DNA of 64,000 bases from an uncultured Armatimonadetes bacterium (GCA_963717145.1 OY970325.1:1664001-1728000); one strand, 5' to 3'. Counted from the first letter of the stretch, positions 1 through 64,000 are shown. Translations and numbers: made by a program. Notes: generated from the sequence alone by a model not told the origin.

Positions 1-1416
1 CGGGGACGCCCCGCTCCTGCGTATGATGTCCAGAATGTCACCGTTGTTGAGGCGATGGCTCAGGGGCACGATCCGACCGTTGACCTTCGCTCCGACGCAG
101 TGGTTTCCGACGTCGCTGTGGATGCGATATGCGAAGTCCACGGGGGTCGAGCCAGCGGGCAGGTCGATGACGTCGCCCCTCGGAGTGAAGACGAAGACCT
201 GATCGGTGAACAGGTCCTCCGTGACGGAGTGCAGGAACTCGTTGGCATCCTTGGCGTCGGCCTGCCAGTCGAAGAGCTGCTGACGAAGCCAGGTGAGCTT
301 ACCCTCGAACTGATCGGCGCTCCCGCCCTCTTTGTACTGCCAGTGAGCCGCGATGCCGAACTCAGACGTGCGGTGCATCTCCCAGGTGCGAATCTGGATC
401 TCCAAAGGCTCGCCCCCCGGCCCGATGACCTTGGTGTGCAGCGACTGGTACATGTTCGATTTCGGCTTGGCGATGTAGTCGTCGAACCTCTCGCGGATCG
501 GCATCCACACGTCATGAACGATCCCGAGGGCATGATAGCAATCGCCCACGGTGTCGACGATGATCCTGATGGCGATGAGATCGTATATCTCCCCGAAGTC
601 GATCTCCTGCTTGAGCATCTTCTCGTAGATGCTGTAGAGGTGCTTCGGCCGCCCCTGGATCTCTGCCTTGATGCCCTCCCGCTCGAGCCGCGCCTTTATG
701 AAATCCACGACTTCCTTGAGACTGCTTTCACGGTCACGGCGAGTGCGGGACACCTTCTCGACTATATCCTCGTAATCATCGGGCTGAGCATACTTGAACG
801 CCAGGTCCTCAAGCTGCCACTTGATCTGCCAGATTCCGAGACGGTGTGCCAGCGGCGCATAGATCTGCAGGGTCTCCGTCGCGACTTTGAGTTGGCGCTC
901 TCTGGGCAGTGCGGAAAGGGTGCGCATGTTGTGCAGGCGGTCGGCCAGCTTTATTACCATGACACGGAAGTCTCGGGCCATCGCGAGGAAGATCTTCCGG
1001 AGGTTCTCTGCGCTTCGATTGACCTCCGCATGGCGCTTCTTCCGATCCTCGGGGTCGGCCTCTCTCGGCTCGAAATCGGCAAGTTTCAGCTTGGTGACGC
1101 CGTCTACGAGGGTCGCGATCTCCTTGTCGAAGGTCTTGGCAAGTTCATTGAACTCGACATGCGCATCTTCGATGACATCATGGAGAAAAGCAGCGGCGAT
1201 GCTCTTGGTGTCCATTTCGAGGTCGGCAAGGATGTTGGCGGTCTCCATCGGATGGTTGATGTATGGCTCACCGGAAAGGCGCTTGTGGTCCCTGTGGGCC
1301 TCGGACGCGAATTCGAAGGCCCGCCTCAGGAGGTCCAAGTCGGCATTCGGACTGTATCGCGTTACCTTGTCGATAACGGTATCTATCGAGATCGCGAGTT
1401 TTTCCTGAAGAGCCAT
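1..1416 (-). CDS. relA: Bifunctional (p)ppGpp synthase/hydrolase RelA/SpoT, truncated by window edge
   Basis: Manual minus-strand translation from ATG 1416: MALQEKLAIS...SGEPYINHP...FLHDVIED...IKLADRLHNMRTL...YQSLHT...EIQIRT...TGS motif TPVDFAYRIH; RBS-like GAAGGGG upstream. Absent from ORF track because it has no stop in the window. Confidence 0.97.
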   Translation of the reverse strand, partial: MALQEKLAISIDTVIDKVTRYSPNADLDLLRRAFEFASEAHRDHKRLSGEPYINHPMETANILADLEMDTKSIAAAFLHDVIEDAHVEFNELAKTFDKEIATLVDGVTKLKLADFEPREADPEDRKKRHAEVNRSAENLRKIFLAMARDFRVMVIKLADRLHNMRTLSALPRERQLKVATETLQIYAPLAHRLGIWQIKWQLEDLAFKYAQPDDYEDIVEKVSRTRRDRESSLKEVVDFIKARLEREGIKAEIQGRPKHLYSIYEKMLKQEIDFGEIYDLIAIRIIVDTVGDCYHALGIVHDVWMPIRERFDDYIAKPKSNMYQSLHTKVIGPGGEPLEIQIRTWEMHRTSEFGIAAHWQYKEGGSADQFEGKLTWLRQQLFDWQADAKDANEFLHSVTEDLFTDQVFVFTPRGDVIDLPAGSTPVDFAYRIHSDVGNHCVGAKVNGRIVPLSHRLNNGDILDIIRRSGASP

Positions 1417-1438
1417 GAGACCCCTTCGGCCGGCTATG

Positions 1439-1580
1439 TCTGCGCCTCTCCTTACGAGGGAGGGGCCGGCCTCTCTGCGCCCCTCCTTACGAAGGAGGGG
1501 CCGGCCAGCAGGCCGGGGGAGGTTCGCACGCAGAAACCCCCTCGGCCCAGAGGCCGGTCCCCCTTCGCAAGGGGGACATT
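1439..1580. repeat. REP-like palindromic element (CCCCTCCTTACGAAGGAGGGG...TCCCCCTTCGCAAGGGGGAC) with partial duplicate of its 5' part
   Basis: 1474-1580 is nearly identical to 59305-59412; 1439-1471 is a degenerate copy of the first hairpin. Confidence 0.9.
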
Positions 1581-1596
1581 GATGTCCACTCGCAGT

Positions 1597-3354
1597 CTAT
1601 GCGTATTCCGAGGGCAGCACGTCCCCCATCCTGTCCTCGGATACGCGCGCGTCGCGCAGGATCAACTGCACATTCCGGCGACCATTGTAATCATTGAGTC
1701 TTGCATTATAGCAGGTATCGAGCATACTTCCCAGGCGGATCGACTGCTCCGCGGGCCCCCACCCGAATCCCACGCAATCGACCGTCCGCCCGGCGGGAAT
1801 CCCCAGCTTGAGCTTCAGGTGCGCGTTCGTCGCGCCCATCGTATTCTTGTGTTGAACGGATGCGTTACGCGTCATGAACACCGGCTCGCGATTACAGTGA
1901 CCATAGGGTTCGAGGAGGTTCAACTCGGAAACCAGGTCCTGAGTGATCGATTCGAGGTCGATCTCGGCGTCCACTTCGACATGCGGCACAAGATCACACT
2001 CCGCCAGTATTGCGTCAGCCACGCGGTTGATGGCGCAGTCGAACTCCCCGAGATTGCACGTGCTGATCGAAAGCCCGGCCGCCTTCGAGTGCCCCCCAAA
2101 GCGATCGAGCAGCCCGCCGCACTCGACCAGCGCCTCGAGCATGTCGAACTCGGCGATGCTTCTGGCGGAACCGACGCCCGTCTGGCCGGTTTCGTCCAGG
2201 GCAATCATTATCGTCGGACGGCTGTAAGTCTCCGCCAGCTTGCCGGCCACGATTCCAACGACTCCCGGATGCCAGCCGGTCGAGGAAAGCACTAGCACTC
2301 TCGCGGTCTCAATGAGCCGCTTGGTCTCGATCTGGTCGACTGCTTCCTGCAGGATTCTGGACTGCTCGGTCTGACGCGCCCGATTGCAGGCCTCGAGGGC
2401 GTCGGCAATACTGGCGGCTTCGGCGTCATCCCGGGTCAGCAGCAGATCGACTGCGAGGGACGCATCATCCAACCGGCCGGCGGCATTCAGTCGCGGCCCG
2501 AGGACAAATGCGAGATTCTGGCTCGTGATCGGCTTTCCCGCGAGGCCGGATCGCTCCAACAAGGCTCTGACGCCCCTCTTGCCGGAACGAGGGATCTCTT
2601 CGATGCCGTACTTCACGAGGACCCGGTTCTCGTCGAGCAGCGGAACGATATCCGCGACCGTACCGATCGCCACGATGTCCATGAACCTGCCGCGGTACGC
2701 ATCTACATCGTAGCCACTCTCGCGGACGAGCGCTTCTGCGAACTTGAACGCGACTCCGACGCCCGCGAGGTCCTTGAAGGGATATGGACAGCCGGGTTTC
2801 CTCGGGTTGATAAGTGCAAGCACCTCGGCGATGTGATCCCCCGGCTCGTGGTGGTCGGTGACGATGACGTCCATTCCGTACGAGCGCGCAAGATCGGCGG
2901 CCTCAAAGGCGGATGTCCCGCAGTCGGCCGTGATGATGAGGCCAACTCCCCGTTCCCTGGCGACTTCGATGGCCGGACTCCGCAGATCATATCCCTCGCG
3001 CTGCCGATGCGGAACGTACCAGTTCACGTCGGCTCCGATGGCCGTCAGGACTCGAACGAGGAGCGCCGTGCTGGTGATGCCGTCCACGTCGTAGTCGCCG
3101 TGGATCATGATCTTCTCGCCCGATCCGATCGCCCGGCGGGTCCGCTCGACTGCGATTTCCATGCCGTCGAGCAGTCCGGGATCATGGAGGTTGGACATGC
3201 TGGGGTTGAGGTACCGGCGAACCTGATCCGGAGTGCGAATCCCTCGGTTCCAGAGCACTCGACTGAGTATCCGAGACGCCGGGACGCTCTGGACGAATGA
3301 GTCGTCCATCTCCACGTCGGGCTGCGCTATCTTCCAGTGTTTCGTGCCAAGCAT
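1597..3354 (-). CDS. recJ: Single-stranded-DNA-specific exonuclease RecJ
   Basis: GDYDVDG, TADCG, VTDHH, GSARS, GGHSKAAG motifs. Start placed at MLGTKHW; the longer ORF-track start runs into the IS66. Confidence 0.96.
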   Translation of the reverse strand: MLGTKHWKIAQPDVEMDDSFVQSVPASRILSRVLWNRGIRTPDQVRRYLNPSMSNLHDPGLLDGMEIAVERTRRAIGSGEKIMIHGDYDVDGITSTALLVRVLTAIGADVNWYVPHRQREGYDLRSPAIEVARERGVGLIITADCGTSAFEAADLARSYGMDVIVTDHHEPGDHIAEVLALINPRKPGCPYPFKDLAGVGVAFKFAEALVRESGYDVDAYRGRFMDIVAIGTVADIVPLLDENRVLVKYGIEEIPRSGKRGVRALLERSGLAGKPITSQNLAFVLGPRLNAAGRLDDASLAVDLLLTRDDAEAASIADALEACNRARQTEQSRILQEAVDQIETKRLIETARVLVLSSTGWHPGVVGIVAGKLAETYSRPTIMIALDETGQTGVGSARSIAEFDMLEALVECGGLLDRFGGHSKAAGLSISTCNLGEFDCAINRVADAILAECDLVPHVEVDAEIDLESITQDLVSELNLLEPYGHCNREPVFMTRNASVQHKNTMGATNAHLKLKLGIPAGRTVDCVGFGWGPAEQSIRLGSMLDTCYNARLNDYNGRRNVQLILRDARVSEDRMGDVLPSEYA

Positions 3355-3407
3355 ATCAGAGTAACCCAGTCGAAAGTCGAAGCGGTGAACCATCGCCGCA
3401 CGCTTAC

Positions 3408-3436
3408 ATAGTAATCCTTTTTCGAGGTGAAGGCAA
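3408..3436 (-). promoter_or_regulatory. Putative sigma70 promoter for recJ(-relA)
   Basis: TTGCCT-N17-TACTAT on the minus strand, abutting the IS66 target duplication. Confidence 0.55.
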
Positions 3437-3443
3437 TACGGTT

Positions 3444-4919
3444 GTAACAGTTCACGCTTGGGGATAACGAGTTTGATCAGGCGGGGAAGAGGACAGACTT
3501 GCCTGCGAGCAGTTGCCTGCAGGACTCGAGCATGTCCAGCCCTCGGACGTGCCATGTGCCAAACAGACTCATGAGCGTCATCTTTGTCTCGGAACCCTTC
3601 GCGCTTCGTGTGCCTCCGCATACCTTGCGGGCGATCACACACGGCCTCAGCGCTCGTTCTGCGCCATTGTTGTCCGACGGTACTTCCGGGTACTCTACGA
3701 ACATGAACAACTCATGCAAGCGATCCGTCAATCTCTTTGCCAGCACCTGCTGTGGAACCTCTAAGCCGACATACGGACCTGAGAGCGTCTCTACCTCTTC
3801 CTCGAAGAGCACTCGCTTCCACTTGCGAACCTCCGCCTTCTTGCTCCGGAACTTCTTTGCCTGATCGTAAACACCCTTCACCGCATCCGCCCATGATATG
3901 ACGTCCGGGTTATCGGCGTTCTTCTCCTTCAGTTTGTGCAGTTCCCTGGCCAGATGTGCCCAGCATATCTGACGGTCTGCAACTACGGGGTTGTATCCGG
4001 CGTAGCAATCCGTTACCACCACCCCTTCGTAGTCGCCGCCTATCGTTTCCTTAGGTATCTCTCCGCTCCGACTCCGCCGGTAGATGAAGTATCGCACGTT
4101 CTTAGTGGAGAAGGTCCAGATGTATCCGTTGAGCCCGTCCTCTCTCCAGCCCGTCTCGTCTGCGTTTATGTATGGACTTCCGCGTACAAGCGATAGAAGT
4201 CCCTTCATCTCGCCTCTGCCACAGCCTGCCACCGTGTGCAATATCTCGCTTATCTCTCCCACAGAGAGATGAAGACGATACAGAGCCTTCAGCAACCCCT
4301 GTATCGTTCGCTTTGTCATACGGCCTACTGTCGAAAGATACGATATCAGGCTCATCAGGTTCACGCCTACTCGATGCTTGCCTACAACCTGGCTCGACAG
4401 GTCAACCTTCGGCACATGCGCCTTGCCACAGTATCCGCATCTTCTGGCGATGAATCTGTGCTCGACTATGTCCACAGGCACGATCGGTATATCAATAACC
4501 TGGCGGACTCTCTTTACCGTGCCCTCCGTGAGTGCCCGACCGCAGTCCGGACACTTCGAGTGCGCATGCTCGACTACACGGGTGGGGGTCTCCCGCCTGC
4601 GAACGAACGACTTCTGGCGCTTCTTTCGTTCGGCTGCCCGGCGCTCTTTGCGGTTCGGCTTGACCCAGTCAGGTATGGGGGTGGAACTGCCGCCACCCGA
4701 GAGCTTTGCCTTGAGATCCTCCAGTTCCTTGACGAGACGCTGGATCATCTCCCGCTGCTCCAGGACAATGCCCACCAATTCTTCTCTTGTCAGACCGTCG
4801 AACTCTTCCACACAGGCATGTTCCACCCGCCCGGCCAAGGGTCCTTCCTATTGCAAGCCGACAATGTCGGAAAAACTCTCACTGCTCTCGCAAAATGATC
4901 CACAAGCCTGAACTGTTAC
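3444..4919 (-). mobile_element. IS66-family insertion sequence, single-ORF (ISBst12-like) type, 1476 bp
   Basis: Terminal inverted repeats GTAACAGTTCA(C/G)GCTTG(G/T)GGAT; perfect 8-bp direct repeat ATACGGTT at 3436-3443 and 4920-4927; lower GC than flanks. Confidence 0.95.
3477..4838 (-). CDS. IS66 family transposase
   Basis: Coiled-coil N-terminus, CPDCG/CGYCG zinc finger, ADETGW, VTDCY, QICWAHL, DNNGAERALR. Confidence 0.95.
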   Translation of the reverse strand: MAGRVEHACVEEFDGLTREELVGIVLEQREMIQRLVKELEDLKAKLSGGGSSTPIPDWVKPNRKERRAAERKKRQKSFVRRRETPTRVVEHAHSKCPDCGRALTEGTVKRVRQVIDIPIVPVDIVEHRFIARRCGYCGKAHVPKVDLSSQVVGKHRVGVNLMSLISYLSTVGRMTKRTIQGLLKALYRLHLSVGEISEILHTVAGCGRGEMKGLLSLVRGSPYINADETGWREDGLNGYIWTFSTKNVRYFIYRRSRSGEIPKETIGGDYEGVVVTDCYAGYNPVVADRQICWAHLARELHKLKEKNADNPDVISWADAVKGVYDQAKKFRSKKAEVRKWKRVLFEEEVETLSGPYVGLEVPQQVLAKRLTDRLHELFMFVEYPEVPSDNNGAERALRPCVIARKVCGGTRSAKGSETKMTLMSLFGTWHVRGLDMLESCRQLLAGKSVLFPA

Positions 4920-4932
4920 ATACGGTTCGGGC

Positions 4933-4971
4933 GAAAAACAAATGCCCCGACGACGGGTGTCGTCGAGGCAT
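4933..4971 (-). terminator. Intrinsic terminator after secDF
   Basis: Minus strand ATGCCTCGACGAC-ACCC-GTCGTCGGGGCAT followed by TTGTTTTT. Confidence 0.75.
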
Positions 4972-4987
4972 CGAGACGAGACCGGTG

Positions 4988-5015
4988 TCCCCTGACGACT
5001 GAAGTCGTCAGGGGA
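4988..5015. repeat. Short perfect palindrome (REP-like)
   Basis: TCCCCTGACGAC-TGAA-GTCGTCAGGGGA just downstream of the secDF stop. Confidence 0.6.
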
Positions 5016-5024
5016 TCGGCAGTC

Positions 5025-7454
5025 TTAGAATCTCCTCTTGCGCCTCTTGGCGGCAGATGCCTTCGCCTTGGCGGCTGCCTCGACCGCACCTGCCTCTGCA
5101 GATGCCTGACCGTCGCCACCATCAGACGTGGCACCGACGGTAACCATGGCGCGCTCCTCGACTCCGGCTCCGGCGACTCTGGTCTTATCTGTGAGTCTGT
5201 TCCAGAGCACCAGGAGCTGGCTTGCGTTGAAGATCGACGAGTACGTTCCACTGATGATACCGATCAGCAGTGCCGCTACGAACTGATGAATGACCGGGTC
5301 GCCGAAAATCTGCAGGGCCGTCAGTGTGAGTACAACGGTCAACGACGTGTTGATTGACCTGGCGAGAGACTGCACGATGCTCTTGTTCACCAACCCATCG
5401 AACGATTCCCCCTTGGCTCGATGGCGCAGGTTCTCACGGATTCGGTCAAAGATGACGATCGTGTCATGAACCGAGAATCCGATGATAGTCAGCAGCGCAG
5501 TGACGAACAGGCTGTCGATCTCCCAGCCAAGGAACTTGCCGAAGATCGCGAATGCGCCAATCACGATGCCTACATCGTGCAGCAGCGCGATGATCGCGCA
5601 TATGCCGAACCGGAGCCCGTAGGCCAGTCCATAGATCGCAAACCTGCCCGTAAGATATAGCACAATCGCAAGGGATGCGAACAGCACCGCCTTGATGGCG
5701 TTTGCAGTCAACTCCCGGCTGATCGTCGGTCCGACGGTCTCGAGCTTTGGCATCGTGAAATCGCCGACTTCGCTCTTCAACTCTGCGGATATGCTGGCCA
5801 ACTCCTCCTCGGTCATATGCTTGGTGCGGACGAAGACTTCTTTCGGGTCTTCCGTCGACTTCTGGACCATAGTGCCTGTGAAGCCGGCTTTCTCGAATAC
5901 GTCCTGGACCTGCGCACGAGTGACCGACTCCTTGAACTCTATCTGCATCAGGCTTCCACCAGTGAAGTCGATGCCGGGCTTCAGGGTGCCGGCGCCGAGC
6001 CAGAAGTACAGGCCCGGGATCAGAAGCAGGGCGCTGAAAGCGAAGTAGTAGTACATACGCCCAACGATGTTTACACTATGACCCGTCTTGCCCGAAACCC
6101 ACTGTCGTCCGAGGCCGAACCACACCGGATTCGTCGCCATGCCGGTGTTCACGAGCAGATACAGCATCGATCTCGTGACCGTTATTGCCGTGAACATGCT
6201 GATGGCCACACCAAGAAGCAGTACGGTGGCGAATCCCCGGATCGGACCTGTGCCGTAGTACCACAGGATCACGCATGTGATAGCCGTGCACATATTCGAG
6301 TCGAAGATCGAGGTAAACGCTCGGGAGAAACCTGCATCGATAGCTGCTCTCAGCGTCTTCCCGTTCCGCAATTCCTCTTTGAGCCGCTCGAATATCAGAA
6401 TATTGGCATCTACCGCCATGCCGATTGACAGGATGAACGCAGCAATGCCCGGCAACGTCAAGGTTACCGGAATGGCCTTGAAGAGCGCCATGGTGAGCAA
6501 TGCGTAGATCACCAGAGCGATGTCCGCCAACAGGCCGGGCAGCAGGTAGTAGCCCATCATGAAGAGAACCACGATGGCCAGACCGATGGCACCGGCATGC
6601 ACGCTCCGGTCCACCGAGTCACGACCGAGGGAAGCCTCGACACTCTGCTTTTGCACTATTTCGAGGGGTACCGGGAGAGCACCCGCCTTCAGCAGGTTGG
6701 CTAGTCGCGTGGCCTCCTGAACATCCTTGAACCCGCCTTCGATGATCGCTTTGCCATCGAGGATCGCGTTCCTGATCGTCGGGGCGCTGATGACTTTGTT
6801 ATCGAGTATGATGGCGAGGTAGTCGTTCACGTGCGTTCTGGTGAAGTCGGCGAACGCCTTGCGACCTTCTCTGTTGAACTCGATGGCGACATAGTCCTGG
6901 AAGGTCGACGGACTCCTCTGAGCCTCGGCATTCGGCTTGAGGTCTTTACCAGTGAGAATGATCGGCGATTCCTCGAGGACCTTGGCAATCGGAATGTCGT
7001 TTCCGCTCTTGTCCGTAAAGACATATTTCTCGGTGCCGTCGTCCTGCATCTCGATATCCATCTTGTACGGAGCCATCGGATGCCGCTGGCTCTTGACGTT
7101 CTTGAAGTAGCGGAACTCCATCTGAGCCGTGGACTTCAGGGTATCGATAGCTTCCTGCGGATTCTTGATGGCGGGGAGTTCAACGACTATCTGCTTGTCA
7201 CCCTTGGGCTGGATCAGGACCTCGCCGTAGCCGCCGCCGTTTACGCGATTATCGATAATCTTGACGACCGCTTGCAGCTTCTCCTGGTCCCACTTCTCGG
7301 TTGGAGGAAGCTTCTCGGTCCGAGCTTCGAGTACCAGTCGTGTTCCACCGGCGATGTCGAGGCCCTGCTTGGTGGGCTTCTTGATGATGGTCACAATGGA
7401 CACTGCGACCAGCACCAACGTCATTAGGAAGATCCAGAGTTGCCTATTCTTCAA
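5025..7454 (-). CDS. secDF: Fused protein translocase subunit SecDF
   Basis: GLDIAGG, GMAVDANILIFER, GIDFTGG, DTIVIFDRIRE, GTYSSIF motifs in one 809-aa ORF. Confidence 0.97.
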   Translation of the reverse strand: MKNRQLWIFLMTLVLVAVSIVTIIKKPTKQGLDIAGGTRLVLEARTEKLPPTEKWDQEKLQAVVKIIDNRVNGGGYGEVLIQPKGDKQIVVELPAIKNPQEAIDTLKSTAQMEFRYFKNVKSQRHPMAPYKMDIEMQDDGTEKYVFTDKSGNDIPIAKVLEESPIILTGKDLKPNAEAQRSPSTFQDYVAIEFNREGRKAFADFTRTHVNDYLAIILDNKVISAPTIRNAILDGKAIIEGGFKDVQEATRLANLLKAGALPVPLEIVQKQSVEASLGRDSVDRSVHAGAIGLAIVVLFMMGYYLLPGLLADIALVIYALLTMALFKAIPVTLTLPGIAAFILSIGMAVDANILIFERLKEELRNGKTLRAAIDAGFSRAFTSIFDSNMCTAITCVILWYYGTGPIRGFATVLLLGVAISMFTAITVTRSMLYLLVNTGMATNPVWFGLGRQWVSGKTGHSVNIVGRMYYYFAFSALLLIPGLYFWLGAGTLKPGIDFTGGSLMQIEFKESVTRAQVQDVFEKAGFTGTMVQKSTEDPKEVFVRTKHMTEEELASISAELKSEVGDFTMPKLETVGPTISRELTANAIKAVLFASLAIVLYLTGRFAIYGLAYGLRFGICAIIALLHDVGIVIGAFAIFGKFLGWEIDSLFVTALLTIIGFSVHDTIVIFDRIRENLRHRAKGESFDGLVNKSIVQSLARSINTSLTVVLTLTALQIFGDPVIHQFVAALLIGIISGTYSSIFNASQLLVLWNRLTDKTRVAGAGVEERAMVTVGATSDGGDGQASAEAGAVEAAAKAKASAAKRRKRRF

Positions 7455-7540
7455 AGTATCATATCCTCCCCGGTATACCCGTTGCGGCGTAGTATGCCGG
7501 GCTCGCGAAACTGTCGCGGAACCGGCGGCACAACGGACTC

Positions 7541-7569
7541 ATTATACAGACGGCGTGTCACGTTGTCAA
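7541..7569 (-). promoter_or_regulatory. Consensus sigma70 promoter for secDF
   Basis: TTGACA(7569-7564)-N17-TATAAT(7546-7541). Confidence 0.85.
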
Positions 7570-7588
7570 TGTAACGAACCGCTGCTAC

Positions 7589-8251
7589 TTACAGATCGTG
7601 ATCGTTGATCACGAGCTTGAACCTGCATCCGAGGACATCCGCAGCACGCCTGCACATGACCATTCGGAGCAGGAATATCTCAAAATACTCCATCACAGTG
7701 GCCGAGTCGGTATCGACCGTCAACTCCAGCCTGATGTCGTGGTTCTCCGCATCGACTCGCAGATACGACCTGTGGACCGCATGGTTCACCCTGTCGTGTA
7801 TGTCGAAAGTCAACGGATTGGGATTCTGCACGCGCGAGAAGTGAACGTCGGACTTGTCGCCGATGATCACGGCGGCCGTGACCGGGTTGATCGGGAAGCC
7901 GTTGTCCTCCTCGTGGTTTCCGATTGCGCCCATTATGATGGCGATCTCGGCCACATCCATGCCCAGATCGGTCAGGATCGAATGTGCGAGCAATGCCCCC
8001 GTTTCCGGATGATTACATCGGTTGATGACGTTTCCGATATCGTGAAGATAGCCGGCGATCGCGGCCAGTTCGGAGTCCCTGCGAGGGAGACCGAGTTGGC
8101 GCGGAATGCCTCTGGCCACTCCGGCGACGATCCCCGCATGGCGGAATCCGTGCTCGGTATATCCGATCGCCGACATCTGTTCGTTTGCTTTTTCAATATG
8201 GGTTCGAACTCCGGGATCGCGTTTCACGTCCCTGAGCGTCAATTGAGCCAC
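7589..8251 (-). CDS. HD-domain phosphohydrolase
   Basis: GYTEHGFRH, YLHDIGN, GNHEE, DKSDVH metal-binding motifs. Confidence 0.9.
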   Translation of the reverse strand: MAQLTLRDVKRDPGVRTHIEKANEQMSAIGYTEHGFRHAGIVAGVARGIPRQLGLPRRDSELAAIAGYLHDIGNVINRCNHPETGALLAHSILTDLGMDVAEIAIIMGAIGNHEEDNGFPINPVTAAVIIGDKSDVHFSRVQNPNPLTFDIHDRVNHAVHRSYLRVDAENHDIRLELTVDTDSATVMEYFEIFLLRMVMCRRAADVLGCRFKLVINDHDL

Positions 8252-8293
8252 TTTCTTTCGTTCTCCTGCGGGTCTGTTTCCACTTGCGCGGAC

Positions 8294-9472
<1,179 letters not shown>

Positions 9473-9583
9473 TCACATGTAGACACTCGTCAACTCCTGC
9501 ACCCTCGGACACAGAGAAACGCCATGCGCAATCACTACTTGGCTGCGCATGGCGCATAGAGAATCTGATCAGTTGTGTATCTC

Positions 9584-10573
9584 TCAAGCGGCCGGCCGCA
9601 GGCGCTGAAGCCGGTCTTCAGCTTCCGGATTGCTCCTGTTCATCTCGAGCACCCGAGTCAATTCCTCACGAGCCTCGTCGAGTCGCCCGTCCCGCTCGTA
9701 TGCCGAGGCGAGATTCATGTGCGCGCCTACGAAGCCCGGGTTGATCTCGATAGCCTTCTGGAACTGCCCGATGGCCTGGTCGATCATGTCCTGCCAGAGG
9801 TAACTCTGGCCGAGGTAGTTCCGCAAGTCGGCGTAGTGAGGATGCAGGGCAACCGCTTCTCGCAGCACTCCGGCCGCCTCGGGAAACATCGATTCCCTCA
9901 GGTACTCGAGGCCCTTCTCCAGCAGTTGAGCACTGGCATCTACGTCAGTCTCCACGAGATCCTCGAGCAGGATCACAGCCTGGCGAATGTCACCCGAATT
10001 CCAAGCCTTCAGTGCCTGGTGGTACCGGGCATCTGCATAGGCGGGCTGAGCCTCAACGACATCGTTGGCATATCTCATCCCGCCGGCGTCCTCCTCCATC
10101 AGCAGGCTGAGGCCCAGATACATCATGGCCTTGTAGTATTTCGGGTTGATGGAGATAGCTTTCTCGAACAACGGCCTGGAATCCGCGAACTTGCCGCACT
10201 TGTAGTACACGACACCAAGATGGAAGTTGAGATCGGCATACTGAGGGTGGAGCAGAAGGGCGAACTTCAGTTCCTCCTCGGCACGAAAGTACATTCGCAT
10301 GTGAAGATGGGCGAGGCCGAGATTCGCGTAGGACTCGCCCATATAGAATGAGGCAAGCTTCCGCTCAGGCGCGTCCGCCCCAGGCACGGTCTTCAATACG
10401 TGCTCGAACTCGACGATGGCTTCGGTATACAGTCCCTGGTCATAGAAATCTATGCCTCTGCTGTAGGACTCGTTACGGGCATTCCCTGTCTGTGTCACGT
10501 GGATGGCACCTCCAATAAGCGTGCGTGGGAGCATAGCTGGTTGAGTGTTAGGCGATGTGTCCCCACTGGTCAT
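9584..10573 (-). CDS. Tetratricopeptide repeat protein
   Basis: Repeated helical motifs (P.YADL, AI.INP); start uncertain. Confidence 0.85.
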   Translation of the reverse strand: MTSGDTSPNTQPAMLPRTLIGGAIHVTQTGNARNESYSRGIDFYDQGLYTEAIVEFEHVLKTVPGADAPERKLASFYMGESYANLGLAHLHMRMYFRAEEELKFALLLHPQYADLNFHLGVVYYKCGKFADSRPLFEKAISINPKYYKAMMYLGLSLLMEEDAGGMRYANDVVEAQPAYADARYHQALKAWNSGDIRQAVILLEDLVETDVDASAQLLEKGLEYLRESMFPEAAGVLREAVALHPHYADLRNYLGQSYLWQDMIDQAIGQFQKAIEINPGFVGAHMNLASAYERDGRLDEAREELTRVLEMNRSNPEAEDRLQRLRPAA

Positions 10574-10630
10574 ATTATCGGCGGCTGTGTCGCGAGTCTG
10601 AAGGGACGGAGGCGAATGGTGTCGGTCGAG

Positions 10631-11941
10631 TTACTTCCTGCCGTTCGGGGTGAGCCGCCCGATGCTGAAGTACTCGAAGCCGAGGCGCTTCACACGGCTG
10701 GGATCGTACATATTGCGGCCGTCGAAAAGCACCGGACGCTTCATGCTGTCACGAACCTTCTCCATGTTCAGGAAGCGGAACTCGTTCCATTCGGTGACGA
10801 GGAGCAGTGCGGAGGCGCCTTCGGCCACCGCGTAGGGGTTGTCGCAGTAATCGATCTGAGGGTAGATCGTCCGGCAGTTGTCCATCGCGATCGGATCGTA
10901 GGCCTTGACGGTGGCGCCGTCGGAGAGGAGTTGGCCGATGATCTCGATCGACTTTGCGTCGCGCATGTCGTCGGTGTTCGGCTTGAATGCCAGGCCCAGC
11001 ACGCCAATCGTCTTGCCCTCGACGCTGCCCAGCACATCCTTCAGCCGCTTGACGAACCGCAGCGGCTGGTCCGTGTTGATGTCGAGAGTCGCTCTCAGCA
11101 GGGCGTTGTCGGAGCCATACTTGGCGCAGGTGTGTACGAGCGCCTTGACATCCTTGCCGAAGCAGGATCCGCCGAATCCGAGACCGGCCTGAAGGAACTG
11201 ATCGCCGATCCGCTTGTCGAAGCCCATGCCCTTCGCAACCTGAGTCACATCCCCGCCCGCGATCTCACAGAGGCCCGCCATCGAGTTGATGAATGAGATC
11301 TTCATCGACAGGAACGCATTCGATGCATACTTGATGATCTCCGCGCTGGTAATGTCGGTGATCAGCATCGGACGCTCAAGAGGCGCATAGAGTTCGAGCA
11401 GCTTCATGGCAACTGTCTGGGAGGGAGCGCCGATCACGATCCGGTCGGGATAGAGAGTGTCGTTGATTGCACAGCCCTCTCGGAGGAATTCGGGGTTCGA
11501 GACGACGTCGAAATCAACCTCCCGCAGCCGGTTCTCTTCGATGATCCGGCGCACAAGGTCGCCCGTCCCAATCGGCACGGTGCTCTTGTTAACGACGACC
11601 TTGTAGGAATTGAGGTGACCCGCAATGCCGCGAGCGACTGCGGTGACTTGGGAGAGGTCCGGCTCTCCGTCCGGCCCGGGAGGCGTTCCCACGGCGATGA
11701 ATACTACCTCGGCGCATTCGACCCCGGCCCCGAGGTCTGTTGTGAAAGTGAGACGCTCGTCTTCCACGTTTCGGCAGACCATCTCTTCGAGCCCCGGCTC
11801 ATAGATCGGCATGACGCCCTGGTTGAGCTTGTTGATCTTTTCAAGATTTGCGTCAACGCAGACCACATTGTTACCGAGGTCCGCAAAAACAGCTCCCGTG
11901 ACGAGTCCGACGTAGCCAGTGCCGACAACGCAGATATTCAT
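10631..11941 (-). CDS. ugd: UDP-glucose 6-dehydrogenase family protein
   Basis: MNICVVGTGYVG, NPEFLREG, GFGGSCF, GLAFKPNTDD. Confidence 0.95.
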   Translation of the reverse strand: MNICVVGTGYVGLVTGAVFADLGNNVVCVDANLEKINKLNQGVMPIYEPGLEEMVCRNVEDERLTFTTDLGAGVECAEVVFIAVGTPPGPDGEPDLSQVTAVARGIAGHLNSYKVVVNKSTVPIGTGDLVRRIIEENRLREVDFDVVSNPEFLREGCAINDTLYPDRIVIGAPSQTVAMKLLELYAPLERPMLITDITSAEIIKYASNAFLSMKISFINSMAGLCEIAGGDVTQVAKGMGFDKRIGDQFLQAGLGFGGSCFGKDVKALVHTCAKYGSDNALLRATLDINTDQPLRFVKRLKDVLGSVEGKTIGVLGLAFKPNTDDMRDAKSIEIIGQLLSDGATVKAYDPIAMDNCRTIYPQIDYCDNPYAVAEGASALLLVTEWNEFRFLNMEKVRDSMKRPVLFDGRNMYDPSRVKRLGFEYFSIGRLTPNGRK

Positions 11942-12102
11942 ATGCCCGCAGTTTCCTTCCCGTAATGGCAACCGTAAGGAGAGCAGCAACTCATTCGCGG
12001 CAACCATAGCACGGCTCCAGCAGCGTGTCAAGGCCGACGCGAATTCCCGCTCACGCCTTTATTATCGGGATGGGCGGGAGATATCACAATACGAAGGGGA
12101 TA

Positions 12103-12246
12103 ACATGGAAACGGAGTGCCCACCGGCATAGGGTGTTGGTACTGGAGTTGTACTCCAGAACCCTGGGCTAGCTGAGGGTTCTGGAGTACAACTCCAGAAC
12201 CAACACCCTTACATGAAAACGGAGTGCCGATGGGCACTCCGTCTCT
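12103..12246. repeat. Composite palindromic repeat
   Basis: Inner ~35-bp arms GGGTGTTGGTACTGGAGTTGTACTCCAGAACCCT (related to 40483-40557) flanked by two ACATG(G/A)AAACGGAGTGCC units. Confidence 0.8.
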
Positions 12247-12274
12247 GTACATCTCTTATCCGCAGCGCCGCCGA

Positions 12275-12976
12275 TCAGTTACCGTTGGCGGTCTCAAACT
12301 TGTAGCCGACGCCCCAGATCGTCGTGATCCGGCAGGGCGAGTGCTCGATCTCGATCTTGCGCCTCAGTCGCTTCACGTGCTGGTCGACCGTGCGCTCGTC
12401 GCCGAAGAACTCGTCATAGTCCCAGACCTGCTTGAGAAGCTGCTCCCTCGTGAAGACACGTTCCCGATTGCTGGCCAGGTGCCAGAGGAGATCGAATTCC
12501 TTGGGCGTCAACTCCACTCGCTCCTCGTTGACTTTGATCTCTCGCGACAACACATTCAGGTAGAACCCGGGAAGGTTGATCACCTGCTGGTCGTCAGGAG
12601 TTGCCGTGGCGCCGGAGCGGCGCAGTACGGCCCGCACTCTCGCAACCAGCTCTCTGGGACTAAAGGGCTTGGTAACGTAGTCATCGGCGCCCAACTCGAG
12701 ACCGAGCACGCGGTCGAACTCGTCGTCACGGCCTGTGACCATCATGATGGGGGTGTTGCTGAACCGGCGAACCTCGCGGCATACCTCGAGGCCGTCCAGC
12801 TCAGGGATCACCAGGTCGAGAAGTATGATGTCCGGACGATCGTCCCGTGCGGAACTGAGCGCCTGTCTTCCACCAAAGGCGCAGACTACGTCATAGCCTG
12901 CCGTTTCGAGCTGCAATCGTACCAACTCGCTTGTGTTTGTGTCGTCCTCGACAACTAGAACCTTCTGTTTGGCCAC
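12275..12976 (-). CDS. OmpR/PhoB family response regulator, no adjacent kinase
   Basis: VVEDD, LLDL, GADDYVTKPF, LTPKEFDLL, TIWGVGYKF. Confidence 0.96.
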   Translation of the reverse strand: MAKQKVLVVEDDTNTSELVRLQLETAGYDVVCAFGGRQALSSARDDRPDIILLDLVIPELDGLEVCREVRRFSNTPIMMVTGRDDEFDRVLGLELGADDYVTKPFSPRELVARVRAVLRRSGATATPDDQQVINLPGFYLNVLSREIKVNEERVELTPKEFDLLWHLASNRERVFTREQLLKQVWDYDEFFGDERTVDQHVKRLRRKIEIEHSPCRITTIWGVGYKFETANGN

Positions 12977-13318
12977 CAGAATCTTCCTCTCATTGTCAAA
13001 GGTTCACGAACATTACTGCTCCGGCTACCGAGCGATTCCGACTGCTGATGAGAAATCCAACCAACCGATTCACCAAGTATGCGCCGCGCTCCGTCCTGTT
13101 CGGAGAAACCACATCGGTCGCCGCCGAAGTCCTCAACACAGATCGGTTTGCCGTGAAACTCTGCCACGAATGCGGATCATTACGCTTCAGGCCATCGATG
13201 AGCCCACACGTATTTATCCTGATGCGGCGGCCCTAAGCGTAAGTAAGTGAGATGCAGCCGTGCTTTCGACTGCCAATCTTGCGAACCACACGCAGACGGA
13301 GGTACCCTGCCACGCCGG

Positions 13319-13363
13319 TTCTATATGACAGTATACGCAATTTCGACCGGTCTGTCAATAGAA
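13319..13363 (-). promoter_or_regulatory. Sigma70 promoter overlapped by an inverted repeat
   Basis: TTGACA(13358-13353)-N17-TATACT(13335-13330) inside TTCTATTGACAG...CTGTCATATAGAA. Confidence 0.65.
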
Positions 13364-13482
13364 ATACAAAAAGTTTAACGGTCCCCGACGTGAAAAAGAC
13401 ACCGTCAGTATTATGTTATTGCCGACGCTCGCGTCATTGGTATGTTGACATTCGCACCGTAGGCGGCTGGGCGCAGTATGGG

Positions 13483-14094
13483 TCAGCAATATGAGGACTG
13501 GAGATCGGCGATGGCAGACATGATGCGGCGGCCGACCTCCTCCATCGAGGACCGATCCGTGGAACCCGACAGGTCGTCGAACCGGAGGGGCTTACCATAG
13601 ACGATCTTGCAGGGGTTCCGTTTCGGACGCTTCGCGCCCGCCGGAAGGACTCCCGTAGTGCCGATGAGCACGACCGGAATAACCGGGGCGCCGGTCTTGA
13701 GCGCGATCAAACTGACGCCGCGCTCCGGGTCCTGCAACTTCCCATCGGGGCTGCGAGTGCCCTCGGGGAACAGGCAGACCACCTTACCCTCCCCGAGCAG
13801 GTCTATCGCGTGCTTGAGAGCTTTCCTGTCCGCGGTTCCGCGGCGGACGGGGAATGTACCGACATGAGCTATGACCCAGCCGAGCACGGGAACCTTGAAC
13901 AGCTCGTCCTTCGCCATGAAATAGACCTGCCGGCGCGTGGCGCCTCCGACAGCGGGAGGGTCCACATGGCTGACGTGGTTGGGACAGAGGATCACAGCAC
14001 CCGTCTTGGGGACGTTGTCCTGCCCGATGATCTCAAGTCCGCCGGTCAGCCGAAAGAACACTCTGCAGCAACCCCTCGCGAGTTTGTAGAGCAT
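13483..14094 (-). CDS. plsC: 1-acyl-sn-glycerol-3-phosphate acyltransferase
   Basis: NHVSHVD and FPEGTRS motifs; next to cmk. Confidence 0.93.
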   Translation of the reverse strand: MLYKLARGCCRVFFRLTGGLEIIGQDNVPKTGAVILCPNHVSHVDPPAVGGATRRQVYFMAKDELFKVPVLGWVIAHVGTFPVRRGTADRKALKHAIDLLGEGKVVCLFPEGTRSPDGKLQDPERGVSLIALKTGAPVIPVVLIGTTGVLPAGAKRPKRNPCKIVYGKPLRFDDLSGSTDRSSMEEVGRRIMSAIADLQSSYC

Positions 14095-14769
14095 CTACTT
14101 TGACATCCTCTCGCGGCACAACTCAAGCACACTATCGGTAACCTTCTCGATACTCAGCCCGTCTGTCACTATCTCCACCGCATCGGACACTCGCACGAGC
14201 GGGCTGTGTGCCCGTGTGCTGTCCCGGCGATCGCGCTCTTCGATTTCCTTCTTGAGCGCTTCGATGTCGGATTGTTCGCCGGACTGGATCCGCTCCAGGT
14301 GGCGACGCGCGGCCCGTGCCTCGACCGATGCGGTGAGAAAGACCTTGACCTCCGCATGCGGCATGACAACAGAGCCGATATCCCTGCCCTCCATCACGCA
14401 TCCGCCCTCCCCTGCCATCGCCTGCTGGAGGGCAACGAGATGCTTCCTCACTCCGGGGATGGCCGAGATCGGGGATGACAGGCAGGTCACCTCCGGCGAA
14501 CGAATCGCCCTGGTGACATCCACTCCATCGACGATCACGCGGGAACCATCACCAGGCTCGAACCGAATTACCATCCGGCTCACCATCTCGACGATCCGGC
14601 CCTCGTCCTCGAGCGGGATCCCTAGTTCGAGCGACTTCCACGCGGCCGCCCGATACATCGCCCCCGTGTCGATGTACTTCAGGCCCAATACTCCGGCAAC
14701 CCGGCCTGCGATCGTGGTCTTCCCAGCGCCCGCGGGCCCGTCTATTGCAATGCAGATGGAATGGTTCAT
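14095..14769 (-). CDS. cmk: Cytidylate kinase
   Basis: IAIDGPAGAGKTT, DTGAMYR, MEGRDIG; start at MNHSICIA. Confidence 0.96.
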   Translation of the reverse strand: MNHSICIAIDGPAGAGKTTIAGRVAGVLGLKYIDTGAMYRAAAWKSLELGIPLEDEGRIVEMVSRMVIRFEPGDGSRVIVDGVDVTRAIRSPEVTCLSSPISAIPGVRKHLVALQQAMAGEGGCVMEGRDIGSVVMPHAEVKVFLTASVEARAARRHLERIQSGEQSDIEALKKEIEERDRRDSTRAHSPLVRVSDAVEIVTDGLSIEKVTDSVLELCRERMSK

Positions 14770-14783
14770 GGTTAATGGTCTAT

Positions 14784-15855
14784 TGTCCAGTCTCATGACA
14801 TTATGAACACCGTGGGTTGAAAAGAAGGAGGTGCATGCGGTAGTCTCTTTGATGATCGCCAAACCAAAAAAGGAGACCACTCGCATGCAGATCCATTCTA
14901 ACGCAACCAGCAATATGAAGCAACGGCGGTTTTTCAGGCAGAGTCCCAAGAGCTGCAGAAAGCTCGCAGATATCTGCCATGTATCGCCGGCAACAGTCTG
15001 CAAATGGAAGGCCCGGGGTGACCAGCAAGACCGCAGCAGTCGGCCCAGGAAGATCCATTATGCATTCAGCCCCGAAGAGGAGGAGATCATCCTCTCGCTC
15101 CGGGACAAAGGTCTAGCACTCGATGCACTGGTGCGTGCAGTAGTCACAGTTCTGCCGAATGCAGAACGCGCCAGTATACATCGCTTACTGAGCAGAAAAG
15201 GGGTGAGCAGACTCCCCCAGTACCAAAAAGAAAAGAGAGAAAGTCCAGGCAAGTTCAAAGAGTATCTGCCTGGATACCTTCACATAGACTGTTTCTACCT
15301 GCCCAAGATCGGGGGCAAGAGGAAGTATTGCTTCGTTGCGGTAGACAGAGCAACAAGGCTAGCCTTCCTCCAGGTGTACGACAACCTAACCAAGGAATCC
15401 GCAGTGGGCTTCCTTGGACTGTGCATGTGGTTCTATCCGTTCATGATCCACAAGATCCTGACAGACAACGGTAGAGAGTTCACTCTGGCCAATTGGAGCC
15501 GTTGGGGCAGTCCGGCGAAGAGACCTCACTTCTTTGATGAAGTATGCTCAGCCTGTGGTATTGAACACAGGCTCACCCGGCCGTATACACCAAAGACCAA
15601 CGGTCTGGTGGAACGCATGAACGGACTGATCCAGGAGGGCACGTACAAGATGCACAGATATCCTGGATATCCGGAGTTGATAGATGGACTCCACCAGTGG
15701 CTGACCATCTACAATCTAAGGAGACAGCACAGCGCGATCGGTGGCAAGACACCCTATGAGAAGGTCTGCGACTGGTACGCGCAAAGACCAGATCTGTTTA
15801 TCAAAGAGCCTACCGACTTACTGAACTACCGTTCACAACGTGGTGGGACTTGACA
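14784..15855 (+). mobile_element. IS481-family insertion sequence
   Basis: TGT...ACA ends with 25-bp imperfect inverted repeats (TGTCCAGTCTCATGACATTATGAAC vs TGTCAAGTCCCACCACGTTGTGAAC, 19/25); flanks GTCTAT/GTTGAT are only a partial direct repeat. Confidence 0.88.
14831..15853 (+). CDS. IS481 family transposase (integrase core)
   Basis: HTH N-terminus, PGYLHID, ILTDNGREF, RPYTPKTNGLVERMN; true start may be slightly downstream. Confidence 0.93.
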   Translation: MHAVVSLMIAKPKKETTRMQIHSNATSNMKQRRFFRQSPKSCRKLADICHVSPATVCKWKARGDQQDRSSRPRKIHYAFSPEEEEIILSLRDKGLALDALVRAVVTVLPNAERASIHRLLSRKGVSRLPQYQKEKRESPGKFKEYLPGYLHIDCFYLPKIGGKRKYCFVAVDRATRLAFLQVYDNLTKESAVGFLGLCMWFYPFMIHKILTDNGREFTLANWSRWGSPAKRPHFFDEVCSACGIEHRLTRPYTPKTNGLVERMNGLIQEGTYKMHRYPGYPELIDGLHQWLTIYNLRRQHSAIGGKTPYEKVCDWYAQRPDLFIKEPTDLLNYRSQRGGT

Positions 15856-15935
15856 GTTGATGGTTAATGGGGAATGGTTGATGGGGGATGCAGGTCCGTC
15901 TGCCATTAACCATTAACCATGAGCCATCAACCATT
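15856..15935. repeat. Inverted heptamer tandem repeat (ATGGTTR)n...(ACCATYA)n; left part displaced to 14761-14783 by the IS481
   Basis: 7-bp periodicity seen directly; an intact relative lies at 44665-44780. Confidence 0.8.
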
Positions 15936-16808
15936 CCCCCGGTAGATCGAGTCGCGGACCGTCTTAGCGCCGGCGAACCAGTCCTCGAGGGACTGCGCGT
16001 CGCCGGCTTCCATGAGTTCCACCGCCTGATCCATCAGCCGTCGAAACTCGACCGCCGCTTCCCTCAAGGCGTTCACATTTGACAGGCATATGTCACGCCA
16101 GAGAACAGATGAGCTGCCTGCCACGCGGGTCATATCCCTGAAGCTCCCCGCCACCAAATCAAACAGATGTGGATTGCCGGCCGACTCATTCTGGGCGAGC
16201 AGGGCAAGGGCGGCGGCCATTACGTGGGGCAGATGGCTGATCACCGCAACGCATCGGTCGTGGGCCTCAGGGTCCATCACGAGCGCGCGCGCGCCGATCC
16301 CTTCGGCGACAAGTCGCATCCTCTCGACGGCCTCCGGTTTCGTGGCAGAAGTGGGCGTCACCACATAGGTCGTGCCCTCGAAGAGGTCCGCCCTGGCAGC
16401 CTCGACACCTGCTTCCTCAGACCCGGCCATCGGATGCCCGCCGACGAACATAGCTCGATCCGCCGCCAGCTCGTCCGCGTGTCTGCAGATCTCGCCCTTC
16501 GTGCTGCCGGCGTCAGTGATGATGCAGTCGGCGGTGACGAAGGGAATCGCTTTGGACATGAAGTCCAGAACCAGGCCGACCGGAGTAGCGATGTAGACGA
16601 GATCAGCCCCGGTGACACCCTCTATGAGATCGAGCGTCCAGGAGTCGACCGCGCCGAGGTCGACCGCCCGCTGAAGGCGTCCCTCATCCCGACCGACACC
16701 GACGACTTCCTTCGCCAGGCCGCGAGTCCTGAGCGCCATGCCGAAGGACCCGCCGATGAGTCCGACTCCTATGATGGCGACACGTCTGAACTCAGGCTGA
16801 TCCGCCAT
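15927..16808 (-). CDS. tyrA: Prephenate/arogenate dehydrogenase
   Basis: GVGLIGGS, DAGSTK, GGHPMAG, SHLPH, FRDMTRVA. Confidence 0.95.
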   Translation of the reverse strand: MADQPEFRRVAIIGVGLIGGSFGMALRTRGLAKEVVGVGRDEGRLQRAVDLGAVDSWTLDLIEGVTGADLVYIATPVGLVLDFMSKAIPFVTADCIITDAGSTKGEICRHADELAADRAMFVGGHPMAGSEEAGVEAARADLFEGTTYVVTPTSATKPEAVERMRLVAEGIGARALVMDPEAHDRCVAVISHLPHVMAAALALLAQNESAGNPHLFDLVAGSFRDMTRVAGSSSVLWRDICLSNVNALREAAVEFRRLMDQAVELMEAGDAQSLEDWFAGAKTVRDSIYRGNG

Positions 16809-17835
16809 CCCAGCCTGCCTTTCTGCCGACCGCCAGGATGATCGGGCGCAGCTCGCGCATGAACTGAGCAAAGGTCTCCGGCTTGAGCGACTGCGAGCCG
16901 TCCTTCAGCGCTTTCTCCGGCTCGGGATGGACCTCGATCATCAGGCCATCCGCACCCGCGGCGACGGCGGCTTTTGCGACGGGAGAAACGAGCCCCCAGC
17001 GACCGGTACCGTGGCTTGGGTCGGCGATCACGGGCAGATGGCTGAGCTGCAGTACGGCCGGTATGGCATTGATGTCGAAAGTGTTGCGAGTGTACGTCTC
17101 GAAGGTCCGAATGCCGCGCTCGCAGAGGATGATCTCATAGTTGCCGCCGCTTGCGATGTACTCCGCCGCCTGCAGCCATTCCTCGATGGTCGAGGACATG
17201 CCCCGCTTGAGCATCACCGGCTTGCGCATATTGCCGATCTCCTTGAGGAGCGAGAAATTGCTCATGTTCCGCGTCCCGATCTGAAGGATATCGGCATAGT
17301 TCGCCACCATATCGAGATCGCGCAGGTCCAACACCTCGGTGATGATCGGCATATCGGTCTCGGAACGGGCGGTGTCGAGTATCTTGAGGCCGTCCTCCCC
17401 GAGGCCGTGGAAGCTGTACGGCGACGTGCTCGGCTTGAACGCGCCGCCTCGGAGGATGCGCGCCCCGGCCGCTCGCACCAGCCTGGCGGTCAGGAGAGCC
17501 TGCTCCTCGCTCTCGATGCAGCACGGCCCGGCCATCACGACGACTTCATCGCCGCCGATCCTGACGCCTCTTACCTCGATGACCGACTTCTCAGGGTGGA
17601 ACTCCCTGCCGACGATCTTGTACGGCTTCAGGATGGGGACGACGCGCTCGACAAATGGGTAGGCCTCGAACTGCTGGGCGATGAGGATCTTGTCCTCATC
17701 GGGAGCGCCGATCGCACCGATGATGGTCTTCTCGACCCCGCGCGAAAGGTGGATCCCGTAGCCGCGCCCCTCGAGATTAGCGATAATCTCGTCGACATTC
17801 TTATCCGTCGCCTGTGAGGATAGGATGATGATCAT
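16792..17835 (-). CDS. aroF: DAHP synthase (class I-beta) with N-terminal regulatory domain
   Basis: [30 protein letters not shown]. Confidence 0.95.
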
Positions 17836-17882
17836 GGGTTATGCTCCCGCCTGTATCATTCTTCACCAAGCTCCTGGGAAAT

Positions 17883-17950
17883 CACCGATCTCAGACGACT
17901 CCGTCGTCGTCCGCAGCCGCCGACGGCGACGGAGTCGTCTGAGATCGGTG
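17883..17950. repeat. Long intergenic palindrome
   Basis: CACCGATCTCAGACGACTCCGTCGTCGTC...GACGGCGACGGAGTCGTCTGAGATCGGTG, about 29-bp arms. Confidence 0.8.
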
Positions 17951-18015
17951 GTTATTATGAGATATAGCTGCGCTTGCGAGGCAGTAATGTGCTCAGGATG
18001 ACACAGGTGTAGGCG

Positions 18016-19116
18016 CTAGCACGTCGCCAGCACTTCCTTGAGTGTGCGGATGAACCGCTCGTTCTCCTGCTGTGTGCCGATTGTGACTCGGAACCAGGTC
18101 GGCAGGCCGAAGATATCGCCCGTCCGCAGGATCACTCCACGCTTCAGCATCTCAGGGAACAGCGACTTGCACGGCTTCTTCGAGTCGAACAGGATGAAGT
18201 TCGCCTGTGTCGGGACATACGGAAGCCCCATCGCCTCGAATTCGCGGTACAGATACTTCTTGCCCTCTGAGTTGACCCGCCGACTGCGCTCGACCTGATC
18301 GGGGTCCTCAAGGCTGGCAATCGCGCCCGCCTGAGCGACCGAGTTGACGTTGAACGGTTCGCGCACCTGGTTCAGGCACTCGATGATCTCGGGGCGCGCG
18401 ATCGCGTACCCGACCCTCAGGCCTGCCAGCCCATAGATCTTCGAAAACGTGCGCAGGATGATGACGTTCGCGCCGGCATTGACGTATGACAGCATGTCCG
18501 GGTAGTCCGGGGTCTCGACGTACTCGTAGTACGCCTCATCGAACACGGCGATCGCCCGCTTCGGTAGACGCGAAATGAACCGCTCGACCTCGCCCTTGCC
18601 TACCATCGTGCCCGTCGGATTATTAGGGTTCGCCACGAAGACGAGCCTGGTCTTCTCGGTGAACTTGTCCGCCATCGCCTCGAGGTCGTGGGTGAAATCC
18701 CTCAGCGGCACCATGATGGAACTGCAGTCGTTGAGCACCGCCGCCGACTCATACCGCACGAACGACGGATCCGCCTGAACCACCTCATCGCCCTCGCACA
18801 GAAACGTGACGCCGATGTAATGAATCAGCTCGTCGGAGCCGTTCCCGACGCAAAGCATATCCTCGCCGATGCCCCAATGCCTGGCGAGCGCGCCCTTGAG
18901 ATAGAAGCACGCGCCGTCGGGATAGAGCCCGACCTTCTCGACCGCGGACTTCATCGACTCGATCGCCTTCGGGGAAGGGCCAAGCGGATTCTCGTTCGAC
19001 GCGAGCTTCACGGGATCCTTGATCCCATACTCGCGCTCGACCTCCTCGATCGGTTTCCCAGGCGAATAAGGCTTCAGTCGACAGATATTCTGCTTGACAA
19101 GGTCACTCAATGCCAT
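18016..19116 (-). CDS. hisC: Histidinol-phosphate aminotransferase
   Basis: KLASNENP, NPNNPTG, DEAY, RTFSKIYGLAGLRVG. Confidence 0.96.
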   Translation of the reverse strand: MALSDLVKQNICRLKPYSPGKPIEEVEREYGIKDPVKLASNENPLGPSPKAIESMKSAVEKVGLYPDGACFYLKGALARHWGIGEDMLCVGNGSDELIHYIGVTFLCEGDEVVQADPSFVRYESAAVLNDCSSIMVPLRDFTHDLEAMADKFTEKTRLVFVANPNNPTGTMVGKGEVERFISRLPKRAIAVFDEAYYEYVETPDYPDMLSYVNAGANVIILRTFSKIYGLAGLRVGYAIARPEIIECLNQVREPFNVNSVAQAGAIASLEDPDQVERSRRVNSEGKKYLYREFEAMGLPYVPTQANFILFDSKKPCKSLFPEMLKRGVILRTGDIFGLPTWFRVTIGTQQENERFIRTLKEVLATC

Positions 19117-19186
19117 GGCGATTCTCCTGCTCGTATTGCGTGAGTTTAGCACAGATGGGAGAGGATTGACAACAGGCGGAGGCGCA

Positions 19187-20119
19187 TCAGAGCGTCCGGT
19201 CCGAGAGCGACTCGATGTACTTCTCGGCTTCGACGGCGGCGATGGCCCCGTCCGCACAGGCGGTCACCATCTGACGAAGGGTCTTCCGCCGGCAGTCGCC
19301 CGCGGCGAAGACGCCGGGAGCACTGGTGTGCATCTCCTCGTTCGTCATGACATAGCCCTCGGGATCGAGAGTGACGTGCCCTCGCAGGTAGCCCGTGTGT
19401 GGATCGGTGCCGATGAGGATGAAGACCCCGTCGACCGGGATCGTCCGCCTGGAGCCATCAGTGACGTCGGTGAGCACCACGCCCGTGACCTTCGTGTCGC
19501 CCTGTATCTCAGAGACGAGCGAGTTCCACGCAATCTCGATCTTCGGGTTCTTGAACACTCGCTCCTGGAGGATCTTCGTCGCTCGCAGAGCATCCCTGCG
19601 GTGGATGATCGTCACCTTCCTGGCAAACCGAGCGAGGAATACCGCATCCTGAACCGCCGTATTCCCGCCGCCGACGACCGCGATCTCTTTGTCGCGGAAG
19701 AACGCGGCGTCGCACGTGGCGCAGTATGAGACTCCCTTGCCGATCAGACGGTTCTCGCTCGGAAGGTTCAACTGCCTCGGGGTCGCGCCGGTCGCAAGGA
19801 TGACGGTTGGCGACTGGAACTCGCCCTCAGAAGTGACGACCCTCTTCTTCTCCCCCGAGAGATCAACGCTCAGCACTTCCGCCGAGACGACCTCGAGGCC
19901 CAGGTTACGCGCTTGAAGTTCCATCGCGGCGCTCAGTTCCGCGCCTGTGACTCCGTTTGCGAACCCCGGATAGTTCTCGACGAGATCGGTGACTATCATC
20001 TGCCCGCCGGGGACATACTTCTCGATCAAAACGGTGTTGAGCCGCGCGCGCATGGCGTAGACCCCTGCGCTAAGCCCCGCCGGTCCGCCGCCGACGATTA
20101 TCGTGTCATAGGATTTCAA
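19187..20119 (-). CDS. trxB: NADPH-dependent thioredoxin reductase
   Basis: GGGPAG, SYCATCD, GGGNTA, HRRD, GVFAAGD. Start placed at TTG 20119; extended -10 TGCTATAAT at 20153-20161. Confidence 0.95.
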   Translation of the reverse strand: MKSYDTIIVGGGPAGLSAGVYAMRARLNTVLIEKYVPGGQMIVTDLVENYPGFANGVTGAELSAAMELQARNLGLEVVSAEVLSVDLSGEKKRVVTSEGEFQSPTVILATGATPRQLNLPSENRLIGKGVSYCATCDAAFFRDKEIAVVGGGNTAVQDAVFLARFARKVTIIHRRDALRATKILQERVFKNPKIEIAWNSLVSEIQGDTKVTGVVLTDVTDGSRRTIPVDGVFILIGTDPHTGYLRGHVTLDPEGYVMTNEEMHTSAPGVFAAGDCRRKTLRQMVTACADGAIAAVEAEKYIESLSDRTL

Positions 20120-20258
20120 CTCGTCCCCCTGTGCATCGATCAACCCGGCACATTATAGCATACCCAGCCGCTATCAGGAACGGGCAGCGTGTTCCAACCC
20201 TCGACCCTGGGTATAAGCCTACCGTATGTGACAACTCTGTTCGATCGGAGCCAATGAT

Positions 20259-21148
20259 ATGTCGTCAGAAACGCCCAGGGGCCAGACCGTCGATGTAGTG
20301 ATCGTAGGGGCCGGACCAGCCGGATTGTCGGCGGCGGTGAATGCAAAAGCCCGCAATCTCAGCGCCATCGTGATCGATGCCCGCGAGCCGGTATCCAAGG
20401 TGAGAAACTATCCCGAGGTCACGAACTATCTCGGCTACCCCAAGGCCGGCGGAACCGAACTTGCCAACCATTTTGCCAAGCACTTCGCGAAGACCGGTTT
20501 CGCATTCCACAAGGAACGCGCCCAGAAGATCATATCTCAGGGCGAGGTCGTGATGGTCGGCACCGACAGGGAGGTCTATGACGGCAAGACCGTCATTCTG
20601 ACATTCGGGGTAGCGCAGACGAAGCTCCTTCCCGGCGAGGAGTTATTCCTGGGCAAGGGAGTGAGCTACTGTGTCACATGCGACGGGGCACTCTTCAGCG
20701 GCAAGGACGTGGTGGTTGTCGGATACATCCCCGAGGGGGAGGAGGAGGCGAACGCACTCGCCACATTCGCCAGGAGCGTCACCTATGTGGCGACCTACGA
20801 GAGGGTCGAGACGCTGAACAAGTCGGTCAAAGTCGTGAATGCGAAACCATCGGCGATCCTGGGGAACACGAAGGTAACCGGGCTGCAGACCGACTTGGGC
20901 GATATCTGCGCGGACGGCATATTCGTAGTCCGTGAGGCGATGCCTGTCGGCACCATGGTCGACGGCCTTGCGATCGAGGATGGCTTCGTCCAGGTGGACA
21001 GGTCGATGGCAACCAATATCCCCGGTCTGTTCGCCGCAGGTGACTGCACGGGGCGCCGTTCCAGATCGCGAAGGCGGTCGGAGAAGGACAGGTGGCGGCA
21101 TTGAGCGCCGCCCGATACGTCTACAAGCAGAGGAAGAAGGAGGCTTAG
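20259..21148 (+). CDS. Thioredoxin-reductase-like flavoprotein with an apparent 1-bp frameshift near 21050
   Basis: GAGPAG, SYCVTCD, FAAGDCTG. Adding one G to GGGG at 21050-21053 restores GAPFQIAKAVGEGQVAALSAARYVYKQRKKEA* ending at 21148. Confidence 0.85.
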
Positions 21149-21152
21149 CACA

Positions 21153-21827
21153 ATGGCCATGATATCCGATCAGGATAGAGAGCTTCTGCGGGAGAGGTTC
21201 GCTGAAGAGATGCTGGATCCCGTTACCATAGTTGCTTTCACGAAGAAGACGCAGGGCTTGGATGCCGACGACCTGGAGTGCGAGTTCTGCGACGAGACGC
21301 AACAGATCGTCGAGGAGATCGCCAAGCTTTCGGACAGCATCAGGATCGAAAGGCATGCGTTGTCCCCAGATGATCCGATGGCCGAGGATCTGGGCGTGGA
21401 CAAGCTGCCCGCTCTCGTCCTCCAGGGACCGAGACAGGGAGCAGTCAAGTACTACGGCATTCCTGGTGGGTTCGAGTTCAACTCGCTGGTCGAGGATATT
21501 ATCGATGCCTCACGCGGATCGACCGATCTATCGGATGATGTCAAGGAGAAGATTCGTGGGATTCAGTGCGATGCGCACATACAGGTGTTCGTGACCCCGA
21601 CTTGCCCATACTGCCCGTCGGCGGTGAGGATCGCGCATCAGATGGCGATGGAGAATCCGGACCACATCACGGCGGACGCTGTCGAGGCGTCGGAGTTCCC
21701 GCATCTCGTCAGCAAGTATGAGCTGGCGGCGGTGCCGACGGTGATCATCAACGAGAAGGTCCAGTTCGAGGGCGCCTTGCCGGACGACGAGTTCGCCGAG
21801 CAGGTGGTCCTGGCTCTGGCGGCTTGA
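21153..21827 (+). CDS. Protein disulfide oxidoreductase (two thioredoxin folds, AhpF N-terminal-like)
   Basis: CEFC and TPTCPYC motifs, YYGIPGGFEF. Confidence 0.92.
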   Translation: MAMISDQDRELLRERFAEEMLDPVTIVAFTKKTQGLDADDLECEFCDETQQIVEEIAKLSDSIRIERHALSPDDPMAEDLGVDKLPALVLQGPRQGAVKYYGIPGGFEFNSLVEDIIDASRGSTDLSDDVKEKIRGIQCDAHIQVFVTPTCPYCPSAVRIAHQMAMENPDHITADAVEASEFPHLVSKYELAAVPTVIINEKVQFEGALPDDEFAEQVVLALAA

Positions 21828-21840
21828 TGAATTGATTGGC

Positions 21841-21977
21841 GGGTTCCGGTTTGGACTGGCGGATGGTGGTGTCCGTAGGGGCGATCCTTCAACGGTCGCC
21901 CGATCGGTCTCGGCGGGCGACCGTTGAAGGATCGTCCCTGCGGGCGCCATCAGTTGGTCAGTCCGAACCGGAATCCT
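21841..21977. repeat. GTAG-type REP palindrome (family C) inside longer imperfect arms
   Basis: GTAGGGGCGATCCTTCAACGGTCGCCC...GGGCGACCGTTGAAGGATCGTCCCTGC (21875-21941); half copy at 44538-44569. Confidence 0.85.
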
Positions 21978-21985
21978 TGGAGATA

Positions 21986-22372
21986 CTAGTCAGCGGGCCG
22001 GCATTGTAGAGGAGACAATGCCTTGATTGCCTCGTCCACGGTGTTGGTCCGCATGACCAATTCGTTCAAGCGAAGGAGTGTGTAGACCCTCTCCACCGGC
22101 GCGGCGAGGCTGACCAGAGCGACGTCCCCGCCCCTTTCGGTGGCCTTGTTCTTCGCTTCAAGGAGGACTCGGAACCCGGAACTGTCGATGTAGTTCATCT
22201 CCTGCAAGTCGAAAACAATCTTGCACCGGCCCTCATCGAAAAGGCCGTCGGTGACCTCTTTGAGCTTACGGCTCGTGATCAAGTCGCACTCGCCTCGAGC
22301 GTCGATGATGGCGATGTCGCCCTCAAACCTGCTGTCCACCTTCAACCGAGCTACGTGCCAAGTCTCAGCCAT
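21986..22372 (-). CDS. Anti-sigma factor antagonist (STAS domain)
   Basis: GECD...YIDSSG phosphorylatable Ser motif. Confidence 0.92.
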   Translation of the reverse strand: MAETWHVARLKVDSRFEGDIAIIDARGECDLITSRKLKEVTDGLFDEGRCKIVFDLQEMNYIDSSGFRVLLEAKNKATERGGDVALVSLAAPVERVYTLLRLNELVMRTNTVDEAIKALSPLQCRPAD

Positions 22373-22530
22373 ATCGGTCGCCTCCTCAAGCCCATTCCGT
22401 TTGAATTCATATACCCACTTCTGAGGTGCATATCACCATGATATTAGCCGGTAAGCATCCGCTATTCCTCCATACACCGGAGGAATAGTCGCGTAAGAGC
22501 CGTATTGGGTTAGTGAACAGGAGTGATCTC

Positions 22531-22905
22531 ATGGTAACAGGCGTCGGCGTCGACATCATAGAAGTCGACCGGATTCGACAAAGCCTCGACCGCCGTCCCG
22601 GGTTTCGGGACCGAGTGCTCACGTCTTCGGAACAGGATATCTGCTTCTCCGGCGGAGATCCGGCGGAACGGGTCGCCGGACGATTTGCCGCCAAGGAAGC
22701 GGTGGCGAAGGCACTCGGTCGCAGTCTAGGCTGGCTCGATGTGGAGATCCTGGCCGACGAACATGGCAAGCCGCTGGTTCGGCTGCTCAACGGCGCATCG
22801 TCCGCCGCCGATGGACGCACGGTGATGGTCAGCATCTCGCATTGTCGGACCCACGCAGTGGCGTATGCCGTGGCGGTGATGTATAATGCAACCGAGGGCA
22901 GCTAA
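22531..22905 (+). CDS. acpS: Holo-ACP synthase
   Basis: GVGVDIIE, RFAAKEA, SISH. Confidence 0.96.
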   Translation: MVTGVGVDIIEVDRIRQSLDRRPGFRDRVLTSSEQDICFSGGDPAERVAGRFAAKEAVAKALGRSLGWLDVEILADEHGKPLVRLLNGASSAADGRTVMVSISHCRTHAVAYAVAVMYNATEGS

Positions 22906-22906
22906 T

Positions 22907-24448
22907 TTGAAAGTGGCAACGGCCGAACAGATGCGCGGGTTCGACCGGCGGGCGTCGGAGGACTTCGGAGTCCCGAGCATCGTTCTGATGGAGAACGCCG
23001 GTCGTCACGTCGCCGAGGCCGTCGGGGACGCACTCGGCGACCTCAACGGCAAGCACGTGACTATCGTCGCCGGGCGCGGTAACAATGGCGGCGATGGCTT
23101 CGTCGTTGCACGTCACCTCAGAGACGCCGGCGCACATGTCGCGGTCTTCCTCCTCGGCAGACGGGAAGACGTCCAGGGCGACGCACGATCCAACTTGGAC
23201 ATGCTCCTCGATTCGGACATCAGCGTCCAAAGCATCTCATCCGTGGAGGAGATAACCAATACCCTCGCCAACAGCCATGCCATCGTCGATGCCATGTTCG
23301 GCACGGGCCTGCGCGGCGAAGTGACCGGGCTGCCCGCCGACGTGATCCAGGCGATCAACGCCGCGAGAAAGCCGGTCATCGCGGTCGATATCCCGTCCGG
23401 GATGGACGCCAATACCGGCGCGGTCCTCGGTGTCTGCGTCAGGGCCGACCGCACCGTCACATTCGCCCTCCCGAAGATCGGGCTGCTCATGTATCCGGGC
23501 GCGGCATGCGTCGGAGAACTCGTCGTGGGCGACATCGGCATCCCCAAGTGCCTGTACCAAGAGATCACTGTCGAACTCGTGGACGACGCGATGGTTGCCT
23601 CGAAGCTCCCAGACCGCCCGCCGGACGCTCACAAGGGCACGTTCGGCACGGCCATCATCATCGCCGGCTCGCTCGGAATGACTGGAGCAGCGGCGATGGC
23701 GTCGGAGACGGCACTCCGAGCCGGCGCGGGGCTCTCGACCCTCGCATGTGCGGCTAGTCTGCAGGACATCATGGCGGCCAAGCTCACCGAGGTCATGACC
23801 CGCGGCCTTCCGGAAACCGATGCCCGCTCGATCTCCTCCGAAGCCGTCGATCGGGCGCTCGAACTCGTCGAGAAGGGCAATGCGGTCGTTCTCGGCTGCG
23901 GGCTCGGGACTCATCCCGACACGTGCGAATTCGTCCACCGCTTGGTAAAGTCGGCGCGCAAACCGATGATTATAGATGCGGACGGCCTGAATGCGTTGTC
24001 GAAGGATATCGGCGCGCTGGAAGGCGACCACGGCGACCTGGTGCTGACCCCCCACCCCGGCGAGATGGCGCGCCTCCTTGGAACCACTACGGAGGAGGTG
24101 CAGTCTAACCGGATGGAGGCAGTCAAGCAGGCGGCATCCCGATTCCGCTGCGTCGTTGTGTTGAAGGGCGCGCGCACATTGATCGCCGATCCGTCCGGCA
24201 ACGTCTTCATCAACCCAACCGGCGGGCCCGGACTGGCGACCGGGGGCACGGGCGACGTCCTCGCGGGTGCGATCGGCGGGCTGATGGCTCAGGGCCTCTC
24301 TCCGCTCGATGCCGCGATCTGCGGCGCGTTCATTCACGGGAGAGCAGGCGACATCGCCGCCGAGCAGATCGGTGCAGCGGGGATGATCGCCGGAGACGTG
24401 CTCCGAGCGCTCCCGGCGGCACTGAAGCAGCTTTACAACAACCTGTAG
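22907..24448 (+). CDS. nnr: Bifunctional NAD(P)H-hydrate epimerase/dehydratase
   Basis: LMENAG, GNNGGDG, DIPSG, HKGTFG, TPHPGE, GGTGDVLAG; TTG start assumed. Confidence 0.95.
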   Translation: MKVATAEQMRGFDRRASEDFGVPSIVLMENAGRHVAEAVGDALGDLNGKHVTIVAGRGNNGGDGFVVARHLRDAGAHVAVFLLGRREDVQGDARSNLDMLLDSDISVQSISSVEEITNTLANSHAIVDAMFGTGLRGEVTGLPADVIQAINAARKPVIAVDIPSGMDANTGAVLGVCVRADRTVTFALPKIGLLMYPGAACVGELVVGDIGIPKCLYQEITVELVDDAMVASKLPDRPPDAHKGTFGTAIIIAGSLGMTGAAAMASETALRAGAGLSTLACAASLQDIMAAKLTEVMTRGLPETDARSISSEAVDRALELVEKGNAVVLGCGLGTHPDTCEFVHRLVKSARKPMIIDADGLNALSKDIGALEGDHGDLVLTPHPGEMARLLGTTTEEVQSNRMEAVKQAASRFRCVVVLKGARTLIADPSGNVFINPTGGPGLATGGTGDVLAGAIGGLMAQGLSPLDAAICGAFIHGRAGDIAAEQIGAAGMIAGDVLRALPAALKQLYNNL

Positions 24449-24537
24449 GAGGGATTTGCCGGGATGATTGTGCCCGGTAATCCCGATTGACGCGTTCGGG
24501 ATTACCGGGCACAATCATCCCGGCAAATCCCTCCTAC
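24445..24537. repeat. GTAG-type REP palindrome family B, copy 1
   Basis: GTAGGAGGGATTTGCCGGGATG...CATCCCGGCAAATCCCTCCTAC; other copies at 31364 and 50749. Confidence 0.92.
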
Positions 24538-24551
24538 GAATGGAGACATCC

Positions 24552-25793
24552 ATGCGAGCAATCATACTTATTCTGGCAGTGACGATGCTGGCGACCTCGG
24601 TCTGGGCAATCCCGACCGCGACGATCGGCGTCCCGGCCGCGGGCGAGCACTTCTACTGGTTCTCCTACACCGATATCAAGGGCGGTCCCGCCGTCACTAC
24701 GCCGAAGTCATTCAAGGACAAGAAGGTGACCGCCAACGTGCCGTTGGTGAAGGACGCGGTTCCGAAGGGAACCCTCCTCTACGTCCTCGATGCGAAGACC
24801 GGCAACGAGGCCGTCAAGCCGCTTGAGGGCAAGGGATCGCTGGCCGTTGACCTCAAGAAGTCCGACTTCGACAAGGTGCGCAAGGTCGTGCTGTGGGTGA
24901 TCGGCAGCGTGAAAGACCGTCCGATCGCCGCCGCAGTCGTCAAGCTTGTAGATGCCGATAAGAAGGCGCAGCAGAGGGTGCTCGACCCATCATCAGTCGG
25001 AACGGTCGAGTTCAACGACGTGGCCGAAGGGACTGCGAGCGTGACCGTTCTCTACGGCGACAACAAGAAGTCAATCCAAGATGTGGACATCACCCTCGAG
25101 CGGAAGATCCCCGTGCTGAAGATCGACATACCGATCGCCGGAGAGATCGAGTCTGTGGGTGTTTTCTCGCGCGGCCCAAGCGATCTTGACAACTCTGAGC
25201 AGTCCGATAAGGAAGCTCCGCAGGTCAAGGGCGTAGATTACATCACCGGCCTGATCGGCGCGATCCTGCTCATCATCGTCATCTACTTCGCGGTCAGAAT
25301 GATGCGCGACAAAGGCGCGGGCGCGAAGTCGATCCTCAAGAAGCTCGGCGTTCAGGTGGAGGAGGACCGGCCGCTGATCCAGCCTGCCAAACCGGTGCCG
25401 CCCGTCGATCCGACCATATGCCCGTTCTGCGGCCAGAAGAAGGACGCATCGGGCGCGTGCTCGTGCTCGGTGATCGGAGCGGCGGCATCCGCCGTGTCAG
25501 CGGCATCCGGTCCGAGACTCGTGGCGATCCAGGGTCCGCGCATGGGTGAGGTCTACGAACTCCAGGGGACGCTGACGATCGGCCGTGACGAATCGAATAC
25601 GGTCGCATTCCCCGACGACAGCACGGTTTCTCGCAGGCATGCGCGGATCGCCTCCGATGCAGGCGCGTTCACTGTATACGACGAGGGTTCGTCGAACGGC
25701 ACGTTCGTCAACGGCGTCAAGGTGACGGAGCAGGCGCTCCACTCCGGCGACGAGATCCAGATTGGAACGACGAGACTTAGATTCGAAGCTTAG
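24552..25793 (+). CDS. Single-pass membrane protein with Cys knuckle and C-terminal FHA domain
   Basis: Signal peptide, TM helix LIGAILLIIVIYFAV, CPFCG...CSC, FHA residues IGR...VSRRHA...SSNGTFVNG. Confidence 0.9.
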   Translation: MRAIILILAVTMLATSVWAIPTATIGVPAAGEHFYWFSYTDIKGGPAVTTPKSFKDKKVTANVPLVKDAVPKGTLLYVLDAKTGNEAVKPLEGKGSLAVDLKKSDFDKVRKVVLWVIGSVKDRPIAAAVVKLVDADKKAQQRVLDPSSVGTVEFNDVAEGTASVTVLYGDNKKSIQDVDITLERKIPVLKIDIPIAGEIESVGVFSRGPSDLDNSEQSDKEAPQVKGVDYITGLIGAILLIIVIYFAVRMMRDKGAGAKSILKKLGVQVEEDRPLIQPAKPVPPVDPTICPFCGQKKDASGACSCSVIGAAASAVSAASGPRLVAIQGPRMGEVYELQGTLTIGRDESNTVAFPDDSTVSRRHARIASDAGAFTVYDEGSSNGTFVNGVKVTEQALHSGDEIQIGTTRLRFEA

Positions 25794-25864
25794 GGGAGTA
25801 TGGGAGTATGGGGGTATGGGGGCATGGGCGATTCCGGACTCCCACACTCCCATACTCCCATACC
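25793..25864. repeat. Inverted octamer tandem repeat (GGGAGTAT)n...(ACTCCCAT)n
   Basis: 8-bp periodicity starting at the FHA gene stop codon. Confidence 0.85.
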
Positions 25865-25876
25865 TAATCTGCAAAC

Positions 25877-27289
25877 ATGTCACTTAACTCGAAGATACTC
25901 ATGAGCCTTCTGGCCGGGACGTTTGCCGCGCTGCTCGCGTGGGTGTGCATCGACTTCAATCCGTGGTATCACCTGCCGCAATCGTTCGCCTCCGCAACGT
26001 TCTTCGAGAATGTCAGGAGCCAGATGGCCATCACGCTGGTATTCGGCTGCTTTGTCGGAGCGGCACTCGGCGCAGTGAACGGGATGTTCAGTGCGAGCGG
26101 CCGAATGACTCAGCGGTATGTCGGTTGGGGCATCGTGATCGGCGGACTCGGCGGATTCCTCGGCCTGTACTTCGGGCAGATGTTCTTCGGACCGCTTTAC
26201 AACATCGCCAACCGGATGTCGGCCATGGCCGCAACCAAGCCGATTGCCTTTGTATTCCAGGTGTTCGCGCGCGCCATCGGATGGGCTCTCATCGGTGTCT
26301 TCGTGGGGATCGCGCAGGGCATCCCCATCAACTCGAAACGGGCCATGCGTCACGGCGCGCTCGGCGGGCTGATCGGAGGGTTGATCGGCGGCACGATGTT
26401 CGAACTGGCGCGCTACATCCTCCCGCCGGGAACCGCCAACGTCGGCGTCATCAGCCGGGGAATCGGGTTGACGGCAACCGGAGCCGCGATCGGGTTCTTC
26501 ATCGGCCTGGTGGAGACGCTGCTCAAGCAGGCGTGGATTCGAGTCGTCCAGGGACGGAACGAGGGCCGGGAATACGTCATCAGCAAGCCGCAGACGACCA
26601 TCGGGCGGAACGAGCTTTCGGATATCGGACTCTTCGGCGACACGAATATCGCGCCCGCACACGCGATCATCGAGCAACTCGCCGGACGCCATGTGATTCA
26701 TGACGCGGGAACGCCTGCGGGCACATCGGTCAATGGACAGAGGATTCAGATGGCGGGCCTCAAGGACGGCGATATCATCCAGATCGCTTCGATGCGCCTG
26801 GAGTTCCACGAGAAAGCGACCGCGTCCAAGATCGCGCCACCGGTCGATGTCGGGTCGAAGCCGATCAACATCCCATCGATGGAGGGCATCTGCCCGTACT
26901 GCGGGACGAAGAAGACCGCGACCGGACAGTGCGCGTGCTCGGTTGGATCGGGTGCCCCTGCAGTCATGCCCGGACCGACGCCGACTTCAGCGCCCGGGGC
27001 GGGTCCGCGACTCGTCGGGCTCGAAGGTCCATATGCCGGGCAGGTGTTCAACCTCTCCGCGCCTTTGGTGAGTGTCGGCAGGGAGCCGGGCAGGCATGTT
27101 CAACTGCCGCTCGACTCGACGGTCTCGAGACACCACGCGAGCATTCGGAACGAAAACGGCTCGTTCATCGTTAATGATGAGGGGAGTTCGAACGGCACGG
27201 CGGTGAACGGCATGCGTATCACCAGCCAGCCGCTCAACCCCGGTGACACGCTGCAGTTCGGCAGCTCCGCATTCAGGTTTGAGGTCTGA
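25877..27289 (+). CDS. Polytopic membrane protein with two FHA domains and a Cys knuckle
   Basis: About six Gly-rich TM segments, degenerate FHA (IGR...IAPAHA...GTSVNG), CPYCG...CAC, canonical FHA (VGR...VSRHHA...SSNGTAVNG). Confidence 0.9.
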   Translation: MSLNSKILMSLLAGTFAALLAWVCIDFNPWYHLPQSFASATFFENVRSQMAITLVFGCFVGAALGAVNGMFSASGRMTQRYVGWGIVIGGLGGFLGLYFGQMFFGPLYNIANRMSAMAATKPIAFVFQVFARAIGWALIGVFVGIAQGIPINSKRAMRHGALGGLIGGLIGGTMFELARYILPPGTANVGVISRGIGLTATGAAIGFFIGLVETLLKQAWIRVVQGRNEGREYVISKPQTTIGRNELSDIGLFGDTNIAPAHAIIEQLAGRHVIHDAGTPAGTSVNGQRIQMAGLKDGDIIQIASMRLEFHEKATASKIAPPVDVGSKPINIPSMEGICPYCGTKKTATGQCACSVGSGAPAVMPGPTPTSAPGAGPRLVGLEGPYAGQVFNLSAPLVSVGREPGRHVQLPLDSTVSRHHASIRNENGSFIVNDEGSSNGTAVNGMRITSQPLNPGDTLQFGSSAFRFEV

Positions 27290-27290
27290 T

Positions 27291-28064
27291 ATGAAGGCAG
27301 ACTACTCGGCCATCGCGCCGAACTATGATGCAGGACGTAAGCTCTCCGATGAGCTTGTCGGGAAGTGGGTCGCCCTCATCCGCGACAGAGGCCGGCTGAA
27401 GCCCGGTGACCTGTGCCTCGACCTGGGATGCGGGACCGGGCGGTTCACGATCCCATCTGCCGAGGTCATCGGCGCTCGGATGGTCGGAGCCGATCTGTCA
27501 GAGGGAATGCTCTCGGAGGCGAAGAGCAAGCCGGGCGCAGATGGAATCGGATGGGTCAGATGCAATGCCGAGCAGCCGGCCTTTCGGTCGGAGGCATTCC
27601 AATGCGTGTTCATGTCGCTGCTGATCCACCACGTGGACGACAAGGACCGCGTCCTGCGGGAGTGCCGGCGCATCCTGAGGCCGGGAGGAGTCTTCCTGAT
27701 GCGCACCTCGGGGCATGACGACATGCAGAACACGATGCCGGTCTATCGCTTTTTCCCCGAGGCATGGGAGATCGACCGCAACCGTCTGCCCGACATAAGT
27801 GTCATAGAAGATAGCATACATCGAGCGGGATTCCATGCGGTCAGGCATGAGAAGGTCCGGCAGGAACTCGTATCGTCGGTCGAGGAATACCTGGAGAAGA
27901 ACCGGCGAAAAAACATCTCGGCGCTGACTATGATCCCCGAGGATGAGTTTCAGCGAAACCTAAGCGACATGCAGGCGTACTTCAGCTCGATCAGCGAGGC
28001 AGCCGCCCTCGCCGAGATCAACGCCGAAACGCTGACACTCGTCATCGGCGAAACAACGACTTAG
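27291..28064 (+). CDS. Class I SAM-dependent methyltransferase
   Basis: LDLGCGTG, DLSEGML, RILRPGG. Confidence 0.93.
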   Translation: MKADYSAIAPNYDAGRKLSDELVGKWVALIRDRGRLKPGDLCLDLGCGTGRFTIPSAEVIGARMVGADLSEGMLSEAKSKPGADGIGWVRCNAEQPAFRSEAFQCVFMSLLIHHVDDKDRVLRECRRILRPGGVFLMRTSGHDDMQNTMPVYRFFPEAWEIDRNRLPDISVIEDSIHRAGFHAVRHEKVRQELVSSVEEYLEKNRRKNISALTMIPEDEFQRNLSDMQAYFSSISEAAALAEINAETLTLVIGETTT

Positions 28065-28163
28065 AACACGGATCACACAGATGGAGCACAGATAGCACAG
28101 ATGAATTCTGGAATTCCGGAGTTCTTTCTGTGTTATCCTCTGCAATCTGTGCCATCTGTGTTC
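28065..28163. repeat. Inverted short tandem repeat (CACAGAT-type, about 9-bp period)
   Basis: ACACGGATCACACAGATGGAGCACAGATAGCACAGAT...ATCTGTGCCATCTGTGTT directly after a stop codon. Confidence 0.75.
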
Positions 28164-28177
28164 TTCGGAGGAGACTT

Positions 28178-29506
28178 ATGGAACAGACCCGAATCATTCC
28201 GCCCGGTGGCGGCGATCCGAGCGACCGCACTCAGGCCATGACCGACATCGGCAAGACCGCGATGGTCGGCGCCGTTCGTGCGCTCGAGATGGATGTCATC
28301 GCCGGCAACCGGTATGCGCTCTCGAATGAGCCTTCGCGCGATCACGTCATGCTCCAACTGCGGTCGTCGGCCAACACGATGGGCCGCCGCCTGCCGATCA
28401 ACCTCGCGCTGGTGGTCGACCGCAGCGGATCGATGGAGGGCGAGCCGCTCGACTATGTCAAGCGCGCCTGCGGATACGTCGTTGACCTGCTCGATCAGAA
28501 CGACGTGCTCTCGATCATCACCTTCGAGGAGCAGGTGGACGTCCTGATGCCCGCCCGGCGCGTGGTCAACAAGACGCTCCTGAAGGAGCACATCAACCGC
28601 ATCGAGCCGGGAAACACCACCAATCTCTACGACGGCATCGTGGTCGGCTGCAACCAGGTCTCATCGGCGGCGACACCGGGCTACGTAAACCGCGTGCTCC
28701 TGCTGACCGACGGCGATCCGACCGCCGGCATCAAGGATTTCGGCTCGATCGTCGGCCAGGTCGCCGAGCAGAAGAGCCGTGGGATCACGATCACCGCGCT
28801 CGGATTCGGGCCGGAGTACAACGAGGAGCTGATCGCCGGGATCGCGCGTCAGAGCGGCGGGAACTACTACTACATCTCCCGCCCCGACCTGATCCCCGAA
28901 GTATTCCGCCGGGAACTCGAGAGCCTGATGACGATCACCGCCCGGAACATGAAGCTGCGGCTGAACCTCTCGAAGTGGGTCCAACTCAGACAGATTTACG
29001 GACGCCAGCCGACGTTCACCGGACGGTTCGCCGAGGTCCCGCTCGTCGATCTAGAGCGCGGGAGTGCGATGTCGGTGCTGTGCGAGCTGGAGTTCGCTCC
29101 CCGGCCGACGGGCGTCTACCGAGTGGTCAAGGCAGAGTTGTCATACGACGACGCCACGAGTGGACGGAGCGAGACTATCGCCGCGGACATCGAGTACGAG
29201 TTCACGCCGGATCGGGCGCTCGTTCAGGCGAACGTCAATCCGATCATCGCGCAGGAGATCGAGATCGCGCTCGCATCGAGAAACCTCGAGAAGACCGTCA
29301 TGGGCATGAAGACCCAGCAGCTATCGGCGATGACCGCCACCATGGAGCTTCAGAAGACCATGAGCCTGCTCGCGAGCCAGGGACGAGCCGACGAGGCGGA
29401 GGATGTCCGTAAGGCAATCGAGAGCATCCAGCAGGGCGGACCGGGCGCTGAGAAGACGCTCATCGGCACGATATACTCGCTCGATCAGGGCAAGAGGAAG
29501 GATTGA
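28178..29506 (+). CDS. von Willebrand factor A domain protein (YfbK-like)
   Basis: MIDAS motif DRSGS, GNTTNL, LLTDG, SGGNYYYI; RBS GGAGGAG. Confidence 0.93.
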   Translation: MEQTRIIPPGGGDPSDRTQAMTDIGKTAMVGAVRALEMDVIAGNRYALSNEPSRDHVMLQLRSSANTMGRRLPINLALVVDRSGSMEGEPLDYVKRACGYVVDLLDQNDVLSIITFEEQVDVLMPARRVVNKTLLKEHINRIEPGNTTNLYDGIVVGCNQVSSAATPGYVNRVLLLTDGDPTAGIKDFGSIVGQVAEQKSRGITITALGFGPEYNEELIAGIARQSGGNYYYISRPDLIPEVFRRELESLMTITARNMKLRLNLSKWVQLRQIYGRQPTFTGRFAEVPLVDLERGSAMSVLCELEFAPRPTGVYRVVKAELSYDDATSGRSETIAADIEYEFTPDRALVQANVNPIIAQEIEIALASRNLEKTVMGMKTQQLSAMTATMELQKTMSLLASQGRADEAEDVRKAIESIQQGGPGAEKTLIGTIYSLDQGKRKD

Positions 29507-29510
29507 CCTA

Positions 29511-30407
29511 ATGGATACTGACAAGACCATGATCTCCGCTCCGATGCCGGACGCCAATGCGACCATCATCGGCGCGACGGTGAAGTGCCCGGTCTGCGGC
29601 ACGGAGAGCAGTCCGACCGAGAAGTATTGCGGCGACTGCGGGTTCCTCCTCTCCTCGACGCCCGGTGAGGTCGGCGAGGTGGCTGAGGTCGCTCCTCAGG
29701 CCAAGTTGATCGGATCCGCACGCCAGTACCTGCTCAAGCCGGGCGAGAACACCGTCGGCCGCGAGGATACGGATGTCTTGATCGAGGACGCGACGGTCTC
29801 CCGCAGGCACGCGCTGATCGTCCTGGAGGGCGGGAAGTGCTTCGTCGAGGACCTTGGGAGCACCAACGGCACCTCTGTCAACCGCGCGCAAATCGCGAAG
29901 GGTGAACGCATTGAGGTGGAATCCAGCGCTGAATTGAAGTTCGGGTCGAGCATTGTCACCCTCGACCTCCCCGAGATGGCCGCTGACGAGGCCGAATCAA
30001 TCGAGGAGGCGTCCGAGGTCGAGGCCGCAGTCGAATCGGTCGAGCAGTTGGAGGAGATGATCGAAGCGAAGGTTCCATCAGACGGAGTCTCCGCCGAAGA
30101 ACCTGCAGTTTCGCCGGTCGCGAATCTCATCAGCCCGGAGACCTCCGAGGAGTTCGCCATCGTGCCTGGAGTGAATACGATCGGCCGGCGCGGGGACAAC
30201 AACATCGTGCTCTCGGGCGACCCGTATGTCTCCGGCTCGCATGCCCAGATCACCGCCGATGACGGCTCGTTCGTGCTCACGGATGTCGGCAGCACGAACG
30301 GCACCACGCTCAATGGCGCGAAGGTCGAGCCGGATCAGCCGGTCGATCTATCTGCCGGAGACGAGATCGTCTTCGGGAAAACCGCAATGAAGTTCCAATC
30401 GTCATAG
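29511..30407 (+). CDS. Zinc-ribbon plus double FHA domain protein
   Basis: CPVCG...YCGDCG, FHA1 VGR...VSRRHA...STNGT, acidic linker, FHA2 IGR...VSGSHA...STNGT. Confidence 0.93.
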   Translation: MDTDKTMISAPMPDANATIIGATVKCPVCGTESSPTEKYCGDCGFLLSSTPGEVGEVAEVAPQAKLIGSARQYLLKPGENTVGREDTDVLIEDATVSRRHALIVLEGGKCFVEDLGSTNGTSVNRAQIAKGERIEVESSAELKFGSSIVTLDLPEMAADEAESIEEASEVEAAVESVEQLEEMIEAKVPSDGVSAEEPAVSPVANLISPETSEEFAIVPGVNTIGRRGDNNIVLSGDPYVSGSHAQITADDGSFVLTDVGSTNGTTLNGAKVEPDQPVDLSAGDEIVFGKTAMKFQSS

Positions 30408-30464
30408 GTCCTATATGTCCCATAGGTCCCATGGGACATATAGGACTGATAGGACCGATAGGAT
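30403..30464. repeat. Inverted nonamer tandem repeat (CATAGGTCC)n...(ATAGGAC)n
   Basis: 9-bp periodicity; overlaps the TAG stop of the upstream FHA gene. Confidence 0.8.
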
Positions 30465-30473
30465 ATTTCACAC

Positions 30474-31358
30474 ATGACCGAATCCATCGAAATAACCGCC
30501 AAGCTTGACACGGCCGACCTCGCGAAGGCGTGGGCCGAGAAGCAGGACCGCAAGCCGAAGCTCGTGCTCGACCTCGGTGTCGCCGCCCGGACCGACATGG
30601 GCCGGGTGCGCGAGAACAACGAGGACAAGTTCGACTTCTTCGAGCCGGATGAGCTTCCCGTGCTCGCGGTCAAGGGATCGTTTTTCGCGGTCGCGGACGG
30701 CATGGGCGGCCATGAGTCCGGCCAGGTCGCCAGTGAACTCGGCCTCAAGACAGTGCTGACCCAATACTACGCCGATCCGGACGAGGATGTCGAGAAGAGC
30801 CTTGCCGCAGCCCTCGTCGCCGCGAACTCCTACGTCTACGAGACCGCGCAAGTCATCCCCGGGCGGAGCGGTATGGGCACAACCTGCACCGCCGCAGTCT
30901 TTCGCGAGAATGAGCTTTTTGTCGGCCATGTCGGTGACAGCCGGGCCTATCTCATACGTAATGGAAGTATGAAGCAGGTGACGGAAGATCACTCGTGGGT
31001 CGCCGAGCAGGTCAAACGGGGCGCGATGACCGAGCAAGAGGCGTCCATGTCGCCATTCCGCAACGTGATCACGCGATCGCTCGGGGCAGCCCCGGATGTC
31101 GAACCGGATGTCTACCGCCGAGAACTCGAGATCGGCGACGTGCTTCTACTCTGCTCGGACGGCTTGACCGGCTATGTGGATGATCAGACGATTCTCGAGA
31201 CGGCGGGCTCCTTCGGGCCGTCGCTCGCGGCCCTGAAGCTCGTCCAGAAGGCGAACGAGAACGGCGGCGGCGATAACGTCACGGTCGTGATCGTCGCCGT
31301 CCGAGACATAGTCCGTCTCGGCCGCAAGAGCCGTCTGGGCAAGCTCCTGGGGGTTTAG
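30474..31358 (+). CDS. PP2C-family Ser/Thr phosphatase (Stp1/PrpC-like)
   Basis: RENNED, VADGMGG, GMGTT, HVGDSR, CSDGL, GGDNVT. Confidence 0.96.
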   Translation: MTESIEITAKLDTADLAKAWAEKQDRKPKLVLDLGVAARTDMGRVRENNEDKFDFFEPDELPVLAVKGSFFAVADGMGGHESGQVASELGLKTVLTQYYADPDEDVEKSLAAALVAANSYVYETAQVIPGRSGMGTTCTAAVFRENELFVGHVGDSRAYLIRNGSMKQVTEDHSWVAEQVKRGAMTEQEASMSPFRNVITRSLGAAPDVEPDVYRRELEIGDVLLLCSDGLTGYVDDQTILETAGSFGPSLAALKLVQKANENGGGDNVTVVIVAVRDIVRLGRKSRLGKLLGV

Positions 31359-31363
31359 TTGTT

Positions 31364-31467
31364 GTAGGAGGGATTTGTCGGGATGGTTTGTGCCCGACAA
31401 TCCCGATTGGCGTCGGGGGGTTGATCGGGATTGTCAGGCACAAACCATCCCGACAAATCCCTCCTAC
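31364..31467. repeat. GTAG-type REP palindrome family B, copy 2
   Basis: GTAGGAGGGATTTGTCGGGATG...CATCCCGACAAATCCCTCCTAC. Confidence 0.92.
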
Positions 31468-31477
31468 ATGCGGTAAC

Positions 31478-33163
31478 ATGTCAACAAACACACTCGGCAG
31501 ATATCAGATCATACGGGAGATCGGTCGGAGCAACGACATAGTGTACGAGGCGGTGGATCCCGGTATCAACCGCCGCGTTGCGCTTAAGGAGTTGTGCGTG
31601 CCGGGGAACCTTTCGGGCCAGCAGAGGCGCGAGAGGGTCGAGCGCTTCTACCGCGAGGCACGGGCCGCGGGATCGCTCGCCCACCCCAACATCGTCACCG
31701 TGTATGAAGCCGGCGAGGATCAGGGACGCCACTTCATCGCCATGGAGTTCCTGGAGGGGCAGTCCCTCCGCGACATCCTCGATATCGAAGGCAGCATGTC
31801 GGTCGATAAGGCGGTCGAGATCGCCCGCCAGGTCTGCAGCGGCCTGTCGTACGCCCACGCAAAGCATGTTGTCCATCGTGACATCAAGCCGGACAACATC
31901 CAGGTCCTCCCCGGCGGGCAGGTCAAGATCACCGACTTCGGGATCGCGCGCCTTATGGAAGAGCCCTCGCTGACCGCTGACGGACAGGTTTTCGGCACAC
32001 CGAGCTACATGTCGCCCGAGCAGGTCGCCGGACAGCCACTCGACTTGCGGACCGACCTGTTCTCCCTCGGCGTCATGCTGTTCGAGATGCTCACGGGCAA
32101 GAAGCCGTTCACCGGCGATACCGTGGTCACGATCACCTACAACATCATTAACCATCAGGTCATGATCCCGCCGTCCGTGCCTCCGTACATCGAGCGCGTC
32201 ATCCTCAAGGCGCTCTCGAAGGAGCCGAGCCAGCGATATGCCACCGCCGATGAGATGTTGGCGGACATGGACGCGAAGAGCTTCAACGGCCCGTTTCAGT
32301 CACAGCCGGACCCGTTCGGCGCGACGATGAGTTCGCCGGGGCCATTGTACGGACCGCAGCCACAGTATCCGGGACAGCAGCAGTATCCGGGGCAACCGGG
32401 ATATGGCGCACAGACTCCTCCCCCGCAACCGGTCGCCGATCCGTTTGGCGGGCTGCAGCCGGATGCATTCAGGCTACCGAAGATGCCGAAGACACCGGCC
32501 ATCTCTCAGGAGGCAAAGTACTTCCTGAAGGTGATGTTCGGGGTGATTCTGATCTGCGGCGCGCTGATCGGCTTCGTGTGGATGTTCAGTTCGGCATATC
32601 GGGGCTATCAGCATCAGGGGGGCGAGCAGCAGATCAACATCCACCTGGAGAATGGCAAGCGATACTTCGAGAATCAGAGCTACCAGGCGGCGATCGAGGA
32701 GTTCAACCAGGTCCTCAAGGTCGCCGTCGATCCGAAGCTCGTCAAGGTGACTCGCAGGAATGTCGCGGCGTGTTATCTGCAGATCGGCATCCAGAACGAG
32801 AACTCCGGACGGGCCTATGATGCCATCGGGAACTACAAACAGGCTATGCAATACGATCCCGCCTATGCCGATCCGTACCTGTTCCTCGGAAACGCGCTGG
32901 AGAAGATTAGCCAGAATGACGCCGCATTCGCCGCGTGGGAGAATGCATGGAAGGCCGAGCCCGGGAGTCAGGCTGCGACCACTGCGAAGGAGAATACGGC
33001 GACCCTGTACTGCAAGATCGGCGACCAGGCGTATGGAGGTGGCCGGAGCGACGAGGCCATTCAACATTGGCGCAAGGCGATGGAAACCGCCCCTGGGACG
33101 AAAGGAGCGATTGCCGCCCAGGAGCGAATCGAGCAAGCGACGGGCACCGGCCGCTCCAACTGA
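31478..33163 (+). CDS. Hanks-type Ser/Thr kinase with TM helix and C-terminal TPRs
   Basis: VALK, HRDIKPDN, DFG, GTPSYMSPEQ, Pro/Gln linker, TM VMFGVILICGALIGFVWMF, TPR-like helices. Confidence 0.96.
   Translation: MSTNTLGRYQIIREIGRSNDIVYEAVDPGINRRVALKELCVPGNLSGQQRRERVERFYREARAAGSLAHPNIVTVYEAGEDQGRHFIAMEFLEGQSLRDILDIEGSMSVDKAVEIARQVCSGLSYAHAKHVVHRDIKPDNIQVLPGGQVKITDFGIARLMEEPSLTADGQVFGTPSYMSPEQVAGQPLDLRTDLFSLGVMLFEMLTGKKPFTGDTVVTITYNIINHQVMIPPSVPPYIERVILKALSKEPSQRYATADEMLADMDAKSFNGPFQSQPDPFGATMSSPGPLYGPQPQYPGQQQYPGQPGYGAQTPPPQPVADPFGGLQPDAFRLPKMPKTPAISQEAKYFLKVMFGVILICGALIGFVWMFSSAYRGYQHQGGEQQINIHLENGKRYFENQSYQAAIEEFNQVLKVAVDPKLVKVTRRNVAACYLQIGIQNENSGRAYDAIGNYKQAMQYDPAYADPYLFLGNALEKISQNDAAFAAWENAWKAEPGSQAATTAKENTATLYCKIGDQAYGGGRSDEAIQHWRKAMETAPGTKGAIAAQERIEQATGTGRSN
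32357..32410 (+). repeat. Coding 18-bp tandem repeat (QPQYPG QQQYPG QPGYGA)
   Basis: Seen in the kinase juxtamembrane linker. Confidence 0.7.
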
Positions 33164-33182
33164 TTCGTACTCTCGACTTCTT

Positions 33183-33264
33183 CTCGCCATGTAGTGGCCG
33201 TGCCTCCGTGCCGGCCATCACGAGGCCCATGGCCGGCACGGAGGCACGGCCACTACATGGCGAG
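33183..33264. repeat. GTAG-type REP palindrome family A
   Basis: CTCGCCATGTAGTGGCCGTGCCTCCGTGCCGGCCAT...ATGGCCGGCACGGAGGCACGGCCACTACATGGCGAG between convergent genes. Confidence 0.92.
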
Positions 33265-33282
33265 GGCGGGGATCGGGAACGG

Positions 33283-34155
33283 TCATTCCTGATAGACGAA
33301 GGAGATGTACGCGCCGGCCGCGAGGACGAGGATCGCGCCGAGGAGTATCCGCAGGCTGAACGGGTCGCCGAACAGGAGGATCCCAGCCGTCGAGGAGTAC
33401 ACGACCGTCGTCATCTGGATGATCCCCGATTCCCCCGCCCCGGACCACCGCATCGCGTAGGTCATCGCCAACTGCCCGAATGTGCTCGATACCCCCATCA
33501 ACACCAGCAGCCACCAGCCGAACGCATCGGGCCAGACCGGGTGCTGTGCAAACATCGCGATCAACCCGGCGGTTGCACCGAATACGCACAGTGAGAAGAA
33601 GACCGACACGGCGGACTCCGTCTTCCTCAGCTCCCGGATGATCACGATCGCGACAGCCGAGGTGATCCCCGCGAAGAATCCATAGAAGTCACCCGCGCGC
33701 AACCCTCGGAGATCCGGTTGAGCGACCAGATAGAGGCCGAACAGGGCGACGACAACCATCACCGCCGTGCTGGGACGCAGTCGCTCCCGGATGAGGAGCG
33801 CTCCGAATAGCGGCGCATAGATGAAGTAGGAGTTCCCCAGGAAGACGCTGTTCGTCAGGGTAGTCGCACCCTCTCCCTTTGCGGCGGCAAGGCTGAGGAA
33901 GTACAGGAGTATCGCTATCCCGCCGAAGAAGCCTCTCGCGGCAAGTAGCCAGCGCCGGTCGAGCTTGATCTGAGCCCTCCCTGACTTGTGGAGAACACCC
34001 AGGACCGCCAGCCCAAACAGGAAGCGCACGAGCGTGGTCTCCGAGCCGGGGATATCGTGCAGGCCCGCCACTCGTACCGAAACAGCCATGACCGCGAAAC
34101 TCATCGACGACATGGTGAGCCAGAACGGACCGTTCGTTCGCAGTCCTCGGCGCAT
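33283..34155 (-). CDS. DMT/EamA family transporter
   Basis: About ten hydrophobic segments, LVRF, LIRERL, LLFGD motifs. Confidence 0.9.
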   Translation of the reverse strand: MRRGLRTNGPFWLTMSSMSFAVMAVSVRVAGLHDIPGSETTLVRFLFGLAVLGVLHKSGRAQIKLDRRWLLAARGFFGGIAILLYFLSLAAAKGEGATTLTNSVFLGNSYFIYAPLFGALLIRERLRPSTAVMVVVALFGLYLVAQPDLRGLRAGDFYGFFAGITSAVAIVIIRELRKTESAVSVFFSLCVFGATAGLIAMFAQHPVWPDAFGWWLLVLMGVSSTFGQLAMTYAMRWSGAGESGIIQMTTVVYSSTAGILLFGDPFSLRILLGAILVLAAGAYISFVYQE

Positions 34156-34237
34156 GGGTGTCCTAACTTGGTTGTCAGGTGCTCCTGCTTGCATGGGCCA
34201 TGATAGCATGGCCTTTCAAGCGGCGGCAAATCGTCTA

Positions 34238-34266
34238 TTGCCTGTCAGCCGGTCATCTGATATAAT
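34238..34266 (+). promoter_or_regulatory. Sigma70 promoter for the prepilin gene
   Basis: TTGCCT-N17-TATAAT with TG extension. Confidence 0.7.
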
Positions 34267-34312
34267 CCTCGGGCAATACGTTCTACTCTAACCCCTCAGG
34301 AGGACAAACGTC

Positions 34313-35059
34313 ATGCCCGCCGGCCGAAATCCCAACCGCACATCCGGTTTCACCATCATCGAATTGCTGGTGGTCATCGCCGTTATTGCCATACTGTCAG
34401 GCATTCTGCTCCCAATATTCCTCTCTGCCAAGGAATCTGTCCGTAACTCGCAATGCCAGGCGAACCTCAAGCAACTCTACGTCGCATTCGAGCTGTATGC
34501 CGACAATTGGAATGGCGTCTGGCCTGGCCCCGGCGGATACAAGGGCGACAACTGCTACTGGGCACAGGAGAGCGGAGGGGGCGTGGATGCGTACCTCAAG
34601 AACCAGGAGAAGGGCGGAGAGAGCGTCTTCTGCTGCCCATGCTACACAGGCGTATATGCCTCGCCATGGTCGCCACGGACCTATGGCATGAACTCGTTCC
34701 TGCGGACGATGCGGAAAACTTATTCTTACCCACAGTATCTGAAGTTCCCGGGGATCAGAGAGACTAGCATCCTGTACCCAGGCCGCACGATCCTGCTCTA
34801 TGAAGGCATGCCCGAGGATAAGACGAATACCAACGGCGAGGGATATGTGTATCGCTGCGGTGACTGGACACTGGTGCGAGGATATACCAAGTATAAGCAC
34901 TACCAGAAGTCAGATAGGCCCTGGCATCGCGGGCGGAACAACTACCTCTTCTGTGATGGACACATCGAATCACGTGTGCCGGAGGAATCTGGCGCCGAGT
35001 TGACCTCGCCGGACAATGACCTTTGGACCGTTCGTAAGGACAGATACCCTATGAGGTAA
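34313..35059 (+). CDS. Prepilin-type N-methylation protein with C-terminal H-X9-DG motif
   Basis: [17 protein letters not shown]...[21 protein letters not shown]. Confidence 0.94.
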
Positions 35060-35067
35060 GCGGGCCG

Positions 35068-35547
35068 CTACATTCCGGCCACTCGGTCGAGAACGTCCTG
35101 CAGCTTCTGCCTGATCGCGGCCGCCAGGTCATACAGTTCCGAGCCGTCCACGAGCCTGAACTGCTCGATGGGATCGACCGCTGCGACCGCGGTACCCTCG
35201 GCTCGCTCGAAAACAACGACGTTGTGCGGCATCACAAGCCCTGCATCCATGTCGGCCATCAGCGCCTGCCGAGCGTAGGTCGGATGCCAGGCCTCGAGTA
35301 TGACGTACCTTGGAAACTGAACACTCGGATCGGCACGGAGTGCCTCGGCGACGTCGATCTCGCCCGCAATGTCGAACCCCTCGGCGTCAAGCGCCCGTCG
35401 GACCGCGCCCAGCGTCTCATCGAAGGGGGTGTCCATCCACATCTTGGTGCCGAACACCGACTCCTCGGGGGTGCATATGCTTGGTCCCTCTGCGACCTCG
35501 GTTATTCCAGATTCGCACTGCTCATCCACGGTGTGATCCTCCTGCAC
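35068..35547 (-). CDS. DUF302 domain protein
   Basis: EGFDIAGEIDV, YVILEAWHP, GLVMPHNVVV, AVDP pattern; the Cys residues usual in this family appear replaced by His. Confidence 0.8.
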   Translation of the reverse strand: MQEDHTVDEQCESGITEVAEGPSICTPEESVFGTKMWMDTPFDETLGAVRRALDAEGFDIAGEIDVAEALRADPSVQFPRYVILEAWHPTYARQALMADMDAGLVMPHNVVVFERAEGTAVAAVDPIEQFRLVDGSELYDLAAAIRQKLQDVLDRVAGM

Positions 35548-35623
35548 GTTTATATCGGGTTACCCTGAGGCCGAGGAGTTCAAACCGCGACTCCGGGTCA
35601 CCTCACCGACGGCGGCGACGATC

Positions 35624-36007
35624 CTACTCGAGATCTATCACCAGTTCGGGCAGTGAGCAGAGAGTCGCGTGGATGAGGCAACTGCCGGCAACCTTCTTGA
35701 CCGCCTGCCGACGGTTCTCGGGGATGCCCTTCGGCACTTTGACTTTGGCATGCAGGCGCCCGATCCGCATGGGGTCCTTCACGATATCCGAGGCGACATC
35801 GACCGTCATCCCCTCGCAGTCGATCCCGGCCTGTTCGCAGTACGCGGTCACGTACACGCCGATGCACGTCCCGAGCGAGGCCGCAAGAAGCTCGGGGGGC
35901 GTCATTGCCGTATCAGTGCCGCCCTTCTCAGGTGGCAGATCGGTCGTGATCTTGTGTCCGCGTGTCTCGGCGGTGAACTTGGTCCCGCCTTCGTAGGAAA
36001 TCTTCAT
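35624..36007 (-). CDS. OsmC/Ohr family protein
   Basis: GGTDTAMTPPELLAASLGTC ... CLIHATL. Confidence 0.92.
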   Translation of the reverse strand: MKISYEGGTKFTAETRGHKITTDLPPEKGGTDTAMTPPELLAASLGTCIGVYVTAYCEQAGIDCEGMTVDVASDIVKDPMRIGRLHAKVKVPKGIPENRRQAVKKVAGSCLIHATLCSLPELVIDLE

Positions 36008-36024
36008 GTGTGTCCTCCCTTTTC

Positions 36025-36134
36025 TGGAGTGCGGAAGCGGAGTCTCCTAGATCCTGAATCAAGTTCAGGATGACAACGGGCGCTGTCATCCTGAACTTGA
36101 TTCAGGATCTAGGAGACTCCGCTTCCGCACTCCA
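36025..36134. repeat. Perfect 51-bp-arm composite palindrome
   Basis: Outer TGGAGTGCGGAAGCGGAGTC arms (related to 46315) enclosing AGATCCTGAATCAAGTTCAGGATGACA arms; 8-nt loop. Confidence 0.93.
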
Positions 36135-36136
36135 TA

Positions 36137-36301
36137 TCAACCGGCCCGATCCAGGGCCAGCAGCAATCCGATGACGGCGCCGATTACGACGCTGACATAC
36201 GGATTGCAGACGAGCTTTCACCCGCCGCCCATCGATCGGCTGAGAAGGCTGAGCAGATAGCCCAACGCTCCGCCGATGACGATTCCCATTGCCATTTTCA
36301 T
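36137..36301 (-). CDS. Small two-TM protein (DUF6132-like) with in-frame TGA; candidate selenoprotein
   Basis: RBS GGAGTGAG; MKMAMGIVIGGALGYLLSLLSRSMGGG[TGA 36220-36218]KLVCNPYVSVVIGAVIGLLLALDRAG*; both halves are TM-like; not in the ORF track. Confidence 0.75.
36163..36207 (-). promoter_or_regulatory. Candidate bacterial SECIS hairpin
   Basis: mRNA GCAAUCCG/CGGAUUGC lower stem and GCGUC/GGCGC upper stem; apical GUAAUC begins 30 nt after the UGA. Confidence 0.55.
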
Positions 36302-36316
36302 ATACTCACTCCGTAA

Positions 36317-36353
36317 GAAAGCCGATGACCACCGGCTCATTGTCGGGGCTTTC
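36317..36353 (-). promoter_or_regulatory. Hairpin after the FmdB TGA: candidate SECIS or weak terminator
   Basis: GAAAGCC...AUGAGC-CGGUG-GUCAU...GGCUUUC; GGU-containing loop about 17 nt after the UGA. Confidence 0.45.
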
Positions 36354-36534
36354 ACCCGCTTGGCTTGCATCCGGCTTCGATGTACGCGCGAAGGGCTGCA
36401 AACGTCGACATCAGCCTATTTGTCTCCTTCGACCCGCATTTCGGACACTCCTTCACGTCCTTCGATTCGCTCAGCGGTTCCAGAATCGAGAACTTGTGTC
36501 CGCAGCTACTGCATTTGAACTCATGTATGGGCAT
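36352..36534 (-). CDS. FmdB family zinc-ribbon protein; possible Sec read-through to 36337
   Basis: MPIHEFKCSSCG...CPKCGS...RLMSTF; ends GCKPSG-TGA. Confidence 0.9.
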   Translation of the reverse strand: MPIHEFKCSSCGHKFSILEPLSESKDVKECPKCGSKETNRLMSTFAALRAYIEAGCKPSG

Positions 36535-36549
36535 GTGATTCACCTCTTG

Positions 36550-36810
36550 TCATGCAAGCTTGAGGAAGAGCTTCATCGCATCTTCCAGGGATTCTTCTTT
36601 ACCCGCTTTCTGTTCGAGGCATTCCGCCATGTGGCGGCTCAACATGAGAAAGCCAACTCGGTCGAGCGCGCCCCTGACGGCGGAGACCTGAGTGATGATC
36701 TCGGTGCAGTCGGACTGATCCTCGACCATCCGCTGGAGGCCGCGCACCTGCCCCTCGATCCTCCGCAGCCTGTTCAGAAGCTCCCGACACGTCTCGGATC
36801 TATCCTGCAT
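36550..36810 (-). CDS. csoR: CsoR/RcnR family metal- or sulfur-sensing repressor
   Basis: NRLRRIEGQVRGLQRM, DCTEIITQ, HMAEC (Cys-His-Cys ligand pattern). Confidence 0.9.
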   Translation of the reverse strand: MQDRSETCRELLNRLRRIEGQVRGLQRMVEDQSDCTEIITQVSAVRGALDRVGFLMLSRHMAECLEQKAGKEESLEDAMKLFLKLA

Positions 36811-36830
36811 CGTGTCACCTCGCAACGATT

Positions 36831-36846
36831 ATACCCCTGGGGGTAT
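36831..36846. promoter_or_regulatory. CsoR-type operator
   Basis: Palindrome ATACCCC-TG-GGGGTAT (C/G tract flanked by ATAC/GTAT) between the promoter and the csoR start. Confidence 0.85.
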
Positions 36847-36856
36847 CCTTGGAAAC

Positions 36857-36885
36857 ATTGTACTCGAGCATAGCCCGCCTGTCAA
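36857..36885 (-). promoter_or_regulatory. Sigma70 promoter of the csoR operon
   Basis: TTGACA(36885-36880)-N17-TACAAT(36862-36857). Confidence 0.8.
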
Positions 36886-36925
36886 GGGTTTTGTGATGCA
36901 ATCCAGGGGTCAGAGCGCCCGAACA

Positions 36926-37195
36926 TCACAATGCAGTGGCCAATCGTTCGTGGAGTTGTTCGTCAGTAAGGCCGTCGATCTCGAAGGTCTTCTGGCGGCT
37001 GGTATGGCCTGAGACCAGAGTGATCTGCGACTTCTTGATGCCGAGTTGGTCCGCGAGGAACTCGATGGCGGCCTTGTTCGCGGCGCCCTCGACCGGCGGC
37101 GCGGTGAGCTTGATACTCAGCACGCCGTCCTCCCACCCGGTGATCTGGCTGCGGGAACTGCGCGGGTTGATTCGGACTCGGAGCAGGGTCTTCAT
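36926..37195 (-). CDS. DUF167/YggU family protein
   Basis: LTAPPVEGAAN, GHTSRQK. Confidence 0.93.
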   Translation of the reverse strand: MKTLLRVRINPRSSRSQITGWEDGVLSIKLTAPPVEGAANKAAIEFLADQLGIKKSQITLVSGHTSRQKTFEIDGLTDEQLHERLATAL

Positions 37196-37210
37196 AGCAT
37201 GTGACAGGAC

Positions 37211-37315
37211 CAGATCGGGAGGGCGAGGCTCCGTCCGAGCCGGATGCTTCGGCAGCAGAACGAAGTGCCGCTACCGAAGCATCCGGCTCGGACGGAGCCT
37301 CGCCCTCCCGACCTG
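37211..37315. repeat. REP-like palindrome (GGGAGGGCGAGGCTCC...GGAGCCTCGCCCTCCC)
   Basis: About 40-bp near-perfect arms. Confidence 0.88.
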
Positions 37316-37316
37316 A

Positions 37317-37682
37317 TCACCTCTTCACCATCCTCTGATAGATGTCTTCCCAGCCCTCACCCTCGGGCCGGGGCTCGAAGTCTTCGAACTTGTCGCCGCG
37401 CAGGTGGAGAGTGCCTCGCTGACCCGTGCGCGAGGAGGCGTAGATCGCCTCGACGACCTCGAATTCCTGCTGGCGGCCATCGTACTCGATGGTCAGATAG
37501 TAACGGCCGCCCTGAGGGCTCTCATCTTTTCGCCGGTCCATGATTCCGGCCTGGATCTCCCGGAGCTTCTGGAGACGGTTGGCCTTCCATTCTCGATAGC
37601 CCCGCTGCCAGACGAGCGCGACCATTATCCACATCAGGATCGCATATATCGCGAGGGCAATACCTATTGTCAGGGGGCTCAT
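37317..37682 (-). CDS. Small membrane-anchored protein (DUF2500-like)
   Basis: N-terminal TM then YYLTIEY...EFEV...GQRGTL...G.KF. Confidence 0.65.
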   Translation of the reverse strand: MSPLTIGIALAIYAILMWIMVALVWQRGYREWKANRLQKLREIQAGIMDRRKDESPQGGRYYLTIEYDGRQQEFEVVEAIYASSRTGQRGTLHLRGDKFEDFEPRPEGEGWEDIYQRMVKR

Positions 37683-37704
37683 AACTCTATTCTCGCAGAA
37701 AAAA

Positions 37705-37733
37705 GGTCGGCACGGAGGCGCGGCCACTGCATG
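37705..37733. repeat. Degenerate half copy of REP family A
   Basis: GGTCGGCACGGAGGCGCGGCCACTGCATG. Confidence 0.65.
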
Positions 37734-37736
37734 TGA

Positions 37737-39155
37737 TCATCCAGCCAGAATGAACAGCAGAGCGAATGCGACCGCGTTCGTACACGCATGGGCGACCATG
37801 TTCGGCAGCAGTGACCCGCGCTCCCTAAAGACTACCGCAAAGACCGCGCCGAGCACAAGTATCGGGAGCAGGCCGACCGGAAGCGGATGAACAAGGCCGA
37901 AGACGACGGCTGAGACGATCACTCCGGCGGCGACCCCCCATTTGGCCCTCAGGCTGTTGAAGAGGACACCGCGGAAGAACAACTCCTCGAAGAAGGGCGC
38001 TGCCACAACTGCCAGCATGAAGAGCGCCAGTTTGGCAACCCATGATTCGGACTCGATGAACAGCGGAACGATCGGATTCTCGTGCGATGGGATGAATCGA
38101 CTGACCCACTGCAGGATGAATATGCTCAACAACACGAGCGGGAGCGCCGCCGCATAGCCAGCGATCCCGGCGAACACATCGGCGAGTGGCCGTCGTGACC
38201 TCAGTCCGATCGACTCCCAGGTCATTCCGGCAGCGCGAAGGCGGTCGGCGAGTACGAAAACAGCCAGCAGCCCGGAAAGGACATAAGCAGTGGCGGCGAA
38301 GATCACATCGCCGGTCGCGCTGAGCTTCACCCCGGCAGCGGCGAGCCAGATTCCACCGAGCAACTGCACAACGACGATCGCCAGCATGTATCCCACGAAC
38401 GCTTCGAGCAGGTATCCGGACACCCTCGCCCGCACGACGGGATCGTCGCTCGCGGATGGCAGATCGGCGCTTCCGACGCCCTTCGGCGTCTTGCCGGCGT
38501 ACCAGATGAGCAACCCGATGCCGACAAGCCCGAGAGCGCCGAGCACCAGGATCAGCACCACCGCGTATACAAGTGTGTGCAAAGCTTCACTCCCTGCGAT
38601 CCCCTTCTGTTCCTGCGCCTGCTCACTCAGGCCTGCACGTGCGTAGAGATGGCTCAGAGCTATGTGCTCGTACCAGCCAAGGTGGAGCCGCCGGATGCGC
38701 TGCTGATAGACGGCTACCTTGGAGAGATCGATCTTGTCTGCCAGATAGATGTCCCTCCACATCGCCGATTCCGACGGACTGAGTTTCCCGAGGTGTTCGG
38801 TCGCTTTGCGCGAAGATTCATGGCTCAGGATGATCAACCGCCGATAGACATCGGGACTGGGATCTTCGCGGATGGACCGCTCGTAAAGCTCAGCAGCAAG
38901 GGTGTAGGCCTGCCCGGCATTCGCTCTCAGGAGAGGGAAGGAGTGAGAATAGTAATATGCTGTCTTGGCCTGGAGGTCGCCCTGCAGAGTTTTCTCGGAT
39001 ATCGAGGCCGGTTCGACAACCCGCATCCCTTCGAACTGCGCGACCGCTATGCCGATCAGGATGACGGCCAGAAGAGCCAGAAGCAGTATGAACCTGCCCT
39101 GAGGGTATCCCCTGCCCTGCTCCGGGTTCTCCACCGGTTGGTCGCTGAGTTCCAC
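37737..39155 (-). CDS. CPBP (CAAX/Abi) family intramembrane metalloprotease
   Basis: APFFEELFFRG, FGLVH, AHACTN motifs. Confidence 0.93.
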   Translation of the reverse strand: MELSDQPVENPEQGRGYPQGRFILLLALLAVILIGIAVAQFEGMRVVEPASISEKTLQGDLQAKTAYYYSHSFPLLRANAGQAYTLAAELYERSIREDPSPDVYRRLIILSHESSRKATEHLGKLSPSESAMWRDIYLADKIDLSKVAVYQQRIRRLHLGWYEHIALSHLYARAGLSEQAQEQKGIAGSEALHTLVYAVVLILVLGALGLVGIGLLIWYAGKTPKGVGSADLPSASDDPVVRARVSGYLLEAFVGYMLAIVVVQLLGGIWLAAAGVKLSATGDVIFAATAYVLSGLLAVFVLADRLRAAGMTWESIGLRSRRPLADVFAGIAGYAAALPLVLLSIFILQWVSRFIPSHENPIVPLFIESESWVAKLALFMLAVVAAPFFEELFFRGVLFNSLRAKWGVAAGVIVSAVVFGLVHPLPVGLLPILVLGAVFAVVFRERGSLLPNMVAHACTNAVAFALLFILAG

Positions 39156-39172
39156 TTATGCTTACACTGCCC

Positions 39173-39469
39173 CTACGGCCTCCACACTGGGCCCCACCAC
39201 AACCGGTTGATCAACCCCTGGATGACACCGAGCGCGACAATCGCCAACAACGGCGAAAGATCGAGGCCTCCGGTGTTATACCGAGAAAGCACTCGGCGGA
39301 ACGGCCGGATCACCGGATCGGTGATCCGATCGAGCAGCCGCATGAAGTCCGGATACTTGCGGCTAAGGTCCGGTACCCAGGACATGATCGCCCTGACGAT
39401 GATCAGGACGGTGAGTACGGTTATGGCTTTGTCTACCAGATACAGGACTATGCCAAGCATCGGATTCAC
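39173..39469 (-). CDS. yggT: YggT family membrane protein
   Basis: RAIMSW, ITDPVIRPFR, GLDLSP; GTG start after GGAGG. Confidence 0.92.
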   Translation of the reverse strand: MNPMLGIVLYLVDKAITVLTVLIIVRAIMSWVPDLSRKYPDFMRLLDRITDPVIRPFRRVLSRYNTGGLDLSPLLAIVALGVIQGLINRLWWGPVWRP

Positions 39470-39511
39470 GGTGTACCTCCCGCAGTAGCAAAATCCCCCG
39501 ACCTGATGGCT

Positions 39512-39577
39512 GTAGCCTAGCCCCTTGTGGGCGTCCGGCTCTGGTCTCAGTCGAACGCCCACAAGGGGCTAGGCTAC
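39512..39577. repeat. GTAG-type REP palindrome
   Basis: GTAGCCTAGCCCCTTGTGGGCG...CGCCCACAAGGGGCTAGGCTAC. Confidence 0.88.
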
Positions 39578-39632
39578 GGGTGTCAGGCCAGGGGAACATC
39601 AAACCTGGTATGCCTCGATCACGCACGAATGA

Positions 39633-40451
39633 TCAGCTCTTCGATGCGTTACCGATCGCCTTCGACCTCACGGTCGCAGCGGTGACCGCCCTCATCAGGG
39701 AGGACCGGAAACCTGCTTCTTCCAGGGCGGCGATGCCTGCGATAGTAGTGCCGCCGGGAGTCGTGACCTTGTCTCGAAGCTCGGCCGGATGCTCGCCGGT
39801 CTCGATCACCATCTTCGCGGCGCCGAGGACCGTCTGGGCTGCCAGAGTCAATGCCGCGTCGCGAGGAAGACCAACCTGGATGCCGCCCGCCATGAGCGCT
39901 TCTATCATCATGTAGACATAGGCCGGCCCGCTCCCACTCAGCCCGGTCACGGCGTCCATCTTGTCCTCGGTCACACGAACGACCACACCACACGCGCTGA
40001 ATATCTCTGCGGCCAGGTCCATCTGATCGGGAACGGCGCGTCTGCCCGGAGCGATGGCGATCGCTCCCTCGCTGATGAGACACGGAGTGTTCGGCATCAC
40101 GCGGATGACGGAGACCTCCTCCTCGAGCATCTGCTCGATCGTGGCTGTAGTGATGCCGGCCGCGATCGAGATGACCAATTGCCTCGGCGTGACTACATTG
40201 CCCAGGCTCTCGAGCGCGTCAGCCATCACGAACGGCTTCACCGCCAGGATGAGGATGTCGGACGATTCGGCGACGGACCGATTGTCGGCGACGGCTCTGA
40301 TTCCCATTCCGCTGAACAGAGCGCGTCTCTTCTCGTCGGGGTCGAACGCCGTAACGGCATCTGACGAGACTCCCGCTTTGAGGAGGCCGCGAGCGATGGC
40401 CTCGGCCATCATCCCCGCGCCTATGAAACCGATCTTCTTGCCTTGCAGCAT
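39633..40451 (-). CDS. proC: Pyrroline-5-carboxylate reductase
   Basis: GFIGAG, RVMPNTP, SGSGPAY, VTTPGGTT. Confidence 0.97.
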   Translation of the reverse strand: MLQGKKIGFIGAGMMAEAIARGLLKAGVSSDAVTAFDPDEKRRALFSGMGIRAVADNRSVAESSDILILAVKPFVMADALESLGNVVTPRQLVISIAAGITTATIEQMLEEEVSVIRVMPNTPCLISEGAIAIAPGRRAVPDQMDLAAEIFSACGVVVRVTEDKMDAVTGLSGSGPAYVYMMIEALMAGGIQVGLPRDAALTLAAQTVLGAAKMVIETGEHPAELRDKVTTPGGTTIAGIAALEEAGFRSSLMRAVTAATVRSKAIGNASKS

Positions 40452-40480
40452 GGTGTCAATCCCCTGCGGGCCAGCGCCTA

Positions 40481-40558
40481 CGATGTTGGGTCTGGAGTTG
40501 GACTCCAGACCCCTCCGTCGGGTACGCGGTCCGGAGTCCAACTCCAGACCCAACATCG
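40481..40558. repeat. REP-like palindrome related to the inner element at 12130-12209
   Basis: CGATGTTGGGTCTGGAGTTGGACTCC...GGAGTCCAACTCCAGACCCAACATCG. Confidence 0.85.
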
Positions 40559-40571
40559 CAAGCGACGGCCA

Positions 40572-41021
40572 CTACACTCCGGTATCGAAGATGCTCGTGC
40601 TGACTTTGCGCAGGTCGTCGGGCACCTCGATCACGACGTTACTCGGGGCGAACAGATAGACCCGATCGCCGACCTTCTCGACGAACCCGTTGAGCGCGTA
40701 TGTGACGCCGTTCAGGAAGTCGATGATCCGCTCGGACATCTCCTGGGGCGTCTTCTCGAGGTTGACTATCTGCTGCCGGCCTTCCTTGAGACCGTCGGCA
40801 GCGAGTCGCGCGTCTTCGAATGTGACCGGCAGCCTGATTGACACGTGACTTACCCTCGTGGACTGGAGTCGAAGAGTGACGGGCCGCCTGCGGGCTTCGT
40901 CTCCCGGATGGCCGTCGTCCTCGTAGTCATCCTCTTCGACCTCTGAGATGCCGATCAACCCCTTGATCGTCGTCAAGAAGCCACGCTTCTCGAGATCATC
41001 CGTGGACATATGATTGTTCAT
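40572..41021 (-). CDS. sepF: Cell division protein SepF
   Basis: QIVNLE...RIIDFLNG...YLFAPSNV; yggS-sepF-proC synteny. Confidence 0.93.
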   Translation of the reverse strand: MNNHMSTDDLEKRGFLTTIKGLIGISEVEEDDYEDDGHPGDEARRRPVTLRLQSTRVSHVSIRLPVTFEDARLAADGLKEGRQQIVNLEKTPQEMSERIIDFLNGVTYALNGFVEKVGDRVYLFAPSNVVIEVPDDLRKVSTSIFDTGV

Positions 41022-41066
41022 CGCGGGCACTCCTTCTTCCTCTAAGACCAACCGTGCAATCTATCC

Positions 41067-41139
41067 GTAGTGGCCATGCCTCTGTGCCGGCCATGCTCTG
41101 CGGCTGTCCCAATGGCCGGCACAGAGGCACGGCCACTAC
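41067..41139. repeat. GTAG-type REP palindrome family A
   Basis: GTAGTGGCCATGCCTCTGTGCCGGCCAT...ATGGCCGGCACAGAGGCACGGCCACTAC. Confidence 0.92.
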
Positions 41140-41152
41140 AATCTGTCGCTGA

Positions 41153-41824
41153 TTACCGACGCGGGCCGAAGATGGCTGTGCCGATTCGCACCATGTTGGA
41201 GCCTTCCTCGATTGCCGCCTCGAAATCCGAGGTCATTCCCATTGATAACCATTTCCGGTTATCGGTGGGAAGTTCCTCCCAAAGTTTTCTGAGTTGCGAA
41301 AATGATCGGCAGATCGCGGCTTCGTCGTCGGTGAACGGAGCGATCCCCATCATCCCCAGCACTTTCACGCCGGGGAGCGCTGAGACGTCTCCCGCAAGCC
41401 CGAGTGCCTCATCCGGCGAGATGCCGGTCTTGGTCTCCTCCCCGGAGATGTTGACCTCGACGAGCACGTGCTGCGTCTTTCCGATCGAGGAGGCCCTCTT
41501 CCCGATCTCCTGCGCGAGCGGGAGGTTGTCGACACTCTGGATCAGGTCGAACACCCTGACGGCGTGCCCGGTCTTGTTCCGCTGGAGATGACCGATCATG
41601 TGCCATCGAACCTGGCCGCCAATGATGTCATACTTAGCGACCGAATCCTGGACATAGTTCTCCCCGATATCAGTCACACCGTCGGCGATCGCTTCCTGGA
41701 TGGCCACCGCATCGACCGTCTTGGTGACGGCAACCAGAACGATATCCCCGGGATCCCTGCCGGCACGTTCCGCGGCTGTGACGATACGCTCTCGAACACG
41801 GAGCAGGTTGTCGGCGATTGACAT
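41153..41824 (-). CDS. yggS: PLP homeostasis protein YggS
   Basis: VAVTK, GENYVQ, WHMIGHLQRNK, LSMGMT, VRIGTAIFG. Confidence 0.97.
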   Translation of the reverse strand: MSIADNLLRVRERIVTAAERAGRDPGDIVLVAVTKTVDAVAIQEAIADGVTDIGENYVQDSVAKYDIIGGQVRWHMIGHLQRNKTGHAVRVFDLIQSVDNLPLAQEIGKRASSIGKTQHVLVEVNISGEETKTGISPDEALGLAGDVSALPGVKVLGMMGIAPFTDDEAAICRSFSQLRKLWEELPTDNRKWLSMGMTSDFEAAIEEGSNMVRIGTAIFGPRR

Positions 41825-41910
41825 ATCCGGACACCTGTAACACTTGCTCAGTTGGCGGCATTATAGCACAAAGGGACTGCTCGAACAACGGACTGCCGGT
41901 CTTGGTGACG

Positions 41911-41982
41911 GCTGTCATTCTGAGCGTAGCGAAGAATCTGTCTGCGCACGGCCAGATTCTTCGCTACGCTCAGAATGACAGC
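41911..41982. repeat. REP-like palindrome GTCATTCTGAGCGTAGCGAAGAATCT
   Basis: Perfect 30-bp arms with a 12-nt spacer. Confidence 0.92.
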
Positions 41983-41990
41983 GGCGGCGA

Positions 41991-42775
41991 TCACGTTTTT
42001 CTCCCCACGAAGAAAGCCCGATCGCTCCTCTTGCTTGCCGGTCGGAACGAGTAGCCGTTGTAGACGGCATCGACTTCGATGCCGGAGGTCCGAAGCATGG
42101 CGCAGATCTCCTCTATGTCGTATGCGCGCTGGTAGTGGACAAGCTCGATCTCCCTCGGCTCGGGGCCTCTGCGGTACAGGAATCTCATGTCGATGCGGCA
42201 TATGCGGGTAAGGCTGTTGTAGGAGCTTTTCCAGTCATAGAGGACCGGCCCCAGGAAACGGCGTTACTCTGATCGAAGAACCCGGCGGCGAGTGCGAACT
42301 CCGTATTCATGTCGAATATGAAGAGCCCGTCATGCTCGAGGTGCGCAGAAACACGGTCGAATGCCTGCTGGAGCTTGTCGGCTTCGAGGATGTAGTTCAG
42401 GCTGTCGAACAGCGAGATCACGAGGTCGAACTTCCCCGGGATCGAGAGCTTTGACGCATCGCCCACGTGGAATTCGATCTCTCGCCCGGCCTTCCGCGCC
42501 TTCGACCGAGCGATCTCGATCATCTCGGGCGAAATGTCGACACCGGTCACATCAAAGTGGCGCTCGGCCATCAGGATGCTCGCGCTCCCCGTCCCGCAGC
42601 AGAGATCGAGCACACGGCCCGGTTTGCGGCCCGCACGGCGCAGGATGCGCTCGACGTAGTTGACCCACTCGGAGTAAGGCACTCCCGTCATCAACTCGTC
42701 GTAAAGGAAAGCGATCTCGTCGAACTGCGCGGAGATCGATGCAGGCTCATCCAGTCCCTTGGGCTTCATGAGCAC
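41991..42775 (-). CDS. Class I SAM-dependent methyltransferase with an apparent 1-bp frameshift near 42250
   Basis: LDLCCGTG, DSLNY, FIFDMNT; one extra G in the run at 42249-42252 joins ...SWGPVLYDWK...HYQRAY...FFVGRKT*. Confidence 0.85.
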
Positions 42776-42816
42776 AGTCTACCACAGGCGGAGGGGAAGT
42801 GAACAGGGGACGGTCG

Positions 42817-44502
42817 TCAAGCGGAACGGAGGATCGGCGCTGAACGACCGCGCTCGGCATCGGCGGTCATCCTCTCGATGATCAGCGAGGGCGGGATGGC
42901 CCCGAAGCTGAGGAACTCGTCATGGAAGCGTTTGAGGTCGAACCGGCTGCCGAGTTTGCGCTTCACCTGGTCCCTCAGATCGAGGAGCATCAGCTTGCCG
43001 ACCACATAGGTCATCGGCTGAGTAGGGCTCATCGCGTAGCGTTTCACCTCGGCGGCAGCGCACGCTTCATCAATACATGCCTTATCCACCAACATACCGA
43101 CCGCCTCTTCGAACGTCATCCCGCCCGTATGCAGGCCCACGTCTATGATCACCCGGCATGCGCGCCATAGCATGTCCTTGAGCTGGAACAACTCGATTCG
43201 GGGGTCATTGTAGAACCCCTCGTCCTGCATCAACTCCTCGCAGTAGAGCGCCCAACCTTCCATCAAGAGGCTGTTCAGCATCTGCCTCCGCAGGGGGTAC
43301 GGCGAGTCCATCGCCCTGGTGAGTTGGAGATGATGGCCCGGGAACCCCTCGTGAAGCGCGATGATCGGGATAGAGTAGACACAGTGCTCCAGAAGCTGTG
43401 CTTTCTGCTGCTCCTCTGTCGCCGTCTCGTCGATCGGTGTCACCCAGATGCAGCCGTTCTTCTTGTCACTGAAGGGCGCCGGTGGGAAGTATGCGGCGTA
43501 GGGCATCACGTTGCGTTCAACCTCGGGAGTGATGCCAACGTCCAACGGTGCGTCGTCAGGAACAGTGACGAGATCGTGCTCCAGGATGAAATCCCTTGCG
43601 GATTCGAATGCTTTGCGGTACGCGTCCACCAGGTCTCCCTTCGAAGGGTGGTCGTGCTTCAACCTGGATATCAATGCCGGCCAGGGAACGGATGGATCGA
43701 TGGCGGCGGAGACCTCGGCAATCCGGGTCTGAGTTTCGAGCAGAACTCTGGTCCCCAGTGCCACCAGATCGCTCGAAGTACAGGTCATGCAATGCTCGTG
43801 GTGGAGCATCTGCTCGTAGACATCGCCACCGACAGCCAGATCGCCGTGTGCGTTCGGGAGCACCTCTCCCCGGAGCCATTTATCATAGGATTCGAATGCA
43901 CGGATGACCGTCTCATTGGCAGTCAGGGTCTCCCGCTCAATCCGAGTACCGGCGGAGATCGCGGGCAATTCGTCGCGGAAGAACGCAAGCGCTCCCCGGT
44001 TGACGCCGAGCGCGATCTCGACAAAGACGGACGCAGGGTTGCGAATGCTCTCCTTCGAAATCGACAGCATCTCGGGGATCTCCCGCATCCTCTCCAGCAT
44101 GAGGGGCAGCACCTCTTGCGGTGAGCCGGGATTCCTCATCAGCAGGCTCAGGCAGCCCCATACAGCCTGAGAACCGTACAGACTGGGGTTGTTCTCCCAT
44201 GAGCGCTGCTCGTCGAGCATGCAAAGATAGCTGTGGGCAAGGGCAATCGCGAGCCGACGATTGAGTTCCTGATCGACGTCAAGCATTGAGGGATCGACAT
44301 CCGTTTCGAGCCCCTTGACGCACCTGCTCAGCGAACTGCAGTAACCTTTGATGGCGTGAGAGGAGAGGTCCCCAAGGGTGTGATCATACTTCTGGACGCC
44401 AAGTATGGTTGCGCCGACCGTATTGGACTGCCAGATCGTCTCAAGAATGCAATTGGAAAGGTGTTCCAGGCGTTCAGTGTTCTCATTGCCGGGTATGGAC
44501 AC
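42817..44502 (-). CDS. DUF885 family protein (putative metallopeptidase)
   Basis: HEGFPGHHLQ, EGWALYCE, RACRVIIDVGLH, PTQPMTY. Confidence 0.93.
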   Translation of the reverse strand: MSIPGNENTERLEHLSNCILETIWQSNTVGATILGVQKYDHTLGDLSSHAIKGYCSSLSRCVKGLETDVDPSMLDVDQELNRRLAIALAHSYLCMLDEQRSWENNPSLYGSQAVWGCLSLLMRNPGSPQEVLPLMLERMREIPEMLSISKESIRNPASVFVEIALGVNRGALAFFRDELPAISAGTRIERETLTANETVIRAFESYDKWLRGEVLPNAHGDLAVGGDVYEQMLHHEHCMTCTSSDLVALGTRVLLETQTRIAEVSAAIDPSVPWPALISRLKHDHPSKGDLVDAYRKAFESARDFILEHDLVTVPDDAPLDVGITPEVERNVMPYAAYFPPAPFSDKKNGCIWVTPIDETATEEQQKAQLLEHCVYSIPIIALHEGFPGHHLQLTRAMDSPYPLRRQMLNSLLMEGWALYCEELMQDEGFYNDPRIELFQLKDMLWRACRVIIDVGLHTGGMTFEEAVGMLVDKACIDEACAAAEVKRYAMSPTQPMTYVVGKLMLLDLRDQVKRKLGSRFDLKRFHDEFLSFGAIPPSLIIERMTADAERGRSAPILRSA

Positions 44503-44537
44503 TACTGATACTCCTTCTATTCAACACCCCGAGTTTT

Positions 44538-44569
44538 CGGGCGACCGTAGAAGGATCGCCCCTACGGAC
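44538..44569. repeat. Half copy of REP family C
   Basis: CGGGCGACCGTAGAAGGATCGCCCCTACGGAC. Confidence 0.8.
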
Positions 44570-44664
44570 TGACGTACATGCACGCTCGCAGCCCGCGCCG
44601 GCGCTGAGAGGACTACATCAATTATCGGTATACTTGCCTGGGTCTTTAGCCACAAAGCGGGGGA

Positions 44665-44780
44665 AATGGTTGATGGTGAATGGTTGATGGTTGATGGTTC
44701 ATGGTACATGGTTGATGGGGGACGGTCTCCATTCCCCATTACCCGCCCCCAATAACCATTGACCATCAACCGTTTACCAT
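44665..44780. repeat. Inverted heptamer tandem repeat (ATGGTTG)n...(ACCATYR)n
   Basis: About eight ATGGTNN units followed by reverse units; overlaps the rhaB stop. Confidence 0.88.
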
Positions 44781-46250
44781 ACCCACGAAGCGGGCGTAGG
44801 CGTCCTCGATCGCGTCGTCGGGCTGCGGCTCGTAGGCGATGACCTCGAACGAGTTGCGAACGATCTCCCTGCCCTGCTCGAGGGAGCCGATATGCCCGAG
44901 CCCGATGGCCTGAACGATGATGTTCCCGATCGCGGTGGCCTCGATCGGGCCTGCGATGACCGGGCGGCGCATCGCATTGGCGGCGAGTTGGCAAAGAAGT
45001 CTGTTCTGCGTGCCTCCGCCGACCATATGTATCCGATCGAGCCGATGACCGGTCAGCACTTCCAGGCGTTCCAGCACCCAGCGGTACTTCAGGGCGAGGC
45101 TGTCGAGCGCGGTCCGCACGATCGAGCCGACATCCTCCGGCACGGGCTGATTCGTCCGCTTGCAGAACTCCCGGATGCGCGACGGCATATCACCCGGAGG
45201 GAGGAACGACTGATCGTCAGGGTCCACGAGCGACTTGAGAGACTCGGCTGAGGATGCCATGTCGGTCAACTCGGCGTATGAGTAGTCCCTGCCCTCTTTC
45301 TGCCACGTCCGGCGGCACTCCTGAACGAGCCAGAGGCCCATGATGTTCCTCAGCACGCGGAACGTGCCTGCGACACCGCCCTCGTTGGTAAAGTTAAGCT
45401 TCTGGGTCGTATCATTGATGATCGGCTGCTTCGACTCGATGCCCATGAGCGACCAAGTCCCGGAGCTGATGTACGCGTAAGACTCCGTGGTGCATGGGAC
45501 GGCGGCGACGGCGGATCCGGTATCGTGGGTCGCCGGCGCGATGAACGGAATCGCACCCGAGCCGATCTCATCCGCCACCGACTGCCGGATGTTGCCGAGG
45601 ACCGTGCCAGGCTGCACGATGTCGGCGCTCAGGAAGTGACTCGGGATGCCGAGCTTCTCGAGCATCTCCTTCGCCCACGTGCCGGTTCGCGGATTGTAGA
45701 ACTGCGTGGTCGTCGAGTCGGTGAACTCGTTTGCCTTGACGCCCGTGAACCAGAAGTTGAGCAGGTCGGGCATCATCAGCATCGTCTTCGCCACATCGAG
45801 GATCCACCGCTCAGTTCGGGAAGCGGCGAACATCTGGAACAGGGTGTTCAACTGCATGAACTGGATGCCGGTCTGCGCGTAGATCTCGCTCTTCGGAACG
45901 ATCTTCGCGGCCTCTTCGACCATCCCGTTGGCTCGAGGATCGCGGTAGGCTCGGGGGTTCTCGATAAGGATATCATCCGGGCCGAGGAGACCATAGTCCA
46001 CGCCCCAGGTATCGACTCCGGCTCCGGCGACATCCTTGCCGTGCTCCTGGACCGTCGCGCGCAGGCCGTGCTTCATCTCGCTGAAGAGCCGTAGCGCATC
46101 CCAATACAGGCGGTCACCCAGCCACACGGGCGTGCTCAGCCAGCGATGTGTCTCGGTAAGGGACAGCTTCCCTTCATCCAGCAACCCGAGCACCGATCTT
46201 CCGCTCTCCGCCCCAAGGTCGAACGCCACGAATTTGAGTCCGCCTGCCAT
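44766..46250 (-). CDS. rhaB: Rhamnulokinase family sugar kinase
   Basis: AFDLGAESGR, DTWGVDY, HDTGSA, ISSGTWSLMG, EATAIGN. Confidence 0.93.
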   Translation of the reverse strand: MAGGLKFVAFDLGAESGRSVLGLLDEGKLSLTETHRWLSTPVWLGDRLYWDALRLFSEMKHGLRATVQEHGKDVAGAGVDTWGVDYGLLGPDDILIENPRAYRDPRANGMVEEAAKIVPKSEIYAQTGIQFMQLNTLFQMFAASRTERWILDVAKTMLMMPDLLNFWFTGVKANEFTDSTTTQFYNPRTGTWAKEMLEKLGIPSHFLSADIVQPGTVLGNIRQSVADEIGSGAIPFIAPATHDTGSAVAAVPCTTESYAYISSGTWSLMGIESKQPIINDTTQKLNFTNEGGVAGTFRVLRNIMGLWLVQECRRTWQKEGRDYSYAELTDMASSAESLKSLVDPDDQSFLPPGDMPSRIREFCKRTNQPVPEDVGSIVRTALDSLALKYRWVLERLEVLTGHRLDRIHMVGGGTQNRLLCQLAANAMRRPVIAGPIEATAIGNIIVQAIGLGHIGSLEQGREIVRNSFEVIAYEPQPDDAIEDAYARFVGMVNG

Positions 46251-46311
46251 GACAACCTCCCCAGTAAGCAATCCTGGGCAATTCTACCAGAATCCTTCCG
46301 GGCGGTAAAGG

Positions 46312-46479
46312 CTCTGGAGTGCGGAAGCTACGCGGACTCCGCTTCCGCACTCCAAAGGACTTGCTCGGCCATATGTCGAACTCCCCCTTTGGAGTGCGGT
46401 GGCTTGACACCGCTCTTGACTCCGTATCACAGTGCGAGATGGTGGTCAAGGCGGTGTCAAGCCACCGCACTCCAGAGGG
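46312..46479. repeat. Two adjacent TGGAGTGCGG...CCGCACTCCA palindromes
   Basis: 46312-46357 and 46385-46479 (TGGAGTGCGGTGGCTTGACACCGC...GCGGTGTCAAGCCACCGCACTCCA). Confidence 0.88.
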
Positions 46480-46496
46480 CCCAGGAGGTCGGGGAC

Positions 46497-47933
46497 ATGG
46501 ACAAGCCGTGTGATTGCATGATGAACCGGCGGAGGTTCCTTCAGGCGGCGGGTGGCACACTCGCATGCTGGTCACTTCTTCCGCTGACAGAGTCAATGGT
46601 CTGCGCTGGCCCACTTAGCCGTACACCGGTCTTCCCGAAGTCGAAAGCCAAAGTGGGACTGGTATTCTGCCACGTTCCATCAGGACATCCTACCTGGCCG
46701 ACGAAGGACTACGACTACGACGCCCGAGCGAAGGAACTCACCACCAAATTGACGGAAGAATGCCCGCAGGTTGATTTCATAGTGAAGGATGCGCACAACG
46801 CGGGCGAGGCCGCTGCCATCCTCAAGGAGCTGCCCGACGTGGATGGCTTCCTGGTTTACGTGATCGGCATCTGGACGAACGTGCCGAATGCCATCATGCG
46901 ATCCGGCAAGCCCGTCGTGCTGGTAGACGACCTCTATGCCGGATCGGGTGAGGTGCTGATCCAGAGCGGCGTCGCTCGCAGGGAGAAGCTTCCGGTCGCC
47001 GTCGTCAGCTCGTCCGAGATTCACGACGTGGCTGATGCGGCCGATCTCTTTGTGGTCATCCACTCCATGAAGGAAACGCGGATACTCGATGTGGTCGACT
47101 ACGATATTACGGCCGCGTCTGGCAAGATCAAGGAGACCGTCGGCGCGACGGTGATCAAAATGGACTCCCAGGAGATGGCGTCCTACTACTCCAGGGCCGA
47201 CGAGAAGGAGGCCGCTCAATGGGCCGACCTCTGGATCGGCCAGGCGAAGAGGGTCGTCGAGCCGTCGAGGGACGAGCTGATCAAGTCGGGCAGAATGTAC
47301 CTCGCCCTGAGCAGCGCGTGTGCCGAAAAGAGGGCCGATGCCGTGAGCATGGATTGCCTCGGCATGTTCTACACGGGCCGGGTGACCGCATACCCATGCC
47401 TCTCCCACTTCCAGTTCAACAACGACGGCGGCACCGGCGTCTGCGAGGGAGACCTCAACTCGACGTGCACTCAGCTCATGATGCGATACATGACGGGACG
47501 GCCGGGATACGTTTCCGATCCGGTGATCGATACCGCGACGGATGAGATCATATATGCCCACTGCGTCGGCTCGAACCGCATGTTCGGTCCGAAGGGCAAG
47601 GCGAACCCGTATATCATCCGCTCGCACGCGGAGGACCGGAATGGCGCGTCGATCCAGTCGCTCATGCCCTCGAATGAGCCGATCACGACGCTGGCCTTCG
47701 ACGTGTGGAGCAGGACCATCGTGCTGCATACGGCGAGGACGACCCGTAACATCGATGAGTCGAAGGCATGCCGAACGAAGCTGGCCGCGAAGACGAATGC
47801 CCAGGCGGTCCTCGACAATTGGAGCATGGGCTGGCACCGCGTCACCGTCTACGGCGACTGGCGCAAGCAGGTGATCAACCTGGCGCGGCTCTGCGGCATG
47901 ACAGTGGTCGAGGAAGACAAGGTCGCCGGATGA
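46497..47933 (+). CDS. TAT-signal protein, L-fucose/L-arabinose isomerase-like
   Basis: NRRRFL twin-arginine signal; MDCL, PCL, CEGD, YAHC, CRTK motifs resembling the FucI/AraA fold (inferred). Confidence 0.7.
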   Translation: MDKPCDCMMNRRRFLQAAGGTLACWSLLPLTESMVCAGPLSRTPVFPKSKAKVGLVFCHVPSGHPTWPTKDYDYDARAKELTTKLTEECPQVDFIVKDAHNAGEAAAILKELPDVDGFLVYVIGIWTNVPNAIMRSGKPVVLVDDLYAGSGEVLIQSGVARREKLPVAVVSSSEIHDVADAADLFVVIHSMKETRILDVVDYDITAASGKIKETVGATVIKMDSQEMASYYSRADEKEAAQWADLWIGQAKRVVEPSRDELIKSGRMYLALSSACAEKRADAVSMDCLGMFYTGRVTAYPCLSHFQFNNDGGTGVCEGDLNSTCTQLMMRYMTGRPGYVSDPVIDTATDEIIYAHCVGSNRMFGPKGKANPYIIRSHAEDRNGASIQSLMPSNEPITTLAFDVWSRTIVLHTARTTRNIDESKACRTKLAAKTNAQAVLDNWSMGWHRVTVYGDWRKQVINLARLCGMTVVEEDKVAG

Positions 47934-47936
47934 GGA

Positions 47937-47963
47937 ACCACGGAGGCACGGAGGGCACGGAGA
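47937..47963 (+). repeat. Short CACGGAG tandem repeat
   Basis: AACCACGGAGGCACGGAGGGCACGGAG between two genes. Confidence 0.6.
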
Positions 47964-47971
47964 AGGGGAGG

Positions 47972-50752
47972 ATGAGGCTGATAGGTACAATGCTCTTCGT
48001 TCTCCTGATTGGGATGGCGGCGGCGGATGGGAAGGAGACAGGCGTGTTCTATCCCGAGAAGATGGTCCAAGAGGCCAGGGCGAACATGGACAAGGACCCA
48101 TGGGCCGCCAAGCAGCGGAAGTTGATCGTCCAGGCGGCCGAGCCGTGGGCGAAGATGTCGGACGACGAGCTGTGGGGGCTCATGTTCGGGCCGACGATCC
48201 ATCGCTCGTGGATGGTCTTGTCGGACGGCAATTGCCCGTCCTGCAAGCAGGCTGTCGTCATGTACGACTGGATCGTGGACGCGATCAACCAGCCGTGGAA
48301 GATGCGATGTCCCAGGTGCCAGGAGCTTTTCCCCAAAAACGACTTCGGCAAGTTCTACCGCTCCGGCCTCGATGAGCACGGCATCTTCGATCCGAAACGG
48401 GCCGATAGATCGCTGCTCTTCAACGCCGAGCACGCGGACCCCAAGGATCCGCTGCACATGTTCGGCGTGGATGACGGGACGGGCTACCTCCAGGACGGCA
48501 AGAAGTGGCAGTTCGTGAGCGCGTACCTGATCTATGGCCAGTGGAAGCAGGCCGTGCTCGGCGGCATCCGAAACCTGTCGACGGCCTATATCGTCACCGG
48601 CGACAGGAAGTATGCCCACAAGGCGGCGATCCTCCTCGACCGCGTGGCCGATCTCTACCCCACTTTCGACTACATGACCCAGGCGGACCTCTACGACGAT
48701 CGCAACCACAGCCACGGATATGTCTCCGTCTGGCACGATGCCTGCGAGGAGACCCGCGAGCTTGCTTTGGGCTATGACATGATCTTCGACGGCATCAAGG
48801 GCGACAAGCCGCTCGTCACATTCCTCGCCGCCAAGTCGAAGACACACGGCCTGGAGAATCCGAAGGCCTCCACAGCGGACATCACCCGGAACATCGAGGA
48901 CCGCGTACTCAGAGACTCGCTGAAGAACCGACCCAAGGTCGAGTCGAACTACCCTCGCACCGACGTGATGTATGCCATCATCGAAGCGGTGCTCGGCTGG
49001 CCGAATGACAAGGACCACGTGTATGCGATCCTCGATCCGATGCTCGAGCGGGCGACCGCCGTCGATGGCGTGACCGGCGAGAAGGGCCTATCCGGGTACT
49101 CGAGCTTCACGATCCGAGGCGTGGCGAACATGCTGGCCCAGTTCTCGCGCGTCGATCCCGAGTTCCTGGGCGACCTGTTGAAGCGCCATCCCAGAATCCA
49201 TGATATGTACCGCTTCCACATCGACACATGGTCGTTCGGGCGGCACTATCCGCTCATTGGCGACGCGGGCTGGTTTGGCGAGAACATCGAGACGTATGTC
49301 GGCATGGACCTCTGGAAGGGCTTCCAGGAGAATCCGATCATGTACTATTTCGCACTGGCGCCATCAACGTTCAGGCTCCTGTGGGACCTGTACGAGACGA
49401 CCGGCGACACGGCGTTCGTCCAGATGGCATATCTCGCGAACAACAAGAAGCTCGATGGCCTGCCATATGACCTGTTCAGCGACGACCCGAAGGCGTTCCA
49501 GCAGAAGGTCGGCGACGTGATCGCGAAGGTCGGCGCGTACCCTGAGCAGGTCAGCGTGAACAAGCAGCAGTGGCACCTCGCCACACTTCGGTCGGGCGAC
49601 ATGAACACCGGCCGGGCGCTCTGGCTTCTGTATGACTCATTGGGCGGCCACGGACATGCGAACCACATGACTCTCGGGCTATATGCCAAGGGCCTCGACC
49701 TGATGCCTGACTTCGGCTACAAGCCCGTGAACTTCGGCGGCTGGGGCGCACCGAAAGCCGTCTGGTATGGCATGTCGGCATCGCACAACACGGTCGTCGT
49801 GGACGGCATTGACCATGGCAACGGCTTCGGCGCGACGACCCTCTGGGCCGACGGGAGGCAGTTCCGCGCAATCCGGGCGTCCGGCCCCCAGCCGATGGGC
49901 GGGCAGCAGTTCGAGCGGACCGCGGCTCTGATCGACATACCGGACAAAGACTCATACGTCCTCGATGTCTTCCGGGTGATCGGCGGCAAGGATCACGCGA
50001 AGTTCATGGGCAGCCACTATGGGCCGATCACGACCGAGGGGCTGAATCTCGAACCGGCGCCGGATTACGGATACGGCACGCTGATGCGCAACTTCCGGGT
50101 CGATCACTCGCCCGCGCCGGGATGGAGCGTCGATTGGGATGTCGAGGACCGCTATAAGTATCTCCCCGAGGGGTCGGATGTCCATCTGCGGTACACCGAT
50201 CTGACCGTCGGCGCACAGGCATACACCTCCGAAACGTGGATCCAGGCGGGGAACTTCAACACGAACAACGAGGAGTGGATTCCCCGCATAGTGACCCGCC
50301 GCCAGTCGTCCGATGCGCCGCTCGCCTCCACGTTCGTTGCGATCATCGAGCCATACGAGGTAAAGTCGAGCATCAAGGGCATTCGCCGGTTGGCGCTTCA
50401 GACGGCGGATGGAGAGGCATACCTCGATAACAATGCGGCGATCGAGGTGCGATTGGCGGGAAACCAGCGTGACCTCCTGGTCTTGATGGATGCCGAGAAC
50501 CCGCTTGGTCGGAAGCCGGCCGCCGGTATCGCCGTCCAGAAGGATTGGAAACTGCGCACTGACGCCGAGTTATGCCTCGTGCGCCGGAACGCATACGGCA
50601 AGATCAGCCGGATCGTAATCTGCAAGGGAAGCTTCCTCGAGATCGGCGAGACCTCGATCAAGCTCAAGGGCAAGACCGACTTCATCGAAATCACCATCGA
50701 GAATGGGAAGCCCATCGCAGTATCCGGTGATCAGAGCGCACTGATTCGGTAG
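47972..50752 (+). CDS. Secreted heparinase II/III-like protein (putative polysaccharide lyase)
   Basis: Signal peptide, alpha-helical domain, GHGH...L.L.AKG..LMPDFGY, SHNTVVVDG; CxxC...CxxC insert. Confidence 0.8.
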   Translation: MRLIGTMLFVLLIGMAAADGKETGVFYPEKMVQEARANMDKDPWAAKQRKLIVQAAEPWAKMSDDELWGLMFGPTIHRSWMVLSDGNCPSCKQAVVMYDWIVDAINQPWKMRCPRCQELFPKNDFGKFYRSGLDEHGIFDPKRADRSLLFNAEHADPKDPLHMFGVDDGTGYLQDGKKWQFVSAYLIYGQWKQAVLGGIRNLSTAYIVTGDRKYAHKAAILLDRVADLYPTFDYMTQADLYDDRNHSHGYVSVWHDACEETRELALGYDMIFDGIKGDKPLVTFLAAKSKTHGLENPKASTADITRNIEDRVLRDSLKNRPKVESNYPRTDVMYAIIEAVLGWPNDKDHVYAILDPMLERATAVDGVTGEKGLSGYSSFTIRGVANMLAQFSRVDPEFLGDLLKRHPRIHDMYRFHIDTWSFGRHYPLIGDAGWFGENIETYVGMDLWKGFQENPIMYYFALAPSTFRLLWDLYETTGDTAFVQMAYLANNKKLDGLPYDLFSDDPKAFQQKVGDVIAKVGAYPEQVSVNKQQWHLATLRSGDMNTGRALWLLYDSLGGHGHANHMTLGLYAKGLDLMPDFGYKPVNFGGWGAPKAVWYGMSASHNTVVVDGIDHGNGFGATTLWADGRQFRAIRASGPQPMGGQQFERTAALIDIPDKDSYVLDVFRVIGGKDHAKFMGSHYGPITTEGLNLEPAPDYGYGTLMRNFRVDHSPAPGWSVDWDVEDRYKYLPEGSDVHLRYTDLTVGAQAYTSETWIQAGNFNTNNEEWIPRIVTRRQSSDAPLASTFVAIIEPYEVKSSIKGIRRLALQTADGEAYLDNNAAIEVRLAGNQRDLLVLMDAENPLGRKPAAGIAVQKDWKLRTDAELCLVRRNAYGKISRIVICKGSFLEIGETSIKLKGKTDFIEITIENGKPIAVSGDQSALIR

Positions 50753-50847
50753 GAGGGATTTTCCGGGATGGTTCGTGCCCGGTAATCCCGAACGGTCGAC
50801 CCATACGATCGGGATTACCGGGCACGAACCATCCCGGAAAATCCTAC
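50749..50847. repeat. GTAG-type REP palindrome family B, copy 3
   Basis: GTAGGAGGGATTTTCCGGGATG...CATCCCGGAAAATCCTAC (small deletion in the right arm). Confidence 0.9.
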
Positions 50848-50873
50848 ATCACTTTCGAATGAATGGGACTGCC

Positions 50874-51794
50874 ATGACGACGCGGCGAGAGTTTCTGAAA
50901 CAGACGGCCGGTCTCCTGATCGCAGGATCGGGAGCTGTCATGGCCGATACTGGGAGGGAGAACATGCCTGAGGACAATATAAAGCTCCCGGCGAGCTATT
51001 ATCAGCAGTTCGACGCCGACTTCAAGCGCGATGTGCCCGGCGAGGGATACGGCGGCTGGAACAGAGCCGACATCGAGATCTCCCGCGAGCACTCCGCGCT
51101 CGTCGTCATGCACGCGTGGGACATGGGCACTCCCGAGAAGTACCCGGGATGGCATCGGGCGGTCGAGTACATCCCGCGCGCCGACAAGATCTGCCGAACG
51201 GTCTTCCCGAAGCTGCTATCGTCTGTACGGAAGTCGGGCTTCAACCTCTTCCACGTCGTCGGCGGCGGCGACTACTACGACGACCTCCCAGGCCACAAGC
51301 GCGCGGTGATGCTCGCAGGAGATGAACCCCCCGCACTCGAGCAGGCCAAGGTCGATCCGGCACTCCAGCGGCTGAACGAGTTCCGGGCGGAACACGTCTT
51401 CGTTGGAAAGCACAATGAAGCGGATGTCGAGCGTGGGTTCAAGCACCTTGGATTCCCACCGGAGGCCCGTCCTCTCGGGGATGAGGGAGTCGCGGAGAAC
51501 GCGCACCAACTCCACGCATTGTGCAGGGATTCAGGCGTGAACCACCTGATCTACGCCGGATTCGCGATCAACTGGTGCCTGCTCCTTTCCCCCGGCGGGA
51601 TGCTCGACATGTCCCGACGCGGATACATGTGCTCGGCGGTCCGGGATGCGACGACGGCAGTCGAGAACCGGGAGTCGGCGCGGACGGAGTCGCACAAAGA
51701 GGCGGCCCTCTGGCGCGTCGCCCTCGCATACGGCTTTGTGTTCGATGCGGATGATCTCGTCTCCGCGCTTGCCGAACATGGGAATGGAGGTTGA
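50874..51794 (+). CDS. Isochorismatase/cysteine-hydrolase-like protein with possible TAT signal
   Basis: TRREFLK; ALVVMHAW, LIYAGFAINWCL, VRDATTA. Confidence 0.7.
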   Translation: MTTRREFLKQTAGLLIAGSGAVMADTGRENMPEDNIKLPASYYQQFDADFKRDVPGEGYGGWNRADIEISREHSALVVMHAWDMGTPEKYPGWHRAVEYIPRADKICRTVFPKLLSSVRKSGFNLFHVVGGGDYYDDLPGHKRAVMLAGDEPPALEQAKVDPALQRLNEFRAEHVFVGKHNEADVERGFKHLGFPPEARPLGDEGVAENAHQLHALCRDSGVNHLIYAGFAINWCLLLSPGGMLDMSRRGYMCSAVRDATTAVENRESARTESHKEAALWRVALAYGFVFDADDLVSALAEHGNGG

Positions 51795-52504
51795 TCGTGC
51801 AGACGCTCGTCATCATCCCGACCTACAACGAGAGGGAGAATATCGAGAAGCTGCTCTCGGAGGTCTTGCGGCAACCGGACGTACACGTGCTTGTCGTCGA
51901 TGACAACTCGCCGGATCTTACGTTCGAGCTAGTGGAGGAGCTTCAGCGCACGCGATACCCCGATCAGCTCCATCTGCTCAAAAGGGCCGGCAAAATGGGC
52001 CTCGGAACGGCATATGTCGAGGGGTTCCAGTGGGCGCTGTCCCGCGATTACGACTACATCATGGAGATGGATGCCGATTTCTCGCACAACCCCGCCTACC
52101 TGCCGGACTTCCTGCGCGCGATCGAGAAGAGCGATCTCGTCCTGGGCAGCCGATATGTCCCCGGCGGCGCGATCAAGGGCTGGGGAATGCTCCGGCACTT
52201 GGTCAGCACCGGGGGGAACCTCTATGCCCGCATGGTCCTCGGGCTGCCATATCACGACATCACCGGCGGGTACAAGTGCTTTCGACGCAGTGTTCTGGAA
52301 GCGATCGACCTGGACGCGATCCACGCGAAGGGATACGCCTTTCAGATCGAGACAACGTATCGTGCGCTCTTGAAGGGATTCACTGTTGCCGAGATCCCCA
52401 TAGTCTTCGAAGACCGCGTTCGAGGGAAGTCTCAGTTCTCCTGGGGCATCTTCCTGGAGGCCGCGACCATCGTCTGGGGACTACGGAGACTGACTCGTGA
52501 GTAG
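51791..52504 (+). CDS. Polyprenol-phosphate mannosyltransferase-like GT2
   Basis: IPTYNE, DDNSPD, GLGTAY, MDADFSH, GSRY, GYAFQIE. Confidence 0.94.
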   Translation: MIVQTLVIIPTYNERENIEKLLSEVLRQPDVHVLVVDDNSPDLTFELVEELQRTRYPDQLHLLKRAGKMGLGTAYVEGFQWALSRDYDYIMEMDADFSHNPAYLPDFLRAIEKSDLVLGSRYVPGGAIKGWGMLRHLVSTGGNLYARMVLGLPYHDITGGYKCFRRSVLEAIDLDAIHAKGYAFQIETTYRALLKGFTVAEIPIVFEDRVRGKSQFSWGIFLEAATIVWGLRRLTRE

Positions 52505-53888
52505 AAGAAGCTCCCTGCTGCTGCTGATCGTCACGGTGTTCAACCTCGTCTACAATGCGTTTCTCCCCCTGCATCCCGACGAGGCGTACTACTGGACCTG
52601 GTCGAGACATCTCGAGCTGTCGTACTTCGATCATCCGCCGATGATCGCGTACATGATCCGGGCCGCGACACTCATGGGCAACAGCGAGTTCTTCATCCGG
52701 CTGGTGGCGGTGGTCTGCATGACCGTCGCCGGCTGGTTGATCTATCGGCTGGCTCGAGGGCTCTTCAACGAGTGTGTGGCGGATATCGCCCTTCTCATTC
52801 TGCTCTTCATGCCCGTCACCCAGGCAGGATACCTGGTGGTGACTCCCGACTCCCCACTCGTCCTTTTCTGGTCGCTCACCGTGTACTGCCTGTACAAAGC
52901 GCTGTGGACCGACAACCGAAGCTTCTTCTATTGGGCGGGTATCAGCGGCGGATGCCTGCTGCTGTCGAAGTACACGGGAGTGCTCCTCCTCCCGGCGGTC
53001 CTCCTGTTCCTGTTAACGTCGCGCTACCGGACGGTCCTGCTCAAGCGCGAGGTCTACATCACGGTGCTGATGGCGTTCCTGTTGTTCACACCCGTCATCG
53101 TCTGGAACGCGCAGCACGAATGGGTTTCGTTCCGCTTCCAACTGGTGCACGGGATGGGCGGCGAGAAGACGCTGAAGCTCGCGAACCTCGGCGATTTCCT
53201 TGCAGGTCAGGGCCTCGTCATGAACCCCATCTTCCTGTTGGCGCTGCTCTATTATGCGATCCGGCACGCCAAGATCAACTTCCGGGATGAACGCCTCGCA
53301 TTCCTGACTTGGCCATTCGTCCTCACCTTTCTCTTCTTCCTGTACGGCGGACTGTCCAAGAAGAGCGAGGCGAACTGGGCGGTTCCCGCATATCTCACCG
53401 GCGCTGTCCTGCTCGCGTATTGGCTGGAGAAGCTCAACCGCCGATGGGTCTATTACGCAGGCATCGCGCTCACGGTCGTGATGGTCGTGATGATCAAGTT
53501 CCCCGAGGTCTTCCCCACCCTGCCGAAGAACCTGGTGATGAAGAAGCAGTTCCTGGGCTACAAGGAGATATTCGAGCGAGGGAAGCAATATATCCGGGAC
53601 CCGGAACTCGTCATCCTGAGCGACGACTATCAGGACGCCTCCGAGGCCTGGTATTACTTCGGCGGTACACGGGAGGTCTTCATCCTGAGCCCGGGGCGCG
53701 TCACGGAATACGATTTTCGCCGGGGAGATCTGGCCCGATCTCCAAAGGATGCAGTTTTCTTCGGAGACGAGGAGGACGCCGCATCCATGGGTCACATCTA
53801 TCGCCGGATCGAGCTGGTGGATATCCTGCGCTATCGGAACCGATTCGTCGAGCGAGAGATGAGGGTCTACCGATGCAGCACGAAGTAG
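52497..53888 (+). CDS. ArnT/PMT-like (GT-C) membrane glycosyltransferase
   Basis: PDEAYYW, YFDHPP, TPDSP, LSKYT, multiple TMs. Confidence 0.92.
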   Translation: MSRRSSLLLLIVTVFNLVYNAFLPLHPDEAYYWTWSRHLELSYFDHPPMIAYMIRAATLMGNSEFFIRLVAVVCMTVAGWLIYRLARGLFNECVADIALLILLFMPVTQAGYLVVTPDSPLVLFWSLTVYCLYKALWTDNRSFFYWAGISGGCLLLSKYTGVLLLPAVLLFLLTSRYRTVLLKREVYITVLMAFLLFTPVIVWNAQHEWVSFRFQLVHGMGGEKTLKLANLGDFLAGQGLVMNPIFLLALLYYAIRHAKINFRDERLAFLTWPFVLTFLFFLYGGLSKKSEANWAVPAYLTGAVLLAYWLEKLNRRWVYYAGIALTVVMVVMIKFPEVFPTLPKNLVMKKQFLGYKEIFERGKQYIRDPELVILSDDYQDASEAWYYFGGTREVFILSPGRVTEYDFRRGDLARSPKDAVFFGDEEDAASMGHIYRRIELVDILRYRNRFVEREMRVYRCSTK

Positions 53889-53890
53889 GG

Positions 53891-54685
53891 ATGCATGGGC
53901 CCATGACAATGAAGAGAAGACGCGGCTTACACCTGCTGGATGTGCTGGTAAACGGGTTCCTCGCCCATGCCGGGATGGAGCGAATCGTGCCTCCACCGGG
54001 GTATATTGCCCTCGATCCGCACGTACACAGCCTGTTCTCGGGATGCAGCCTGTCATCCATCGAGCGCATCCTGATCCGAGCCGCTGAAGTGGGCCTGTCA
54101 GCGATCGCGATCATGGACCACAATGACCTGCAGAGCGCCGCCGTCGCGGCCGCCTGCGCGCGGGACCTCAAGAACCGAAAGCTGATCCCCGACGAATTCC
54201 TGGTGATCCCGGGCGTCGAGGTCAAGTCCGACGGCGGACACATCGGGGCGCTCTTCGTCGATCAGCCGATCCCCAAGAGGGTCAGCGTGTTGGAGACCGT
54301 GCAGAGGATCCACGAAGCGGGAGGCTTGGCTGTTGCGGTACACCCCTACCTTCGGTCGGGCATTGGTGATGCGCTGTTCGATGCGCCCTTCGATGCGGTG
54401 GAGATAGAATCGGGATCGGTTTTCAGCCGGATAGCCGCCGAGCGAGGGTACAAGCTGCTCGACGACGAGCGGCTCACGAGAGTGGCGAAGCTCGGATCGA
54501 GCGACGCGCACTACGTCGGGGCTGTGGGTATCTGCTACACACTGGTCAAGGTAAGCGAGGTCACGCCCGAGTCGATCCGGGCCGCCTTGATGCAGGGGGC
54601 GACAACCGCTCATGCGTCCGACGCTTTCCCGAGGTTCAGGAGAATGCTCGGTTGGGTACCCATGGCGGGACAGGCCCCGCTCTGA
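53891..54685 (+). CDS. PHP-domain phosphoesterase
   Basis: DPHVHS, MDHN, PGVEV, GHI, VHP, SSDAH. Confidence 0.9.
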   Translation: MHGPMTMKRRRGLHLLDVLVNGFLAHAGMERIVPPPGYIALDPHVHSLFSGCSLSSIERILIRAAEVGLSAIAIMDHNDLQSAAVAAACARDLKNRKLIPDEFLVIPGVEVKSDGGHIGALFVDQPIPKRVSVLETVQRIHEAGGLAVAVHPYLRSGIGDALFDAPFDAVEIESGSVFSRIAAERGYKLLDDERLTRVAKLGSSDAHYVGAVGICYTLVKVSEVTPESIRAALMQGATTAHASDAFPRFRRMLGWVPMAGQAPL

Positions 54686-54762
54686 CGTGCCCAGGCAGGA
54701 GTCGGGATTGCAGGCGTCGAACCTCGGGGTGAAAGCAACCAACGGACGAAAGGATTGTCACT

Positions 54763-56001
54763 ATGGCGGATAAGTACATGGCTGAATTCGAGCTACTGGC
54801 CGAGCGGCTCGAAGCACGCGGCCTCGATGTGAACAAGATCAAGCAGCGATTGAAGAACCAGAAGATCGAGACCCCATCCTGGGGCTACTCGAATGCCGGG
54901 ACGCGATTCGGCACGTTCAAGCAGGACGGCGCGGCGATGACGATCGAAGAGAAGGTCGCCGACGCGGCCCAGGTCCACAAGTTCACCGGCGTCGCGCCGA
55001 CAGTCGCGGTCCATGTGCTCTGGGATTTCCCGAACGGGCTGGACGACTGCAGGAACCTCTCGTCCTACTCCGAATCACTCGGCGTGAAGATCGGCGCGAT
55101 CAACCCGAACGTCTTCCAAAACCAGGTCTACGCGTTCGGCAGCATCACCAGCGAGGAGCCGGCGGTCCGCAAGAGGGCGATCGATCACATGATCGACTCG
55201 ATCGAGATCGGCAAGGTGGTCGGCTCGGATGTGCTCTCCCTCTGGTTTGCCGATGGGACCGACTACCCCGGTCAGGGCGACTTCCGGCGCAGGAAGCACT
55301 ATGCCACCGAGTCGCTCCAGGCGGTCTACATCGCGATGCCGGCGAGCATGCGGATGGTGATCGAGTACAAGCCGTTCGAGCCGGGGTTCTACCACACCGA
55401 CATCGCCGACTGGGGAATGTCGTACAACTTCTGCCGGAAATGCGGCGATCGGGCTTACGTGCTGGTCGACCTCGGCCATCACTTCAACGGCCAGAACATC
55501 GAGCACATCGTGGCGTTCCTGCTCGACGAGGAGCGGCTCGGCGGATTCCATTTCAACAACCACAAGTACGCCGATGACGACCTGACCGTCGGCTCGATCA
55601 ACCCCTATGAGCTGTTCCTGATCTACAACGAGCTTGCGAAGGCCGAGGACGCCCCGAACGGCAATCCCGAGGTCGCCTACATGGTCGATCAATGCCACAT
55701 CGCAAAGTCGAAGATCGACGCGATGATCCAGACGATCGAGCACATCCAGGGCGCATATGCCAAGTCTCTGTGCATCAACCGCAAGAGGCTCCACGAGGCG
55801 CAGTTGGCAAAGGACATCGTGTCGGCGGAGGTCTGCATGACCGAGGCGTTCAATACCGACGTTCAACCGCTGCTGAAGGTCGTCCGCGAGGAGATGGGGA
55901 TCGACCCGAACCCGCTGGAGGCATTCCGTGCATCGGGCTACTGGACGAAGGTCTCGAAGGAGCGCGCCGGCCGCAAAGGCGGCGGCGGCGTCGGCGCGTA
56001 G
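54763..56001 (+). CDS. rhaI: L-rhamnose isomerase (RhaI type)
   Basis: ETPSWGY..GTRF, WFADGT.YPGQ, EYKPFEP, DLGHH, YADDDL. Confidence 0.93.
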   Translation: MADKYMAEFELLAERLEARGLDVNKIKQRLKNQKIETPSWGYSNAGTRFGTFKQDGAAMTIEEKVADAAQVHKFTGVAPTVAVHVLWDFPNGLDDCRNLSSYSESLGVKIGAINPNVFQNQVYAFGSITSEEPAVRKRAIDHMIDSIEIGKVVGSDVLSLWFADGTDYPGQGDFRRRKHYATESLQAVYIAMPASMRMVIEYKPFEPGFYHTDIADWGMSYNFCRKCGDRAYVLVDLGHHFNGQNIEHIVAFLLDEERLGGFHFNNHKYADDDLTVGSINPYELFLIYNELAKAEDAPNGNPEVAYMVDQCHIAKSKIDAMIQTIEHIQGAYAKSLCINRKRLHEAQLAKDIVSAEVCMTEAFNTDVQPLLKVVREEMGIDPNPLEAFRASGYWTKVSKERAGRKGGGGVGA

Positions 56002-56021
56002 GCCTCACATCGATCAGATAG

Positions 56022-58212
<2,191 letters not shown>

Positions 58213-58240
<28 letters not shown>

Positions 58241-59292
58241 TTCCTGGTCTGATACTCCTCGACCATCGCCTCGTCGAGCGGGTAGACGCCGAACTCGTGG
58301 GCGGCTTCGACCATCGTGCGGTAGTTCTCCGGGTTGACGCCGGGATGGATCGAGTTGCTCGACGCGATCACGTGCCCGCCGCCGGGGGAGGCCTTCGCGA
58401 TCGTCTCCTTCACCGCGTCAATCACCTGCTCCTTCGAGCCGTATGAGAGCAGATTCCCGCAGTCCACGTTCCCCACGACCGCCACTCGGTCGCCGTACTT
58501 CGCCTTCACAACGCCGATGTCCATCCCCGCGATCGGCTCGAGCGGGTCGATCGCATCGACCCCCGCGCCGACGATCAGGTCGATGATCGGCCAGATATTG
58601 CCGTCGGTGTGCTTGATGAACGGGATGCCCCTGCGATGAGCGACCTCGATCATCTCCTTCATGTACGGCAGGGCGAACTCCTCGAAGAGCGCCGGCGACA
58701 TCAGAGGCGCGGTCCGGAATGCGTAGTCGTCGCCCCCGACGACCGCGTCGATCCCCTCGTCGATCGCGCGCTCGAGCACAGCCTTCTTGTACTCGATCAC
58801 CTTCCGAGCGAGACGATGCGCGAACTCGGGGGCTTCGATGTAGGCCATGAGCAGGTTGTCCATGCCGTAGAGGTAGTGGGAGAACTCGAACCCCTCGTGA
58901 CCACAGAGGACGATCGCCTTCTCGCCCTTGAAGCGGCGGACGGCCTCCTTGAGCGTGTCGAAGCGATGGTCGGCATGGGGATCGGGGGGCGCGTAGGCAT
59001 CGAGGTCGGCCTCGGACTTGATCGGGCCACCGATGGGATAGAACACGCCGCACGGTTCGAGCCCCCACTTGATGCCCCACTCGTCCTTCGAGACGCCGTT
59101 GCCCTCATCGGTCGTGTGATGGTTCTCGAAGACGGTGACCGCATCGAGGCCGAGCTTTTCCGCGAGCGCGAAGTAGCCGATGTTGCCGTAGATGCCCGAG
59201 AGCGTGGGCTCGTTGATGATCAGTTCCCAGACGGGCACTCGGTCGGGCTGCTCCCTCCTGAGGGCGGTGAGGAATCGTTCTTTGCCGGTCAT
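58213..59292 (-). CDS. Uroporphyrinogen decarboxylase / MtaA-like family protein
   Basis: MTGKERF...PDRVP, GDDYA, HTDGN, GNVD, SSNSIH. Confidence 0.9.
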
Positions 59293-59304
59293 CGGTCCTT
59301 CCTT

Positions 59305-59412
59305 TCTGCGCCCCTCCTTACGAAGGAGGGGCCGGCCAGCAGGCCGGGGGAGGTTCGCAGACCCAAAACCCCCTCGGCCCAGAGGCCGGTCCCCCTTCGT
59401 AAGGGGGACATT
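59305..59412. repeat. Second copy of the 1474-1580 element
   Basis: Near-identical over about 108 bp, same orientation. Confidence 0.92.
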
Positions 59413-59421
59413 CCGATGCTC

Positions 59422-59943
59422 CTACAACTCGATGCCGAGGCGGGCGGGGTGGTTCGGGTGCTTCACCTCGACCATCTCGGTGACGAGGTCCGCCGCCTCG
59501 ATGAGCCAGTCCGGCGCGTGACGGCCGGTGATGACGATGTCCACGTTCTCCGGGCGGTTCACTAAGACGGGAAGAACCTCATCCTTCTCCAGGAAACCGT
59601 AGAAAAGGGCGATATTCAGCTCGTCGAGCACAATGAGATCGTACTCGCCCGAGGAGATCAGGTCCGCCGCGCCGTCGAAGTTCCGGCGGCTCTCCTCGCG
59701 CAGGACGAGGGAGTTCCGCTGATCCCCCGCCGCGTCATACGGTGAGGTTTCTCCGAACACCTCGATCGCCGGCGCGAGCTTCTCAGCGGCGATTACCTCG
59801 CCGGACGTGTTCGGCTTCATGAAACGCACCACGGCGACTTTCCAGCCCCGTCCGACCGCGCGAAGAGCCTGTCCCCACGCGGCACTCGTCTTCCCCTTGC
59901 CGTGTCCCGTGTAGACCTGGATGATTCCGCGATTGCTCTTCAT
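59422..59943 (-). CDS. cobO: Cob(I)yrinic acid a,c-diamide adenosyltransferase
   Basis: YTGHGKGKT, LDEL, ITGR, ADLVTEM..VKHP. Confidence 0.93.
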   Translation of the reverse strand: MKSNRGIIQVYTGHGKGKTSAAWGQALRAVGRGWKVAVVRFMKPNTSGEVIAAEKLAPAIEVFGETSPYDAAGDQRNSLVLREESRRNFDGAADLISSGEYDLIVLDELNIALFYGFLEKDEVLPVLVNRPENVDIVITGRHAPDWLIEAADLVTEMVEVKHPNHPARLGIEL

Positions 59944-59957
59944 AGTCACACCATCAT

Positions 59958-60093
59958 GTAGTGGCCGTGCCTCAGTGCCGGCCTGCGGACCGTGCGCTGT
60001 AGGGGCGTGCCTTGTGCCGCCCGCAACCGTGGTACCGGGCGGCACAAGGCACGCCCCTACAGCTACAAGGCGGGCACTGAGGCCGGCCACTAC
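59958..60093. repeat. Nested REP: family A arms enclosing a GTAGGGGCGTGCCTTGTGCCGCCC palindrome
   Basis: Inner element about 59996-60063; outer arms 59958-59983 and 60073-60093. Confidence 0.9.
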
Positions 60094-61157
60094 AGGTAGT
60101 CCTCCATGTTCAGTTCCTTCAGCGAGTCCACAATCTTCTTCACGTCCTGCGCGCGGTCCCTGCGGGCGATCAGGAGCGCCCCCTCGGTGTCTACCACAAT
60201 GAGGTCCTCGATCCCGATGGTCGCGATGACCTTCCCTTCCTGGCCCATGATGAGCGAGTTCTTCGTGTCTATGCCGAGGTGCATACCTTTGACAGAATTG
60301 CCCGACTCGTCCGAGGCCGCCAGTTCGTGAACCGTCGTCCAGCTTCCGACGTCGTTCCAGCCGAAGTCTCCCGGGATAACGAGGATCTCGTCGAGCTTCT
60401 CCATGATGCCGTAATCAACCGAGATGCGCTGCATGGCCTCATACTCGCACAGGAGCACCTTGTGCTCGGATTCAGTGCCGATGGAGTCACGGATGCGAAG
60501 GAGGTGCTCATACACTTCCGGTAGGTGCTTCTCGAACAGGCTGAGGATCGTCGGAATGCTCCAGACGAACATCCCACTGTTCCAGAGATACTGCCCGCTC
60601 TCGACGTATTCCTTCGCTGTTTCGAGGTTCGGCTTCTCGGCGAACCTCTTGGCATAGTGGACTTCGAGACCATCCATCGTGCGGAACGATCTGTCGAGTT
60701 CGATATAGCCGTAGCCTGTCTCAGGGCCGGTAGGTTTGATGCCTATGGTGACGACATGACCTTCAGCGGCAAGCTGCTCTCCGACTTTCACGACTCGCCC
60801 GAAGTCATCGGGACAGCCAATGTAGTGGTCAGCCGCGAAGACACCCATCACTCCGTTCGGGTCGATCAGGCTGAGGTAGACAGCGGCCAGGCCGACACAC
60901 GGCGCCGTATCTCGCCGGTAAGGGTCGATCAGGACTCTATCGTGCAGTTCGGGGAGAAGGTCCTCGATGGGCTTGGCATGATGAGCATTCGTGATGACAT
61001 ATACGTTATCGACGCCGACTATGTGCGCCAGGCGGTCGACCGTCTCGTGGACCAGCGCTTTCTCGCCGGCAAGGGCGTGCATCTGCTTGGGATTGTTCTC
61101 TCGGGACTTAGGCCATAGCCTGGTGCCGCCGCCGCCGGCCATTATGACAGCAAACAT
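60090..61157 (-). CDS. manC: Mannose-1-phosphate guanylyltransferase
   Basis: IMAGGGGTRLWP, PKQ, EKP, WNSGMF, ISVDY, GWNDVGSW. Confidence 0.95.
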   Translation of the reverse strand: MFAVIMAGGGGTRLWPKSRENNPKQMHALAGEKALVHETVDRLAHIVGVDNVYVITNAHHAKPIEDLLPELHDRVLIDPYRRDTAPCVGLAAVYLSLIDPNGVMGVFAADHYIGCPDDFGRVVKVGEQLAAEGHVVTIGIKPTGPETGYGYIELDRSFRTMDGLEVHYAKRFAEKPNLETAKEYVESGQYLWNSGMFVWSIPTILSLFEKHLPEVYEHLLRIRDSIGTESEHKVLLCEYEAMQRISVDYGIMEKLDEILVIPGDFGWNDVGSWTTVHELAASDESGNSVKGMHLGIDTKNSLIMGQEGKVIATIGIEDLIVVDTEGALLIARRDRAQDVKKIVDSLKELNMEDYL

Positions 61158-61215
61158 CGTGTTTGGGTCTCCTTATGTGGAAGTGATCTTGGCTCGCGAA
61201 CGAGGATCGGCGAAT

Positions 61216-61244
61216 ATTATACCACGATGAGCGAGGCATGTCGC
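61216..61244 (-). promoter_or_regulatory. Extended -10 promoter for manC
   Basis: GCGACA-N17-TATAAT with TG extension. Confidence 0.6.
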
Positions 61245-61293
61245 ACAAACATAAGCGGGGCGCGGTAGTGCTCCGAGCTACCACGCCCCTGCG
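61244..61293 (-). terminator. Terminator-like hairpin
   Basis: Minus strand GGGGCGTGGTAG...CTACCGCGCCCC followed by GCTTATGTTTGT. Confidence 0.55.
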
Positions 61294-61415
61294 GTTGGGC
61301 AACCGATCAGTGTGCTCCCTTGCTCCGTCGTAAGATCGAAGTCAGAAGCTATGCGAAACGTACTAACACGTATTCTGTTCCCGTTCGCGGGATCTTTGAA
61401 ACCCGCTTGTACAAA

Positions 61416-61835
61416 TCAAAGCACACTTGCGCGCCGATTCTCGGTTGGGCCCGTGGTCCGAAGTGGGAGCGTATTCTTCACGCCGCCCGAGAGATCGCTC
61501 CTCGCAGGGCTGCCGTTCCTCGAAACGATGATGGTGAACAAGTTCATGAGCCCTGTGATCTCGAACACTCGGTATATCCGCTGACTCCTGCAGGAAATGA
61601 CCATCGACACTCCCTGTTCCTTGGCGTTCACCCACATCGCCACAAGAGCACTCAATCCGGTGCTGTCGATATACTCGAGATCATCCAGGTTCACGATCAG
61701 GTTCTTGGACTTCCTGAGCCATCCCTTGCCGTACTTAGACAGCCTGGGGCTGGTGAATGAGTCCAGATCACCCGAGAGCTTGAGCACCGTCGTCCCGGCG
61801 TTGTCCAGAACGCCGATTTTCAGCACATCATCCAT
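61416..61835 (-). CDS. Anti-sigma factor antagonist (STAS domain)
   Basis: LSGDLD, YIDSTGL, RVFEITGL. Confidence 0.92.
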   Translation of the reverse strand: MDDVLKIGVLDNAGTTVLKLSGDLDSFTSPRLSKYGKGWLRKSKNLIVNLDDLEYIDSTGLSALVAMWVNAKEQGVSMVISCRSQRIYRVFEITGLMNLFTIIVSRNGSPARSDLSGGVKNTLPLRTTGPTENRRASVL

Positions 61836-61889
61836 GATATGTGGCCTCCTTTTTTTTTCCGGAGCGCCGAACTGACGGGCGGGCCGCGT

Positions 61890-62651
61890 CTACTGGATGA
61901 GGTAGGTCAGCGTGATTGAAGCGCTCACGGTCACTTCACCCGGGAAGATCGGCGTAGGGGCGCCGGCATCGAGCGCCATCGACCGCACAGGATACGGCGG
62001 CGGCACTACTCCGACCCCGCCCTGCTGGACCTGATATACCTTCACCATTCTGACCTTCAGCGCTTCTGCCATCGTCTTCGCGTTAGCGGCGGCATCATCG
62101 ACCGCCTGCTTGAGTGCGTTCTGCCTGGCACTGCGATCATCCTTGAGCCGGAAGTCCACGCTCTCCACAGTGTTCGCTCCTGCGCCGACTGCGGTGTCGA
62201 TGATCCTCGGCACAAGGTTCAGGTCTTCAGTCCGGGTACTGATAATATTCACAACGCTGTAGCCTACGATCGGCGGCTCGCCCTGTGGCTTCTGGTCGTC
62301 CTCGAAGCGCCTGATCGGATAGATCTGGAAAGACGATGTCTCGATCTGGCGCTCCGGGATGCCGAGAGCCTTCAGCGCATTGATGACTTTGGTAACGATT
62401 GCAGCATTCTGCTCGCGGGCCTGACCGGCGGTCTTGGCCTCGGTCTGCATCCCCAGCCTGACCACGGCCAGATCGGGCCGAACTCGCACCTCGCCGTTAC
62501 CAACGGCGGTCAACGTGCTGGGTTGAGCGCTATTCTGAGCCTGAGCGAATCCGTAACTGGCGGCCAATAGAACAGCCGACACGACAAGCAACAAGGTGAT
62601 ACCACGCTGTAATGACAACTTATCGGTGTTCAGCATCATCGTATCTCTCAT
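61890..62651 (-). CDS. SIMPL/DUF541 domain secreted protein
   Basis: Signal peptide, G.GEVRVRPD.A, GAN, ALKQAVDDA, PIFPGE. Confidence 0.92.
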   Translation of the reverse strand: MRDTMMLNTDKLSLQRGITLLLVVSAVLLAASYGFAQAQNSAQPSTLTAVGNGEVRVRPDLAVVRLGMQTEAKTAGQAREQNAAIVTKVINALKALGIPERQIETSSFQIYPIRRFEDDQKPQGEPPIVGYSVVNIISTRTEDLNLVPRIIDTAVGAGANTVESVDFRLKDDRSARQNALKQAVDDAAANAKTMAEALKVRMVKVYQVQQGGVGVVPPPYPVRSMALDAGAPTPIFPGEVTVSASITLTYLIQ

Positions 62652-62972
62652 CCTTTGCGGGTACAGTTATTCCCAGACGTTCCATCGCCATCTCTGGAAT
62701 CGGTGGGCTTCAGTCAGTTGCATCGGATGAGTACCCAACACTTCGGGAGCGTCAAACTACCCTCGCGACACATTCACCCCCGGACTCTGCTAGCCTGGAA
62801 GGCCTTCAGGCATTCGCACACGCCGCGGGGCCCGACGAATTGGGGTTTACACAGGATGAATACTGGACATACCCATGATAGTGCCAGCCTACTGCTAGCA
62901 ATAACTCGCACAACGCTGGATCGTACGAGTAGATCCTGACTCGCGTTGCCAATCGCGGAGGTAAACAGCAGA

Positions 62973-63713
62973 ATGCCACATAGAGGGGCATTGATGTTCC
63001 TGTGGTTGGCTCTCACAATCGGCGGCTCCAGTCCCTGCCACGCGATTGGAGAGCCGGCGATCAGTGTCGACATGGATATCTCGCTGATGAGCAAGTATGT
63101 ATGGCGCGGCCTGGTCTACAATGAGGATGTGGTTGTCCAGCCATCCCTGACGATCAGCCAGTCGTCCGGATTCAGTTTCAACCTGTGGAGCAGGTTCGAC
63201 ACAACAGATTCCTGCGGGACCAGAGCCAGATGCAGCGAACTGGATTACACTCTCGGGTATGACTGGGAGTCCGGTGGGAGGGGTTATTCTCTTGCCTATG
63301 CAGTCTACACGTACCCGAACACTCCCTTCGCCGGTACCAGCGAAATAACCGCCGGCGTTGATCTTGGCGGTCCACTCGGCGCCAACGTATGGATATACTG
63401 GGATGTGGTGGAGGCCAGGTCGCTCTATATCAGCTTGGGATGGGCCAGGACCGTAAGTCTGAGTGGAGTATCGGTGGATCTCAGCGGTGAGTTCGGTCTG
63501 GCGGACAAGCGTCACTCGAACTACTACTATGGGGTGGCGAGCGCGGGGCTTACTGATGCATCGGCATGTCTGGAGATCCCGCTTGATCTCAGAGGCGGTT
63601 GGTCAGTCGTTGGATCGCTCACCTACACAAGCGTTCTGAAGGGATCACTGCGAGAATCGGTGGAGCACCCGGACAACTTTGTGTTCGGTGTCAGCGTCGC
63701 CAAGACACTATGA
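62973..63713 (+). CDS. Putative outer-membrane beta-barrel protein
   Basis: Signal peptide, SKYVWRG, VVQP, ELDYTLGY, alternating beta-strand pattern. Confidence 0.75.
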   Translation: MPHRGALMFLWLALTIGGSSPCHAIGEPAISVDMDISLMSKYVWRGLVYNEDVVVQPSLTISQSSGFSFNLWSRFDTTDSCGTRARCSELDYTLGYDWESGGRGYSLAYAVYTYPNTPFAGTSEITAGVDLGGPLGANVWIYWDVVEARSLYISLGWARTVSLSGVSVDLSGEFGLADKRHSNYYYGVASAGLTDASACLEIPLDLRGGWSVVGSLTYTSVLKGSLRESVEHPDNFVFGVSVAKTL

Positions 63714-63753
63714 ACCAGTGAGCCGAGACGCACATCACCAGGGAGCAAGAGCA

Positions 63754-64000
63754 TTGAACGTAACTAGAAGGCGTTTTGTGATCCTATTGGCTTCGATAAC
63801 AGCCATCTTCCTGCTGGCCATCATCATGTGGCACAAAGGGGAACAACGCCAAGCCGAGGCGCTGTACGCCACAGCCACGAAGGATGCTTCCGGAGTCGTA
63901 GACAAGATGCTGGAGTTGGAAGGGAATCGCCTGGCCATCTTCGCGTCTGACTACTCCTACTGGGACGAGATGGTCGCATTCGTCAAGACACTGGACCCCA
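63754..64000 (+). CDS. CHASE4-domain sensor protein, N-terminal part, truncated by window edge
   Basis: TTG start, TM FVILLASITAIFLLAIIMW, then DYSYWDEMVAFV motif; frame open to the end. Confidence 0.7.
   Translation, partial: MNVTRRRFVILLASITAIFLLAIIMWHKGEQRQAEALYATATKDASGVVDKMLELEGNRLAIFASDYSYWDEMVAFVKTLDP

Follow-up and report, generated by a model that had tools for sequence, protein, structure and literature searches.

Within a 64,000-nucleotide stretch of DNA from an uncultured Armatimonadetes bacterium (GCA_963717145.1, OY970325.1:1664001-1728000; here called the window), an open reading frame on the minus strand, running from 36301 to 36137, very probably encodes a 54-residue selenoprotein, predicted to be the selenocysteine (Sec) form of the small two-helix membrane proteins of the DUF6132 family. 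The sequence-only reading of this DNA had put forward such a candidate, and the interpretation is supported by the family match of the product, by the Sec machinery of the genome, by the column that the in-frame TGA occupies among homologues and by the association of TGA forms with selA. The system itself is of a well-known kind; its size and the location of the Sec residue are unusual. The features of the gene are as follows (evidence in brackets).

36137..36301, minus strand: ORF of the predicted selenoprotein, 54 codons plus stop (translation; DUF6132 match; homologues conserved on both sides of the TGA)
36309..36312, minus strand: ribosome-binding site GGAG, 7 nt before the ATG at 36301 (read directly)
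36218..36220, minus strand: in-frame TGA, the predicted Sec28 codon, codon 28 (translation; same column in 68 homologues)
36206..36208, minus strand: TGC codon of Cys32, the likely partner of Sec28 (translation; C32 invariant in the 13 closest homologues)
36163..36207, minus strand: SECIS-like hairpin with an 8-bp base helix, an inner stem and the apical loop (G)UAAU(C) (fold energy, covariation)
36137..36139, minus strand: terminal stop, also TGA (no comparable hairpin behind it; a palindromic repeat follows directly)

The read-through product, its family and the Sec machinery

Read on the minus strand from the ATG at 36301, the ORF translates as MKMAMGIVIGGALGYLLSLLSRSMGGG-[TGA]-KLVCNPYVSVVIGAVIGLLLALDRAG-[TGA]; an ORF listing under table 11 gives only a 50-residue ORF that ends at the first TGA. 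Homologues begin with M-K at an equivalent ATG and have purine-rich stretches in front of it. AlphaFold2 modelling based on 56 relatives (mean pLDDT 65.6, i.e. moderate) predicts two helices, at residues 2-23 and 34-53, joined by a loop of the form GGG-U-KLV-C-N-P, which carries Sec28-x3-Cys32-Asn-Pro and is modelled with the lowest confidence (pLDDT about 54). The helical hairpin presents glycine-zipper faces, formed by G6/G10/G14 and G41/G45. The earlier description of a 54-residue ORF with a good ribosome-binding site, two transmembrane segments and an in-frame TGA agrees with the GGAG motif, the translation and the predicted helices.

When the TGA is read as Cys, the product matches the Pfam family DUF6132 (PF19628) at 25.5-26.2 bits (cut-off 23.2), and the match spans the TGA, with residues 1-51 aligned to positions 6-56 of the 60-position profile. 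When the TGA is left as a stop, the score in the genome search falls to 20.6 bits, below the cut-off. Matches to DUF6132 at E <= 0.01 were also obtained for 27 of the 56 aligned relatives, and the AlphaFold2 model, at its moderate confidence, displays the two helices and the Cys-loop-N-P arrangement of this family. Canonical Cys members carry the motif G-C-x-[ST]-G-x-C-P-[LI]-T-S-N-P, the second, conserved Cys of which aligns with the TGA. The motif had previously been given as G-x-C-P-[LI]-T-x-N-P, with the TGA at the conserved Cys and a resulting U-x3-C pair, and the alignment to Cys homologues bears this out. The Cys forms of DUF6132 resemble the window protein in length and in their helix-loop-helix architecture, and their invariant Cys stands in the column that would hold Sec in the window protein; they differ from it in their usual upstream Cys (C-x4-C), which is absent from the window protein and replaced by a Cys four residues downstream. 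A natural Cys homologue, used as a protein-atlas query, returned DUF6132 clusters only. The window protein has no thioredoxin-family Pfam match, and its model is a plain helical hairpin, not a thioredoxin fold.

The read-through protein was used to search 61 related genomes, and a profile was then used to search 401 genomes of the same phylum. The former search gave 14 strong matches, 12 of them with exactly one in-frame TGA and two without. In the latter, 68/401 genomes carry a homologue: 57 genomes, from about 30 genera, have TGA forms (one also with a TAG) and 11 have Cys forms without a stop. The TGA or Cys codon falls in one and the same column, G-[GST]-[U/C], in all 68 homologues, and in the 56-sequence alignment (A3) no column other than this U/C column and Gly10 is invariant. 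The 57 TGA and 11 Cys forms thus provide what the sequence-only reading had named as a check on its proposal, namely Cys and TGA homologues conserved on both sides of the codon. The partner Cys shifts among subfamilies (U-x3-C-N-P, U-x2-C, C-x2-U and C-x4-U), U-x3-C-N-P being the form of the window protein and of most families.

Beyond the Sec codon, three of the 57 TGA forms seem disrupted (loci L037, L078 and L088, in genomes G025, G065 and G366, respectively). They stop early or shift frame within helix 2, and may be decaying copies or assembly errors.

The selA gene is present in 218/401 genomes. According to a hand cross-tabulation, whose counts come from related genomes and hence do not represent independent events, it occurs in 54 of the 57 TGA carriers versus 1 of the 11 Cys carriers. 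Two TGA carriers that lack selA (G127 and G268) have a clear tRNA-Sec (72.9 and 80.2 bits), and one TGA carrier, G292 (92% complete), has neither selA nor tRNA-Sec above the cut-off. The association of TGA forms with selA recurs in several families; within genus g18, two TGA forms reside in selA-positive genomes and two Cys forms in selA-negative ones.

The genome of the window's organism (one contig, 5.37 Mb) contains all four of the genes selA, selB, selC and selD, the presence of which had been proposed as a further check. The tRNA-Sec (70.6 bits; identified by ARAGORN as tRNA-SeC with anticodon TCA) is encoded at C1:1086615-1086707, and selA (567 bits; C1:1084344-1085705) lies about 900 bases upstream of it. 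The selB gene scores 383 bits, and selD, located outside the window (G000:C1:4140327-4141253), scores 392.5 bits and contains one in-frame TGA, so that SelD would itself be a selenoprotein in this organism.

For a comparison between strains we used contigs (X1 and X3) of a relative with approximately 94-95% identity, which originate from soil metagenomes of two studies. Nine differences are listed within the ORF, eight of them at third codon positions; one listed difference lies after the TGA, at 36185 in the apical loop. The base at the TGA, which the sequence-only reading had wanted verified, shows no change at 36218-36220 among the differences listed (25 of 26 for X1 and 21 of 29 for X3), and the TGA is likely unchanged in this relative.

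With the single protein as a query, no homologue was found in the protein collection, and a pattern search of genome contigs produced 600 pattern matches, none of which was confirmed by tblastn, probably because the stop splits the short match.

The hairpin downstream of the UGA

The RNA that starts with the UGA forms a single long hairpin (dG -31.3 kcal/mol, z -4.26; none of 200 shuffled sequences was as good), which begins 13 nt after the U of the UGA and spans +13 to +57, its first bases being the last two bases of the Cys32 codon. In the base helix, GCAAUCCG (36207..36200) pairs with CGGAUUGC (36170..36163). The apical loop of the minimum-energy fold is UAAU, closed by a G-C pair; with this pair open, the loop is GUAAUC and starts 30 nt after the UGA. 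A long hairpin with an 8-bp base and a G-containing apical loop had been claimed: the hairpin and its base are as described, but the G in the loop depends on one pair, since the loop gains it only if the closing G-C opens. The bSECIS model calls for a G in the first apical-loop positions, at a distance of 16-37 nt from the UGA. A loose scan with SECIS criteria accepted 50/57 Sec forms, 11/11 Cys forms and often shuffled sequences too, and therefore provided no discrimination.

An RNAalifold consensus of 35 Sec forms keeps the base helix, and 89.6% of the cells of the full 8-bp helix are paired in this set. In the variable pairs 18:54 and 21:51 both partners are third codon positions, those of Asn/Lys33 and Gly45 in the former and of Pro34 and residue 44 in the latter. 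Both pairs show compensatory changes: CG 19, UA 5, UG 3 and GC 2 at 18:54, and GC 18, CG 7, UG 3, GU 2 and UA 1 at 21:51. The covariation score of 0.237, versus 0.119 in shuffles, was reached by none of 500 of these, and slid controls were all lower. For the 63 nt that follow the codon, the folding z averages -1.86 in the 57 Sec forms and -0.40 in the 11 Cys forms, the corresponding values of an upstream control being -0.80 and -0.06. The inner stem, when imposed on the 35 relatives, is 68% paired and is not kept in register across subgroups; only the base helix counts as the conserved part of the hairpin. Part of this helix follows from the conserved residues C-N-P and G-L-L, and the two closest Cys forms still have most of it.

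Two Sec subfamilies have short conserved hairpins of their own, 18-20 nt after the UGA and unlike the long one of the window. In f13 (L086, L087, L089, L095, L097, L101, L102 and L105) the hairpin is CCGGC-GGU-GCCGG, over the codons P-A-V-P, and in f32 (L090, L094, L098, L103, L104, L106 and L107) it is AGCCCC-GUN-GGGGCU, over the codons S-P-V-G-A. The Cys forms of family f19 (L074, L079, L081, L091 and L096), none of whose six genomes has selA, also keep a short G+C-rich hairpin, CGCCC-UGG(C)-GGGCG, which covers the codons S-P-W-R-A about 18 nt after the Cys codon. It may be a fossil SECIS element, or merely a consequence of the encoded residues.

If the standard bacterial pathway operates here, SelA and SelD would make the Sec charge on the tRNA, and SelB carrying Sec-tRNA(Sec) would bind the mRNA hairpin at 36207..36163. 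The UGA at codon 28 would then be decoded as Sec, and translation would continue for 26 codons to the second TGA, which has no such hairpin behind it. Bacterial selenoprotein genes of the fdhF type share with the window gene the in-frame UGA with Cys in homologues, the presence of SelA/SelB/SelC/SelD, and an intragenic hairpin that starts some 11-13 nt past the UGA and has its apical loop at a distance of about 30 nt. Unlike those genes, the window gene has an mRNA in which the putative SECIS element also encodes a transmembrane helix, so that the bases of the helix double as C-N-P and G-L-L codons, and owing to its shortness only 8 codons separate the end of the hairpin from the stop.

Genomic neighbourhood, possible function and competing readings

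The following features surround the gene.

36857..36885, minus strand: promoter-like site TTGACA-17-TACAAT, 11/12, before the repressor gene (consensus match only)
36550..36825, minus strand: CsoR/RcnR-family metal-sensitive repressor, first gene of the operon (PF02583, 98.4 bits)
36352..36543, minus strand: FmdB-type CxxC...CxxC zinc-ribbon gene, 63 aa (Pfam Zn_ribbon_8, TIGR02605)
36025..36134, no strand assigned: palindromic repeat with 54-nt arms, 98% complementary (possible transcript end)
35624..36007, minus strand: OsmC-like gene (Cys form), downstream, a recurrent neighbour (PF02566)

The row thus runs from the promoter-like site through the CsoR-type repressor and the FmdB zinc ribbon to the predicted selenoprotein gene, which fills the gap between the FmdB-type gene and the palindrome; the same placement, between an FmdB-like gene and a REP element, had been read from the sequence. 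The best solved relatives of the repressor are InrS (5fmn) and CsoR (4m1p), to whose Cys and His-x3-Cys its own residues align, and a relative with Asn in place of the His scores lower. This Cys...His-x3-Cys fingerprint is one that we take to mark Cu(I) sensors.

The palindrome, whose arms are 2 nt apart, stands directly after the stop codon and before the OsmC-like gene. It is a copy of a dispersed repeat family, parts of which are found at about twenty further sites of the genome (48 match rows, on both strands). The contigs of the soil relative (~95% identical) break or diverge at the palindrome, and its insertion may therefore be strain-specific. Beyond the repeat element lie the OsmC-like gene and then a DUF302 gene. 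Still further, on the opposite strand, the protein encoded at 34313-35059 has a prepilin-type methylation motif at its N-terminus and gives a weak DUF1559-like match; it appears unrelated to the operon. The FmdB zinc-ribbon and OsmC-like families both have Sec-containing members (PMC13188914). The FmdB and OsmC-like proteins of the window are plain Cys forms, the latter scoring 31 bits against the 'OsmC-related (seleno)protein' model (cut-off 95).

Same-strand neighbours were counted in 67 related loci. A thioredoxin gene adjoins the homologue in 23 of these (in 15 it immediately precedes a Sec form, in 7 it closely follows a Cys form, and in 1 it is further away), an FmdB-like gene lies upstream in nine, and a CsoR-like gene in five; OsmC-like neighbours occur in six loci and DUF302 neighbours in three. 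Moreover, in 7 of the 23 database representatives fetched an N-terminus of the DUF6132 type is fused to a thioredoxin domain that has a CxxC site, and thioredoxin models match the one such fusion that was checked. The Cys forms of family f19 lie in open frames of 202-232 residues, with thioredoxin fused or directly following. No thioredoxin gene is adjacent to the ORF in the window, and the neighbours of distant subfamilies (PGK, radical SAM, ClpB-like, GNAT and HypA) show no common theme.

The thioredoxin neighbours and fusions favour a redox centre coupled to thioredoxin. Judging from this gene linkage, the Sec/Cys pair could plausibly form a selenol/thiol redox centre anchored in the membrane, with a selenylsulfide in its cycle and thioredoxin as the protein that services it. 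In the window's organism it would be expressed from a CsoR-type, metal- or thiol-stress-responsive operon together with the FmdB zinc-ribbon protein. Since the membrane would separate the loop of a two-helix hairpin from a C-terminal thioredoxin, direct reduction in cis is geometrically doubtful.

We consider it unlikely, if a serious alternative, that the product is a real selenoprotein concerned not with thiol redox but with binding or moving Cu(I), Ag, Hg or perhaps Ni, by means of a Sec/Cys chelate in an oligomeric glycine-zipper bundle that would be induced on release of the CsoR-type repressor. The spacing C-x3-C is that of Cu-binding sites in Sco and CuA proteins, the operon's CsoR/InrS-like repressor keeps the Cys...His-x3-Cys of solved Cu and Ni sensors, and the upstream FmdB protein is a four-Cys zinc ribbon; but a partner Cys that moves among subfamilies is no less compatible with a resolving Cys than with a fixed chelate. 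The CsoR-like gene found upstream in 5/67 loci also speaks for a metal-related role, whereas linkage to thioredoxin (23/67 loci plus the fusions) is far commoner. Metal transporters and chaperones are represented among accepted selenoproteins, by MerT-like, CopZ-like, P-type ATPase and SO_0444 proteins (PMC13188914), yet no metal transporter or chaperone gene is adjacent in the loci inspected.

Readings that dispense with Sec are less probable by far. It is very unlikely that the first TGA is a true stop, which would yield a 27-residue one-helix peptide and leave the sequence behind it to be kept as an RNA element or a separate peptide. Gene callers do yield exactly such products, as database entries of 27 and 28 residues (P0062 and P0110) end precisely at the TGA. 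However, the 26 codons after the TGA stay in frame and align with the latter half of the DUF6132 profile; a separate ORF would lack both a start codon and a ribosome-binding site there; the Cys-codon homologues are single continuous ORFs; and the TGA forms track selA. In the 35 aligned Sec forms, the variation at the three codon positions is 0.92/0.66/1.42 bits after the TGA and 1.20/1.03/1.62 bits before it. This pattern is the signature of a coding frame behind the TGA, and the part after the TGA is more conserved than the part before it.

Highly improbable, too, is the decoding of the TGA as Trp, Gly or Cys by a deviant code or near-cognate read-through. Its one trace is a W in the Sec column of two full-length database proteins (P0004 and P0007), apparently a translation under another code. 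Against it, selA and selB of the window's genome have no internal TGA, table 11 leaves ordinary ORFs of the window uninterrupted and these match Pfam families, the ORF itself terminates with TGA, and TGA forms are almost confined to genomes with Sec machinery. Hardly credible at all is a DUF6132 gene decaying after a TGY-to-TGA nonsense mutation, as the three of 57 TGA forms that look broken further downstream might suggest, for this would need the same codon to have been hit in each of 57 genomes, which span about 30 genera, while the sequence on either side stayed under purifying selection, and the listed ORF differences of the soil relative lie mostly at third positions (8/9), with one after the TGA.

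Known selenoproteins and the place of the DUF6132 family

Several selenoproteins, i.e. the MerT-like (C/SxxU), YeeE/YedE and SO_0444 proteins, share with the predicted Sec form of DUF6132 a Sec residue in or near membrane segments with a Cys nearby (PMC13188914); by the NCBIfam selenoprotein models the window protein has no sequence relation to them, and it is much smaller and has two helices only. Its resemblance to the CcdA/DsbD relays is one of working principle only: Cys (here Sec/Cys) is placed by Pro at the ends of membrane helices, and in both cases there is genetic coupling to thioredoxin. Proteins of the CcdA/DsbD type consist of at least six helices, two of which bear a single Cys each, whereas the window protein has two helices with both redox residues in one loop, and would therefore need to oligomerise.

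A broader and more speculative reading, which we rate as improbable, is that these ~55-residue proteins are phylum-wide minimal membrane selenoproteins, forming glycine-zipper oligomers with a thioredoxin-driven Sec/Cys relay, and that the hairpins of the Cys forms are fossil SECIS elements. Each subunit would contribute one Sec/Cys pair to a relay across or within the membrane, the assembly acting either as a functional counterpart of CcdA/DsbD built on two helices or as a selenol-lined channel for species of sulfur, selenium or soft metals. The Cys-form hairpins in lineages devoid of Sec would then record repeated Sec-to-Cys conversion.

The selenoprotein models of NCBIfam release 20 (June 2026) gave no match in 11 members of the family (the window protein and ten diverse relatives), nor did a canonical Cys form match any of them. 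Against NCBIfam, the window protein yielded only chance-level MscL/TcpD matches, and the ten relatives one unrelated match below threshold. A review of the prokaryotic selenoproteome from May 2026 presents 119 families and subfamilies with domain identifiers (PMC13188914), and PF19628, DUF6132 and a U-x3-C entry are absent from its Table 1. In full-text literature, 'DUF6132' occurs only in one irrelevant paper and 'PF19628' in none, and those passages of the deep-Sep, BSepDB and Olavius symbiont papers that match term searches contain nothing similar. A 56-sequence profile run against a collection of 5.8 billion proteins gave 36 matches, all Cys forms, which are named 'hypothetical' or 'DUF6132' and in no case selenoprotein. 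We could not find this putative selenoprotein family in the searchable inventories; supplements such as the BSepDB family list lay outside the search and might name it otherwise.

Small membrane proteins and selenoproteins are each a blind spot of annotation, and the ORF described here belongs to both. Databases contain it solely as stubs of 27-28 residues or as mistranslated entries. If the prediction is true, it adds a new family to the prokaryotic selenoproteome, and one that is common in its phylum, as the TGA carriers make up 57 of the 401 genomes sampled and about a quarter of the selA-positive ones. Few selenoproteins would be shorter than its members, whose Sec would sit in the loop that joins two membrane helices. 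The ORF would also offer a compact natural case of one mRNA stretch in which a SECIS element and the codons of a transmembrane helix coincide. Finally, the fusions to thioredoxin, together with a Sec/Cys column that never varies and a partner Cys that shifts its position, would provide the first testable functional hypothesis for the orphan family DUF6132.
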